Origin: Methanobacteriota archaeon
Lineage (GTDB): Archaea; Methanobacteriota_B; Thermococci; Methanofastidiosales; Methanofastidiosaceae
DNA: 41,900 nucleotides
Direction: 5' to 3'
Assembly: GCA_023622545.1 (NCBI GenBank)
Contig: JAMNZA010000140.1
Span: forward strand, 1 to 41,900
Under the pieces are notes generated by a model. That model was not told where the DNA came from. It did no database searches and worked only from the letters and a program-made list of their open reading frames with translations. Numbering within the stretch: position 1 is the first letter of the stretch; each line of letters opens with the position of its first letter. Positions 1 through 41,900 of this stretch are shown in pieces. The position numbers and the translations under genes are program-made.

Positions 1-84
1 GCACCAGCAATGGGTCTACTCGTTGGTATAATCTTACACATTCTAGTTGAAAGAGAACCAAGTGGCGAAAAGAAGAAGAAATAA
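1..84 (+). CDS. 3' end of an upstream gene; hydrophobic segment plus Lys-rich tail, product unknown
   Basis: Frame 1 is open from the window edge and reads APAMGLLVGIILHILVEREPSGEKKKK, then TAA at 82-84. Too little is visible for a family call. Confidence 0.3.
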   Translation, partial: APAMGLLVGIILHILVEREPSGEKKKK

Positions 85-166
85 ATAAATTAATTTATTT
101 TATTTTTTATATTTATTTTAGAGTATATTAATTTAATAATAAATTAAAAAAGAATTATTTTTATCT

Positions 167-364
167 CTAATATTCTTCATTAGGGATTTTAGCCGCAATA
201 ATTATCCCTATAACCATAATAATTATCCCTAGTGGAAAAATACCATTTTCTATTGGTAAAAACTCTAACTTGATCCCAAATATATGAGAACTCATTATAA
301 GAAATCCTATTATGGCGACAATAACTCCGATTACAAGAGATGGTTTTATTTTCATCTTTCTCAT
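167..364 (-). CDS. small integral membrane protein (65 aa, two hydrophobic helices), function unknown
   Basis: ATG-initiated ORF. MRKMKIKPS is followed by two long hydrophobic stretches (LVIGVIVAIIGFLIM and FPLGIIIMVIGIIIAA). No motif recognised. Confidence 0.45.
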   Translation of the reverse strand: MRKMKIKPSLVIGVIVAIIGFLIMSSHIFGIKLEFLPIENGIFPLGIIIMVIGIIIAAKIPNEEY

Positions 365-570
365 GTTTCTTTACAAATTATATTTATTTAAATGATTTAT
401 GGTCTTAAACTATTTCTGAATACTAATAATAAAATAGTTTTAATTTAATTAATTCAACCAAAAACTTTATATATTGTTAGTTTAATCTAACTTTTGTAGC
501 ATAGCCTAATTCCAGACTTAGGTTTCCTACATTTTTATTTTTTTAATTTTTATATTTCAAATGTAATTAA

Positions 571-579
571 ATTTAAAAA
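571..579 (+). promoter_or_regulatory. candidate archaeal TATA box for tRNA-Ala
   Basis: ATTTAAAAA is centred about 27 nt upstream of the mature 5' end of the tRNA at 602, the usual archaeal TATA-to-start spacing. The background is AT-rich, so this is weak. Confidence 0.3.
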
Positions 580-601
580 CTATTTTTCACACTTAATTTT
601 A

Positions 602-675
602 GGGCTCGTAGCTCAGTTGGTATGAGCGCGGCATTCGCAATGCCGAGGCCGCGGGTTCAAATCCCGCCGAGTCCA
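602..675 (+). tRNA. tRNA-Ala (anticodon CGC)
   Basis: Hand-folded cloverleaf: acceptor GGGCTCG/CGAGTCC with the G3:U70 alanine identity pair; D arm GCTC..GAGC; anticodon stem CGGCA/TGCCG with loop TTCGCAA; T arm GCGGG-TTCAAAT-CCCGC; discriminator A. CCA is not encoded. Confidence 0.93.
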
Positions 676-688
676 CTAATGGGTAACT

Positions 689-696
689 TTTTTAAA
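689..696 (+). promoter_or_regulatory. candidate archaeal TATA box for tRNA-Val
   Basis: TTTTTAAA is centred about 25 nt upstream of tRNA-Val position 1 (718). Weak, because the spacer is AT-rich. Confidence 0.25.
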
Positions 697-717
697 CTTT
701 TACAATTATCATAAACT

Positions 718-791
718 GGGCCCATGGTCTAGTTGGTCATGACGTCACCCTCACACGGTGGAGGTCCTGGGTTCGAATCCCAGTGGGCCCA
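718..791 (+). tRNA. tRNA-Val (anticodon CAC)
   Basis: Acceptor GGGCCCA/TGGGCCC; anticodon stem TCACC/GGTGG with loop CTCACAC; T arm CTGGG-TTCGAAT-CCCAG; discriminator A; 74 nt. CCA is not encoded. Confidence 0.93.
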
Positions 792-830
792 TTATGGATT
801 ATAATTTCATTATTATCAGTAGGTGAAAAA

Positions 831-1766
831 TTGAAATACACTAAACAAGATTTTCTCAAAGAGTTTGGTAATAAAATATGGGTTTCACCGTTTGAAAAAA
901 TTGTTGTTATAGCTGACAAAGAAAAGAAACTAATCGAAATATATGAAAAACACCCTAGGAGTATGGCCACAGCTTCATGGGTAACATATCACTACCCCAA
1001 AGCATCTTCTCTAATCACTCAAGCAACGGGAGAAGGCTGCTATAGTTTTTTTAGAGTCAAAGAAGGGCGATGTGAATTGGATCTTAAAGCTGGAATCTCA
1101 GCTGCAGGCATTGAAGAAGTCAAAATAACCACCAATAAAATTTTGATTACCTATGCAGGCTTAGGAGGGGGCGGAGTTGGAGCCGTTCTCAATAGGGGAC
1201 TTGCAAATGGGGTAGAAGAAATTGAAATCTTAGACTATGGTGGCGGTGGAGGATTAAGCAGGGCTAGACTCACATTCAACCTAAAAGAGAAAATTGTTGT
1301 AGGTGTTGATGATACCGATACAAAGGAAGAAGGTGCAACATGGTCATTGGCAAATGAACTAGCCTATAAAGTTGAACAAGAAGGGGTTGCAGATTACCTT
1401 AGACATACATTGGTCCAACTTTATCCTAAGAACCCTCATAAAACTCAAAACTGCGTTAGCACAGCATTAACATTCGGCGTAGAGCCAAATAAAGTAAAAT
1501 TGTTTAAAGATAGAATATTCGAACTTTTTGATAAGCATACACTGTCAAAGGAAACTGGTTTAGTTGTTCTACCAGGAATAGGCATAGATAAAGAGCTTAG
1601 AGACTATTCTTATAAAGTTAAATCCTCTATGGTATCAATTGAAGAGGCAATTGATTTCTCCAAAAAATTAAAGAACTTAGAAGTATTAATGAATAAATGG
1701 GGATTGATAGGGGCAATCGCTGCTTTAGGATACTCTGAAGATCCCAATGAGGCTGTAAGATTATGA
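831..1766 (+). CDS. TiaS kinase-domain (TCKD)-like protein with a Gly-rich N-terminal domain; resembles the 'methanogenesis marker protein 11' family
   Basis: The ORF is open from 783, but 783-791 lie inside tRNA-Val. An in-frame TTG at 831 follows AGGTGA (821-826). The C-terminal half (VVGVDDTDTKEEGATWSLANELA ... LVQLYPKNPHKTQNCVSTALTF ... NKWGLIGAIAALGY) matches, from memory, the N-terminal domain of archaeal tRNA-Ile2 agmatidine synthetase TiaS (GIDDTDS.., LNP..P.KT, GLIGA.AA.G). The N-terminal half has poly-Gly loops GLGGGGVGA and DYGGGGGLS. The coding call is firm; the family call is tentative. Confidence 0.6.
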   Translation: MKYTKQDFLKEFGNKIWVSPFEKIVVIADKEKKLIEIYEKHPRSMATASWVTYHYPKASSLITQATGEGCYSFFRVKEGRCELDLKAGISAAGIEEVKITTNKILITYAGLGGGGVGAVLNRGLANGVEEIEILDYGGGGGLSRARLTFNLKEKIVVGVDDTDTKEEGATWSLANELAYKVEQEGVADYLRHTLVQLYPKNPHKTQNCVSTALTFGVEPNKVKLFKDRIFELFDKHTLSKETGLVVLPGIGIDKELRDYSYKVKSSMVSIEEAIDFSKKLKNLEVLMNKWGLIGAIAALGYSEDPNEAVRL

Positions 1767-2941
1767 AATCATTTGTTAGCCCTTATAATTTTGTTAATGA
1801 TGTTGATCTAAAGGTAGATCCAAAAAAAATAATCGTTTATGATACAACTTTGAGGGATGGGGAACAGACGCCGGGGATATGTTTTACGCCTGATGAAAAA
1901 ATAGAAATCGCAGTCAAACTGGATGAACTCGGTGTCCCTCAAATTGAGGCAGGGTTCCCTGTAGTTTCTGATGGAGAAAGAAGGGCAATTAGAAACATAA
2001 TGAAACAATCATTAAACTCAGAAATCCTTGCCTTGACTAGAACTATAAAAAGCGATATTGACATTGCTTTGTCTTGTGACGTTGATGGTATCATTACCTT
2101 CATAGGATCTTCTGACCTTCATTTAAAATACAAGTTAAAGATGACCAGAGAACAGGCTCTTTCTAAAGCAGTTGAAGCAGTTGAATATGGTAAGAGTCAT
2201 GGGCTCTTTGTCGCCTTTACTGCAGAGGACTCCACTAGAACAGATTTAGATTTCATCTTGGATCTTTTTAGAGCTGCAACAGATGCAGGCGCAGATAGAG
2301 TGCATATTGCAGATACAACAGGATCGATAAGGCCTATGGGAATGAAATACTTGATCACACAAATAAAAAATAATATTGATAATACGATAGGCATACACTG
2401 TCACGATGATTTTGGCCTTGCTGTGGCTAACTCTCTTGCAGCATTTGAAGCAGGGGCTATGGCCATCTCCACAACGGTTAACGGGATAGGTGAAAGAGCG
2501 GGAAACGCATCACTTGAAGAAATTATTATGAATCTTCGGATGCTGTATGGAATAGAAATGCCTTTCAAATATGAAGTTTTATATGAGCTCTCAAGATTAG
2601 TTGAAAAATATACTACCATGCCAGTACCAAAAAATAAAGCTATAGTGGGGGACAACGTATTCTCCCATGAATCTGGTATTCACGTTTCTGCTATCAGATC
2701 AGAACCTCTAACTTATGAGCCTTACACGCCTGAATTTGTAGGACAGAAGAGAAAGATTATCCTTGGAAAACATTGCGGCATGAGTTCCATTGAATATAAA
2801 TTGGATGAATTGGGTTTATCTGTACCTGAAAGTGAAAAAGAGATTCTTATCCTTAAAATAAAAGAGATGGCAGAAAGAGGGGCCAAAGTTGGAGATAAAG
2901 AATTTAAGAATATGGTACAAGAAGTTCTTTCAAAGGTATAA
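1763..2941 (+). CDS. homocitrate / 2-isopropylmalate / citramalate synthase family enzyme, short form (AksA/NifV-like)
   Basis: ATG overlaps the upstream stop (ATGA at 1763-1766). Motifs DTTLRDGEQ and GIHCHDDFGLAVANS (HxH metal site) are present. At 392 aa it lacks the LeuA-type C-terminal regulatory domain. Confidence 0.85.
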   Translation: MKSFVSPYNFVNDVDLKVDPKKIIVYDTTLRDGEQTPGICFTPDEKIEIAVKLDELGVPQIEAGFPVVSDGERRAIRNIMKQSLNSEILALTRTIKSDIDIALSCDVDGIITFIGSSDLHLKYKLKMTREQALSKAVEAVEYGKSHGLFVAFTAEDSTRTDLDFILDLFRAATDAGADRVHIADTTGSIRPMGMKYLITQIKNNIDNTIGIHCHDDFGLAVANSLAAFEAGAMAISTTVNGIGERAGNASLEEIIMNLRMLYGIEMPFKYEVLYELSRLVEKYTTMPVPKNKAIVGDNVFSHESGIHVSAIRSEPLTYEPYTPEFVGQKRKIILGKHCGMSSIEYKLDELGLSVPESEKEILILKIKEMAERGAKVGDKEFKNMVQEVLSKV

Positions 2942-2944
2942 ATA

Positions 2945-4537
2945 ATGAAAAGTTCTTACTCTGGAGCAGAGATTATAGCGAGGGGTATTAAGGATTCCGG
3001 AGTTGAAACACTTTTTTGGTACCCGGGAAGGGAAATATTGCCTCTTTATCATCAACTGAAAGATCTTGGTATATCTATAATTCGTTCCTCTCATGAACAG
3101 TGTGCCGTTCACAGTGCTGATGGGTATTACCGGGCAAGTGGCAGGATCTCCTCTGCATTGACTTCAACTGGCCCAGGTTCAGTTAATGCTATGATGGGTT
3201 TATCCTGCGCATACAAAGATGGCTCATCCTTAGTACTTCTTACGGGTCAAGTACCAACTAATAAAATTGGGACTGATTCATTTGAGGAAGTAGATTTACT
3301 ATCAATGACATCACCTGTTACAAAGAAGAATCTGAGATTAGAAAACGATTTTTACGGACAGATAAGAAGCTCATTTAACGAAGCTTTGTCAGGAAGGCCA
3401 CGCCCAGTCCATGTTGAAATTCCAACTGATATATTAGAGCAATATTATCCAATAGATTTTGAATATTCAAAGGATAGGGAAATAATTAAACTTGACATCG
3501 AAAAGATTAAATTCGCAATAAAATTGATAAATGATTCAAAAAGACCTTTAATTCTTGCAGGATACGGGGCAATTAACTCTAATTCTAGTCAGGAAATACG
3601 TTCCCTTTCCTATAAGATAGGTGCCCCAGTAATTACAACACTTCCAGGTAGGGGGGTTATAGATGAGGACGATATCTATTGTTTTGGGACAATAGGTGTT
3701 AGAGGGACAAACAATGCCAAGACTGCATTTGAAAAATCGGATCTTATAATATCAATGGGGGTCAAATTCTCAGATAGGACATCTTATGCAATAGATGATA
3801 ATTCAAAGCATATAATAGACATTGACATAGAGAAGACTAGAAAGAACATTCCTTTTGATATCTCATTTGTAGGCAGTATTAAGGAGATAATTAACAATAT
3901 TACTTTAGGAGTTTCAAGAAAAAATGATCTTTGGATAAAGAAAAAGCCTACAAAAAAAATAGAAGGAATTTCATCTTCTTCAAAACCTTTGAAGCCCCAG
4001 AAGGTAATCTATGATATACTTGAGAAACTGGATAAAAATGATATTGTCATCACAGATACAGGCTCTATAACTGTATGGACACATTTATTGAAGAAGGTTC
4101 ATTTTCCAAGGACATTCATATGCTCATACTCATTCGGAGCAATGGGATTTGGTTTACCCGCTTCTATAGGTGCAAAATTATCGAATGATGAAAAAAGAGT
4201 AGTGCTAATTACCGGCGATGGCGGGCTTTTGATGGTTCTAGGAGAACTATTGACTCTTTCTGAAAATGATATAGACGTTAAAATCTTCTTGATAAATAAC
4301 GGCGTTCTAGGAACAATTAAACAGTACGAAGATGCTAAATTTGGTGGAAAATATTCCTTTTCACTCGGCGAGAAAGATTTCGTATCGATATCCAGAGGAT
4401 TAGGGGTATCTGCAGAAAGAGCTGAAGATAAAGGTGAGCTTAAAAAAGGAATCAAAGAAACACTAGATTCTGAAGGCTCTATGCTTTTGGATATCTTGAC
4501 TGACCCCAACCAAAAAGTTCCTTCAGGTGGAATTTAG
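2945..4537 (+). CDS. thiamine-diphosphate-dependent enzyme, acetolactate synthase large-subunit-like
   Basis: Starts 3 nt after the previous stop. N-terminal PYR domain (GAEIIARGIKDSGVETLFWYPGREILPLY ... SHEQCAVHSADGYYRASG). C-terminal TPP motif GDGGLLM...NNGVLG. At 530 aa it is shorter than canonical IlvB. Confidence 0.85.
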   Translation: MKSSYSGAEIIARGIKDSGVETLFWYPGREILPLYHQLKDLGISIIRSSHEQCAVHSADGYYRASGRISSALTSTGPGSVNAMMGLSCAYKDGSSLVLLTGQVPTNKIGTDSFEEVDLLSMTSPVTKKNLRLENDFYGQIRSSFNEALSGRPRPVHVEIPTDILEQYYPIDFEYSKDREIIKLDIEKIKFAIKLINDSKRPLILAGYGAINSNSSQEIRSLSYKIGAPVITTLPGRGVIDEDDIYCFGTIGVRGTNNAKTAFEKSDLIISMGVKFSDRTSYAIDDNSKHIIDIDIEKTRKNIPFDISFVGSIKEIINNITLGVSRKNDLWIKKKPTKKIEGISSSSKPLKPQKVIYDILEKLDKNDIVITDTGSITVWTHLLKKVHFPRTFICSYSFGAMGFGLPASIGAKLSNDEKRVVLITGDGGLLMVLGELLTLSENDIDVKIFLINNGVLGTIKQYEDAKFGGKYSFSLGEKDFVSISRGLGVSAERAEDKGELKKGIKETLDSEGSMLLDILTDPNQKVPSGGI

Positions 4538-5752
4538 GATATTATAACCCAACTTCTTTCCCAAAGCCATAAGTGTTAAAACAGGTGGTGCACCAGGCGC
4601 CTCTGGCAGTATACTTGCATCGCAAACATAGAATCCCATTTCTGTTCTGAAGTTGTTATCTACTGTAATGCCTATAGGTGCTGTCCCTCCAGGATGGGCG
4701 CCACTTGCTTCCGTTGAAACTATTTTTTCTACGCCAGATTTAATTAATATCTTAGAAGCAATAGCAACACCATTTGCGATTCTCTGCGCATCTTTTCCAG
4801 TACAGGATTTCTCAATATATGTTTTAGAAACTTGTCCATAGGGATCATCCTTAATTTTAATCATTATACAGAATAAGTTATCTCTTCTAACTTCAATATT
4901 TTTTTCATTAAGGATTTTCAGAATTCTTTCTGAGTAGTAAGGAGAAATTAAGAAATCATTGAATGGGATATAGCAGGCCATCTGTATCTCGTCCTTAAAT
5001 GAACTTTCTATTTTCCCACCAATTGTAACAAAAATATCGGTAAATAGTCTTTTTGGAGTCTTTATTCCAGAATTATTTAGGATTTTTGGGGTATCAAGTG
5101 CGCCAGCGCTCAGAATTACATTCTTTGCAGGGATATCAAGATGTCTTCCATTTTCCTTTCCTTCAACTATGAATCCTTTACCATTCTTTCTTATTTTTGT
5201 TGCTTCGTAATTTGTCTTTAGCTCTGCATTTTTTGATAGTGATTTTTCTATGTAGTAGAGAGAAGTATTTTTTGCCTGAAATTGGCACCCCATATTGCAT
5301 TTGCCACAACTCTTACATTTCTTAAAATCAATCATCTTTGGCATTATTATGGGGTCGTACCCTAGCTCCTTTGCCTTTTCAATGAAAAGTTTTGTCCTGC
5401 CGCCTAGCATGTTCTCAGGTATTTTCTTAATTGAAAGATCTCTTTCAACTTCGTCAAGTTCTTTTTTTAGGTCTATTCCAAGACTTTTTAGTTCTTTTTC
5501 TTGAGCCCTTACACCGTTTGCAATAGCCAATAGTGTAGTCCCACCAACTGCAGTCCCACTTAGAATATCGACTCCGCCGTGTTTTCCAAAATCTTTATTC
5601 TGAGATGTCCTTACATAGCTCTTGTGAGCTTCGTTTAAAGAAAGATGTTGACCCTTCTCTAGTATTAAAACTTTATAATTGGAAGATAGTTTTTCTGCTA
5701 CTGTTGCCCCACTAGCTCCACTCCCAATTATTACAAAGTCATATTTTTCCAT
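4523..5752 (-). CDS. FAD-dependent oxidoreductase, GMC-family-like
   Basis: N-terminal Rossmann motif DFVIIGSGASGATVAEKL..ILEKG; Cys cluster CKSCGKCNMGCQFQAK; C-terminal GGTAPIG...CDASILPEAPGAPPVLTLMALG, typical of the GMC C-terminal domain. Lies 13 nt downstream of argH. Confidence 0.75.
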   Translation of the reverse strand: MEKYDFVIIGSGASGATVAEKLSSNYKVLILEKGQHLSLNEAHKSYVRTSQNKDFGKHGGVDILSGTAVGGTTLLAIANGVRAQEKELKSLGIDLKKELDEVERDLSIKKIPENMLGGRTKLFIEKAKELGYDPIIMPKMIDFKKCKSCGKCNMGCQFQAKNTSLYYIEKSLSKNAELKTNYEATKIRKNGKGFIVEGKENGRHLDIPAKNVILSAGALDTPKILNNSGIKTPKRLFTDIFVTIGGKIESSFKDEIQMACYIPFNDFLISPYYSERILKILNEKNIEVRRDNLFCIMIKIKDDPYGQVSKTYIEKSCTGKDAQRIANGVAIASKILIKSGVEKIVSTEASGAHPGGTAPIGITVDNNFRTEMGFYVCDASILPEAPGAPPVLTLMALGKKLGYNILNST

Positions 5753-5765
5753 AATTCACCAAGAA

Positions 5766-7115
5766 CTACTTCTTGATAAGGAGGTTTATCTTTTTCTTAA
5801 ATGAATTTTTCTTTGATAGAACTTCCTTCTCTTCTTCTTTTATTTTCTTTTCAATTTTATCTAATCCGAGATTTCCAGTAGCTCCAGTATGCTTCTTTGA
5901 TTTTATATTCTTAACAGGATCTTTGTTACTCAAGGACTCTAGATTTACACCTACGTCTTTGTATGCATCTCTGAAAGGATAGCCTTCTTTTACAAGTTCC
6001 AAGACTCTATCTGTTGCGTATAGCTCAGGGGTAAATGATTCTATTAGTTTCTCTTTGTTCACAGTAATTTTTGGGATGAAATAACCTAGGATATAGAGAG
6101 TTTGCTCTGTAATCTGAAAACTTTCTATTAATGGCCCCTTTGTAAGTTGGAAATCTCTATTGTAGCCAGAGTAAAGTGAAGTGATAATATTCGTCACCCT
6201 TGCATAGAGTGAGTTCACAATGTGCGCTTTGGCCCTAGTTAACTCCAATAATGCAGGATTTCTCTTTTGTGGCATTAAGCTTGAGCCACCACAAAACTCC
6301 TCCGGCAAAGTGAAATAATTAAATTCAGGTATCGAGAATAAGATAAGATCATTTGCAAACTTTGAAAGATCCATCATTACTTGGGATAGTGCAAATATTA
6401 TTATCGATTCAGTCTTGCCCCTACTATTGTTTGCATAGAGGACGTTATTTTGTACTTTTTCAAATCCTAGAAGTGATGCCACATACTCCCTATCAATATC
6501 TAGATTCACCCCATAGCTTGCAGCACTTCCAAGAGGTGATTGGTCATTTATAGTGTATGCACATTTTAATAGATAAAGATCATCGAGAAGACTTTCTAAG
6601 ATTGAACTTGCCCATAGCGCTACTGACGAGGGCATTGCCCTTTGGGTATGTGTCCTCCCAGGCATTGGAATAAATTCATTTTCTTTTGAGAATTGTAATA
6701 AGATACTACAAAGGCCAAGGACACTCTCCATTACATTGAGTAATCTTTCTTTAGAGTATAATCTAATGTCTAATAGAATTTGGTCATTCCTACTTCTTGC
6801 CGTGTGAATTTTCTTTCCAGTATCTCCTAAAGTTGCTGTTACTAAATTTTCCACAGCAGTGTGTACATCTTCATCTTCTTTTTTAATGATAAATCTGCCT
6901 TTCTCATGAAGCTGCAGAATATCGATTAAGCTTCTCTTGATTTTAATAAGTTCTTCATCAGAAAGAATGCCTATTTTATTAAGCATAGTTGAATGAGCAA
7001 TATTACCATAGATATCAGCTTTAACTAGATTCATATCTTGAATATAGTCATCGCCAACAGTAAAATCTTCGACATTTTTATCGAGTTCATATTTTTTTTT
7101 CCAAAGTTTAGCCAT
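5766..7115 (-). CDS. argH: argininosuccinate lyase
   Basis: Fumarate-lyase superfamily signature GGSSLMPQKRNP. Length and N-terminal pattern (LWKKKYE..., DIYGNIAHSTML) are typical of ArgH. Sits immediately downstream of argG. Confidence 0.93.
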   Translation of the reverse strand: MAKLWKKKYELDKNVEDFTVGDDYIQDMNLVKADIYGNIAHSTMLNKIGILSDEELIKIKRSLIDILQLHEKGRFIIKKEDEDVHTAVENLVTATLGDTGKKIHTARSRNDQILLDIRLYSKERLLNVMESVLGLCSILLQFSKENEFIPMPGRTHTQRAMPSSVALWASSILESLLDDLYLLKCAYTINDQSPLGSAASYGVNLDIDREYVASLLGFEKVQNNVLYANNSRGKTESIIIFALSQVMMDLSKFANDLILFSIPEFNYFTLPEEFCGGSSLMPQKRNPALLELTRAKAHIVNSLYARVTNIITSLYSGYNRDFQLTKGPLIESFQITEQTLYILGYFIPKITVNKEKLIESFTPELYATDRVLELVKEGYPFRDAYKDVGVNLESLSNKDPVKNIKSKKHTGATGNLGLDKIEKKIKEEEKEVLSKKNSFKKKINLLIKK

Positions 7116-7157
7116 TTAGATACTCCCATTATAAAATATAAAATAAAATTTAAAAAA

Positions 7158-8378
7158 TTATCTGGACCTTTTAGCCAAAACTTCGTACATTAGGCCCATA
7201 ACTTTTGCGGCATCCTTTGATATTCTCTGGTCAATTCCACCAACTTTAATTGACCTTATCTCAGGTGCAAAGAGTGATGACTCAGATTCCCTCTTTACAA
7301 TTTCTACGTTTCCTTTAAGCAATTTTACCTTGTATTTACCGTTAATATGTTCTTGGCTTTTCAAGATGTAACTGTCCAAAGAGTCTTTTAGTGGATGGAA
7401 CCATCCGCCATGATATACGAGATATCCCCATTTCTGTTCTACTATTTTTTTGAATAAGATCTCTTCTTTTGTCAGGCACATCTGTTCAAGGTCCTTGTGA
7501 AGTTTTAGAATAATTGTAGCAGCGGGGGCTTCATAGATCTCTCTACTTTTTAGGTTCATTATACCTTCTTCAAAGATATCTATTTTTCCTATTCCGTGCA
7601 TTCCGCCGATATAGTTTAGTTCAGTAAGTATCTCTAACAATCCAAGTTTCCTTCCATTTAGAGATACAGGCACACCACTCTCAAATTCTATTTCTACAAA
7701 TGTTGGTTCATCCGGAGCGTTTTCAATTGACCTTGTCCACATCCATAAATTATCTGGAAGCTCTTGATCGATATCTATTGCACCGCTTGCAATTGATCTG
7801 CACCAGAGAGTTTTGTCGTCTCCTCCAGTTATTTTTTCTGTTACATAGATTCCCCACAATTCGCAAAGTTTTTCTTCTTCTTTCCTTGTAAGGTCAAAAT
7901 CCCTTACAGGTACAAGGACATTAAGTGCAGGGGCAAATAGTTTGAAGACATTGTGCATTCTGTATTGGTCATTTCCTTTTCCACTTGATCCTTCCATTAG
8001 AGCGTCACAACCCAATTCTTTACCTTTAAGTGCAACTATTTTTGCGATTAACTGTCTCGTCATAGAAGTACTAACTGGATAGCCCATATAATCGGAGTTA
8101 GCCATTATTGCCATAGGGATCCATTTTTTTACAAATTCATCCTTTGCATCAATAATAATTGGCTCAATATCAAGTATCTTTGCTTTTTCAAATGCTATGT
8201 CCATCTCTTCTTTTCCTTGTCCAACATCGATCATTATAGGTACTATCTCTTCTGAGTGATAAACTCTTTTTAGAAGCTCTATACATAGACAAGAATCGAC
8301 TCCGCCAGAATAGGCGACTGCAACTTTCTTCACTGAGGGTATGTCAACCCCTTGAAATTTCTTTAGTATTTCTTCCAT
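7158..8378 (-). CDS. argG: argininosuccinate synthase
   Basis: PP-loop AYSGGVDS; GKGNDQYR; EIEFESGVPVSLNG; KSREIYEAPAA; LVYHGGWFHPL. All are collinear with the ArgG consensus. GGGAGGT sits 8 nt upstream of the ATG on the minus strand. Confidence 0.9.
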   Translation of the reverse strand: MEEILKKFQGVDIPSVKKVAVAYSGGVDSCLCIELLKRVYHSEEIVPIMIDVGQGKEEMDIAFEKAKILDIEPIIIDAKDEFVKKWIPMAIMANSDYMGYPVSTSMTRQLIAKIVALKGKELGCDALMEGSSGKGNDQYRMHNVFKLFAPALNVLVPVRDFDLTRKEEEKLCELWGIYVTEKITGGDDKTLWCRSIASGAIDIDQELPDNLWMWTRSIENAPDEPTFVEIEFESGVPVSLNGRKLGLLEILTELNYIGGMHGIGKIDIFEEGIMNLKSREIYEAPAATIILKLHKDLEQMCLTKEEILFKKIVEQKWGYLVYHGGWFHPLKDSLDSYILKSQEHINGKYKVKLLKGNVEIVKRESESSLFAPEIRSIKVGGIDQRISKDAAKVMGLMYEVLAKRSR

Positions 8379-8588
8379 AGGTAAAACCTCCCTTCGAATA
8401 TTTGGGCGACTTATAAGAATAATGACTAATCTGTATCAGAAATAGACTACTATGTATAATAATGTACAAAGTAAGAATTTAATTAATCTTTCCTTCTACT
8501 ATTACTACTATAATCCAATTCAATTAGCAAAAATAATATAAAATGTAGTACTAAATTAGATTAGTAATCACATATATGGGGCGATTAA

Positions 8589-9707
8589 ATGGTCTATATT
8601 ATAAAAAAAAGAATTGGGGAGGAACTTTATTACTATCTCAATCATTCAGTTAGGGTTGATGATAAAGTAAAAACTCTTTCTTATTATCTAGGTAAAGGGC
8701 CCTTTTCTCAGTCTGAAATAGAATCTTTGGTAAAAGAAAAGTCTCAAATGATACTTCTCGAGGCAGAATTCTTTAAGGTATTTTCTAAAAGGTCGGATTA
8801 TAAGGAGCATCATCTTCCCAGTTCATTCATCAACATCCTTGAGCGATTAAAAGAGATCAATAGAATAATGGCACCATTTAACAAAAGCTACTTTGAGAAG
8901 TTTGAAGAAAATCTTCAACTGAGGTATGTCCATGGGTCAACAGCAATAGAAGGAAATACCATGTCATTGAGGGATGCGCAGCTTATCTTAGAAGAGGACA
9001 CACCGGCAGGCAACACTCTGAGAGAAATGCATGAGGTACTAAATTACAAGGAACTTTTCAAATTTATACGGTCTTACAGAGGGGATATCAATCTAAAGTT
9101 TATCTTGAAGATCCATGAGCTCCTAATGAAGAATATCGATGATGAAAATGCCGGCACCCTAAGGAATATTGACATTTCTATATCTGGAACTGATTATGAC
9201 CCAACACCTTTTCCATTGCTTGAGGATGAGATCAATAATATGGTCGATTGGTACAACGAGAAGAAAACACAGATGTTTCCAATTGAACTTGCATCCAACA
9301 TTCATCAAAAATTTGTTGAAATACATCCATTTATCGATGGCAATGGCAGGGTATCAAGGGAGCTACTTAATTTTATTTTGATAAAGAATAACTTTCCTCG
9401 TCTTGTGATACCTTTTGATAGAAGGGGGGTATACCTCAGGTGCATAGATATAGGAAATTCTGGGGATATAGTTCCTTTTATAATTTTTATCTCCGGCCTT
9501 TTAATTGAAGATTCGTTTAAACCTGTAGATATATTCTTTGAGCAGTTAAAGGCAAAACTAATCAATGAACATTATTCCTCTGAGATTTCAAAGGAATTAG
9601 ATAATACGATGAGTGATTACAAAGAGATACTATCGATAATAAAAGGGATGGAAGGGCAAATAGAAAATCTAAATATTAATGAACTAAGAAAAGGAAAATG
9701 GAAATAA
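8589..9707 (+). CDS. Fic-domain protein (probable AMPylase) with an intramolecular inhibitory motif
   Basis: Canonical Fic active-site motif HPFIDGNGRVSR (9324-9359). An upstream STAIEG (8937-8954) fits the [ST]xxxE[GN] inhibitory-helix motif. Confidence 0.9.
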   Translation: MVYIIKKRIGEELYYYLNHSVRVDDKVKTLSYYLGKGPFSQSEIESLVKEKSQMILLEAEFFKVFSKRSDYKEHHLPSSFINILERLKEINRIMAPFNKSYFEKFEENLQLRYVHGSTAIEGNTMSLRDAQLILEEDTPAGNTLREMHEVLNYKELFKFIRSYRGDINLKFILKIHELLMKNIDDENAGTLRNIDISISGTDYDPTPFPLLEDEINNMVDWYNEKKTQMFPIELASNIHQKFVEIHPFIDGNGRVSRELLNFILIKNNFPRLVIPFDRRGVYLRCIDIGNSGDIVPFIIFISGLLIEDSFKPVDIFFEQLKAKLINEHYSSEISKELDNTMSDYKEILSIIKGMEGQIENLNINELRKGKWK

Positions 9708-9752
9708 CATAATAAACAAAATACTTAAATAGTTTTGATATCAATAAATTTC

Positions 9753-11243
9753 ATGAAAAAAATTGCATTTTTTCTGACAATAATGTTGTTGAACATATCT
9801 ATATTGAGTGTTTTTGCCGATGAGCTTTCTTGGAGCTATGAAACGGGTGATGATATTGCTTCAGTTGTTGCATCTTCGGATGGCGCATATATTGCAGCAG
9901 GCTCTTATGATAATTATGTTTATTTCTTTAATAGAAACGGAACACAGCTATGGAAGTTCCAAACTGGAAGTAACGTTGAATCTGTATCTATAAATTCAAA
10001 TGGTCAGTATGTTGCCGCTGGCTCTTGGGATAAAAGAGTTTATCTGCTTGACAGATCTGGACAGAAAATATGGGACAAGGAAGTATCTGACCAAGTTTTC
10101 AAAGTGAATATTTCTCCAGATGGGGCATACATAACTGCAATAACAAAGGATAAAAGTGTTTTTGTTTTCAATAGAACTGGAAATTTATTAAGTTCATATG
10201 ATTCAAGGGATAGGTTATCTACTTCCTCAGTATCTCCTGATGGAGGGTCTATCGTTGTAGGTACAAACGACAGTAACGTTTTTTTCCTCTCTAGTTCTGG
10301 AGCTAGAGCTTGGGAATACAAAGTCGGAGGAAATGTACAATCAATTTCTAACACTCCTGATATGAACACAATAGTTTGTGGATCCCTTGATGGTAAAGTT
10401 TATTCATTTGATAATAAAGGTGTATTAGATTGGTCTAAACCTTTAGGTGGAGGATCCCAATTAGTTTCAGTTAATGCAGCGGGAAACAGAATATTTGCAG
10501 CAGATCTTGGTAGCAATGTCTATCTATTCGATTCTACAGGAAAGCAGTTATTAAAAAGAAAACTAAAGGACAAGGCCAATGCCGTTTCAATGACTACAAA
10601 CGGAGACTACGTTGCCATAAGCTCATTAGATAGGGCTGTAAGTTTAATTGATAGTTCAGGTAATTTGTTGTGGAGCAATGAATACGACAATACTGCAAAT
10701 TCAGTCTTTTTGACAACAGATAGAAAACTTATAGTTGGTTCTAAGGATAACAAAGTATACCTTTACGACTTAGGATCATATATGCAATCAAAACCACAGA
10801 CACAAACACCCCCTACAACAACCCCAGAAACACCTGGACCATCAGAAGTAACCCCGCCCCAAGTAACACCTCAAGAGGATACCACTCCTTCACAAACTAC
10901 ACCTGTGAGCGAGCCAACTTCAACTACAGGCGGAGGATTTCCAATCATATATCTAATACCAGTTGCAGTTATAGTCATAGCTGCGTTAGCATTTGTCTTT
11001 ATGAAAAAAGGTAAAACAACAACTACTGAACCGAAAGTAACAAAAGAAACCAAAGTCAAAGAAGCTAAAATAAAAGATGAATTAAAATGTCCGTTTTGCG
11101 GATCGCCTATTGAAAAGGGAATTAAATTCTGTGGCAGCTGTGGAAATACTCTAACAGAAAATGTTGAAATCAAATGCCCTGACTGCGGTGCGACAATCGG
11201 AAAAGACGGAAAGTTCTGTCCTGAGTGTGGTAAAAAAATATAA
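9753..11243 (+). CDS. surface-exposed PQQ/WD40-like beta-propeller protein with a Thr/Pro stalk, one TM helix and a cytoplasmic double zinc ribbon
   Basis: ATG at 9753 (the ORF track starts at TTG 9735) gives signal-peptide-like MKKIAFFLTIMLLNISILSVFA. Eight ~40-aa repeats of the form S.DG.Y[IV]AAGS.D..VY.F...G..LW follow. Then TPPTTTPETPGPSEVTPPQVTP, TM FPIIYLIPVAVIVIAALAFVF, and finally CPFCGS..KFCGSCG and CPDCGA..KFCPECG. Confidence 0.8.
   Translation: MKKIAFFLTIMLLNISILSVFADELSWSYETGDDIASVVASSDGAYIAAGSYDNYVYFFNRNGTQLWKFQTGSNVESVSINSNGQYVAAGSWDKRVYLLDRSGQKIWDKEVSDQVFKVNISPDGAYITAITKDKSVFVFNRTGNLLSSYDSRDRLSTSSVSPDGGSIVVGTNDSNVFFLSSSGARAWEYKVGGNVQSISNTPDMNTIVCGSLDGKVYSFDNKGVLDWSKPLGGGSQLVSVNAAGNRIFAADLGSNVYLFDSTGKQLLKRKLKDKANAVSMTTNGDYVAISSLDRAVSLIDSSGNLLWSNEYDNTANSVFLTTDRKLIVGSKDNKVYLYDLGSYMQSKPQTQTPPTTTPETPGPSEVTPPQVTPQEDTTPSQTTPVSEPTSTTGGGFPIIYLIPVAVIVIAALAFVFMKKGKTTTTEPKVTKETKVKEAKIKDELKCPFCGSPIEKGIKFCGSCGNTLTENVEIKCPDCGATIGKDGKFCPECGKKI
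9826..10775 (+). repeat. eight degenerate tandem coding repeats of about 120 bp (propeller blades) inside the gene at 9753-11243
   Basis: Repeats are visible at protein level (blade consensus above). DNA identity between units is low. Boundaries are approximate. Confidence 0.6.
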
Positions 11244-11256
11244 AAATATTTTATTT

Positions 11257-12162
11257 TTATTTTAAGGCTTTTATTACTTCGTCGGCAATCATAATCCCGG
11301 CTCTCTTCTGTGCTTCATGGGTAGAAGCACCTATATGCTGGGTAAGAACTACGTTATCAAATTCTAGAAGTTTACTATTTAATGGTGGCTCTTCCTCGAA
11401 AACATCAAGACCTGCACCTAAGACTTTTCCAGATTTCATAGCTCTGCATAGTGCGTCTTCATCTATTATTCCGCCTCTGGATGTGTTGATGATAATAACG
11501 TTGTTTTTCATCATTTCAAATTGTTTATCTGAAATCATATGCCTTGTCGAAGGCATTAGTGGTACATGAAGTGTTATTACGTCACTAGTTTCGATCAGTT
11601 TTTGAAGATTAACAGGCTCAGCACCGCCGGCTCTTATCTGCTCTTCAGTTAAAGGAGGGTCATAAGCAATCAAGTTCATACCACATGCTTTGGCCATTCT
11701 TCCTATATTCCTACCAATCCTTCCAAAGCCAACAATACCCAAGGTTTTCCCGTTTAGTTCATAACCCATAAGGGACTTTTTCTCCCATCTCTTTTCCCTA
11801 GTGAGCCTATCTGCTCTTGCAATATTTCTAGAAACTGCAAGCATTAATCCAAAAGCAAGTTCAGCAACAGACTCTGAACTAGCCTGGGGTGAATTTACTA
11901 CTTTTATTCCACATCCCTGGCAACAGGTGACATCAACATTATCAAGACCTACCCCTGCCCTGGCCACAACTTTTAGATTTTTACCTTTTTTTATTATGTC
12001 CTCGGTAATATTTGGTTTACTTCTAATGATAACGCCGTCATAGTTTTCTATAATTGACATTATTTCTTCCTTAGAAATGCCTTTTTTCACGTCTACTTCA
12101 AACTCTTTTTTGAGTTTGGATATTCCTTCTTCTGCAATATCGGATGCAACAAGAATCTTCAT
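11257..12162 (-). CDS. D-isomer-specific 2-hydroxyacid dehydrogenase, 3-phosphoglycerate-dehydrogenase-like, without an ACT domain
   Basis: NAD-binding GIVGFGRIGRNIGR. Catalytic-domain pattern RAGVGLDNVDV ... NTSRGGIIDE ... GAGLDVFEEEP ... THIGAST is collinear with SerA. At 301 aa it has catalytic domains only. Confidence 0.85.
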   Translation of the reverse strand: MKILVASDIAEEGISKLKKEFEVDVKKGISKEEIMSIIENYDGVIIRSKPNITEDIIKKGKNLKVVARAGVGLDNVDVTCCQGCGIKVVNSPQASSESVAELAFGLMLAVSRNIARADRLTREKRWEKKSLMGYELNGKTLGIVGFGRIGRNIGRMAKACGMNLIAYDPPLTEEQIRAGGAEPVNLQKLIETSDVITLHVPLMPSTRHMISDKQFEMMKNNVIIINTSRGGIIDEDALCRAMKSGKVLGAGLDVFEEEPPLNSKLLEFDNVVLTQHIGASTHEAQKRAGIMIADEVIKALK

Positions 12163-12221
12163 AGTTATCCCTAAAAATCCTCTATAAAAATACTTAAATA
12201 TCTTTGTATAAAAAAATATTT

Positions 12222-12380
12222 ATGATAGACAAAAAGCTTCTTGATATTCTAGCATGCCCGGTATGTAAGGGCGACATAGTTGAGGACAAAGAAGAACTAC
12301 TATGCACCAAATGTAAGAGAAGATACCCAGTTATTGATGGCATACCTATAATGCTTGAAGAAGAGGCTAGAATAGAGTGA
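12222..12380 (+). CDS. Trm112-family small zinc-ribbon protein (methyltransferase activator)
   Basis: Not in the ORF track because it is only 52 aa. Hand translation: [52 protein letters not shown]. This has the hallmark LL.ILACP.CKG ... C..C...YP[IV].DGIP.ML pattern of Trm112/DUF343. Confidence 0.8.
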
Positions 12381-12384
12381 ACTA

Positions 12385-12510
12385 ATGGACAACAGAACTA
12401 AAATAATAATATTCTCTTTAATTGGATTTTGTATTAATCTCTCATATATTGCGGTAATTTATTTCTCTCAAACTTTGCTGACTTTCTCGGCGCTTCGAAA
12501 TCCTTTATAG
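12385..12510 (+). pseudogene. detached N-terminal fragment (first TM helix) of the downstream MFS transporter, in a different reading frame
   Basis: ATG at 12385 gives MDNRTKIIIFSLIGFCINLSYIAVIYFSQTLLTFSALRNPL, then TAG (12508-12510). The downstream frame is open from 12438 and reads ..LSNFADFLGASKSFIGM.., the expected continuation of MFS TM1 and loop. It has no ATG/GTG/TTG before 12513. Confidence 0.55.
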
Positions 12511-12512
12511 GC

Positions 12513-13535
12513 ATGATAAATGCGATAATGCCATTCTTTTCTATTCTATCTGCACCTCTATTCGCTAGAAGAGCTGCAAAGATTCAAAAGAAACTCCCTA
12601 TAATCAGAATAGGTTTTGTAATCGGGGCTTTCTTTTCAATGATGCTTTTCTTCTCAAATGATAAATTTTTTCTATTTTTTCTTAGAATGGGGATGGGTGT
12701 ATCTTTTGGTGCAACAACAGCTTTAACAAACTCTCTTGCAACAGAAATAGATCCAAAAAAGAGGGGTAAGTATTTTGGGATATACAGTGGGGCCTGCTCT
12801 TTTGGATGGGCTATTGGTTCGATTCTTACAGGATTAATAATCTCAGATACATATAACAATGCATTTCTGCTTTCTGTAGTTTTTCTCATAATCGGATTTA
12901 GCGCAACATTTTTTGCTGAAGAAAAATACACATCTTCTGGTTATTTTGGAATTGATTTTGAAACATTTAAAAAATTCTTTCCATATTACAGAACACTATT
13001 ACTAAGGCATTCGGTAGCCACAGCGCTTTGGGCATTTTTACCAGTTTATCTTGAAGCTTCTTTAGGTTTTGAGAGATTTACTATTGGAGTTATCTATTTC
13101 ATTAATAATTCTCTGCAACTATTAACGATGTCTCTAGCCGGCCATTTATCTGATAAAATTAAGAGGAAATATATAATTCTTATCGGGATGATTGGGTCTA
13201 TAGGATTTTTACTTGTATTCACAATAATTAAATTACCGATTGAATTTATGTTGCTACAGATTCTAGTTGCTTTTTCATGGGCATTTGTATACATGGGGAC
13301 ATCGTCTATTATTGCTGGTTCTTCTACATGGGATGAGAGAGGAGAAGCTATGGCAGGACTTACTATGACATTGAACCTATCGAATATAGTTGGACCAATA
13401 CTAGGCGGGATTATATATGGGCTATCTGATTTTTCCACTATGATATACCTATTGTTGCCGCTGTGTTTGATTGCAACGATATCATCTATATTCTTAAAAG
13501 AGAAGGAAAACATTTCCCACAATATTTATAAATAA
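12513..13535 (+). CDS. MFS-type transporter (main body; the N-terminus is apparently frameshifted away)
   Basis: Polytopic hydrophobic protein with an MFS-like loop motif (EIDPKKRGKYFGIY, cf. D-R/K-x-G-R-R/K) and a second half starting HLSDKIKRKY. It would have about 11 helices from this start, and about 12 if joined to 12385-12470. Confidence 0.8.
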   Translation: MINAIMPFFSILSAPLFARRAAKIQKKLPIIRIGFVIGAFFSMMLFFSNDKFFLFFLRMGMGVSFGATTALTNSLATEIDPKKRGKYFGIYSGACSFGWAIGSILTGLIISDTYNNAFLLSVVFLIIGFSATFFAEEKYTSSGYFGIDFETFKKFFPYYRTLLLRHSVATALWAFLPVYLEASLGFERFTIGVIYFINNSLQLLTMSLAGHLSDKIKRKYIILIGMIGSIGFLLVFTIIKLPIEFMLLQILVAFSWAFVYMGTSSIIAGSSTWDERGEAMAGLTMTLNLSNIVGPILGGIIYGLSDFSTMIYLLLPLCLIATISSIFLKEKENISHNIYK

Positions 13536-13553
13536 ATTTTTATTTTAAGTTTC

Positions 13554-14150
13554 ATGGCAAAAAAGAAAAATAAGAAAGGCCAAAAGATTTCAAGAAAAAC
13601 ATTAAACTTAGTAATAATACTTGCCATAATTGGGGTGGCAATGGCCTCTCTTTTTTATGTTAACTATTTGGGAAATCATGCTTTTGATATAAAAGGAACC
13701 CCAACAACTATTGTATATAATACCGACAATAACCAATCGGTCAAAGTAGTATCCTACGTAGAAGGGGATCCACTCATAATAATGAGAAACATGTTTACAG
13801 AGGACGAAGTTTCCAATGTTTATTTGCTGTTTAAAGCAATGCCTGGATCGGCACCTGAGAATTCTAGTTTAGTAAGGGGTGTTGCTGCAATTAGTGAGGG
13901 AGTTGGAAGAACAAAAGGTCCAATCATCCATGCTAGAGAATTGACCTCTTGGCATAAATACATGATGGGAATCAAAATGATTGGCTCTACTTCAAAACCA
14001 GTAATTTACATGAAAACTCCAAATCTCAACGGAATTGACAATAGAATTGTAATATTGAATGAAGGCGTTCTAATAATTGAAAATAATAATTTTGAAGATG
14101 TTGTTTTACTTTCAGATTTTGTTAGAACAGTAATCCTTGGTGCCTACTAG
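13554..14150 (+). CDS. N-terminally membrane-anchored protein, function unknown
   Basis: Lys-rich N-terminus MAKKKNKKGQKISRK, then one TM (LNLVIILAIIGVAMASLFYV), then a ~150-aa non-hydrophobic domain. No motif recognised. First gene of a tightly spaced three-gene set. Confidence 0.6.
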   Translation: MAKKKNKKGQKISRKTLNLVIILAIIGVAMASLFYVNYLGNHAFDIKGTPTTIVYNTDNNQSVKVVSYVEGDPLIIMRNMFTEDEVSNVYLLFKAMPGSAPENSSLVRGVAAISEGVGRTKGPIIHARELTSWHKYMMGIKMIGSTSKPVIYMKTPNLNGIDNRIVILNEGVLIIENNNFEDVVLLSDFVRTVILGAY

Positions 14151-14161
14151 GGGGCCCTTCA

Positions 14162-14974
14162 ATGAGAAGATTGAATCTATTTGACTTGGCAATAATCGTA
14201 TTGATAGTGGCATCATTAATTTCATTTTCTACTAAGTATATCGAGAAAGAGCCAGTCGATGAATATACCTATACAGGATCTCAAATATACAGTGCTATAA
14301 GATTTTTTGACTTTTCTGACGGCAAAGGTTTTAGATATCTTGTGAATGTCGATGGATCGTATACAAGCGATTATGCACCTTTCAAAGAACAGGGTGTTGT
14401 TGTTGGAACATCCTCTCAAGGTACTTTTTCTATGAAATTAAAAGATGGAAGGCTCCTGACTGTTGGGGGCAGGACTGCTTACAAAGAGGATATCGCCTCA
14501 AAGGAAATTAAAGTAACAATGTTGAATGGGTCTGCCGTTCACTATACTCAAAAAGGATTTTCTACAAATGATCTTGTGAAGGCCAAATCAACAATTCAAA
14601 ATACTTCTAAATTTTTGGATAAGTACAATATAATCGATACAACTATTTCGGGAAATATTGCTGTAGATGGAAATTTTCCAAAGGGAATAGCATTTGAAAA
14701 AGAACTTTCTGATAAGATAACAAAAGATATTTTCTATCTTAAAGATGTAAAAGTAATATCTACAGATAACGGCATTGTTCTAAATGTTAGTGGCCTTGGC
14801 GCAAATGATTTTGAAATATTGCAATCAGCTCTATCTTCTTACAGTCCAACAGGGTACTACTTTTCTGATTTTAAAACAGTTGTACTAACAGATAATATTC
14901 CAAAAGATGATATATCTCAGATTGAAAACAACAAATTTGAAGGAATAATCGGAGATATACATGTGAGGATTTAG
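14162..14974 (+). CDS. N-terminally membrane-anchored protein, possibly DUF4330-like, function unknown
   Basis: MRRLNLFDLAIIVLIVASLISF resembles the N-terminal RLN.IDL.I..L anchor I associate with DUF4330 proteins (from memory, low certainty). The rest is a soluble domain. It lies 11 nt after the previous stop. Confidence 0.55.
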   Translation: MRRLNLFDLAIIVLIVASLISFSTKYIEKEPVDEYTYTGSQIYSAIRFFDFSDGKGFRYLVNVDGSYTSDYAPFKEQGVVVGTSSQGTFSMKLKDGRLLTVGGRTAYKEDIASKEIKVTMLNGSAVHYTQKGFSTNDLVKAKSTIQNTSKFLDKYNIIDTTISGNIAVDGNFPKGIAFEKELSDKITKDIFYLKDVKVISTDNGIVLNVSGLGANDFEILQSALSSYSPTGYYFSDFKTVVLTDNIPKDDISQIENNKFEGIIGDIHVRI

Positions 14975-16480
14975 ATGAAGTACATAAATAAATTATTCCC
15001 ATTTTTAGAAAATGAATTCTCAAACAGCATTATCAATAGAACGTCTCTCAAATTTTTTGATATAATGGAAAAATTTCCTCAGTTTCCTTTCCAGATATCT
15101 AAATTTGATAGTTATCTAGAGGATTCAAAGTTCCTTAAGTTCTCACCTCTAATTGTTATTGCATCGATCTTTCTTTTTTTTAGTTTCTCAGACCACCCCC
15201 TCTCTCCAATGGGAACTATCGTGTTTTTATTAGGGACATTTTCTTTTTATTTAGGAACATTAGTTAATATACCTAAAATAAGAAAAATTAAGAAGAATTA
15301 TTTCTTTCCATTGTTCATTATTTTTTTGATAACATTTCTACTCAGTATAATAAAAATTGAGTCATTTGGATTTTATGTTAAATTGAGTCTTTTACCTCTT
15401 CTTCTTATAGGTATTACAGAGAGAGACAACAAAGATTTTTTCATCTCACTTCTGATAATAAATATTATTATTCTAGCTAATGGATTTTGGGCGCTATCTT
15501 TTCCTTATATTTTTATTAGTTTACTTTATCTATTCTTGAACTACCGGGGCTCTGCCATAAAATTCTTAGAGGAAAATACATACAATTTGATATTCATACT
15601 TCTTGGATTGGGGCTGATCTTTTATGTCCTTGATTTAGTTATTGCTGGAGGCATCCCTTTATTTAATGTTCAAGCGAGAAATTCTTTGGATCCATTATTT
15701 ACAATGATCTCTCATCTTTTCCCGATGGGGGCTATTCTTTTGATATCTTATGTTGGTCAAACAAAAAAATACTCTTACCAGAAAGCAAGATCTATAGCAA
15801 TATTTTTTACTCTTTTGTCCTTGTTTTTAATGGCACTTCTAGGATATAGAACGCAGGTGATATTTGTATTATTGGGAGTTTTAATCTCTGGATCTATTAC
15901 AGGAATATGGAAAAAATCTGAATTGATAATATTAGGCTTAATTGCTTTGATCTCTCTAATTGCTTTAACTATGGGCAGAGACACACTATTGGGGGTTAAT
16001 CTTTCACTGATTCAATCACTTAGAACTAGGATAAGCCTAACAACGGATGTTATGGATATACTTGCAAACATGGGGGGGCTATTTGGGATTACTAATGGGG
16101 CAATTCATATTGCAACTCACCCTTTCCTAGCCAGATTAATGCCCGGGGTTGCGTATTCCCCTAGAAGGATGATAGCTGTCCTAGTTGGTGAAAGGTCAGT
16201 TTCTGTTACATCCTCTATATTTGGGCCATTAGCTATCGACTTTGGATTAATTGGCGTAGTTGTTGGCATGATTTTCTTAGGATTTTTCTTATCAAATCTC
16301 TATAAAATGTCACAGAAGACTGAAGGGGAAAGAAAAATAATCTCAGTAGGTCTTTACAGTATGGTGCTGAGTTACACTATAATTGGAATTGAAACAGGCA
16401 TACTAGATCTAGAAGTAATTTTATTATTCGTTATTTCATTAGCATATCTTCTTTTTATTATTAATAGAAAAAATATTTAA
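14975..16480 (+). CDS. polytopic membrane protein (more than 10 predicted helices), possibly an oligosaccharide-repeat-unit polymerase / O-antigen-ligase-like enzyme
   Basis: ATG directly abuts the upstream TAG (14972-14974). The 501 aa are almost entirely hydrophobic helices with short loops. The polymerase assignment rests on architecture only. Confidence 0.55.
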   Translation: MKYINKLFPFLENEFSNSIINRTSLKFFDIMEKFPQFPFQISKFDSYLEDSKFLKFSPLIVIASIFLFFSFSDHPLSPMGTIVFLLGTFSFYLGTLVNIPKIRKIKKNYFFPLFIIFLITFLLSIIKIESFGFYVKLSLLPLLLIGITERDNKDFFISLLIINIIILANGFWALSFPYIFISLLYLFLNYRGSAIKFLEENTYNLIFILLGLGLIFYVLDLVIAGGIPLFNVQARNSLDPLFTMISHLFPMGAILLISYVGQTKKYSYQKARSIAIFFTLLSLFLMALLGYRTQVIFVLLGVLISGSITGIWKKSELIILGLIALISLIALTMGRDTLLGVNLSLIQSLRTRISLTTDVMDILANMGGLFGITNGAIHIATHPFLARLMPGVAYSPRRMIAVLVGERSVSVTSSIFGPLAIDFGLIGVVVGMIFLGFFLSNLYKMSQKTEGERKIISVGLYSMVLSYTIIGIETGILDLEVILLFVISLAYLLFIINRKNI

Positions 16481-16537
16481 TAAAAAATTTCCGAAAGATT
16501 TAAATATTTTAAAGAATTTATAAAAATAGTGATAATA

Positions 16538-17008
16538 ATGAAAATGAACAAAAAAGGTATTAAAATTCTAAAATCTCTCCTTGCAATTAGAGGATTCCCA
16601 CAGAAAAACAAGATTGCAGAAGAAACTGGGCTTTCAATACAGACTGTTACACCATTCATCAATAAGATGATTGACGACGGTATCATAAAAGGATTCTCAG
16701 CAATAATTGAGCCCGATAAATTAGGATATCACCAAGTTCATTTTCTCTTGAATATCCAAAAGGGTACGAATCAAGAAGCGATTGATTTCTTAAAGAATAT
16801 GGATAGAGTCTTATATGTGACTTCAGGATTTGGAAATTTTGACTGTCAGTTAGTAGTTGCTATCCCAGCTGATAGGACAGATCTTATACCTGGGTATATG
16901 GAGTCCATGAGGCAATCGGGGATATTTAAGAGTGAAATGAGTATACATGTTGTCACTAAGAGTCATTTTCCCTTACCAGATTTCCTTAGAAATGAAGACT
17001 TAAGTTAA
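16538..17008 (+). CDS. Lrp/AsnC-family transcriptional regulator (HTH plus RAM domain)
   Basis: The ORF track starts at GTG 16529; ATG codons lie at 16538 and 16544. The N-terminal winged HTH (KILKSLLAIRGFPQKNKIAEETGLSIQTVTPFINKMIDDGIIKGF) is followed by a RAM-type beta-alpha-beta domain. Confidence 0.85.
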   Translation: MKMNKKGIKILKSLLAIRGFPQKNKIAEETGLSIQTVTPFINKMIDDGIIKGFSAIIEPDKLGYHQVHFLLNIQKGTNQEAIDFLKNMDRVLYVTSGFGNFDCQLVVAIPADRTDLIPGYMESMRQSGIFKSEMSIHVVTKSHFPLPDFLRNEDLS

Positions 17009-17018
17009 CGGTGCAAAG

Positions 17019-18704
17019 ATGCAAAAAAAATTAGCTTTATTTTTAACATTAATTTTTATTTTTGCCAACTTCAGTCAGATAATGTCTGAAGACACAATTA
17101 GATGGCGATACCACACCGCAGATGATGTCAGGGCGGCTTCTTTGGGGGATGTCAATGGCGATGGTAAATTTGACGTTGTTTTAGGCTCGGGAAACTATGT
17201 CTATGCTCTTGATAGTTTTGGGCAAGAGATATGGAAAAAGAAAGCTATTAATTATATTAATACAGTGTCTACTAATGACCTTGATGGCGATGGCAGAAGC
17301 GATGTCGCTGTGGGGCTTATAAACAATGGAATTGAAGTTTTTAATTCAGATGGAGAAAAATTATGGGAATACTGGATGCCCTCTTCCATTCAGAAGGTCA
17401 TTATAAAAGATATTGATTCAGATGGGTATGGAGAAGTAATAGCCATCTCCTATAACACCTCTTTGAACGATAATGCATGGGTAATACTAAATCATGATGG
17501 ATGCGTTAGGTTCCAAAGTAAGGATTTCTTTTTCCCCGATATTGAATTAAAAGGTTATTATGATGGTACAGATAAAAAATGGGAAGCTGACGACGAACTC
17601 AGAACTATCCTTGCCGAGGATATTAATGGGGATGGAAATACCGAATTTGTTGCAACTACAAGGGCAAATGACATCTTAATTTTCGATTATAATATGAACT
17701 CTTTATGGGGATACCATTTTGATTATCCTATAACTTCTGTTTCTCTTGGGGACTTAGAGGGAGACGGTTTTAAAGAGATTCTTCTCGGAGTAAACAAAAA
17801 ATTGATCATCCTTACAAAAGATGCATTTTCTTTGAAAGAATACAAATTTGACGATGACATCGGTGCAGCGGCCGCTTTCAAAGATTCAAATATCTCTTAT
17901 GTTTTGATAGCTAAAGGAAACAATTTATACGTATATGACTATGGAACAGAATTATTTAATTATAGTTTTGATGATAGTATTAATCTAATTTATTCAGATG
18001 ATTTAGATTATAAAAATAGTATAGAGATAATAACTGGTACAGACGATGGGGCATATGTTCTAAATCTTAAAGGAAAGAAACTCTTTACATACAAGACTTA
18101 CTCTCCTGTGAATGAAGTTTTTATAACAAACCTCGATTTCAAATCTCAAAAAGAATTAATCTTATCTTCTACAGATGTGGACGTAATCACATACCAGGAA
18201 TTAAAAGATATTGAGTTGCCGGTCTCCCAAACAAATCAACAAGAGAGGCAAGCAACAATAAACAGAGCAAACGCAATCTTTAGCACTGGAAAAGCGTTAT
18301 ATGGGGTTAGAGATTACCAGTCAGCTTTAGATAAATTCAAAGAAGCAAGAACAATATACGAATCTGTATCTTATACTGAAGGCATCAATAACTGTGGAAC
18401 ATTTATATCAAATTCTACAGTATACATACAAGCTAAAACATTTGAAGATCAAGGATTATCTTTAAAGAATGAGAAAAAATATGAAGAAGCAAAATCTAAT
18501 TATCAGACAGCTAAAGACATTTACTCTTCATTGAATGACTCTACAAAGATCCAGGAAATGGATCAAGCAATTGCAGAAGTCGATGACTTAATTAGAACTG
18601 AAGCTTTAATTAGAACATTAGTATACATAATTATTATTGGTGCTATCGTAGCAATTGTAGTATTTGTATTTTTATTCCTCAGAAGAAAAAATAAAACTAA
18701 ATAG
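17019..18704 (+). CDS. FG-GAP/VCBS-repeat beta-propeller surface protein with a TPR-like segment and a C-terminal TM anchor
   Basis: Signal-like MQKKLALFLTLIFIFANFSQIMS. Repeated Ca-binding-type loops: DVNGDGKFDVV, DLDGDGRSDVAV, DIDSDGYGEVIA, DINGDGNTEFVA, DLEGDGFKEILL. A helical Y/A-rich repeat follows (ALYGVRDYQSALDKFKEARTIY.., KYEEAKSNYQTAKDIY). C-terminal TM LVYIIIIGAIVAIVVFVFLFL plus RRKNKTK. Confidence 0.8.
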   Translation: MQKKLALFLTLIFIFANFSQIMSEDTIRWRYHTADDVRAASLGDVNGDGKFDVVLGSGNYVYALDSFGQEIWKKKAINYINTVSTNDLDGDGRSDVAVGLINNGIEVFNSDGEKLWEYWMPSSIQKVIIKDIDSDGYGEVIAISYNTSLNDNAWVILNHDGCVRFQSKDFFFPDIELKGYYDGTDKKWEADDELRTILAEDINGDGNTEFVATTRANDILIFDYNMNSLWGYHFDYPITSVSLGDLEGDGFKEILLGVNKKLIILTKDAFSLKEYKFDDDIGAAAAFKDSNISYVLIAKGNNLYVYDYGTELFNYSFDDSINLIYSDDLDYKNSIEIITGTDDGAYVLNLKGKKLFTYKTYSPVNEVFITNLDFKSQKELILSSTDVDVITYQELKDIELPVSQTNQQERQATINRANAIFSTGKALYGVRDYQSALDKFKEARTIYESVSYTEGINNCGTFISNSTVYIQAKTFEDQGLSLKNEKKYEEAKSNYQTAKDIYSSLNDSTKIQEMDQAIAEVDDLIRTEALIRTLVYIIIIGAIVAIVVFVFLFLRRKNKTK

Positions 18705-19067
18705 GTGAATTATTTGATTCGAGAAGAAATTAAAAAAAGGGTTGAAAAATTACAAACAATAGCAATAAATTTTGAAAACGAAGGGTATTTTCAAGATGCT
18801 GCAGATAGTTATGTTGAGGCTGCTAATTTTCTGATTGACGAAAAGGATTTCTTCTGGGGTGCTGAAGATTTTAAAAAAGCTGCCGAGTTGTACTGGGATT
18901 CTGGGGATAAAGGAAGAGCTGAAACTCTCTTCAACACTGCAATAAACTATTATTTAATGGATGCAGATTACTACCTAAAACGTGATGGCTATTTTTGGGC
19001 TGTTAGAGACTATAAGCTAGCGGTTCAATGTTATGAAAAATGGCTCAGTATGATCGGAAGGATTTAA
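18705..19067 (+). CDS. small all-helical repeat protein (TPR/SNAP-like), function unknown
   Basis: GTG directly abuts the upstream TAG. The repeated pattern F.DAADSY.EAANF / EDFKKAAELY / GRAETLFNTAINYY / RDYKLAVQCY suggests paired-helix repeats. There is no signal peptide or TM. Confidence 0.55.
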   Translation: MNYLIREEIKKRVEKLQTIAINFENEGYFQDAADSYVEAANFLIDEKDFFWGAEDFKKAAELYWDSGDKGRAETLFNTAINYYLMDADYYLKRDGYFWAVRDYKLAVQCYEKWLSMIGRI

Positions 19068-19077
19068 ACAAAACCAG

Positions 19078-19151
19078 TGGGCCCGGGGGGATTTGAACCC
19101 CTGACCGCCCGGTTATGAGCCGGGCGCTCTACCAGTCTAAGCTACAGGCCC
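19078..19151 (-). tRNA. tRNA with anticodon CAT (elongator Met type; could equally be tRNA-Ile2 before C34 modification)
   Basis: The reverse complement folds as GGGCCTG-TA-GCTT-AGACTGGTA-GAGC-G-CCCGG-CTCATAA-CCGGG-CGGTC-AGGGG-TTCAAAT-CCCCC-CGGGCCC-A. It is not initiator-like: there is no A1:U72 and no G29-31:C39-41. Confidence 0.9.
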
Positions 19152-19157
19152 AAGAAG

Positions 19158-19230
19158 CGCCGCCAGCAGGACTCGAACCTGCGACCATTCGATTAACAGT
19201 CGAGCGCTCTACCTACTGAGCTATGGCGGC
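19158..19230 (-). tRNA. tRNA-Asn (anticodon GTT)
   Basis: The reverse complement folds as GCCGCCA-TA-GCTC-AGTAGGTA-GAGC-G-CTCGA-CTGTTAA-TCGAA-TGGTC-GCAGG-TTCGAGT-CCTGC-TGGCGGC-G. It is 73 nt and lies 6 nt from the neighbouring tRNA. Confidence 0.93.
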
Positions 19231-19293
19231 ATGAAGATTCCGATTTCAGAATCCTATATAAAACTTTCTATTAATAAAATTATCAATATCATG

Positions 19294-20211
19294 TTAAAAT
19301 ATATCCATTAGATATACAAGTGGAATTAATGTAAACCACATTATATACGCTAGAGAGAATTGAAGCTGCATATTAATCTGGCCTTCAATACTATCCGATC
19401 TAAATAGGACACTTAATAAGTATAGTAGGATTATCCCTTGAGCTATAGCAACAATGAACAACATTCCAAGAGATCCTAGAATCCCTAAAATAACTATTAT
19501 TATGCTTGAGATAATAGAAAGAGAGATGGAAATAATTGATAAGATAGTTGCCCTTTTTTTACCTAATATTACAGTAAGTGTTCTTTTACCTACTTTTTGA
19601 TCTGCCGATAAATCTGGAAAACCTGCAAGAATTATAGCCCCAAACACTGAAAAGAAAAGTGGTATAGAAATTAACCAAGGAAAAGTCAAATCAATTCTTT
19701 GAGATTGTAATAAGAATCCAGCAATAACTATGTAGAAACTATGTGTTACTCCTACGTCTAATTCCCCTAAACCTCTGTAAGATAATTTAATTGGGGGTAG
19801 AGTATAGGACAATCCTAGGATTAATCCAATTAAGAGGACGATAAAAGAGTAAATATTTGTCATGTAAGTGAGAATAATTCCCAAGATAAATACCATTACA
19901 AGACCAAATATCGTGGCTTTTTGTACGTCATTTAGTAAAATCTTCCCTTCAACTAACATCCTAGAGCCACCAGTAAATTGGCTATAGTTTCTGTTTATAC
20001 TATCCGTTTCATAATCGAAGTATTCATTAGAAATGACCGTTACGAATTCTATGAAGAACATAGCTAGATAACCAAGTAGATACACCGTTAGATCAAATTT
20101 AGCTAATATCTTCAATGAAGACATAGCTCCTACGGTATATGCTAAGAAGGTCATAGGGTAAAATTGAAGTCTTATTATCTTTAACCACGAAATGATCTTT
20201 TCTTTATTCAT
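19294..20211 (-). CDS. UbiA-superfamily aromatic/polyprenyl prenyltransferase, MenA-like
   Basis: ATG at 20211 (the track starts at TTG 20220). First Asp-rich motif NEYFDYETD, second DLSADQKVGKRTLTV (cf. D..xD...GK.TL of MenA/UbiA). Eight to nine TM helices. Confidence 0.85.
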   Translation of the reverse strand: MNKEKIISWLKIIRLQFYPMTFLAYTVGAMSSLKILAKFDLTVYLLGYLAMFFIEFVTVISNEYFDYETDSINRNYSQFTGGSRMLVEGKILLNDVQKATIFGLVMVFILGIILTYMTNIYSFIVLLIGLILGLSYTLPPIKLSYRGLGELDVGVTHSFYIVIAGFLLQSQRIDLTFPWLISIPLFFSVFGAIILAGFPDLSADQKVGKRTLTVILGKKRATILSIISISLSIISSIIIVILGILGSLGMLFIVAIAQGIILLYLLSVLFRSDSIEGQINMQLQFSLAYIMWFTLIPLVYLMDIF

Positions 20212-20339
20212 AATGAACAATATTTTTCATGAAATAATCTCAATATAAATATTTCTAATAAATCTAATTTACCGATAATTTTTTATAGATAGTTAGTTCA
20301 TTTTTCACAAGTTCTATTAAAAAAATTGCTGGTGATTTC

Positions 20340-21626
20340 ATGTTTGATACAGGACTAATAGAAAAACTAGTTTCTTCTGAAAACTATTACAAAAAGAGAG
20401 AGGAAGTAGAAAAACTACGCCATAAAGCAATAAAAATGTCGCATAAATACCATTTTGAAAATAATAGATTTTATCATGACTATTGCAAATTAAAAGGGTT
20501 AAATGGAGATATTAAACCCAAGGATTTTCATAAAATAGTAATCCCTGACGGTGTATTCAAATCCTATGAGATGGAGTGTCCTGAGAAGAATCCACAAGAA
20601 TTTAAGAAATGGGTCGAAAGGATATCTTCTGTTCCGATAGATTTTACACCTAAAGGTATGGGATCACTTGAAAGTTTTCTTGAAGAGTTTTATTCTAATG
20701 GGCTCATGCTAGGGTTTAGCAGTGGAACCTCAGGAAAACTAACATTCCTACCGCGAGATGAATTTACCAGATCAATGATAGTTAAATCTTATACCGAAGC
20801 TATCGATGCGACTCTTAAACTAAATAAGGGGCAGGAGAAATTTATCCTAGGCATTCCTAAGAAGACTTTCTTGCAAGTTGGGTATAATGGTAGGGTAGTT
20901 GCAGAGAACATATCTCCTGGAAATGTATTCCACGCCATTGATAGCCTTAAGGCGGATATTATAAGATTAAGAATGAGAGGACCAAGGTCATCAAAGGAAA
21001 AAATAATGAACTATTTCATAAAAAAAATGCTACCAAGAATTGAGAAAAATTCGATAAAAGGCATCGTATCAAATCTAGAAGCTAATCGTGGAAAAAGAGT
21101 AGTATTTATGGGGCCACCTTTCTTAATAATTAATACTGCAAAGTATGTCCTAGAACATGGGATTGATGCAAAAATAGGAGAAGATAGTTTCTTTGCTTCT
21201 ACTGGGGGATTTAAAGGGAGATCTATTGTCAGTAGGGACAAAATGAATGATTTGATTCAAGAGGCATTTGGGCTGGATCCAAAGAGATACATCGATCTAT
21301 ACGGTATGACCGAATCAAACTCTATAATGGTAGATTGTTTAGAGGGTAATAACAAACATATACCACCTTGGATGGAAGTTATACTTTTCGATGAGCATAT
21401 GGAGCCAATACCTCCTGAAGGGAAAGTCACTGGTAATTATGCATTCCTTGAACCTTCTTCTAAATCATTTCCTGGATTTATTACAACTGGTGACAAAATA
21501 AAAGTTGACTACGATGGATGTCCAGCTTGCGATAAGAAAACACCAATTCTCCTTAGCATTGAAAGACTTCCAAGACTAGAAAGCAGAGGTTGCTCTGGTG
21601 TACTTGCTAAAACGGTGGCTGATTAA
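20340..21626 (+). CDS. LuxE-like acyl-protein synthetase (adenylate-forming, PaaK/LuxE clade)
   Basis: GGTGA sits upstream of the ATG. P-loop-like GFSSGTSGKLTFLPRD (cf. SSGTTG of ANL/PaaK/LuxE enzymes) and DLYGMTESNS (cf. YG.TE). One Cys lies in RGCSGVLAKTVAD, 10 residues before the C-terminus, where LuxE carries its acyl-accepting Cys (from memory). Confidence 0.78.
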   Translation: MFDTGLIEKLVSSENYYKKREEVEKLRHKAIKMSHKYHFENNRFYHDYCKLKGLNGDIKPKDFHKIVIPDGVFKSYEMECPEKNPQEFKKWVERISSVPIDFTPKGMGSLESFLEEFYSNGLMLGFSSGTSGKLTFLPRDEFTRSMIVKSYTEAIDATLKLNKGQEKFILGIPKKTFLQVGYNGRVVAENISPGNVFHAIDSLKADIIRLRMRGPRSSKEKIMNYFIKKMLPRIEKNSIKGIVSNLEANRGKRVVFMGPPFLIINTAKYVLEHGIDAKIGEDSFFASTGGFKGRSIVSRDKMNDLIQEAFGLDPKRYIDLYGMTESNSIMVDCLEGNNKHIPPWMEVILFDEHMEPIPPEGKVTGNYAFLEPSSKSFPGFITTGDKIKVDYDGCPACDKKTPILLSIERLPRLESRGCSGVLAKTVAD

Positions 21627-23192
21627 TTGTCAAAATTAAAAGGGTACTACCTTCCTAAATCTCTAAAATCCTTGGAAAAAGAAATGGAGTTTACAGAGAA
21701 GAAAGTAAATAATAAAACAATACTAACTCCAAATATAAATTCTCAAAACATAGCTAACATTGTAACAGAACTAAAAGAAAACAGAAAAAAATACCTTTCA
21801 GAAATGCCATTGACAGAAATAGCTTTAGCTTACGGAAATGTATCCAGAAAATGGGCAGATAACAAATATGAAAAAAAGAAACTTGCTCTTGAATTGTTGC
21901 CATTACTAACAAATCTTTCCTCTGAATTAATAGAATTTTACCAATTCAGATCAATTTACAAAATTGATGAAAAGACCATTAATTTTTTGTCTACCCTTAA
22001 TTTACCGCCAGAAGTTTTTAAGCAATTTACGCCAATTGAAGGGGCAAATACCTATGTTAGAGCATATGCTGGATTTAGAGACAAGCTATCGCTAAAGAAT
22101 ATTTCACAAAATGATAAGGAATTGGAGTTAGTAACATATATCACCCCTTCAAATGTCCCGGGATTTATAGAAAGCCTTGGAATATTCATTGCGTCTATAG
22201 TAAAAGCTGCTGGATTAATCAAAACACCTTCAGTTCAGCCTCTTTTTGCACCATTATTTGCGGAATCTGTTGCAGAGCAAAATAAAGAGATTGGAGAGAC
22301 TATAGCTGTAATACCTTGGGCAGGGGGGGATGAATCAATTGAGGACATCATCTTCAGAAACTCAAATGTAGTCAGTGTAGTTTCTAGCACCCAAACTGCG
22401 ATGTCCGTAAAAAACAGAATCGACAAATTGAACAGAGGGGGAAATTCAATAAAAGGATGTTATCATGGGGGTAAATTTGGGATTGAACTTATTGGAAGGG
22501 AAATGGCTACAAAGGATGTAGCCGGACTTGCAGCCCTCGATGGAATTGGATATGAGGGGTATATGTGTGGGTCTCCTGCCTTTGGATTTTTTGTAGAAGA
22601 GGATGGAGAACTCAGTCCAATTGAATTTGCAGAAGCACTTGCCGGTGAAATGGAAAAACTTTCTAAATCAATACCTCAAACTAATTTTTTCAGAAAATTA
22701 AGGGATGTTAAAATTGGAGAAATAATATCTAGGCCTGAATTTGAAGGCGGTCAAAAAATTTATACTTCATCTAAAAATAATTTTGCCGTAATTTTCGAAT
22801 CGAAATTTAATCTTAACCCAATTGGGCAAAACAGATTAATCAGAGTCTTTGGGGTAAAAAGCTTAGAGGAAGTAATAGATAAAATGAAGCCCTGGAAAGA
22901 GTACCTCCAAACTGCAGGAGTTGCATTGGGAAACGACAGAATTCAGAAAATTGCAGAATTAATGGGAAAAACTGGATTTTCAAATATTAGGGTTGCAGGC
23001 ACTGTGGCATTACCCAGACTTGGCGAAGCTTGGGATGGGAACTATCCAATATATGAATTTTATATACCTGATAGTATTCAGTGGACCTCAATAAACGCAG
23101 TTGATTTTGAAAATGAGATTAAAGAACTGATAAAAATCAAGAATCAAGTTATTACTAAAGGAGTATTCAATCCTAACCTCCAAATTCGTTAG
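21627..23192 (+). CDS. LuxC-like acyl-CoA (acyl-protein) reductase, aldehyde-dehydrogenase superfamily
   Basis: TTG abuts the LuxE-like TAA (21624-21626); an alternative ATG lies at 21684. The segment ITPSNVPGFIESLGIFIASIVKAAGLIKTPSVQPLFAPLFAES ... VIPWAGGDESIED ... GYEGYMCGSPAFGFF is collinear with my recollection of Vibrio LuxC (AGNVPLSG..IIKTSS.DPF.A.AL ... VIYWPHQGD ... YDQRACFS). It includes a candidate catalytic Cys. Confidence 0.78.
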   Translation: MSKLKGYYLPKSLKSLEKEMEFTEKKVNNKTILTPNINSQNIANIVTELKENRKKYLSEMPLTEIALAYGNVSRKWADNKYEKKKLALELLPLLTNLSSELIEFYQFRSIYKIDEKTINFLSTLNLPPEVFKQFTPIEGANTYVRAYAGFRDKLSLKNISQNDKELELVTYITPSNVPGFIESLGIFIASIVKAAGLIKTPSVQPLFAPLFAESVAEQNKEIGETIAVIPWAGGDESIEDIIFRNSNVVSVVSSTQTAMSVKNRIDKLNRGGNSIKGCYHGGKFGIELIGREMATKDVAGLAALDGIGYEGYMCGSPAFGFFVEEDGELSPIEFAEALAGEMEKLSKSIPQTNFFRKLRDVKIGEIISRPEFEGGQKIYTSSKNNFAVIFESKFNLNPIGQNRLIRVFGVKSLEEVIDKMKPWKEYLQTAGVALGNDRIQKIAELMGKTGFSNIRVAGTVALPRLGEAWDGNYPIYEFYIPDSIQWTSINAVDFENEIKELIKIKNQVITKGVFNPNLQIR

Positions 23193-23286
23193 ATAATCTA
23201 AGACACATGTATCATTTTTTCTATTTCTTTAATTAATAAAAAGAAATATTTAAATACTTTATACACAAATATTAATTGGTGCTCTA

Positions 23287-23520
23287 ATGGTATACGCATA
23301 TGTTTTAATAACAGTTTCTATTGGTAAAATTAAAGAAGTTATTGAAGCCGTAAAGAAAATTGATGGTGTAATAGAAGCCGATGTTATCACCGGTCCATAC
23401 GATGCAATTGCAAAAATAAAAGCAAATGATCTAGGAGAACTTACAAAGACAGTTATCCAGCAGATTCACTACATCGAAGGTGTAATTGATACAACAACTG
23501 CCATAGTAATATCTGTCTAA
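23287..23520 (+). CDS. stand-alone Lrp/AsnC ligand-binding (RAM) domain protein
   Basis: At 77 aa, MVYAYVLITV...GKIKEVIEAVKKIDGVIEADVITGPYDAIAKIKANDLGEL...IEGVIDTTTAIV is the beta-alpha-beta-beta-alpha-beta RAM pattern without an HTH. GGTG lies upstream. Confidence 0.75.
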   Translation: MVYAYVLITVSIGKIKEVIEAVKKIDGVIEADVITGPYDAIAKIKANDLGELTKTVIQQIHYIEGVIDTTTAIVISV

Positions 23521-23545
23521 TCCTTAGTTTTTACTCGGTGGTCCT

Positions 23546-24259
23546 TTGAATAAAGTTACGGCTATCTGTGATGTATCCCTATTCGTGTCAAAAAGTAAAT
23601 ACGCGCAAGCTGAATCATTGATGAAATCGCTTCACATTGAAGAAGTTATAATGCCAGAAGAACTAGTCGATATACTAATGAAAGTTCACAGAGGGGAACA
23701 ATTACTTGGGGAACAAGTTAGGGTACTATCTTATTGGGCAAAAGGACCAGTTCCAAAAGATGAAGATATAAGGACTTTCTATGAAACACTCATTGACAAA
23801 GGAATCAAGATCAAAACAGTCAAAGAGTACGTACTTAAAAAAGAAGTAGAACTAGGGTACACAAAACTTAGAGAAGGAATGGAAAAGGACGAAATGGAAG
23901 CATATAATAAAAGCTGGAGAAACTTATATAACAAATTCTCTGAGACGATGCCTGAACAAACAGCAATAATTTGTTCAAAGATATTGTCCCTGTCTTTAGT
24001 ATTTAATGAAAAAATAGTAGCAGTAAACAGGAAACTTCTGAGGTTTTTGTATGATTCCGGATTTGAGGTGTCCAAGGTCACGTCAAATATAGATATAGAT
24101 AATGATGTTGTAGAACACAATATAATATTCTTGAATGTTTATGGATCAAAAACGTTTGAGCCCCTGTTTTATGAAATAAAAAATTCAATAAAAGAGAGCA
24201 CTGCCATTGAAGTAGACTTGGAAAAGAATGTTGGTTCAATAGTAATGTTTAATTTATAA
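23546..24259 (+). CDS. hypothetical cytoplasmic protein (237 aa)
   Basis: Long ORF with a TTG start 25 nt after the RAM gene. Codon usage matches its neighbours. No motif recognised; the start codon is uncertain. Confidence 0.5.
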   Translation: MNKVTAICDVSLFVSKSKYAQAESLMKSLHIEEVIMPEELVDILMKVHRGEQLLGEQVRVLSYWAKGPVPKDEDIRTFYETLIDKGIKIKTVKEYVLKKEVELGYTKLREGMEKDEMEAYNKSWRNLYNKFSETMPEQTAIICSKILSLSLVFNEKIVAVNRKLLRFLYDSGFEVSKVTSNIDIDNDVVEHNIIFLNVYGSKTFEPLFYEIKNSIKESTAIEVDLEKNVGSIVMFNL

Positions 24260-24294
24260 GTTTTATTTTATAATATTTATGTTATATCCTAATT

Positions 24295-24328
24295 GCTTTC
24301 TATTCACATTATATTTTCAATAGAAAGC
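24295..24328. promoter_or_regulatory. perfect 10-bp inverted repeat at the thermosome promoter (candidate operator)
   Basis: GCTTTCTATT (24295-24304), a 14-nt spacer, then AATAGAAAGC (24319-24328). TATA-like TTTTTATAT follows immediately (about 24329-24337). GAGGTG sits 7 nt before the thermosome ATG. Confidence 0.35.
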
Positions 24329-24385
24329 TTTTTATATCACCTCTAATACATCAAAAAACAGCAATATTTTTATGAGGTGTAAATT

Positions 24386-26056
24386 ATGGCAGAAATTAGA
24401 CAACCAATGAGTGTCCAACCCGAGGGCGCTCAGAGATTTATGGGCAGAGATGCTCAAAGAATGAATATTCTAGCTGGAAGAATTGTAGCAGAAACAGTAA
24501 AGACGACACTAGGTCCAAGAGGTATGGACAAGATGCTCGTTGACTCACTCGGAGATGTAGTCATCACAAACGATGGTGCCACAATCCTTAGTGAAATGGA
24601 CATTGCTCACCCAGCAGCAAAAATGATTGTAGAAGTAGCCAAGACACAGGATGAAGAAGTTGGAGACGGTACAACAACAGCTGTTGTTATCGCTGGAGAA
24701 CTTCTAAAGAAGGCCGAAGACCTTCTAGATCAAGATGTACATGCAACAGTAGTTGCATCTGGTTACAAGATCGCAGCTGAAAAAGCTGAAGAAATATTGA
24801 AAGATATAGGAGATAAAATTACTATTAATGACGATGAAGTCCTTCTTGAAATCGCAAAGACTGCAATGACAGGAAAGGGTGCAGAAAAAGCAAAGGATAC
24901 ACTAGCACCATTGGCCCTTAATGCAGTAAAGCAAGTCGCAGTAAAAGAAAACGGAAAATACACCGTTGAAACTGAAGACATAAAGGTTGAGAAGAAAGAA
25001 GGTGGAAGCGTAGAAGATTCAAAACTCATCCAGGGATTAATTATTGACAAGGAAAGAGTACACGACGGTATGCCAAAGAAAATAAAGGACGCAAAAATCG
25101 CTTTACTCGATTGTGCACTTGAAGTAAAAGAAACAGAAACAGACGCAGAGATTAGAATTACTTCCCCAGACCAGCTTCAGGCATTTTTGGACCAAGAAGA
25201 AGCAATGCTAAAGAAGATGGTAGACCAGATAAAGGCATCTGGAGCAACAGTTGTATTTTGTCAGAAAGGAATCGATGACTTAGCACAGCACTACCTTGCA
25301 AAGAACGGTATTTACGCAGCAAGAAGAGTCAAAAAGAGTGACATGAAGAAACTAGCTAAAGCAACAGGCGCAAGAGTTGTAAACAAAGTATCTGACCTTG
25401 AAGGAAAGGATTTAGGTAACGCAGGCTCTGTCGAAGAGAAGAAGATAGGCGGAGACGAAATGACCTTTGTTGAAGGATGCAAGGATCCAAAATCAGTAAG
25501 CTTATTACTTAGAGGAGGAACAGAACACTTCCTAGAGGAAGTTGAGAGAGCACTTGAAGATGCAATAGGAGTTATCTCAACTGCAATCGAAGATGGAACA
25601 ATCTGTGCCGGTGGAGGAGCAGCTGAAATGGAATTGTGCAAGAGACTCAACGAATATGCAGAAAAGATTAGCGGCAGAGAACAGCTTGCAGTTAAAGCAT
25701 TCGCACAGGCAATGGAAATCATCCCAAGAACATTAGCAGAAAATGCAGGTATGGATCCAATCGATACCATAGTTGCACTCAAAGCATCACACGAGACCAA
25801 AGACCACAAGAGATTCGGAATCGATATCTTTGACGGAAAGGTTAAAGATATGATGAAGGCCGGAGTTGTTGAACCACTAAGAATTAAAGAACAGGCAGTA
25901 AAGAGTGCATCTGAATCCGCCATAATGATCCTAAGAATCGACGACGTTATCGCTGCAAGTGGAATCGGAAAGAGAAAAGGCATGGGCGGCGACGATGACG
26001 ATATGGGAATGGGCGGCATGGGCGGAATGCCCGGTGGAATGCCTGGAATGATGTAA
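24386..26056 (+). CDS. ths: thermosome subunit (group II chaperonin)
   Basis: Hallmarks [38 protein letters not shown] and VEPLRIK, plus the Gly-Met tail [16 protein letters not shown]. Visibly higher G+C and biased codon usage than its neighbours. Confidence 0.97.
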
Positions 26057-26139
26057 AATAAAATATTTTTCTTTATTTATTATTTTTATTCTATTTTAAT
26101 AAGAGCAATATTTATTAGAGAATTCTGTGTAGACTATAC

Positions 26140-26817
26140 ATGGACACCAATTCTATTCTAGAAAAATTAAGATCAATGTCAAATCCATCTTCTCTAGAGG
26201 GTATGACTCGCTTTGGAATTAATACCGATAAGGCATTTGGAGTTTCAGTCCCTAACCTAAGAGATCTAGCTAAAGATATTGGAAAAAATCATAAAATGGC
26301 TTTAGAATTATGGAAGTTAGATTACCATGAAACTAAAATTCTTGCAAGCATGATAGACGATCCAAAAATCGTTACAGAAGACCAAATCGAGAATTGGGTT
26401 AAAGATTTTAATTCATGGGACATTTGTGATCAAACTTGTAACAATTTATTTGGAAAGACTTCTATGGCTTTTAACAAATCCTTCGAATGGTGTAGAAGGG
26501 AAGAGGAGTTTATCAAAAGAGCAGGTTTTGTATTAATGGCAGTACTAGCAGTTCATGATAAAAAAAGAGAGGATAAGGATTTTGAACTTTTTTTAAAAGA
26601 GATATACTTGGGATCAAATGACGACAGGGTATATGTAAAAAAGGCAGTTAACTGGGCCTTAAGACAGGTTGGGAAGAGAAATATTTACCTAAATAAAAAG
26701 GCCATAGAAACAGCAAAGGATATCCAGAAGCTAAATTCGAAACCAGCAAAATGGATATCCTCTGATGCCTTAAGAGAGCTTAACAGCCCTAAAATAATAC
26801 AAAGGATAAAGAAGTAA
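26140..26817 (+). CDS. DNA alkylation repair protein family (HEAT-like repeat, AlkD-type fold)
   Basis: The 225-aa helical-repeat protein has an N-terminus (L..L.S..NP....GM.RFGI.....FGVSVP.LR.LAK..G.NH.LA..LW) matching my recollection of the family. Not verified. Confidence 0.7.
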   Translation: MDTNSILEKLRSMSNPSSLEGMTRFGINTDKAFGVSVPNLRDLAKDIGKNHKMALELWKLDYHETKILASMIDDPKIVTEDQIENWVKDFNSWDICDQTCNNLFGKTSMAFNKSFEWCRREEEFIKRAGFVLMAVLAVHDKKREDKDFELFLKEIYLGSNDDRVYVKKAVNWALRQVGKRNIYLNKKAIETAKDIQKLNSKPAKWISSDALRELNSPKIIQRIKK

Positions 26818-26870
26818 TCATACAAAAATAATATAAAATAGAATATGTGATATAATCATGAGGGAAAAAC

Positions 26871-27227
26871 ATGTTTGATTTACAAGGATTAAGCACTGAA
26901 GCAAAAATCGGAAAAATCTTGATTTTGGTATCTCTTGTCCTAGGGGTTTTAGGATTACTTGGGATAGTTCTAGGATTTGGATATAGGGCCCTATTTCCTA
27001 TGAGTTTTATGAGGGGAATACCGCTATTCGCCGGATTTTTATTAATCTTCAGTGCAGTCATTAAAATATTGGGATTGATAGTTGGATATATGGCGCTTGC
27101 TTCAACTGAGCTCAAGAACTACAATAGGGCAGGTATACTTGCTATTATATCAAGTTTATTGCCACCTCTTGATCTGATAATGCTTATAGGTGGAATTTTG
27201 TGCATAATTAGCAAAGAAGCAAAATAA
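26871..27227 (+). CDS. small integral membrane protein (118 aa, 3-4 helices)
   Basis: GAGGGA lies upstream of the ATG. The sequence is strongly hydrophobic, with no motif recognised. Confidence 0.6.
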   Translation: MFDLQGLSTEAKIGKILILVSLVLGVLGLLGIVLGFGYRALFPMSFMRGIPLFAGFLLIFSAVIKILGLIVGYMALASTELKNYNRAGILAIISSLLPPLDLIMLIGGILCIISKEAK

Positions 27228-27271
27228 TATTTTATTTTTTCAAAAACTTTTTAAAGATTTGTTTACTTCTT

Positions 27272-27748
27272 ATGAGTATGAGTCCAATCGTTGACGGATT
27301 TATTCGTTTCTTTTATAATCCAATTGTCACACCAACAACACTCGCATATATAGCCTCAATTATTGGCAAGATTATATATGAATCAATCACTAAGAGAAAG
27401 TTATCTCTTATTGCGGGTGTAAAGGATGGGGGGATGCCAAGTTCACATACTGCAGCTGTCGTGGGATTGTCAACATCCATACTATTGAACGAAGGATTGT
27501 CCACTGTCTTTTGGGTTTCTTTATTATTCTCGTTCATTGTCATGAAAGATGCAATTGGAGTTAGATGGGAAACAGGTCAACAAGCCAAGGCCATAAATGA
27601 AATTTTGAAAAGGCTTCGTATGAGACAAGTTTTAGAAGAGGATCTAAAAGAATTATTGGGGCATACCGAAGCTCAAGTTTTAGGGGGATTCATTGTCGGC
27701 GTAGTGTTTTCTTATATTGGCCATGTTTTGTTTTTTGGCCCAATTTAG
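27272..27748 (+). CDS. divergent PAP2 / acid-phosphatase-vanadium-haloperoxidase-related membrane protein (DUF212-type)
   Basis: Motifs GGMPSSHTA, KDAIGVR and LGHTEAQVLGG are in the order characteristic of this family. Confidence 0.8.
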   Translation: MSMSPIVDGFIRFFYNPIVTPTTLAYIASIIGKIIYESITKRKLSLIAGVKDGGMPSSHTAAVVGLSTSILLNEGLSTVFWVSLLFSFIVMKDAIGVRWETGQQAKAINEILKRLRMRQVLEEDLKELLGHTEAQVLGGFIVGVVFSYIGHVLFFGPI

Positions 27749-27867
27749 ATCTTCATAAATAAAAATAATTATTCAACAATTGCGCCTTTAGTTTATCGTT
27801 TTTTTCTACAATAAAAAAATAACTTCTAACAAAGAGTTTTTTAAGCAATGACTATACAATCATCTTC

Positions 27868-30702
27868 ATGGGTGCGAACTATATTACGGTAAAAGGTGCA
27901 TCGGAACATAATCTAAAGAACATAGATGTCCAATTACCTAGGGATAAGTTAATAGTGATTACTGGAGTTTCAGGTTCTGGTAAATCTTCTCTTGCATTTG
28001 ATACAATTTATGCTGAAGGTCAAAGACGTTATGTTGAATCACTTTCAGCTTATGCTAGACAATTCTTAGGATTGATGGAAAAACCGGATGTCGAATACAT
28101 TGAAGGATTGTCCCCGGCAATTTCAATAGAACAAAAAACAACTTCAAAAAATCCCAGATCTACCGTTGGTACAGTTACAGAAATTTATGATTACCTTAGA
28201 CTTCTATATGCTAGAATAGGAATCCCTTACTGTTCGAACTGCGGTAAAGAGATAAAACAGCAGACTGTAACAGAGATTACAGATCAAATCCTCTCTTTTC
28301 CAGAAGGGACAAAAATCACCGTACTAGCACCTATAGTTAGGGGAAGAAAAGGTGAGTACTCAACTCTTCTCAAAGATTTAAATCAAGAAGGTTTTGCAAG
28401 AGCTGAGGTTGATGGGGAGATAAAGGAGTTAGACGTCGAAATCCGGCTTGAGAGATACAAAAAACATGATATCAACATTATAATTGATAGACTTGTATTA
28501 AAGGAGGGTATTTCTCCAAGGCTCTATGAAGACATAGAACTGGCATTGAAAAAAGGAGAAGGAATAATATTTGTAGATATAGATGATCAAAGAAAAACAT
28601 TTTCTCAGAATTTTGCATGCCCTGATTGTGGAATTAGTTTAGAAGAGATTACACCTAGAATGTTTTCATTTAATACTCCTTATGGAGCTTGCCCCGCTTG
28701 TCATGGATTAGGATTTAAACAAGAATTTGATCCTGACCTCATTATCCCAAATAAAGATGCTTCACTTATGGAAGGGGCAGTGGATGTCTGGGGGTCTATA
28801 GATGGATTTAGAGGTCAGACTTTAGAGGCTCTTTCCAAGAAATTTAATTTTAGACTAGATATTCCTGTTAAAGAGTTATCTGAAAAACACCTTAATATCT
28901 TATTATATGGAACAACAGACAAGGTAAGATATAATTATCGCTCAAGAAATACCCCTACTTATTGGACATACGAAGGGACTTTTGAGGGCATAATCCCCTG
29001 GCTTGAGAGAGTATATAGGGAAACTGAGTCTGATTACAGAAAGGAGCAATTTGAGAGGTACATAAGATACAAACCTTGTGAGGTATGTGAAGGTAAGAGA
29101 TTAAAGCCTGACGCACTTTCTGTAAAAATTCAGGATAAATCCATAATTGACATCACTGAATTTCAAATAAGCAATTGTTACAAGTTTTTTGTTGATTTAG
29201 ATCAAAACTTAAATGAAAAGGAAAAGATAATCTCAAAACAAATCTTAAAGGAGATTAAATCTAGGCTAGGGTTTCTCATAAGCGTGGGCTTAGATTATTT
29301 GACACTTGATAGGAGTTCAGGTACTTTATCAGGTGGAGAGTCACAGAGAATCAGGCTTGCAACACAGATTGGATCGCAGCTTGTAGGAGTATTATATATT
29401 CTGGACGAGCCAAGTATAGGGCTTCACCAAAGAGATAATGCAAAATTAATTGTGATGCTCAAGAAATTGAGGGACATTGGAAATACTGTAATCGTTATTG
29501 AGCATGATGAAGAGACAATGCTTTCTTCTGATTATCTTGTTGATATAGGCCCTGGAGCTGGTGTTCATGGTGGAGAGGTAGTTGCAGTTGGCATACCAGA
29601 AGAAGTAAAGAATAATCCCAACTCACTTACCGGTAAATATTTATCAAGAAATCTTAGAATTGAAGTTCCAAAAGTTAGAAAGACAAGCAATCAGCACCTC
29701 GTGATTAAAGGTGCAAGGCAGTTTAATCTAAAAAACATAGATGTAAAGATACCACTAGGTCTTTTTGTTTGTATTACCGGCGTTTCTGGAAGTGGAAAAA
29801 GTACTTTAATTAATGAAATCCTTTACAAAGATTTGGCGAAAAGATTCTATAAGGCAAATGATCAGCCCGGAGATCATGACGGCATTTTAGGAATTGAAAA
29901 TATAGATAAGGTAATAATAATTGATCAAAGTCCAATTGGTAGGAGCCCAAGATCAAACCCGGCTACATACACTGGACTATTTACCCCAATAAGAGAACTA
30001 TTCTCAGAACTTCCCGAATCAAAAAGAAGGGGATTCAAGAAGGGTAGATTTTCATTCAATGTAAAAGGCGGAAGGTGTGAAAATTGCAGTGGAGATGGAT
30101 TAATTAAAATAGAAATGCACTTCCTGCCGGATGTTTATGTTAAATGCGAAGAATGTAAAGGAGAACGATATAATAGGGAGACCTTGAGCGTTAAATACAA
30201 GGGTAAATCAATTTCTGACGTTCTTGAGATGACAGTAGAAGAAGCTCTCCACTTTTTTGAGAACATACCTATAATTAGAAATAAACTTCAAACACTTCAC
30301 GATGTTGGATTGTCATACATAAAGGTGGGGCAACCTGGTACTACCCTTTCAGGTGGTGAGGCTCAAAGGGTCAAACTATCAAAGGAACTCTCAAGAAAAG
30401 CTACTGGGAAAACTCTTTACATTTTGGACGAGCCTACAACAGGTCTGCATTTTCATGATGTTAAAAAACTTCTTGACGTCCTCCTAAGATTAAGGGAGAA
30501 TGGAAACACGGTACTTGTCATTGAACACAATATGGATGTAATTAAAACTGCGGACCATATAATTGATTTAGGGCCTGAAGGTGGGTATAAAGGAGGAGAG
30601 ATAATAGCAGAAGGGACCCCCGAAGATATTATTAAATCCCCGAAGAGCCACACTGGAAGATTTTTAGAGGAAGTACTAAAGAGAGACGGAATCAATATAT
30701 AG
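27868..30702 (+). CDS. uvrA: excinuclease ABC subunit A
   Basis: N-terminus [41 protein letters not shown]. Second ATPase module [16 protein letters not shown]. Two LSGGE signature motifs. Zinc modules CPDCG..CPACHG and [14 protein letters not shown]. 944 aa. Confidence 0.97.
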
Positions 30703-30857
30703 CTTCAGTACTATTTTATCTAACTTTTTTTAAACATTAATCTCTGATTTTCAATTAATAATTACTATTGTTTATCGTTAAAATAAAATATTTTTAACAA
30801 TATAGAAATATTTATATATCAATAGTGTAAAATATATTATGCACTAGAGGTGAAGTT

Positions 30858-31262
30858 ATGAAAAATATAACTACATTGTTGGTGATTGGGTTATTATTAG
30901 CCTCAATCGCCCCAATATTGGGAGAAACGTGCTCAAATGATGAGGAAAACAATAGAATAACTTGCTCAGACAACACAAAATTAATTGATTCAATTGTTGC
31001 TAAGAGCTTCCTTAATAACATTAGAAAAGGAAGTATGGATTTAAACGGTAACAAATTGGTCCACACAGTGTTAACACCGTTTGGGGATCTACCAATGGCA
31101 TCTTCCTTACTAAAGAACCACTTTGGAGCATATGACTACTCTCATGAGAGAAACACGCCAGGATGGTATTCCTACGATATTCAACCATTATCCAAAACAC
31201 AGAAGCCCTACGAACCAGTGCCATCAAGAATCTATACATCTGATATCTCAGATGAAGAATAA
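30858..31262 (+). CDS. small secreted protein, function unknown
   Basis: GAGGTGA lies upstream. The signal-like N-terminus is MKNITTLLVIGLLLASIAPILG. No motif recognised. Confidence 0.5.
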   Translation: MKNITTLLVIGLLLASIAPILGETCSNDEENNRITCSDNTKLIDSIVAKSFLNNIRKGSMDLNGNKLVHTVLTPFGDLPMASSLLKNHFGAYDYSHERNTPGWYSYDIQPLSKTQKPYEPVPSRIYTSDISDEE

Positions 31263-31471
31263 TAATATTTTATTTTCTTTTAGTTTATATTTAACTCTAT
31301 AATTTAAATTAAATATTTTTATCCTTGATAAGGCATATTTCCTTTTTTTCTTATATATATTCGAATAAAACTTTTATATAATTAGATTAAAGTGAAAATA
31401 TCTTTTTTTTAAATAGAAAACCTTTTTAGAAAGAGAATAAAAAAGAAAGTACTAAACATTAAGGTGATTTT

Positions 31472-33877
31472 ATGACAAAACAACTTTCTCCAGATATGAT
31501 TAGGCGGACATTTGACAAAAATAAATTAACATGTAAGAATAGTAGAGAAGTTTCGCCATTGGAAGATATTGTCGGTCAAGATAGGGCTTTGAAAGCATTG
31601 AAATTTGGTCTAGAGATACAAGAAAAAGGATTTAATATTTTTGTTGCTGGTTTCCCGGGAACAGGAAAAATGACGGCAGTAAAGAGTTTCTTAGATAAGT
31701 TAGCTGAAGATCAAACTGTTCCTCCAGATTGGTGCTATGTTAATAATTTCCAAGAGCCATATGAACCAAAGGCAATCAAGTTAAAAGCTGGTCAGGGACG
31801 AGCCTTCCATAAAGATATGGCAAATTTACTAAATGAAGCTAAAATTAATCTTCCAAAAGCATTTGAGAGCGAAGATTTTGCATTAAAAAGAGAATCTACA
31901 ATCCAACTAATTGAAGCTGAGCGCAATAAAATATTTTCTGATTTAAACAGAAAAGCTGAGAAAGAAGGAATGATTGTCCAGACTACCCCCATGGGATTTA
32001 TATTTGTTCCAATTGTCAGCGGTAGACCAATGACCGAAGAGGAGTTCATTGCATTAAGTCCTGAAATGAAAGACGATATACAGCAAAAAAGAGACAAATT
32101 AAACTCAGAACTAAGATTAGTTTTTAGACAGCTCAAAGAATTAGACACCAAAACTTTTGATGAAATCAAAAAATTAAACACTGAAGTAGCTCTTTTTACA
32201 ATAGGACACTTAGTGGCAGATTTGAACAAAAAATATTCCGATTATCCAGAAATAGTTGCATACCTAAAAGAGGTACAAGAAGATATCCTAGATAACTTAA
32301 ATTTATTTTACAAACCAACACCGGCTCAACCTCCAATTCAAGCCCCATGGGCAGAAGAATTACCATTAAGGCGTTATACCGTTAATCTATTCACAGATAA
32401 CTTCACTCTTAAAGGGAGGCCAGTAGTTGTAGAGCTAAACCCAACCTACCAAAATCTATTTGGAAGGATAGAAAAGGAAGCCCAGTTTGGGATGCTTACC
32501 ACAGATTTTACCATGGTAAGGGGTGGGTCTATACATAAGGCCAATGGGGGATACCTAGTAATACCTGCAGAAGAATTAGTAAAGAATCTTTTTTCATATG
32601 ATGGACTTAAAAGAGCACTTAGTAGTGAGGAAGCAGTTGTCGAAGAAGCTGGGGAGAGATTAGGATTTATTACAACAAAGGGATTAAGACCAGCGCCAAT
32701 ACCCCTAAACACAAAAGTTGTCATAGTTGGAAACCCAATTATCTACCAAAGCCTTTTTGCCGTGGATCCTGAATTTAAAGAGCTGTTTAAGGTAAAAGCT
32801 GAATTTGACATTAATATGGATTTCAACGACGATAATGTGGAAAACTATGTTTCTTTCATATGTTCTTTATGTTCAAAGGAGAAATTATTGCACCTTGACT
32901 CGTCTGCAATTGCAAAAGTAATAGAGTATGGGGCAAGACTAGCAGAAGACCAAGAAAAACTCTCAACAAAATTTGCTGACATAGCAGATATCATACGAGA
33001 AGCTAACTTCTACGCAAAACAAGACAAAAAGGACCTGATTAAGGACATTCATATTGTAAAGGCTGTTGAAGAGAAAAATTATCGTTCAAATCTTATCCAA
33101 GAAAGAGTAAACGAGATGGTAACAAGAGGATTTTATCTTATAGACACTGAAGGTGAGGCAGTTGGACAAATAAATGGTCTCGCTGTTCTAAGCCTAGGCG
33201 ATTTTACTTTTGGCAGGCCATCTAGAGTTACAGCGACCGTTAATATTGGAAGAGGCGGAATCATTGATATTGAAAGAGAAGCTAAAATGGGAGGAAATAT
33301 CCACTCGAAAGGAGTAATGATCTTAGGTGGATATTTAGCAGATAATTTTGCCCAAGACAAACCATTGAATCTGACTGCAAGGCTTGTATTCGAACAAAAC
33401 TACGAGGGCGTTGATGGGGATAGCGCCTCAAGCACCGAGTTATATGCGATATTGTCTGCCCTTTCAGGTGTTCCAATAAAACAGTATTATGCTGTGACAG
33501 GATCTGTTAATCAGAAAGGAGAAGTCCAAGCAATTGGAGGAGTCAACTACAAGATTGAAGGATTCTACGAAATCTGTAAAGCAAAAGGACTTAACGGTAA
33601 ACAAGGAGTTTTAATACCAAGAAGCAATATACAGAATTTAATGCTTAAGGAGGAAATTGTAGAAGCTGTAAGGCAAGGTAAGTTCCGTATCTACTCAGTT
33701 GAAAATATCAAAGAAGGTATAGAGATCTTGACAGGAGTCAAAGCCGGTGAAATGGGAGCAGATGGAAAGTATCCTGAGAACAGCATATATGGACTTGTTG
33801 ACAAGCGCCTCAGAGAAATGACTGAAAAAATGGACGGGGCTTCTGAAGAAAATGGAAAGAAGAAGGATGCCGATTGA
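31472..33877 (+). CDS. Lon-like protease with an AAA+-like N-terminal module carrying a long helical insertion (LonC / AAA_32-type), soluble
   Basis: AGGTGA lies upstream. Walker A is GFPGTGKMT. A charged, coiled-coil-like insertion covers roughly residues 120-290. The C-terminal Lon proteolytic domain has DGDSASSTELYA (Ser) and GGVNYKIEGF (Lys). The Walker-B-like segment reads GGYLVIPAEE, with no canonical hhhhDE. Confidence 0.82.
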   Translation: MTKQLSPDMIRRTFDKNKLTCKNSREVSPLEDIVGQDRALKALKFGLEIQEKGFNIFVAGFPGTGKMTAVKSFLDKLAEDQTVPPDWCYVNNFQEPYEPKAIKLKAGQGRAFHKDMANLLNEAKINLPKAFESEDFALKRESTIQLIEAERNKIFSDLNRKAEKEGMIVQTTPMGFIFVPIVSGRPMTEEEFIALSPEMKDDIQQKRDKLNSELRLVFRQLKELDTKTFDEIKKLNTEVALFTIGHLVADLNKKYSDYPEIVAYLKEVQEDILDNLNLFYKPTPAQPPIQAPWAEELPLRRYTVNLFTDNFTLKGRPVVVELNPTYQNLFGRIEKEAQFGMLTTDFTMVRGGSIHKANGGYLVIPAEELVKNLFSYDGLKRALSSEEAVVEEAGERLGFITTKGLRPAPIPLNTKVVIVGNPIIYQSLFAVDPEFKELFKVKAEFDINMDFNDDNVENYVSFICSLCSKEKLLHLDSSAIAKVIEYGARLAEDQEKLSTKFADIADIIREANFYAKQDKKDLIKDIHIVKAVEEKNYRSNLIQERVNEMVTRGFYLIDTEGEAVGQINGLAVLSLGDFTFGRPSRVTATVNIGRGGIIDIEREAKMGGNIHSKGVMILGGYLADNFAQDKPLNLTARLVFEQNYEGVDGDSASSTELYAILSALSGVPIKQYYAVTGSVNQKGEVQAIGGVNYKIEGFYEICKAKGLNGKQGVLIPRSNIQNLMLKEEIVEAVRQGKFRIYSVENIKEGIEILTGVKAGEMGADGKYPENSIYGLVDKRLREMTEKMDGASEENGKKKDAD

Positions 33878-33919
33878 TTTTAATTTATTAAGATAATAAA
33901 TATATAGGAGGTAAAAAAA

Positions 33920-34045
33920 ATGGTACAGGTAAATCAAGTTGGAGAAATATATAAGTGTGAAATCTGTGGAAATGTTGTGGAAGTATTAGAAGTAGGTGGC
34001 GGAGAATTAATCTGCTGCGGGGAACCAATGGTTTTACAGGAATAA
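33920..34045 (+). CDS. stand-alone desulforedoxin-type Fe(Cys)4 protein (equivalent to the N-terminal domain of desulfoferrodoxin)
   Basis: Not in the ORF track because it is only 41 aa. GGAGGT (33907-33912) lies 7 nt before the ATG. Translation: [41 protein letters not shown], with the diagnostic YKC..CGN.VEV...G.G.L.CCGE.M pattern (CxxC plus CC). Confidence 0.8.
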
Positions 34046-34055
34046 AGTGGTGAAA

Positions 34056-34451
34056 ATGGTTAGAATAGGAGAAAAGATTCAGGAAGCAGATTGGAAAAAG
34101 GAGAAACATGTCCCTGTGATAGAATGTGCAGATACTGTCAAAGCAAATGAAACATTTGAAGTGAAAATTTCAATTGGAAAAGACATAGCCCACCCAAACA
34201 CAACTGAGCACCACATAAGATGGATTACACTTTACTACCAGGCTGAAGGCGAAAAAGCACTCTACCAAGTTGGGAACTATGAATTCACAGCCCATGGCGA
34301 AAGCCCACAAGGACCAAATACTGGACCAGTTTTCACAAATCATGAAGTAAAAACTTCTATGAAAATAGCAAAATCAGGAACATTATTTGCAGTATCACTT
34401 TGCAATATCCATGGCCTATGGGAATATTCTAAAGAAATTAAAGTAAATTAA
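34056..34451 (+). CDS. sor: superoxide reductase, 1Fe neelaredoxin type
   Basis: The track starts at GTG 34047; an in-frame ATG lies at 34056. It is near-collinear with Pyrococcus-type SOR: DWKKEKHVPVIE, HPNTTEHHIRW, FTAHGES..GPNTGPVF, CNIHGLWE. All His4Cys ligands and the Glu-Lys pair are present. Confidence 0.92.
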   Translation: MVRIGEKIQEADWKKEKHVPVIECADTVKANETFEVKISIGKDIAHPNTTEHHIRWITLYYQAEGEKALYQVGNYEFTAHGESPQGPNTGPVFTNHEVKTSMKIAKSGTLFAVSLCNIHGLWEYSKEIKVN

Positions 34452-34461
34452 TTTTTTTTTT
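34452..34461 (+). terminator. oligo-T tract (T10) immediately after the SOR stop; candidate archaeal intrinsic terminator
   Basis: Ten consecutive T residues start directly after the TAA at 34449-34451. Archaeal RNA polymerase is known to terminate at oligo-T runs. Confidence 0.4.
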
Positions 34462-34570
34462 AAATTAAATAGATGATTTATTTTAAATTAGTTCTTAATG
34501 TTTATTTAATTCAATTGAATGGCATTGCATTAATAATAAGTTTTTTAAAAGATTTATCCTTCTGTAAATT

Positions 34571-36349
34571 ATGAAAAGAGAACTTCTAATGGGCAATGAA
34601 GCTATTGCCTTAGGCGCTTTTGAGGCAGGAGTTGAAGTTGTTGCAGCCTATCCTGGAACTCCCTCCACAGAAATACCAGAAACAGCTGCACGATTCGCCA
34701 AACAATACGGTGCTTATGTTGAATTTTCTACTAATGAAAAAGTTGCCCTTGAAGTAGGTATAGGAGCATCTTGGGCCGGTAAGAGAGCTCTTGTTACAAT
34801 GAAACATGTAGGTGTGAACGTAGCAGCAGATTCATTAATGACATTGGCGTATACTGGTGTTAACGGAGGATTTGTCCTTGTTTCAGCAGATGAGCCAGAT
34901 TGCCATTCATCTCAAAATGAGCAGGACAATAGAATATTTGCTAGATTTGCTAATATTCCATGTCTTGATCCATCTTCCCCACAAGAATCCAGGGACATGA
35001 CTATATTTGCATATGATCTTTCAGAGAAATATTCCGTGCCTGTAATTTTAAGACCAACAACTAGAGTTTGTCATGGTAGAGGAGATGTTGAACTAGGAGA
35101 AATAAACATACAAAAGAGAGAAGGAAAATTCTCAAAAGACTTTTCAAGGTATGTCACAGTTCCATCACACGCTAGAATATTACATAAAAAACTCTTGGAA
35201 AAAATGGATAAGATTACCGAATATATTGAACAGTCTAATCTTAATTATGTTATACCTGGAAAAGGAAAAACAGGTGTTATTGTTATAGGCGCATCCTTCA
35301 ATTACTTAATGGAATCTCTCCAGATATTGAACACGAAACTTCCGATCCTAAAAATTGGCGTTTCACAACCTCTAACAAAGAATACCGTCCTTTCATTCAT
35401 AAAAGACCTTGAAAAAGTCATAATAATTGAAGAACTTGAACCTGTAATAGAAAATGATGTAAAAATCATAATTGCTGAAAATCAGTTGAACCTTAAGGTT
35501 TATGGAAAAAATTTATTTCCAAGAACAGGCGAGTTCTCTACTGATTTAGTCACAGAAATTCTTTCAAAATTCCTCAGGATAAATATTACTAAAGAACAAT
35601 CCAAATGCGTTCCAGTGCCAGTAAGGATGCCTTTATTATGCGCGGGTTGTCCTCACAGATCCACTTATTATGCAATAAAGAAAGTCACAAGGGGCAAGGC
35701 AATTTTCCCGTCAGATATAGGATGCTATACACTAGGTTATTCAAGACCTCTGCAGACAGTAGATACATGTATCGCCATGGGATCTAGTTTTGGAGTGGCA
35801 TGCGGATTTGCAAAGACCGTTAAAGAACCTATTGTTGCAACACTTGGGGATTCTACATTTTTCCATGCAGGTATCCCGCCATTAATTAATGCAAAATATA
35901 ACAATTCAAAGATTGTTGCAGTAATCCTTGATAACTTAACTACAGCAATGACTGGGCATCAGCCACATCCTGGGACGCAATTGACTGCAATGGGAGAGTC
36001 GGCGAGTCCAGTTTCAATAGAAAAATTGATTTCAGGAATGGATATACCTGTTGAAGTTGTTGACGCATATAATGTAAAAAGCATTGAAGAGGCCCTTAAG
36101 AGAGCTCTGGAAAGCGAAACAGTATACGCCATTATCTCTAGGGGCCCGTGCGTCCTTCTAAAAGGCCTTGAAAAGAAACCTGTTTATAAAGTAGATGTAA
36201 CAAAGTGCAGGTCTTGTAAGGCATGTATAAAGCTCTCAGGATGTCCTGCGCTAGAATTCAAAGATGGGCATTCTTATGTTAATCCTACCTTATGCACTGG
36301 ATGTGGCTTATGTGCCTATATCTGTCCCGTAGAAGCTATATATAAATAA
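34571..36349 (+). CDS. iorA: indolepyruvate:ferredoxin oxidoreductase alpha subunit
   Basis: N-terminus LLMGNEAIALGAFEAGVEVVAAYPGTPSTEI. A TPP-binding region (GDSTFFHAGIPPLINA) is present. The C-terminus has two ferredoxin-type clusters, CRSCKACIKLSGCP and CTGCGLCAYICP. A T-run follows the stop. Confidence 0.86.
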   Translation: MKRELLMGNEAIALGAFEAGVEVVAAYPGTPSTEIPETAARFAKQYGAYVEFSTNEKVALEVGIGASWAGKRALVTMKHVGVNVAADSLMTLAYTGVNGGFVLVSADEPDCHSSQNEQDNRIFARFANIPCLDPSSPQESRDMTIFAYDLSEKYSVPVILRPTTRVCHGRGDVELGEINIQKREGKFSKDFSRYVTVPSHARILHKKLLEKMDKITEYIEQSNLNYVIPGKGKTGVIVIGASFNYLMESLQILNTKLPILKIGVSQPLTKNTVLSFIKDLEKVIIIEELEPVIENDVKIIIAENQLNLKVYGKNLFPRTGEFSTDLVTEILSKFLRINITKEQSKCVPVPVRMPLLCAGCPHRSTYYAIKKVTRGKAIFPSDIGCYTLGYSRPLQTVDTCIAMGSSFGVACGFAKTVKEPIVATLGDSTFFHAGIPPLINAKYNNSKIVAVILDNLTTAMTGHQPHPGTQLTAMGESASPVSIEKLISGMDIPVEVVDAYNVKSIEEALKRALESETVYAIISRGPCVLLKGLEKKPVYKVDVTKCRSCKACIKLSGCPALEFKDGHSYVNPTLCTGCGLCAYICPVEAIYK

Positions 36350-36493
36350 TTTTTTTAAATATTTTTTATCATTAATTTTTTATTTACAATATTATATATT
36401 TTATATTTAATTATTGCTTACCAATATTGGATATATTTATATATCAGTATTGAGCCACTATTGCTAGTCAATGACTTACAATGAGGTGGTTCA

Positions 36494-37624
36494 ATGAAAA
36501 AAATTAATGCAATTATAATAAGCATGTTAATAGTGCTATCATATCTAGCTGTCTTAAATCCAATAAGTGCAGCTACACTGGACGTTGGTACAGGAAAAAC
36601 GTATGAAACAATCCAGGATGCAATCGAAAAAGCTTCAGAAGGCGATACGATTGAGATTTATTCTGGGACGTACAATGAAGATCTAAATATTACTAAGAAC
36701 AATTTAGTATTGAGATCTGCCACGGGTGCAAATGTCAAGATAAAAGACATCGAATACAATTCATCCTTACCACATATTAATATTACAGGAAACAATGTAA
36801 AACTAAATGGATTTACTATAGAGGGGCCTGAAGTCCCAGACGGAAACTGTTCAAAAGGAATTCTTGTTTTAGGAACTGATATCGAGATATCTAACAATAC
36901 CTTTGTTTCATTTGGTAAAGGCGCTTGCGTAGTTATCCAGACGGATTCTGATGCAAACTTATCCCTTAGAGATGTATCTGGACTTAATATTCATGACAAT
37001 AACTTCCAGGGTAATCCAGTTGATGGATACATTGGGATTAAGATAAACTATACAGATCCAAAATACTCAACTTTACCTGTAAATATACAGAAGAATTCAT
37101 TCACAGGAAATATATCATATGTCATAGTTACTGAAAGAAGCAATACAAACGTGATAAACAATCAGATGTCTAGCAGTGGCATCAGTACAATCGAGAGCAG
37201 CGGAATATTAATCTCTGATGCTAATAAGAAACCTCAGGAAGGAGTCAATGTTTATGGAAATATTATTAAGAATTTTAATACTGCCGGAATAATAGTCGGT
37301 GGAGATTCACAAGTTCTTAAGAACATTAACATAAATAACAACTTAATTCAGAATAACCAGATTGGGATTAAGACCAGAAGTTCAGCATCTGGAATAAAGG
37401 TAAACAACAACACAATATTATCTAACATGAAATATGAAGTACAGAATACTGACGGATATTCCCTAGATGCAAGATTAAACTGGTGGGGATCAAACGCTGG
37501 ACCCGTAAGATCAAAAATATCTGGAAACGTTACTTACCTACCTTGGGTAAAATACAGCGAGTTCCCTGAATCAAGTATCTCTAAAATATTAAAGAAAAAC
37601 CAGGATAAAAAGAATAGTAAATAA
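36494..37624 (+). CDS. secreted right-handed parallel beta-helix (PbH1/NosD-like) repeat protein, adhesin-like
   Basis: GAGGTGG lies upstream. The signal-like N-terminus is MKKINAIIISMLIVLSYLAVLNPISA. The entry motif is LDVGTGKTYETIQDAIEKASEGDTIEIYSGTYNE. Repeated N-rich beta-helix turns follow (I.NN.F, I..N.I). NWWGSNAGP lies near the C-terminus. Confidence 0.75.
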   Translation: MKKINAIIISMLIVLSYLAVLNPISAATLDVGTGKTYETIQDAIEKASEGDTIEIYSGTYNEDLNITKNNLVLRSATGANVKIKDIEYNSSLPHINITGNNVKLNGFTIEGPEVPDGNCSKGILVLGTDIEISNNTFVSFGKGACVVIQTDSDANLSLRDVSGLNIHDNNFQGNPVDGYIGIKINYTDPKYSTLPVNIQKNSFTGNISYVIVTERSNTNVINNQMSSSGISTIESSGILISDANKKPQEGVNVYGNIIKNFNTAGIIVGGDSQVLKNININNNLIQNNQIGIKTRSSASGIKVNNNTILSNMKYEVQNTDGYSLDARLNWWGSNAGPVRSKISGNVTYLPWVKYSEFPESSISKILKKNQDKKNSK

Positions 37625-37729
37625 TATCTGAATTTTTCTTTATATTATTTTTATTAATTCTTTTTAGTTATCCTTAAAAACTAATTCTTTTCTTTTATTA
37701 CTAATTATCATATTTTACAAGATGGTTTA

Positions 37730-38290
37730 ATGGAGTTATTTTCTGTCATTCTAATTGCAATCGGACTTTCTATGGACGCTTTGGCAGTGTCAGTTACAAG
37801 TTGAATACTCATAAAAAAACCAAGAGTTAAAGATGCATTAAAACTAGCTACTTCTTTTGGGGCATTCCAAGCAATTATGCCTTTGTTAGGATGGATTTCT
37901 GGAATAAAAATATACCGGTATATTTCAACATTTGACCACTGGCTAGCATTCTTTATTCTATTACTGATTGGAGTAAAGATTATTTACGAATCCTTGAAAC
38001 AGGAATCTAAAGATGAATCATTCAATCCACTTGATTTTAAAGTTTTGATGATACTATCGATAGCAACGAGTATTGATGCATTAGCAGTAAGTCTTAGTTT
38101 AGCTTTCCTTGAGATGGATATCATTGGGCCATTTTTGATTATAGGAGTTGTTACATTCATTATATGTTTCATGGGATTTTTTATAGGCGATAAATTTGGC
38201 CATTTATTTGAAAATAAGATTAAAATCCTTGGCGGAATTATTTTGATATTTATCGGATTTAGAATACTAGTTGAACATCTATTCTTCTAA
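37730..38290 (+). pseudogene. mntP: manganese efflux pump MntP family gene interrupted by an in-frame TGA at codon 25
   Basis: From ATG 37730: MELFSVILIAIGLSMDALAVSVTS, then TGA (37802-37804), then ILIKKPRVKDALKLATSFGAFQAIMPLLGW... in the same frame. The track ORF (37877-38290) is only the distal part. GLSMDA.AVS ... FG.FQ..MP..GW and the second SIDALAVSLS are the duplicated MntP motifs. Confidence 0.7.
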
Positions 38291-38385
38291 TTTATAAGAA
38301 ATGCTTTTATAGATTAAAGATAAATTTAGCTTAGTTTGGCACTTTTAGAAAAATAGAGCCATTAATAAATTCTTAAGGGCAAAAC

Positions 38386-39225
38386 ATGAAGCAGATAGAA
38401 GAACAAATTAATTATGGCAATCCTATTTTAATTGTTTCAGTGTATCTTGTCTTTGGAATTATTTGGGTATTATTTTCTGATGCTATATTGGCGATATTTA
38501 TCAAAGATATGTCAACATTGGTTTTTTTGCAAAGTATTAAAGGAATATTATTCATTTCCTTGACTTCATTGATTATTTATTATTTTATTAATCGTGGTTT
38601 TAATTCACTTAAATTTTCAAACATGTTCATCTCTGAAAATGAAAGGAAGCACAATATTATATTGGATACAGTTGGAGACATAATTGTCTATGTGGACAAA
38701 TATATGAAAATACTAGATGTCAACAAAAGAGTTGAAATAAAATTAGGCTATAAAAAAGAAGAATTATTGGGAAAAAGTTTCATGGATGTCGGTATACTAG
38801 ATGTTAAATACATCCCAGTACTAGCCAAAATGTTTAGACAAGGAATTGACAATAAAACAGGCGGTAGATTTGAACTTGAATTAAAACATAAAGATGGGAG
38901 TGTCATTGCAGTTGAAGCTAATAATAAATTCATCATTGATGATAATGAAATAATTGGTGCAGTAACCGCTTTTAGAGATATTACTGAGCGGAAAAAAGCA
39001 ATAGTTCAGATTGACCATAATATTGCTCATTTTGCCCATCTAATTGATCATATTAGAAATCCTTTAGCAATAATTAGCACTTTCACTCAAGTTAAGATTA
39101 AAGATCAGGTAGCTAAAGAAAAATTATTGGCACAGATTGATAGAATTGAGGCTATAATAAAACAACTTGATGAAGGCTGGATGGATTCAGAAGAAACAAG
39201 AAAATTCTTGAAAGATTATGATTAA
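38386..39225 (+). CDS. membrane-anchored PAS sensor with a HisKA-like phosphoacceptor helix but no kinase ATPase domain
   Basis: Two N-terminal TM helices. A PAS-like core follows (NIILDTVGDIIVYVDKYMKILDVNKR...GYKKEELLGKSF...DGSVIAVEAN...AVTAFRDITERKKA). Next comes an H-box-like FAHLIDHIRNPLAIIS. The protein ends about 60 aa later, and hypB converges 10 nt downstream. Confidence 0.72.
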   Translation: MKQIEEQINYGNPILIVSVYLVFGIIWVLFSDAILAIFIKDMSTLVFLQSIKGILFISLTSLIIYYFINRGFNSLKFSNMFISENERKHNIILDTVGDIIVYVDKYMKILDVNKRVEIKLGYKKEELLGKSFMDVGILDVKYIPVLAKMFRQGIDNKTGGRFELELKHKDGSVIAVEANNKFIIDDNEIIGAVTAFRDITERKKAIVQIDHNIAHFAHLIDHIRNPLAIISTFTQVKIKDQVAKEKLLAQIDRIEAIIKQLDEGWMDSEETRKFLKDYD

Positions 39226-39235
39226 TATCATTTAA

Positions 39236-39895
39236 TCAATCAAATAATTCTAACCATTCGTTTATTCTTATGTTCTTCTTCACAGATGTTTTTAATATTT
39301 TGATTCTTGGATTTAATGAGTGACAGTCTCTTTCCATTTTTTCTGGACTTGCATCAACAGCTTCTGCTATATCGATTTTGTTTATTATGCAAATATCAGA
39401 AAATCTGAAGATTGTTGGATGCTTTAAAACGATGTCATCCCCTTCACTTACACTAACTACGACTATTCTTTTGTCCTCACCCAATGTAAAATCTGAAGGG
39501 CATATTAAATTTCCAACATTTTCCATGAAAAGATAGTCAATGTCCTTTAATACACCCATCTCTTCCATATCTTCAAGTTCATGAGAAACTAAGTGGGCAT
39601 CAAGGTGGCATTCTTTTCCTGTGTTTAGAGGGATAACCAAACAATCATGTTTTCTAAATCTGTTTGAATCATATTCTGCAACTACATCACCTGCAATTAC
39701 GGCTACCTTCTTTCCTTTCTTTACAAGGTGATCAATAGCTATCTCAATAAGTGAAGTTTTTCCAGAACCAATGGCGCCCATGATATTATATGATCTTATA
39801 TTATACTTTTTTAAGAGAACTTTATTCTCTTCAGCAACATTAATGTTTTCTCTTATGATATCTTTTTCAATACTAATGTCTGAAGTTTTATGCAT
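39236..39895 (-). CDS. hypB: hydrogenase nickel-insertion GTPase HypB
   Basis: P-loop GAIGSGKTSLIE; CH metal-binding motif (KECHLDAH); ENVGNLICP; NKIDI (NKxD). The 219 aa are typical of archaeal HypB, which lacks a His-rich N-terminal tract. Confidence 0.92.
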   Translation of the reverse strand: MHKTSDISIEKDIIRENINVAEENKVLLKKYNIRSYNIMGAIGSGKTSLIEIAIDHLVKKGKKVAVIAGDVVAEYDSNRFRKHDCLVIPLNTGKECHLDAHLVSHELEDMEEMGVLKDIDYLFMENVGNLICPSDFTLGEDKRIVVVSVSEGDDIVLKHPTIFRFSDICIINKIDIAEAVDASPEKMERDCHSLNPRIKILKTSVKKNIRINEWLELFD

Positions 39896-40079
39896 GTTTT
39901 AGATAAATATAATTAATTTATATAAGTTGGTATTTCTAATATAACTTGGGCTCCGCTCAATTTAAGAAAATATTTGCAATTTCAAAATTTAAAAATCGTT
40001 TACCAAAAGATTTATATTGGTTAAATAAATTAGTTTTATAGTTTGCATCAACATATGATGTGGAGGGATTTATATTAGT

Positions 40080-41900
40080 ATGGCAGTTTCTGAGGGTTAC
40101 AACTATGATAAAATAAATAATACCGATTATGCAGAAGAGCCATTAAATTTATCAGATAATGCGACTAAAGTTTTAGAAAGGAGATATCTAAAAAAGGATC
40201 AAGAAGGAAATGTGATTGAAAATCCCAATGACCTTTTCTTGAGAGTAGCCAAAAGCATAGCCATTGCTGATTTAATTTATGATGAAAGTGCAGATATTGA
40301 AGGATTAACTAAAGATTTTTATGAGATGATGACGAGGTTTGAATTTCTCCCGAATTCACCTACACTAATGAATGCAGGAAGGGAGCTTGGCCAATTATCT
40401 GCTTGTTTTGTTTTACCGATTGATGATTCTATTGATAGTATTTTTGATGCTATAAAATATACGGCTTTAATTCATAAAAGTGGTGGGGGAACAGGGTTTT
40501 CATTTTCAAGACTTAGGCCAAAAAATGACGTAGTCCTCACAACTAAGGGGATATCAAGTGGGCCTGTTTCTTTTATGACAGTGTTTGATACTGCAACTGA
40601 AACAATTAAACAAGGCGGAACTAGAAGAGGGGCAAATATGGCAATCCTAAGGATTGACCACCCGGATATCCTAGAATTTATCAAGTGTAAAGAAGAAAAT
40701 AGTAAACTTAATAATTTTAATATTTCTGTGGCTGTCACTGATAAGTTCATAAAAGCATTTGAAAATGGAACTGACTATGATATTATCAACCCACGAACTG
40801 GAAAAGTTGAAGGCAAATTAAACGCCAAAGAGGTATTTGAACTTATTGTCAAGATGGCATGGAAAAATGGGGAGCCAGGAATTGTTTTCATTGATAGGCT
40901 TAACAGAGGAAATCCGACACCTGCTTTAGGTGAAATTGAAAGTACAAATCCTTGTGGTGAACAACCTCTCCTTCCCTATGAATCATGTAACCTTGGTTCA
41001 ATTAATCTCTCCAAATTTTTGAAGAACGGGAATAAGGGATATGAAATTGATTTTGATCATTTAAGGGATGTAATCAAGAAATCTGTTCATTTTCTTGACA
41101 ATGTTATTGATGTTAACAGGTACCCACTCGCTCAAATAGAGGAGATGACAAAGGGTAACAGGAAGATAGGCCTTGGAGTTATGGGTTTTGCTGATATGCT
41201 TCTAAGATTAGGAGTTCCATATAATTCGGAAGAAGCAGTTGATATCGCAAAGACAGTAATGAAATTTATCAAAGAAGAAGCTACAGAAATGTCAAGAGAA
41301 CTTTCTTCAAAGAGAGGGCCATTTCCAAACTATGAAAAAAGTGTTTTCTATGGAAGGGGAGAAGCACCAATCAGGAATGCCACAGTCACAACTATAGCTC
41401 CGACAGGGACAATAAGTCTAATATCGGGATGCTCTAGCGGTATAGAGCCAATTTTTGCAATATCTTATATCAGAAATGTTATGGATAAAGATGAGCTTTT
41501 AGAAATTAATCCTGTTTTTGAGGAATATTCAAGAAAGAAAGGCATTTACAGTTCTGAATTAATGAAAAAAATCGCTAATGAAGGTTCTTTGAAAAACATA
41601 GTGGATTTACCTGAGGAAATTAAAAAAGTATTTGTCACCGCGCATGATATCACTCCTGAGTGGCATATAAGGATACAAGCGGCTTTCCAAGAATATACAG
41701 ACAACGCTGTTTCAAAGACAATTAACTTCCCAAAAAGTGCTACAGAAAATGAGGTCATGCAATCATATCTTTTAGCATACAGAAGCGGTCTTAAAGGCAC
41801 AACAATTTATAGAGATGGGTCAAGAGATGCTCAAGTTCTCAACATTGGAACTGTAAATAAAAAAGATCCTATTAGTACTACTACTATACAAAAGGCACCT
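40080..41900 (+). CDS. nrdJ: adenosylcobalamin-dependent (class II) ribonucleotide reductase, 5'-partial (runs off the window)
   Basis: Not in the ORF track because there is no stop in the window. ATG 40080 lies 13 nt after [71 protein letters not shown] and TIAPTGT are collinear with NrdJ/class II RNR. The frame is open for 607 codons to the window end, and no intein-like insertion is seen. Confidence 0.93.

Follow-up and report, generated by a model that had tools for sequence, protein, structure and literature searches.

Luminous bacteria convert fatty acids to aldehydes with a two-enzyme machine composed of LuxE and LuxC. The family precedent for its substrate is myristic acid (C14), and Lys238, Arg355 and Cys364 have been defined as residues of LuxE (PMC9157457). 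Outside bioluminescence, the best-documented LuxC and LuxE homologues belong to flagellin glycosylation islands, which also encode ACP, CoA ligase and FabG/FabZ (PMC4875605). Comparable logic is found in single-polypeptide carboxylic acid reductases (CAR; adenylation-PCP-reductase) and in routes that combine a fatty acyl-CoA/ACP reductase with an alcohol-forming short-chain dehydrogenase/reductase (SDR), where ATP activation and an enzyme-bound thioester precede NAD(P)H reduction to an aldehyde and, optionally, an alcohol. Here we describe a divergent copy of the LuxE/LuxC machine in a methanogen-related archaeon, belonging to an archaeal clade on whose LuxE and LuxC members we found no literature.

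Organisation of the locus

The window, i.e. the entire 41.9-kb stretch of DNA analysed, is assigned to Candidatus Methanofastidiosum, its archaeal origin being indicated by homologues of 83-99% identity that bear this name and by a thermosome gene (Table 1). The three open reading frames of interest agree with the initial annotation in their coordinates, motifs and TAA/TTG junction, and the 120-bp divergent promoter region described there is present as a divergent spacer, although its exact length is 119 bp. Within this spacer, TTTTTATAGA and TTTATATT are candidate promoter elements for the LuxE-like and UbiA-family genes, respectively, whilst the true start of the latter is probably the ATG at 20211. 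Neither luxA, luxB nor luxD was found in the window.

Table 1. Positions of features in the 41.9-kb window
Feature	Position	Strand	Length	Assignment or remark
tRNA-Met and tRNA-Asn genes	19077-19230	-		Directly downstream of UbiA gene
UbiA-family gene	19294-20220	-	308 aa	Pfam UbiA
Divergent intergenic region, UbiA-LuxE	20221-20339		119 bp	A+T-rich; sequence reading
TATA-like element, UbiA direction	~20243-20250	-		TTTATATT; read by eye
TATA-like element, LuxE direction	~20284-20293			TTTTTATAGA; read by eye
LuxE-like acyl-protein synthetase gene	20340-21626	+	428 aa	Pfam and NCBIfam LuxE
SSGTSG P-loop of LuxE-like protein	20718-20735			Residues 127-132
Lys292 of LuxE-like protein	21213-21215			Catalytic loop
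YGMTE of LuxE-like protein	21300-21314			Residues 321-325
Arg409 of LuxE-like protein	21564-21566
Cys418 of LuxE-like protein	21591-21593			Putative acyl carrier
LuxE stop / LuxC start junction	21610-21632	+		TAA TTG, zero spacer, GGTGG
LuxC-like acyl-protein thioester reductase gene	21627-23192	+	521 aa	Pfam LuxC
Cys314 of LuxC-like protein (in GYMCGS)	22566-22568			Putative catalytic Cys
Thermosome gene	24386-26056			Sign of archaeal origin

At the junction, which reads ...GCT GAT TAA TTG TCA AAA..., TTG directly follows the LuxE stop codon. Its use as the LuxC start is backed by the Methanocella homologue, which begins at the equivalent position with an ATG that overlaps the LuxE stop (TAATG), and in both sequences a Shine-Dalgarno-like GGTGG lies ~8 nt upstream of the start. 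Judged from these sequence features, the zero-spacer junction and GGTGG indicate translational coupling of the two genes. The LuxE and LuxC genes also abut, or overlap by 1-4 nt, at five further loci (L023, L024, L025, L032 and L041), an arrangement that suggests a stoichiometric complex.

Family membership of the two enzymes

Profile searches assign the first protein to LuxE (Pfam, 70 bits, E = 2e-19; NCBIfam, 81 bits), with no competing family at E<=0.1 in Pfam or NCBIfam, PaaK and AMP-binding models included, and by sequence its sole match in the PDB is LuxE 7xc6_E (E = 1e-22). Lys238, Arg355 and Cys364 of LuxE align to Lys292, Arg409 and Cys418, all three of which are invariant in 24 homologues. 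The initial annotation had noted a lone Cys 10 residues from the C-terminus; Cys418 is indeed followed by exactly 10 residues and is the sole Cys of the C-terminal tail, but Cys49, Cys80, Cys333, Cys394 and Cys397 occur elsewhere in the protein, and within the clade Cys333 is invariant and Cys394 present in 22 of 24 sequences. Since the chain ends 19 residues after Arg409, the protein has no ANL C-terminal subdomain; residues 413-428 are predicted to be disordered in its AF2 model (pLDDT 88). Foldseek searches with this model ranked PaaK1, BT_0428 and ClxA top (E ~1e-11, TM ~0.6), and 7xc6_E was not among the matches listed; the LuxE part of that structure is termed 'fragmentary' by its depositors (PMC9157457). 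An N-terminal ANL fold, the P-loop and YGxTE are features that this protein has in common with coenzyme F390 synthetase and with phenylacetate-CoA ligases of the PaaK type. However, identity as either of these enzymes was rejected, the profile searches returning LuxE only and a LuxE-specific Lys loop and Cys tail being present. We conclude that the first enzyme is, by sequence, a genuine but divergent member of the LuxE family.

The second protein matches Pfam LuxC (144 bits, E = 9e-42) and does not match Pfam Aldedh, nor any other competing family at E<=0.1 in Pfam and NCBIfam. A profile search of the PDB recovered LuxC 7xc6_A at a modest 45 bits (E = 6e-11), so that in PDB sequence and profile searches the pair matched only the LuxE and LuxC chains of 7xc6. 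Although identity to characterised LuxC is only ~16%, Cys314, Gln428 and Asp470 align to Cys296, Gln402 and Asp443 of LuxC. The candidate catalytic Cys residues thus line up with their counterparts in both LuxE and LuxC; Cys314 is conserved in 25 of 26 LuxC-like homologues, one paralogue having Ser instead. The AF2 model (pLDDT 90) has LuxC 7xc6_A as its best Foldseek match (E = 3e-19, TM 0.67), ahead of generic aldehyde dehydrogenases (ALDHs; E ~1e-14, TM 0.52-0.60). An ordinary aldehyde dehydrogenase can accordingly be rejected on the profile result and the closer fold, and sequence and predicted structure both identify the second enzyme as a genuine but divergent LuxC family member within the ALDH superfamily. 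Profiles, aligned Cys residues and fold match together support the original description of a LuxE-type/LuxC-type activation-reduction pair in an archaeon that lacks luxA, luxB and luxD in the window.

As in the bacterial luminescence system, the two genes are tightly linked, the LuxE-like protein lacks an ANL C-terminal subdomain and has a catalytic GGxxK-loop Lys, an Arg at the hinge and a tail of ~20 residues that bears a Cys, and the LuxC-like protein combines an ALDH fold and catalytic Cys with no ALDH Glu/Asn triad signature that the Aldedh model can recognise. In contrast to lux, the host is an anaerobic archaeon, there is no luminescence context, and the genes lie in the order E then C, directly abutting, rather than C...E with DAB between. 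The archaeal LuxE-like protein aligns to lux LuxE in partial stretches only and is ~55 residues longer, with the extra sequence in residues 82-247 and the additional conserved Cys noted above, whilst the LuxC-like protein is ~40 residues longer and has Trp in place of LuxC His442.

Distribution of the pair

The archaeal clade is small and discrete, comprising 49 clusters among 5.8 billion proteins, and has named members in Methanofastidiosa, Methanocella and Asgard groups (Njord, Heimdall). LuxE-LuxC pairs that are more remotely related were found in one Thermoprotei-labelled MAG and in one MAG of Aenigmarchaeota. Of 16 non-redundant lineage groups examined, 13 have the two genes side by side and the remaining three (L005, L016 and L020) have LuxC alone; tight coupling of the neighbouring genes is retained in most lineages. 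These solitary LuxC-like genes, and the paralogue with Ser for Cys, imply that not every clade member can work by a Cys-to-Cys relay. The LuxE-LuxC pair is nevertheless an autonomous module of several archaeal lineages. In other lineages a recurrent third partner is an HpnA/OleD-like extended SDR with intact TGxTGFIG and YxxxK motifs, usually encoded directly downstream of LuxC, as in five separate locus groups; one group has a degenerate copy, and in another the gene lies 5-6 kb upstream. No SDR of this type is encoded within the 41.9-kb window.

Proposed mechanism and alternatives

We consider it probable that the two translationally coupled genes encode the subunits of a LuxE/LuxC-type carboxylic-acid reductase that requires ATP and NAD(P)H but no CoA; the UbiA-family prenyltransferase is most likely a mere neighbour. 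The residue correspondences, fold and gene coupling are observed; the chemistry is drawn by analogy from the characterised Photobacterium enzyme. The LuxE-like subunit would adenylate a free carboxylic acid using its SSGTSG P-loop, the Lys292 loop and Arg409, and would then transfer the acyl group to Cys418 in the flexible tail of ~20 residues. This tail could swing into the LuxC-like subunit and pass the acyl group to Cys314, where reduction of the thioester by NAD(P)H would release the free aldehyde. Unlike CAR, with which it would share neither carrier nor reductase family, such a system would use a Cys of the adenylating subunit rather than phosphopantetheine as carrier, and a reductase of ALDH type rather than SDR type.

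Two independent CoA-dependent enzymes, i.e. a PaaK-like acyl-CoA ligase and an acyl-CoA reductase/aldehyde dehydrogenase acting without a relay, are very unlikely. The Foldseek ranking of the first protein, the solitary LuxC-like genes, the database name 'acyl-CoA reductase' and the possibility that LuxC also accepts acyl-CoA (its authors write 'acyl-LuxE (or acyl-CoA)') would fit such enzymes, but the C-terminal subdomain in which PaaK has its catalytic Lys is absent, the PaaK/AMP-binding and Aldedh models do not match, Cys418 is invariant, and the abutting or overlapping genes suggest a complex. Decoration of a glycan or surface protein, in which an acyl-derived aldehyde modifies a sugar (e.g. 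nonulosonic acid) or a surface glycoprotein as in the bacterial flagellin-glycosylation islands, also appears unlikely. Precedent from those islands is joined here by a metagenomic locus of that type (L021/L022) encoding PP-binding, AMP-binding, LuxE, LuxC, methyltransferase and FabA proteins, in which LuxE and LuxC are adjacent and in the archaeal order, by WbuX-like amidotransferase and sugar-formyltransferase-like genes at the distant archaeal locus L024, by O-antigen-polymerase-like and FG-GAP surface proteins encoded upstream (in the window or its L008 homologues), and by the placement of the associated SDR in the sugar-epimerase/dehydratase superfamily. That SDR, however, scores best with the lipid-associated models HpnA, OleD and SdmB, and no ACP, glycosyltransferase or nucleotide-sugar genes lie beside the pair at archaeal core-clade loci. 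The ACP, AMP-ligase, methyltransferase, FabA/FabG and PPTase genes of the bacterial ACP-type clusters are likewise missing from the archaeal loci, and the bacterial non-luminous homologues are shorter (~382 and 420-435 aa) and sharply apart from the archaeal clade (~31-33% identity over ~31-39% of LuxE).

The initial annotation had instead raised the possibility that the prenyltransferase and the pair serve one pathway, in which the aldehyde or alcohol that the pair makes from a fatty, aromatic or isoprenoid acid would be the UbiA substrate or would enter a prenylated lipid or cofactor to which UbiA also contributes. The UbiA-superfamily membrane prenyltransferase (Pfam UbiA, 93 bits, E = 2e-26, no competing family at E<=0.1) has both Asp-rich motifs, N65xxxD69xxxD73 and D203xxxD207; every NCBIfam model scores far under its cutoff (best PRK12884, 90 bits), and the best PDB match is MjDGGGPS 6m31 (E = 3e-11). 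MenA models nonetheless exceed DGGGPS models (~80 versus 51 bits), and the second motif DLSADQKVGKRTL is one that we take to be MenA-like, both of which would suit an aromatic acceptor better than a part in core lipid synthesis. The divergent spacer is common to UbiA and the pair, the arrangement is retained in at least 10 Methanofastidiosum loci, and two other lineages have isoprenoid-lipid genes no more than ~6 kb from LuxCE, namely a GGR-family gene (L006/L033) and a distinct UbiA (L024). Against this, orthologous UbiA adjoins LuxE solely in Methanofastidiosum, where all flanking genes are syntenic, and there it evolves faster than the pair, with 58-70% identity against 81-88% for LuxE and 80-84% for LuxC. 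In one Methanofastidiosum genome (L011) UbiA has been deleted to a 27-aa relic whilst LuxE and LuxC are intact (85% and 84% identity). The gene is absent from the loci of other lineages (L001, L002, L004, L006, L019, L023, L025, L032, L033, L036 and L041), and the UbiA of L024 is not orthologous (BLASTP E = 0.009). Adjacency is thus not conserved outside Methanofastidiosum, and the functional trio is improbable; we do not regard UbiA as an essential component of the LuxE/LuxC system, and it is most likely a neighbour particular to this lineage with no share in the pathway.

Substrate and product

For the reductase proposed here, our best guess at the substrate, held at somewhat short of even confidence, is a long-chain lipophilic acid, fatty or isoprenoid-derived, whilst we know of no archaeal requirement for fatty aldehydes. 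Hints, which are weak, lineage-specific and picked post hoc, come from the C14 precedent of the family, from the resemblance of the SDR to OleD, HpnA and SdmB, from a patatin-like gene flanking L020, from fatty-acid CoA-ligase family and DAGK-domain genes in L024, and from the GGR-family gene of L006/L033. The LuxE-LuxC-SDR arrangement suggests conversion of acid to aldehyde to alcohol: at many Asgard-type loci the HpnA/OleD-like SDR gene comes next and the simplest role for its product would be reduction of the aldehyde to the alcohol, so that the operon mirrors the logic of CAR and of the reductase-plus-SDR routes.

Genes, motifs and layout

The initial annotation had described, from motifs, a LuxE/LuxC gene pair beside a divergent UbiA-family gene, and all three open reading frames were confirmed exactly as listed in the table. 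The motifs noted for them were likewise all found, i.e. SSGTSG, YGMTE and a cysteine 10 residues before the C-terminus in the LuxE-like protein, GYMCGS in the LuxC-like protein and both Asp-rich motifs in the UbiA-family protein, and Pfam searches with the three proteins returned no further family at E <= 0.1. The junction of the pair has zero spacer, the TAA of the LuxE-like gene being followed directly by the TTG of the LuxC-like gene; this TTG start is credible because its Methanocella counterpart begins at the equivalent place, at an ATG that overlaps the LuxE stop. A GGTGG motif lies approximately 8 nt upstream of the LuxC start in both the window and Methanocella, and the divergent spacer between the UbiA and LuxE-like genes measures 119 bp. 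The window is unremarkable archaeal chromosomal DNA, whose other genes include those for thermosome, TiaS, ArgG/ArgH and tRNAs, and homologues of its LuxC at 83-99% identity carry the name Candidatus Methanofastidiosum.

Unlike the lux operon, the archaeal pair comes without luxA, luxB or luxD, none of which was found beside it, in the window or at any related archaeal locus. At the comparison locus L005, where LuxC is without LuxE, a 143-aa Bac_luciferase-family fragment occurs approximately 2.4 kb away from the LuxC gene; it is not a luxAB pair.

Coordinates of the genes under study and of the associated short-chain dehydrogenase/reductase (SDR) genes; L numbers denote comparison loci
Feature	Locus	Position	Strand	Length (aa)	Pfam match
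UbiA-family membrane protein	window	19294-20220	-	308	UbiA, 93 bits
LuxE-like	window	20340-21626	+	428	LuxE (PF04443), 70 bits (cutoff 24.9)
LuxC-like	window	21627-23192	+	521	LuxC (PF05893; cd07080), 144 bits (cutoff 21)
SDR	L002	9556-10551			
SDR	L032	3467-4486			
SDR	L036	3535-4536			
SDR	L038	1161-2168			
SDR	L039	732-1724			
SDR	L006	1990-2985			
SDR	L033	646-1719			

Identity of the LuxE-like protein

Pfam LuxE was the sole match of this protein at E <= 0.1, and among NCBIfam models only LuxE was matched, at 81 bits against an equivalog cutoff of 550 bits, a shortfall indicating that the protein is not an orthologue of the lux-operon LuxE; the PaaK and AMP-binding models of NCBIfam gave no match. 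Its sole PDB sequence match (E=1e-22) was LuxE of P. phosphoreum, chain E of the LuxC-LuxE fatty acid reductase structure 7xc6. According to the cryo-EM study of that complex, LuxE is without the ANL C-terminal subdomain, its catalytic Lys238 residing in an internal GGGWK loop, Arg355 at the hinge is another defining feature, and the acyl carrier Cys364 lies in a flexible C-terminal motif, TRxxKGCxLS (PMC9157457). On alignment with 7xc6_E, K292 (GGFKGR), R409 and C418 (RLESRGCSGVL) of the window protein correspond to K238, R355 and C364, respectively. All three are invariant in the 24 archaeal LuxE-like homologues, as is the entire tail motif RGC(S/A)G, R416 and G417 included. Past R409 the window protein continues for just 19 residues, with no ANL C-terminal subdomain, and its AlphaFold model comprises a confident core (pLDDT 88) and a disordered tail (residues 413-428, pLDDT <50).

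A Foldseek search with this model placed PaaK-family ligases at the top, with the fragmentary deposited chain 7xc6_E outside the first 50. The authors of the structure themselves describe the deposited LuxE as fragmentary and used PaaK1 as structural reference (PMC9157457), and the PaaK-first ranking probably reflects the shared ANL fold together with this fragmentary chain, which leaves the fold comparison little power in either direction. Identity as PaaK or F390 synthetase was rejected on the profile results and the LuxE-specific architecture; the assignment to the LuxE family made from motifs holds, and the proposed LuxE cysteine aligns.

Further conservation marks the LuxE-like clade: C333 and H340 are shared by all 24 homologues, and C394 and C397 (DGCxxC) are kept in 22 and 16 of them. 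In a pairwise alignment P. phosphoreum LuxE has no Cys at any of these extra cysteine positions, which might make up a metal or redox site.

Identity of the LuxC-like protein

The Aldedh model of Pfam gave no match to the LuxC-like protein at E <= 0.1. A single-sequence phmmer search against the PDB found nothing, marking the protein as highly divergent, and a profile of 26 clade members found LuxC alone (7xc6_A, E=6e-11). In the profile alignment C314 (GYMCGS) falls on the catalytic Cys of YDQQACFS, Cys296 in the numbering of the 7xc6 paper, Q428 on Q402 and D470 on D443; the LuxC cleft-exit residues W111 and F483 lie outside the regions that this alignment covers. The AlphaFold (AF2) model (pLDDT 90) had 7xc6_A as its best PDB match in Foldseek (E=2.9e-19, TMq 0.67), with approximately 700 ALDH structures ranking behind it at E values of about 1e-14 or weaker and TM 0.52-0.60. 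With only the LuxC model matched and the catalytic Cys aligned, the LuxC-type assignment was upheld, and identity as an ordinary ALDH was rejected on both profiles and fold match.

C314 is kept in 25 of the 26 clade members. The exception, the homologue P0036, has Ser in its place (GNEGHTSASP), which suggests a paralogue of altered or lost activity. P0036 belongs to a Methanocella-type subgroup of LuxC-like proteins (504-505 aa). At L005 (8001-9518), the single locus of this subgroup that was examined, the LuxC gene has an ISL3 transposase gene beside it and no LuxE next to it.

Distribution and gene pairing

In a set of 5.8 billion proteins the LuxC-like clade amounts to 49 clusters (90% identity), and a word-indexed profile search returned the same 49 proteins; the names given within it are all archaeal (Methanofastidiosa, Methanocella, Njord-, Heimdall- and 'Asgardarchaeia'). 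Methanocella sp. CWC-04 is entered as a named strain and not as a MAG, and is probably cultured. An exhaustive profile search yielded 1483 LuxC relatives, approximately seven representatives of which (at 50% identity) are close to the window protein. Beyond these the scores fall steadily, as a continuum, and the next named relatives, a Thermoprotei-labelled MAG and Aenigmarchaeota, are also archaeal. Judged by their sequences, the archaeal LuxE/LuxC proteins form a small, discrete clade that is predicted to be catalytically intact.

For gene order, 42 loci were collected and their ORFs compared; pattern scans of genomes and metagenomes gave only 12 and 15 loci, the patterns being strict. LuxE-LuxC adjacency is conserved: LuxE precedes LuxC, mostly abutting or overlapping it, in 13 of 16 non-redundant lineage groups, and LuxC stands alone in the remaining three (L005, L016 and L020). 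An unusual arrangement is found at L025:1-6951, in an Aenigmarchaeota MAG, where a distant LuxE-LuxC pair sits between two FIST-domain genes and is followed by a second, weak LuxE-like gene with a faint GHMP_kinases_C match.

A recurrent SDR partner

The recurrent partner of the pair is an extended SDR of approximately 331 aa, with NCBIfam matches to HpnA, OleD and SdmB-like models and the motifs TGxTGFIG and YxxxK. In five distinct groups (L002/L018/L035, L039, L019/L036, L038 and L032) it immediately follows LuxC, and in L006/L033 it is found 5-6 kb upstream. The copy in L041/L042 is degenerate, being split over two frames without the NAD-binding N-terminus, and is probably a pseudogene. No SDR of this type was found in the window or at the Methanocella locus.

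The UbiA neighbour and alternative readings

The Pfam score and both Asp-rich motifs make UbiA superfamily membership clear, and the protein fits no curated subfamily: all NCBIfam UbiA subfamily models scored far under their cutoffs (PRK12884, 90 against 269; MenA, 80 against 277; DGGGPS, 51 against 296), with the MenA models above those for DGGGP synthase. Menaquinone synthesis is not expected in a methanogen of this group.

The initial annotation had tentatively joined this prenyltransferase to LuxE and LuxC in a possible common pathway, a reading weakened by comparison of the 42 loci, in which a UbiA orthologue adjoins LuxE in Methanofastidiosum alone. Since the whole flank is syntenic there, with all flanking genes shared by the UbiA-bearing loci, the adjacency carries no functional signal of its own. 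Among these loci the UbiA protein also diverges faster (58-70% identity) than LuxE (81-88%) and LuxC (80-84%), and in the Methanofastidiosum-type locus L011 (genome CAZFRW01) it is deleted (8252-8666; compare window 19077-20339), leaving LuxE and LuxC intact, a tRNA-Met/tRNA-Asn pair directly upstream of them and a 27-aa relic of the UbiA C-terminus (48% identity; weak match, E=0.15). Conservation of a LuxE-LuxC-UbiA trio was accordingly rejected. In L024 another UbiA-family gene lies 6 kb away from a distant LuxE-LuxC pair; orthology between it and the window UbiA was considered and rejected.

Two further readings concern the pair itself. That the proteins are two independent CoA-dependent enzymes conflicts with the evidence, in that the C-terminal subdomain is missing and the tail Cys is invariant. 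A role in glycan decoration might be proposed from the flagellin glycosylation islands of bacteria (PMC4875605), a type of locus to which L021/L022 belongs; the archaeal core loci are without ACP, glycosyltransferase or sugar genes. A LuxE/LuxC-type acid reductase is the most likely reading.

Proposed mechanism and substrate

Family membership is shown for both proteins, the residues known to serve adenylation and the two-cysteine acyl relay are all conserved, and a flexible, Cys-bearing tail is combined with tight gene coupling. In the acid reductase mechanism, the LuxE-like subunit would adenylate a free acid and load the acyl group on Cys418, the tail would hand it to Cys314 of the LuxC-like subunit, and reduction by NAD(P)H would release the aldehyde; at SDR-bearing loci the aldehyde would then probably be reduced to the alcohol. 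The abutting or overlapping genes of most lineages lend indirect support to a putative LuxE-LuxC complex with Cys-to-Cys acyl transfer.

Several hints, each weak and noticed post hoc, point towards a lipophilic acid as substrate: myristic acid (C14) is the precedent within the family, the SDR is similar to SDRs associated with lipids, the LuxC gene of L020 has a patatin-like gene at its side, L024 carries genes for a fatty-acid CoA-ligase family protein and for a DAGK-domain protein, a GGR-family gene occurs in L006/L033, and a UbiA gene adjoins the window pair. We consider it unlikely that LuxE-LuxC(-SDR) is a dedicated route converting free long-chain fatty or isoprenoid acids to aldehydes and alcohols that are built into membrane lipids or prenylated compounds; on that reading the products might be, for example, lipids of the alkyl-ether or wax type in Asgard archaea, or a prenylated compound made with the UbiA enzyme in Methanofastidiosum.

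At L024:9539-17506 the genes convergent with the distant archaeal LuxE-LuxC pair encode the fatty-acid CoA-ligase family protein, a WbuX-like amidotransferase, a formyltransferase, a PEP-synthase/PigC-like protein, a PRK13592-like UbiA and the DAGK-domain protein, with a B12-radical-SAM gene upstream; the whole resembles a cluster for modifying lipids or glycolipids. At L020:6100-12959, in a Promethearchaeati MAG, the LuxE-less LuxC-like gene is followed by the patatin-like phospholipase gene and preceded by genes for an M14 carboxypeptidase, a DUF6320 protein and a protein with a weak match to an alcohol-acetyltransferase (AATase) domain.

Relation to known systems

LuxE/LuxC proteins are of a known kind: those described here are already annotated automatically as LuxE and LuxC, and LuxCE homologues unconnected with luminescence are known from bacteria. 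Literature searches on archaeal LuxC/LuxE, Asgard LuxC and Methanofastidiosa acyl-CoA reductase found nothing relevant, and we know of no characterised archaeal LuxE/LuxC-type acid reductase, only of automatic annotations. What is new is an archaeal clade common to methanogen-related lineages (Methanofastidiosa, Methanocella) and several Asgard lineages, the occurrence of a LuxE-LuxC-SDR operon at many loci, which would represent an acid-to-aldehyde-to-alcohol operon, and the explicit rejection of the prenyltransferase association, which removes a tempting but unsupported model.

The archaeal pair is a concrete and cheap target for biochemistry. A fatty or isoprenoid acid substrate would bear on archaeal acyl-lipid handling, and were the lipid route true it would constitute a previously unrecognised archaeal acyl-lipid branch, bearing on the 'lipid divide'; with a small-metabolite substrate, the module would be just another specialised reductase. 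The upside is modest and hinges on the substrate being a membrane-relevant fatty or isoprenoid acid.

Other genes of the window

A 77-aa ORF and a 237-aa protein without Pfam or NCBIfam match lie 3' of the LuxC-like gene (window 23287-24259); in related loci the former corresponds to a stand-alone AsnC_trans_reg (Lrp/AsnC ligand-binding) domain protein, and the latter shows 87-92% identity among Methanofastidiosum genomes, above the conservation of LuxC. A run that is syntenic across Methanofastidiosum genomes (window 16529-19067) contains genes for a winged-helix regulator, a 561-aa FG-GAP/BBS2-like beta-propeller protein, which has TPR repeats and a C-terminal hydrophobic stretch that is probably a transmembrane helix, and a 120-aa TPR protein, whose gene starts directly after the stop of the 561-aa gene. 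At window 8589-11243 the gene for a 372-aa Fic/DOC-domain protein precedes one for a 502-aa WD40/PQQ-type beta-propeller protein, which carries a double zinc ribbon at its C-terminus.
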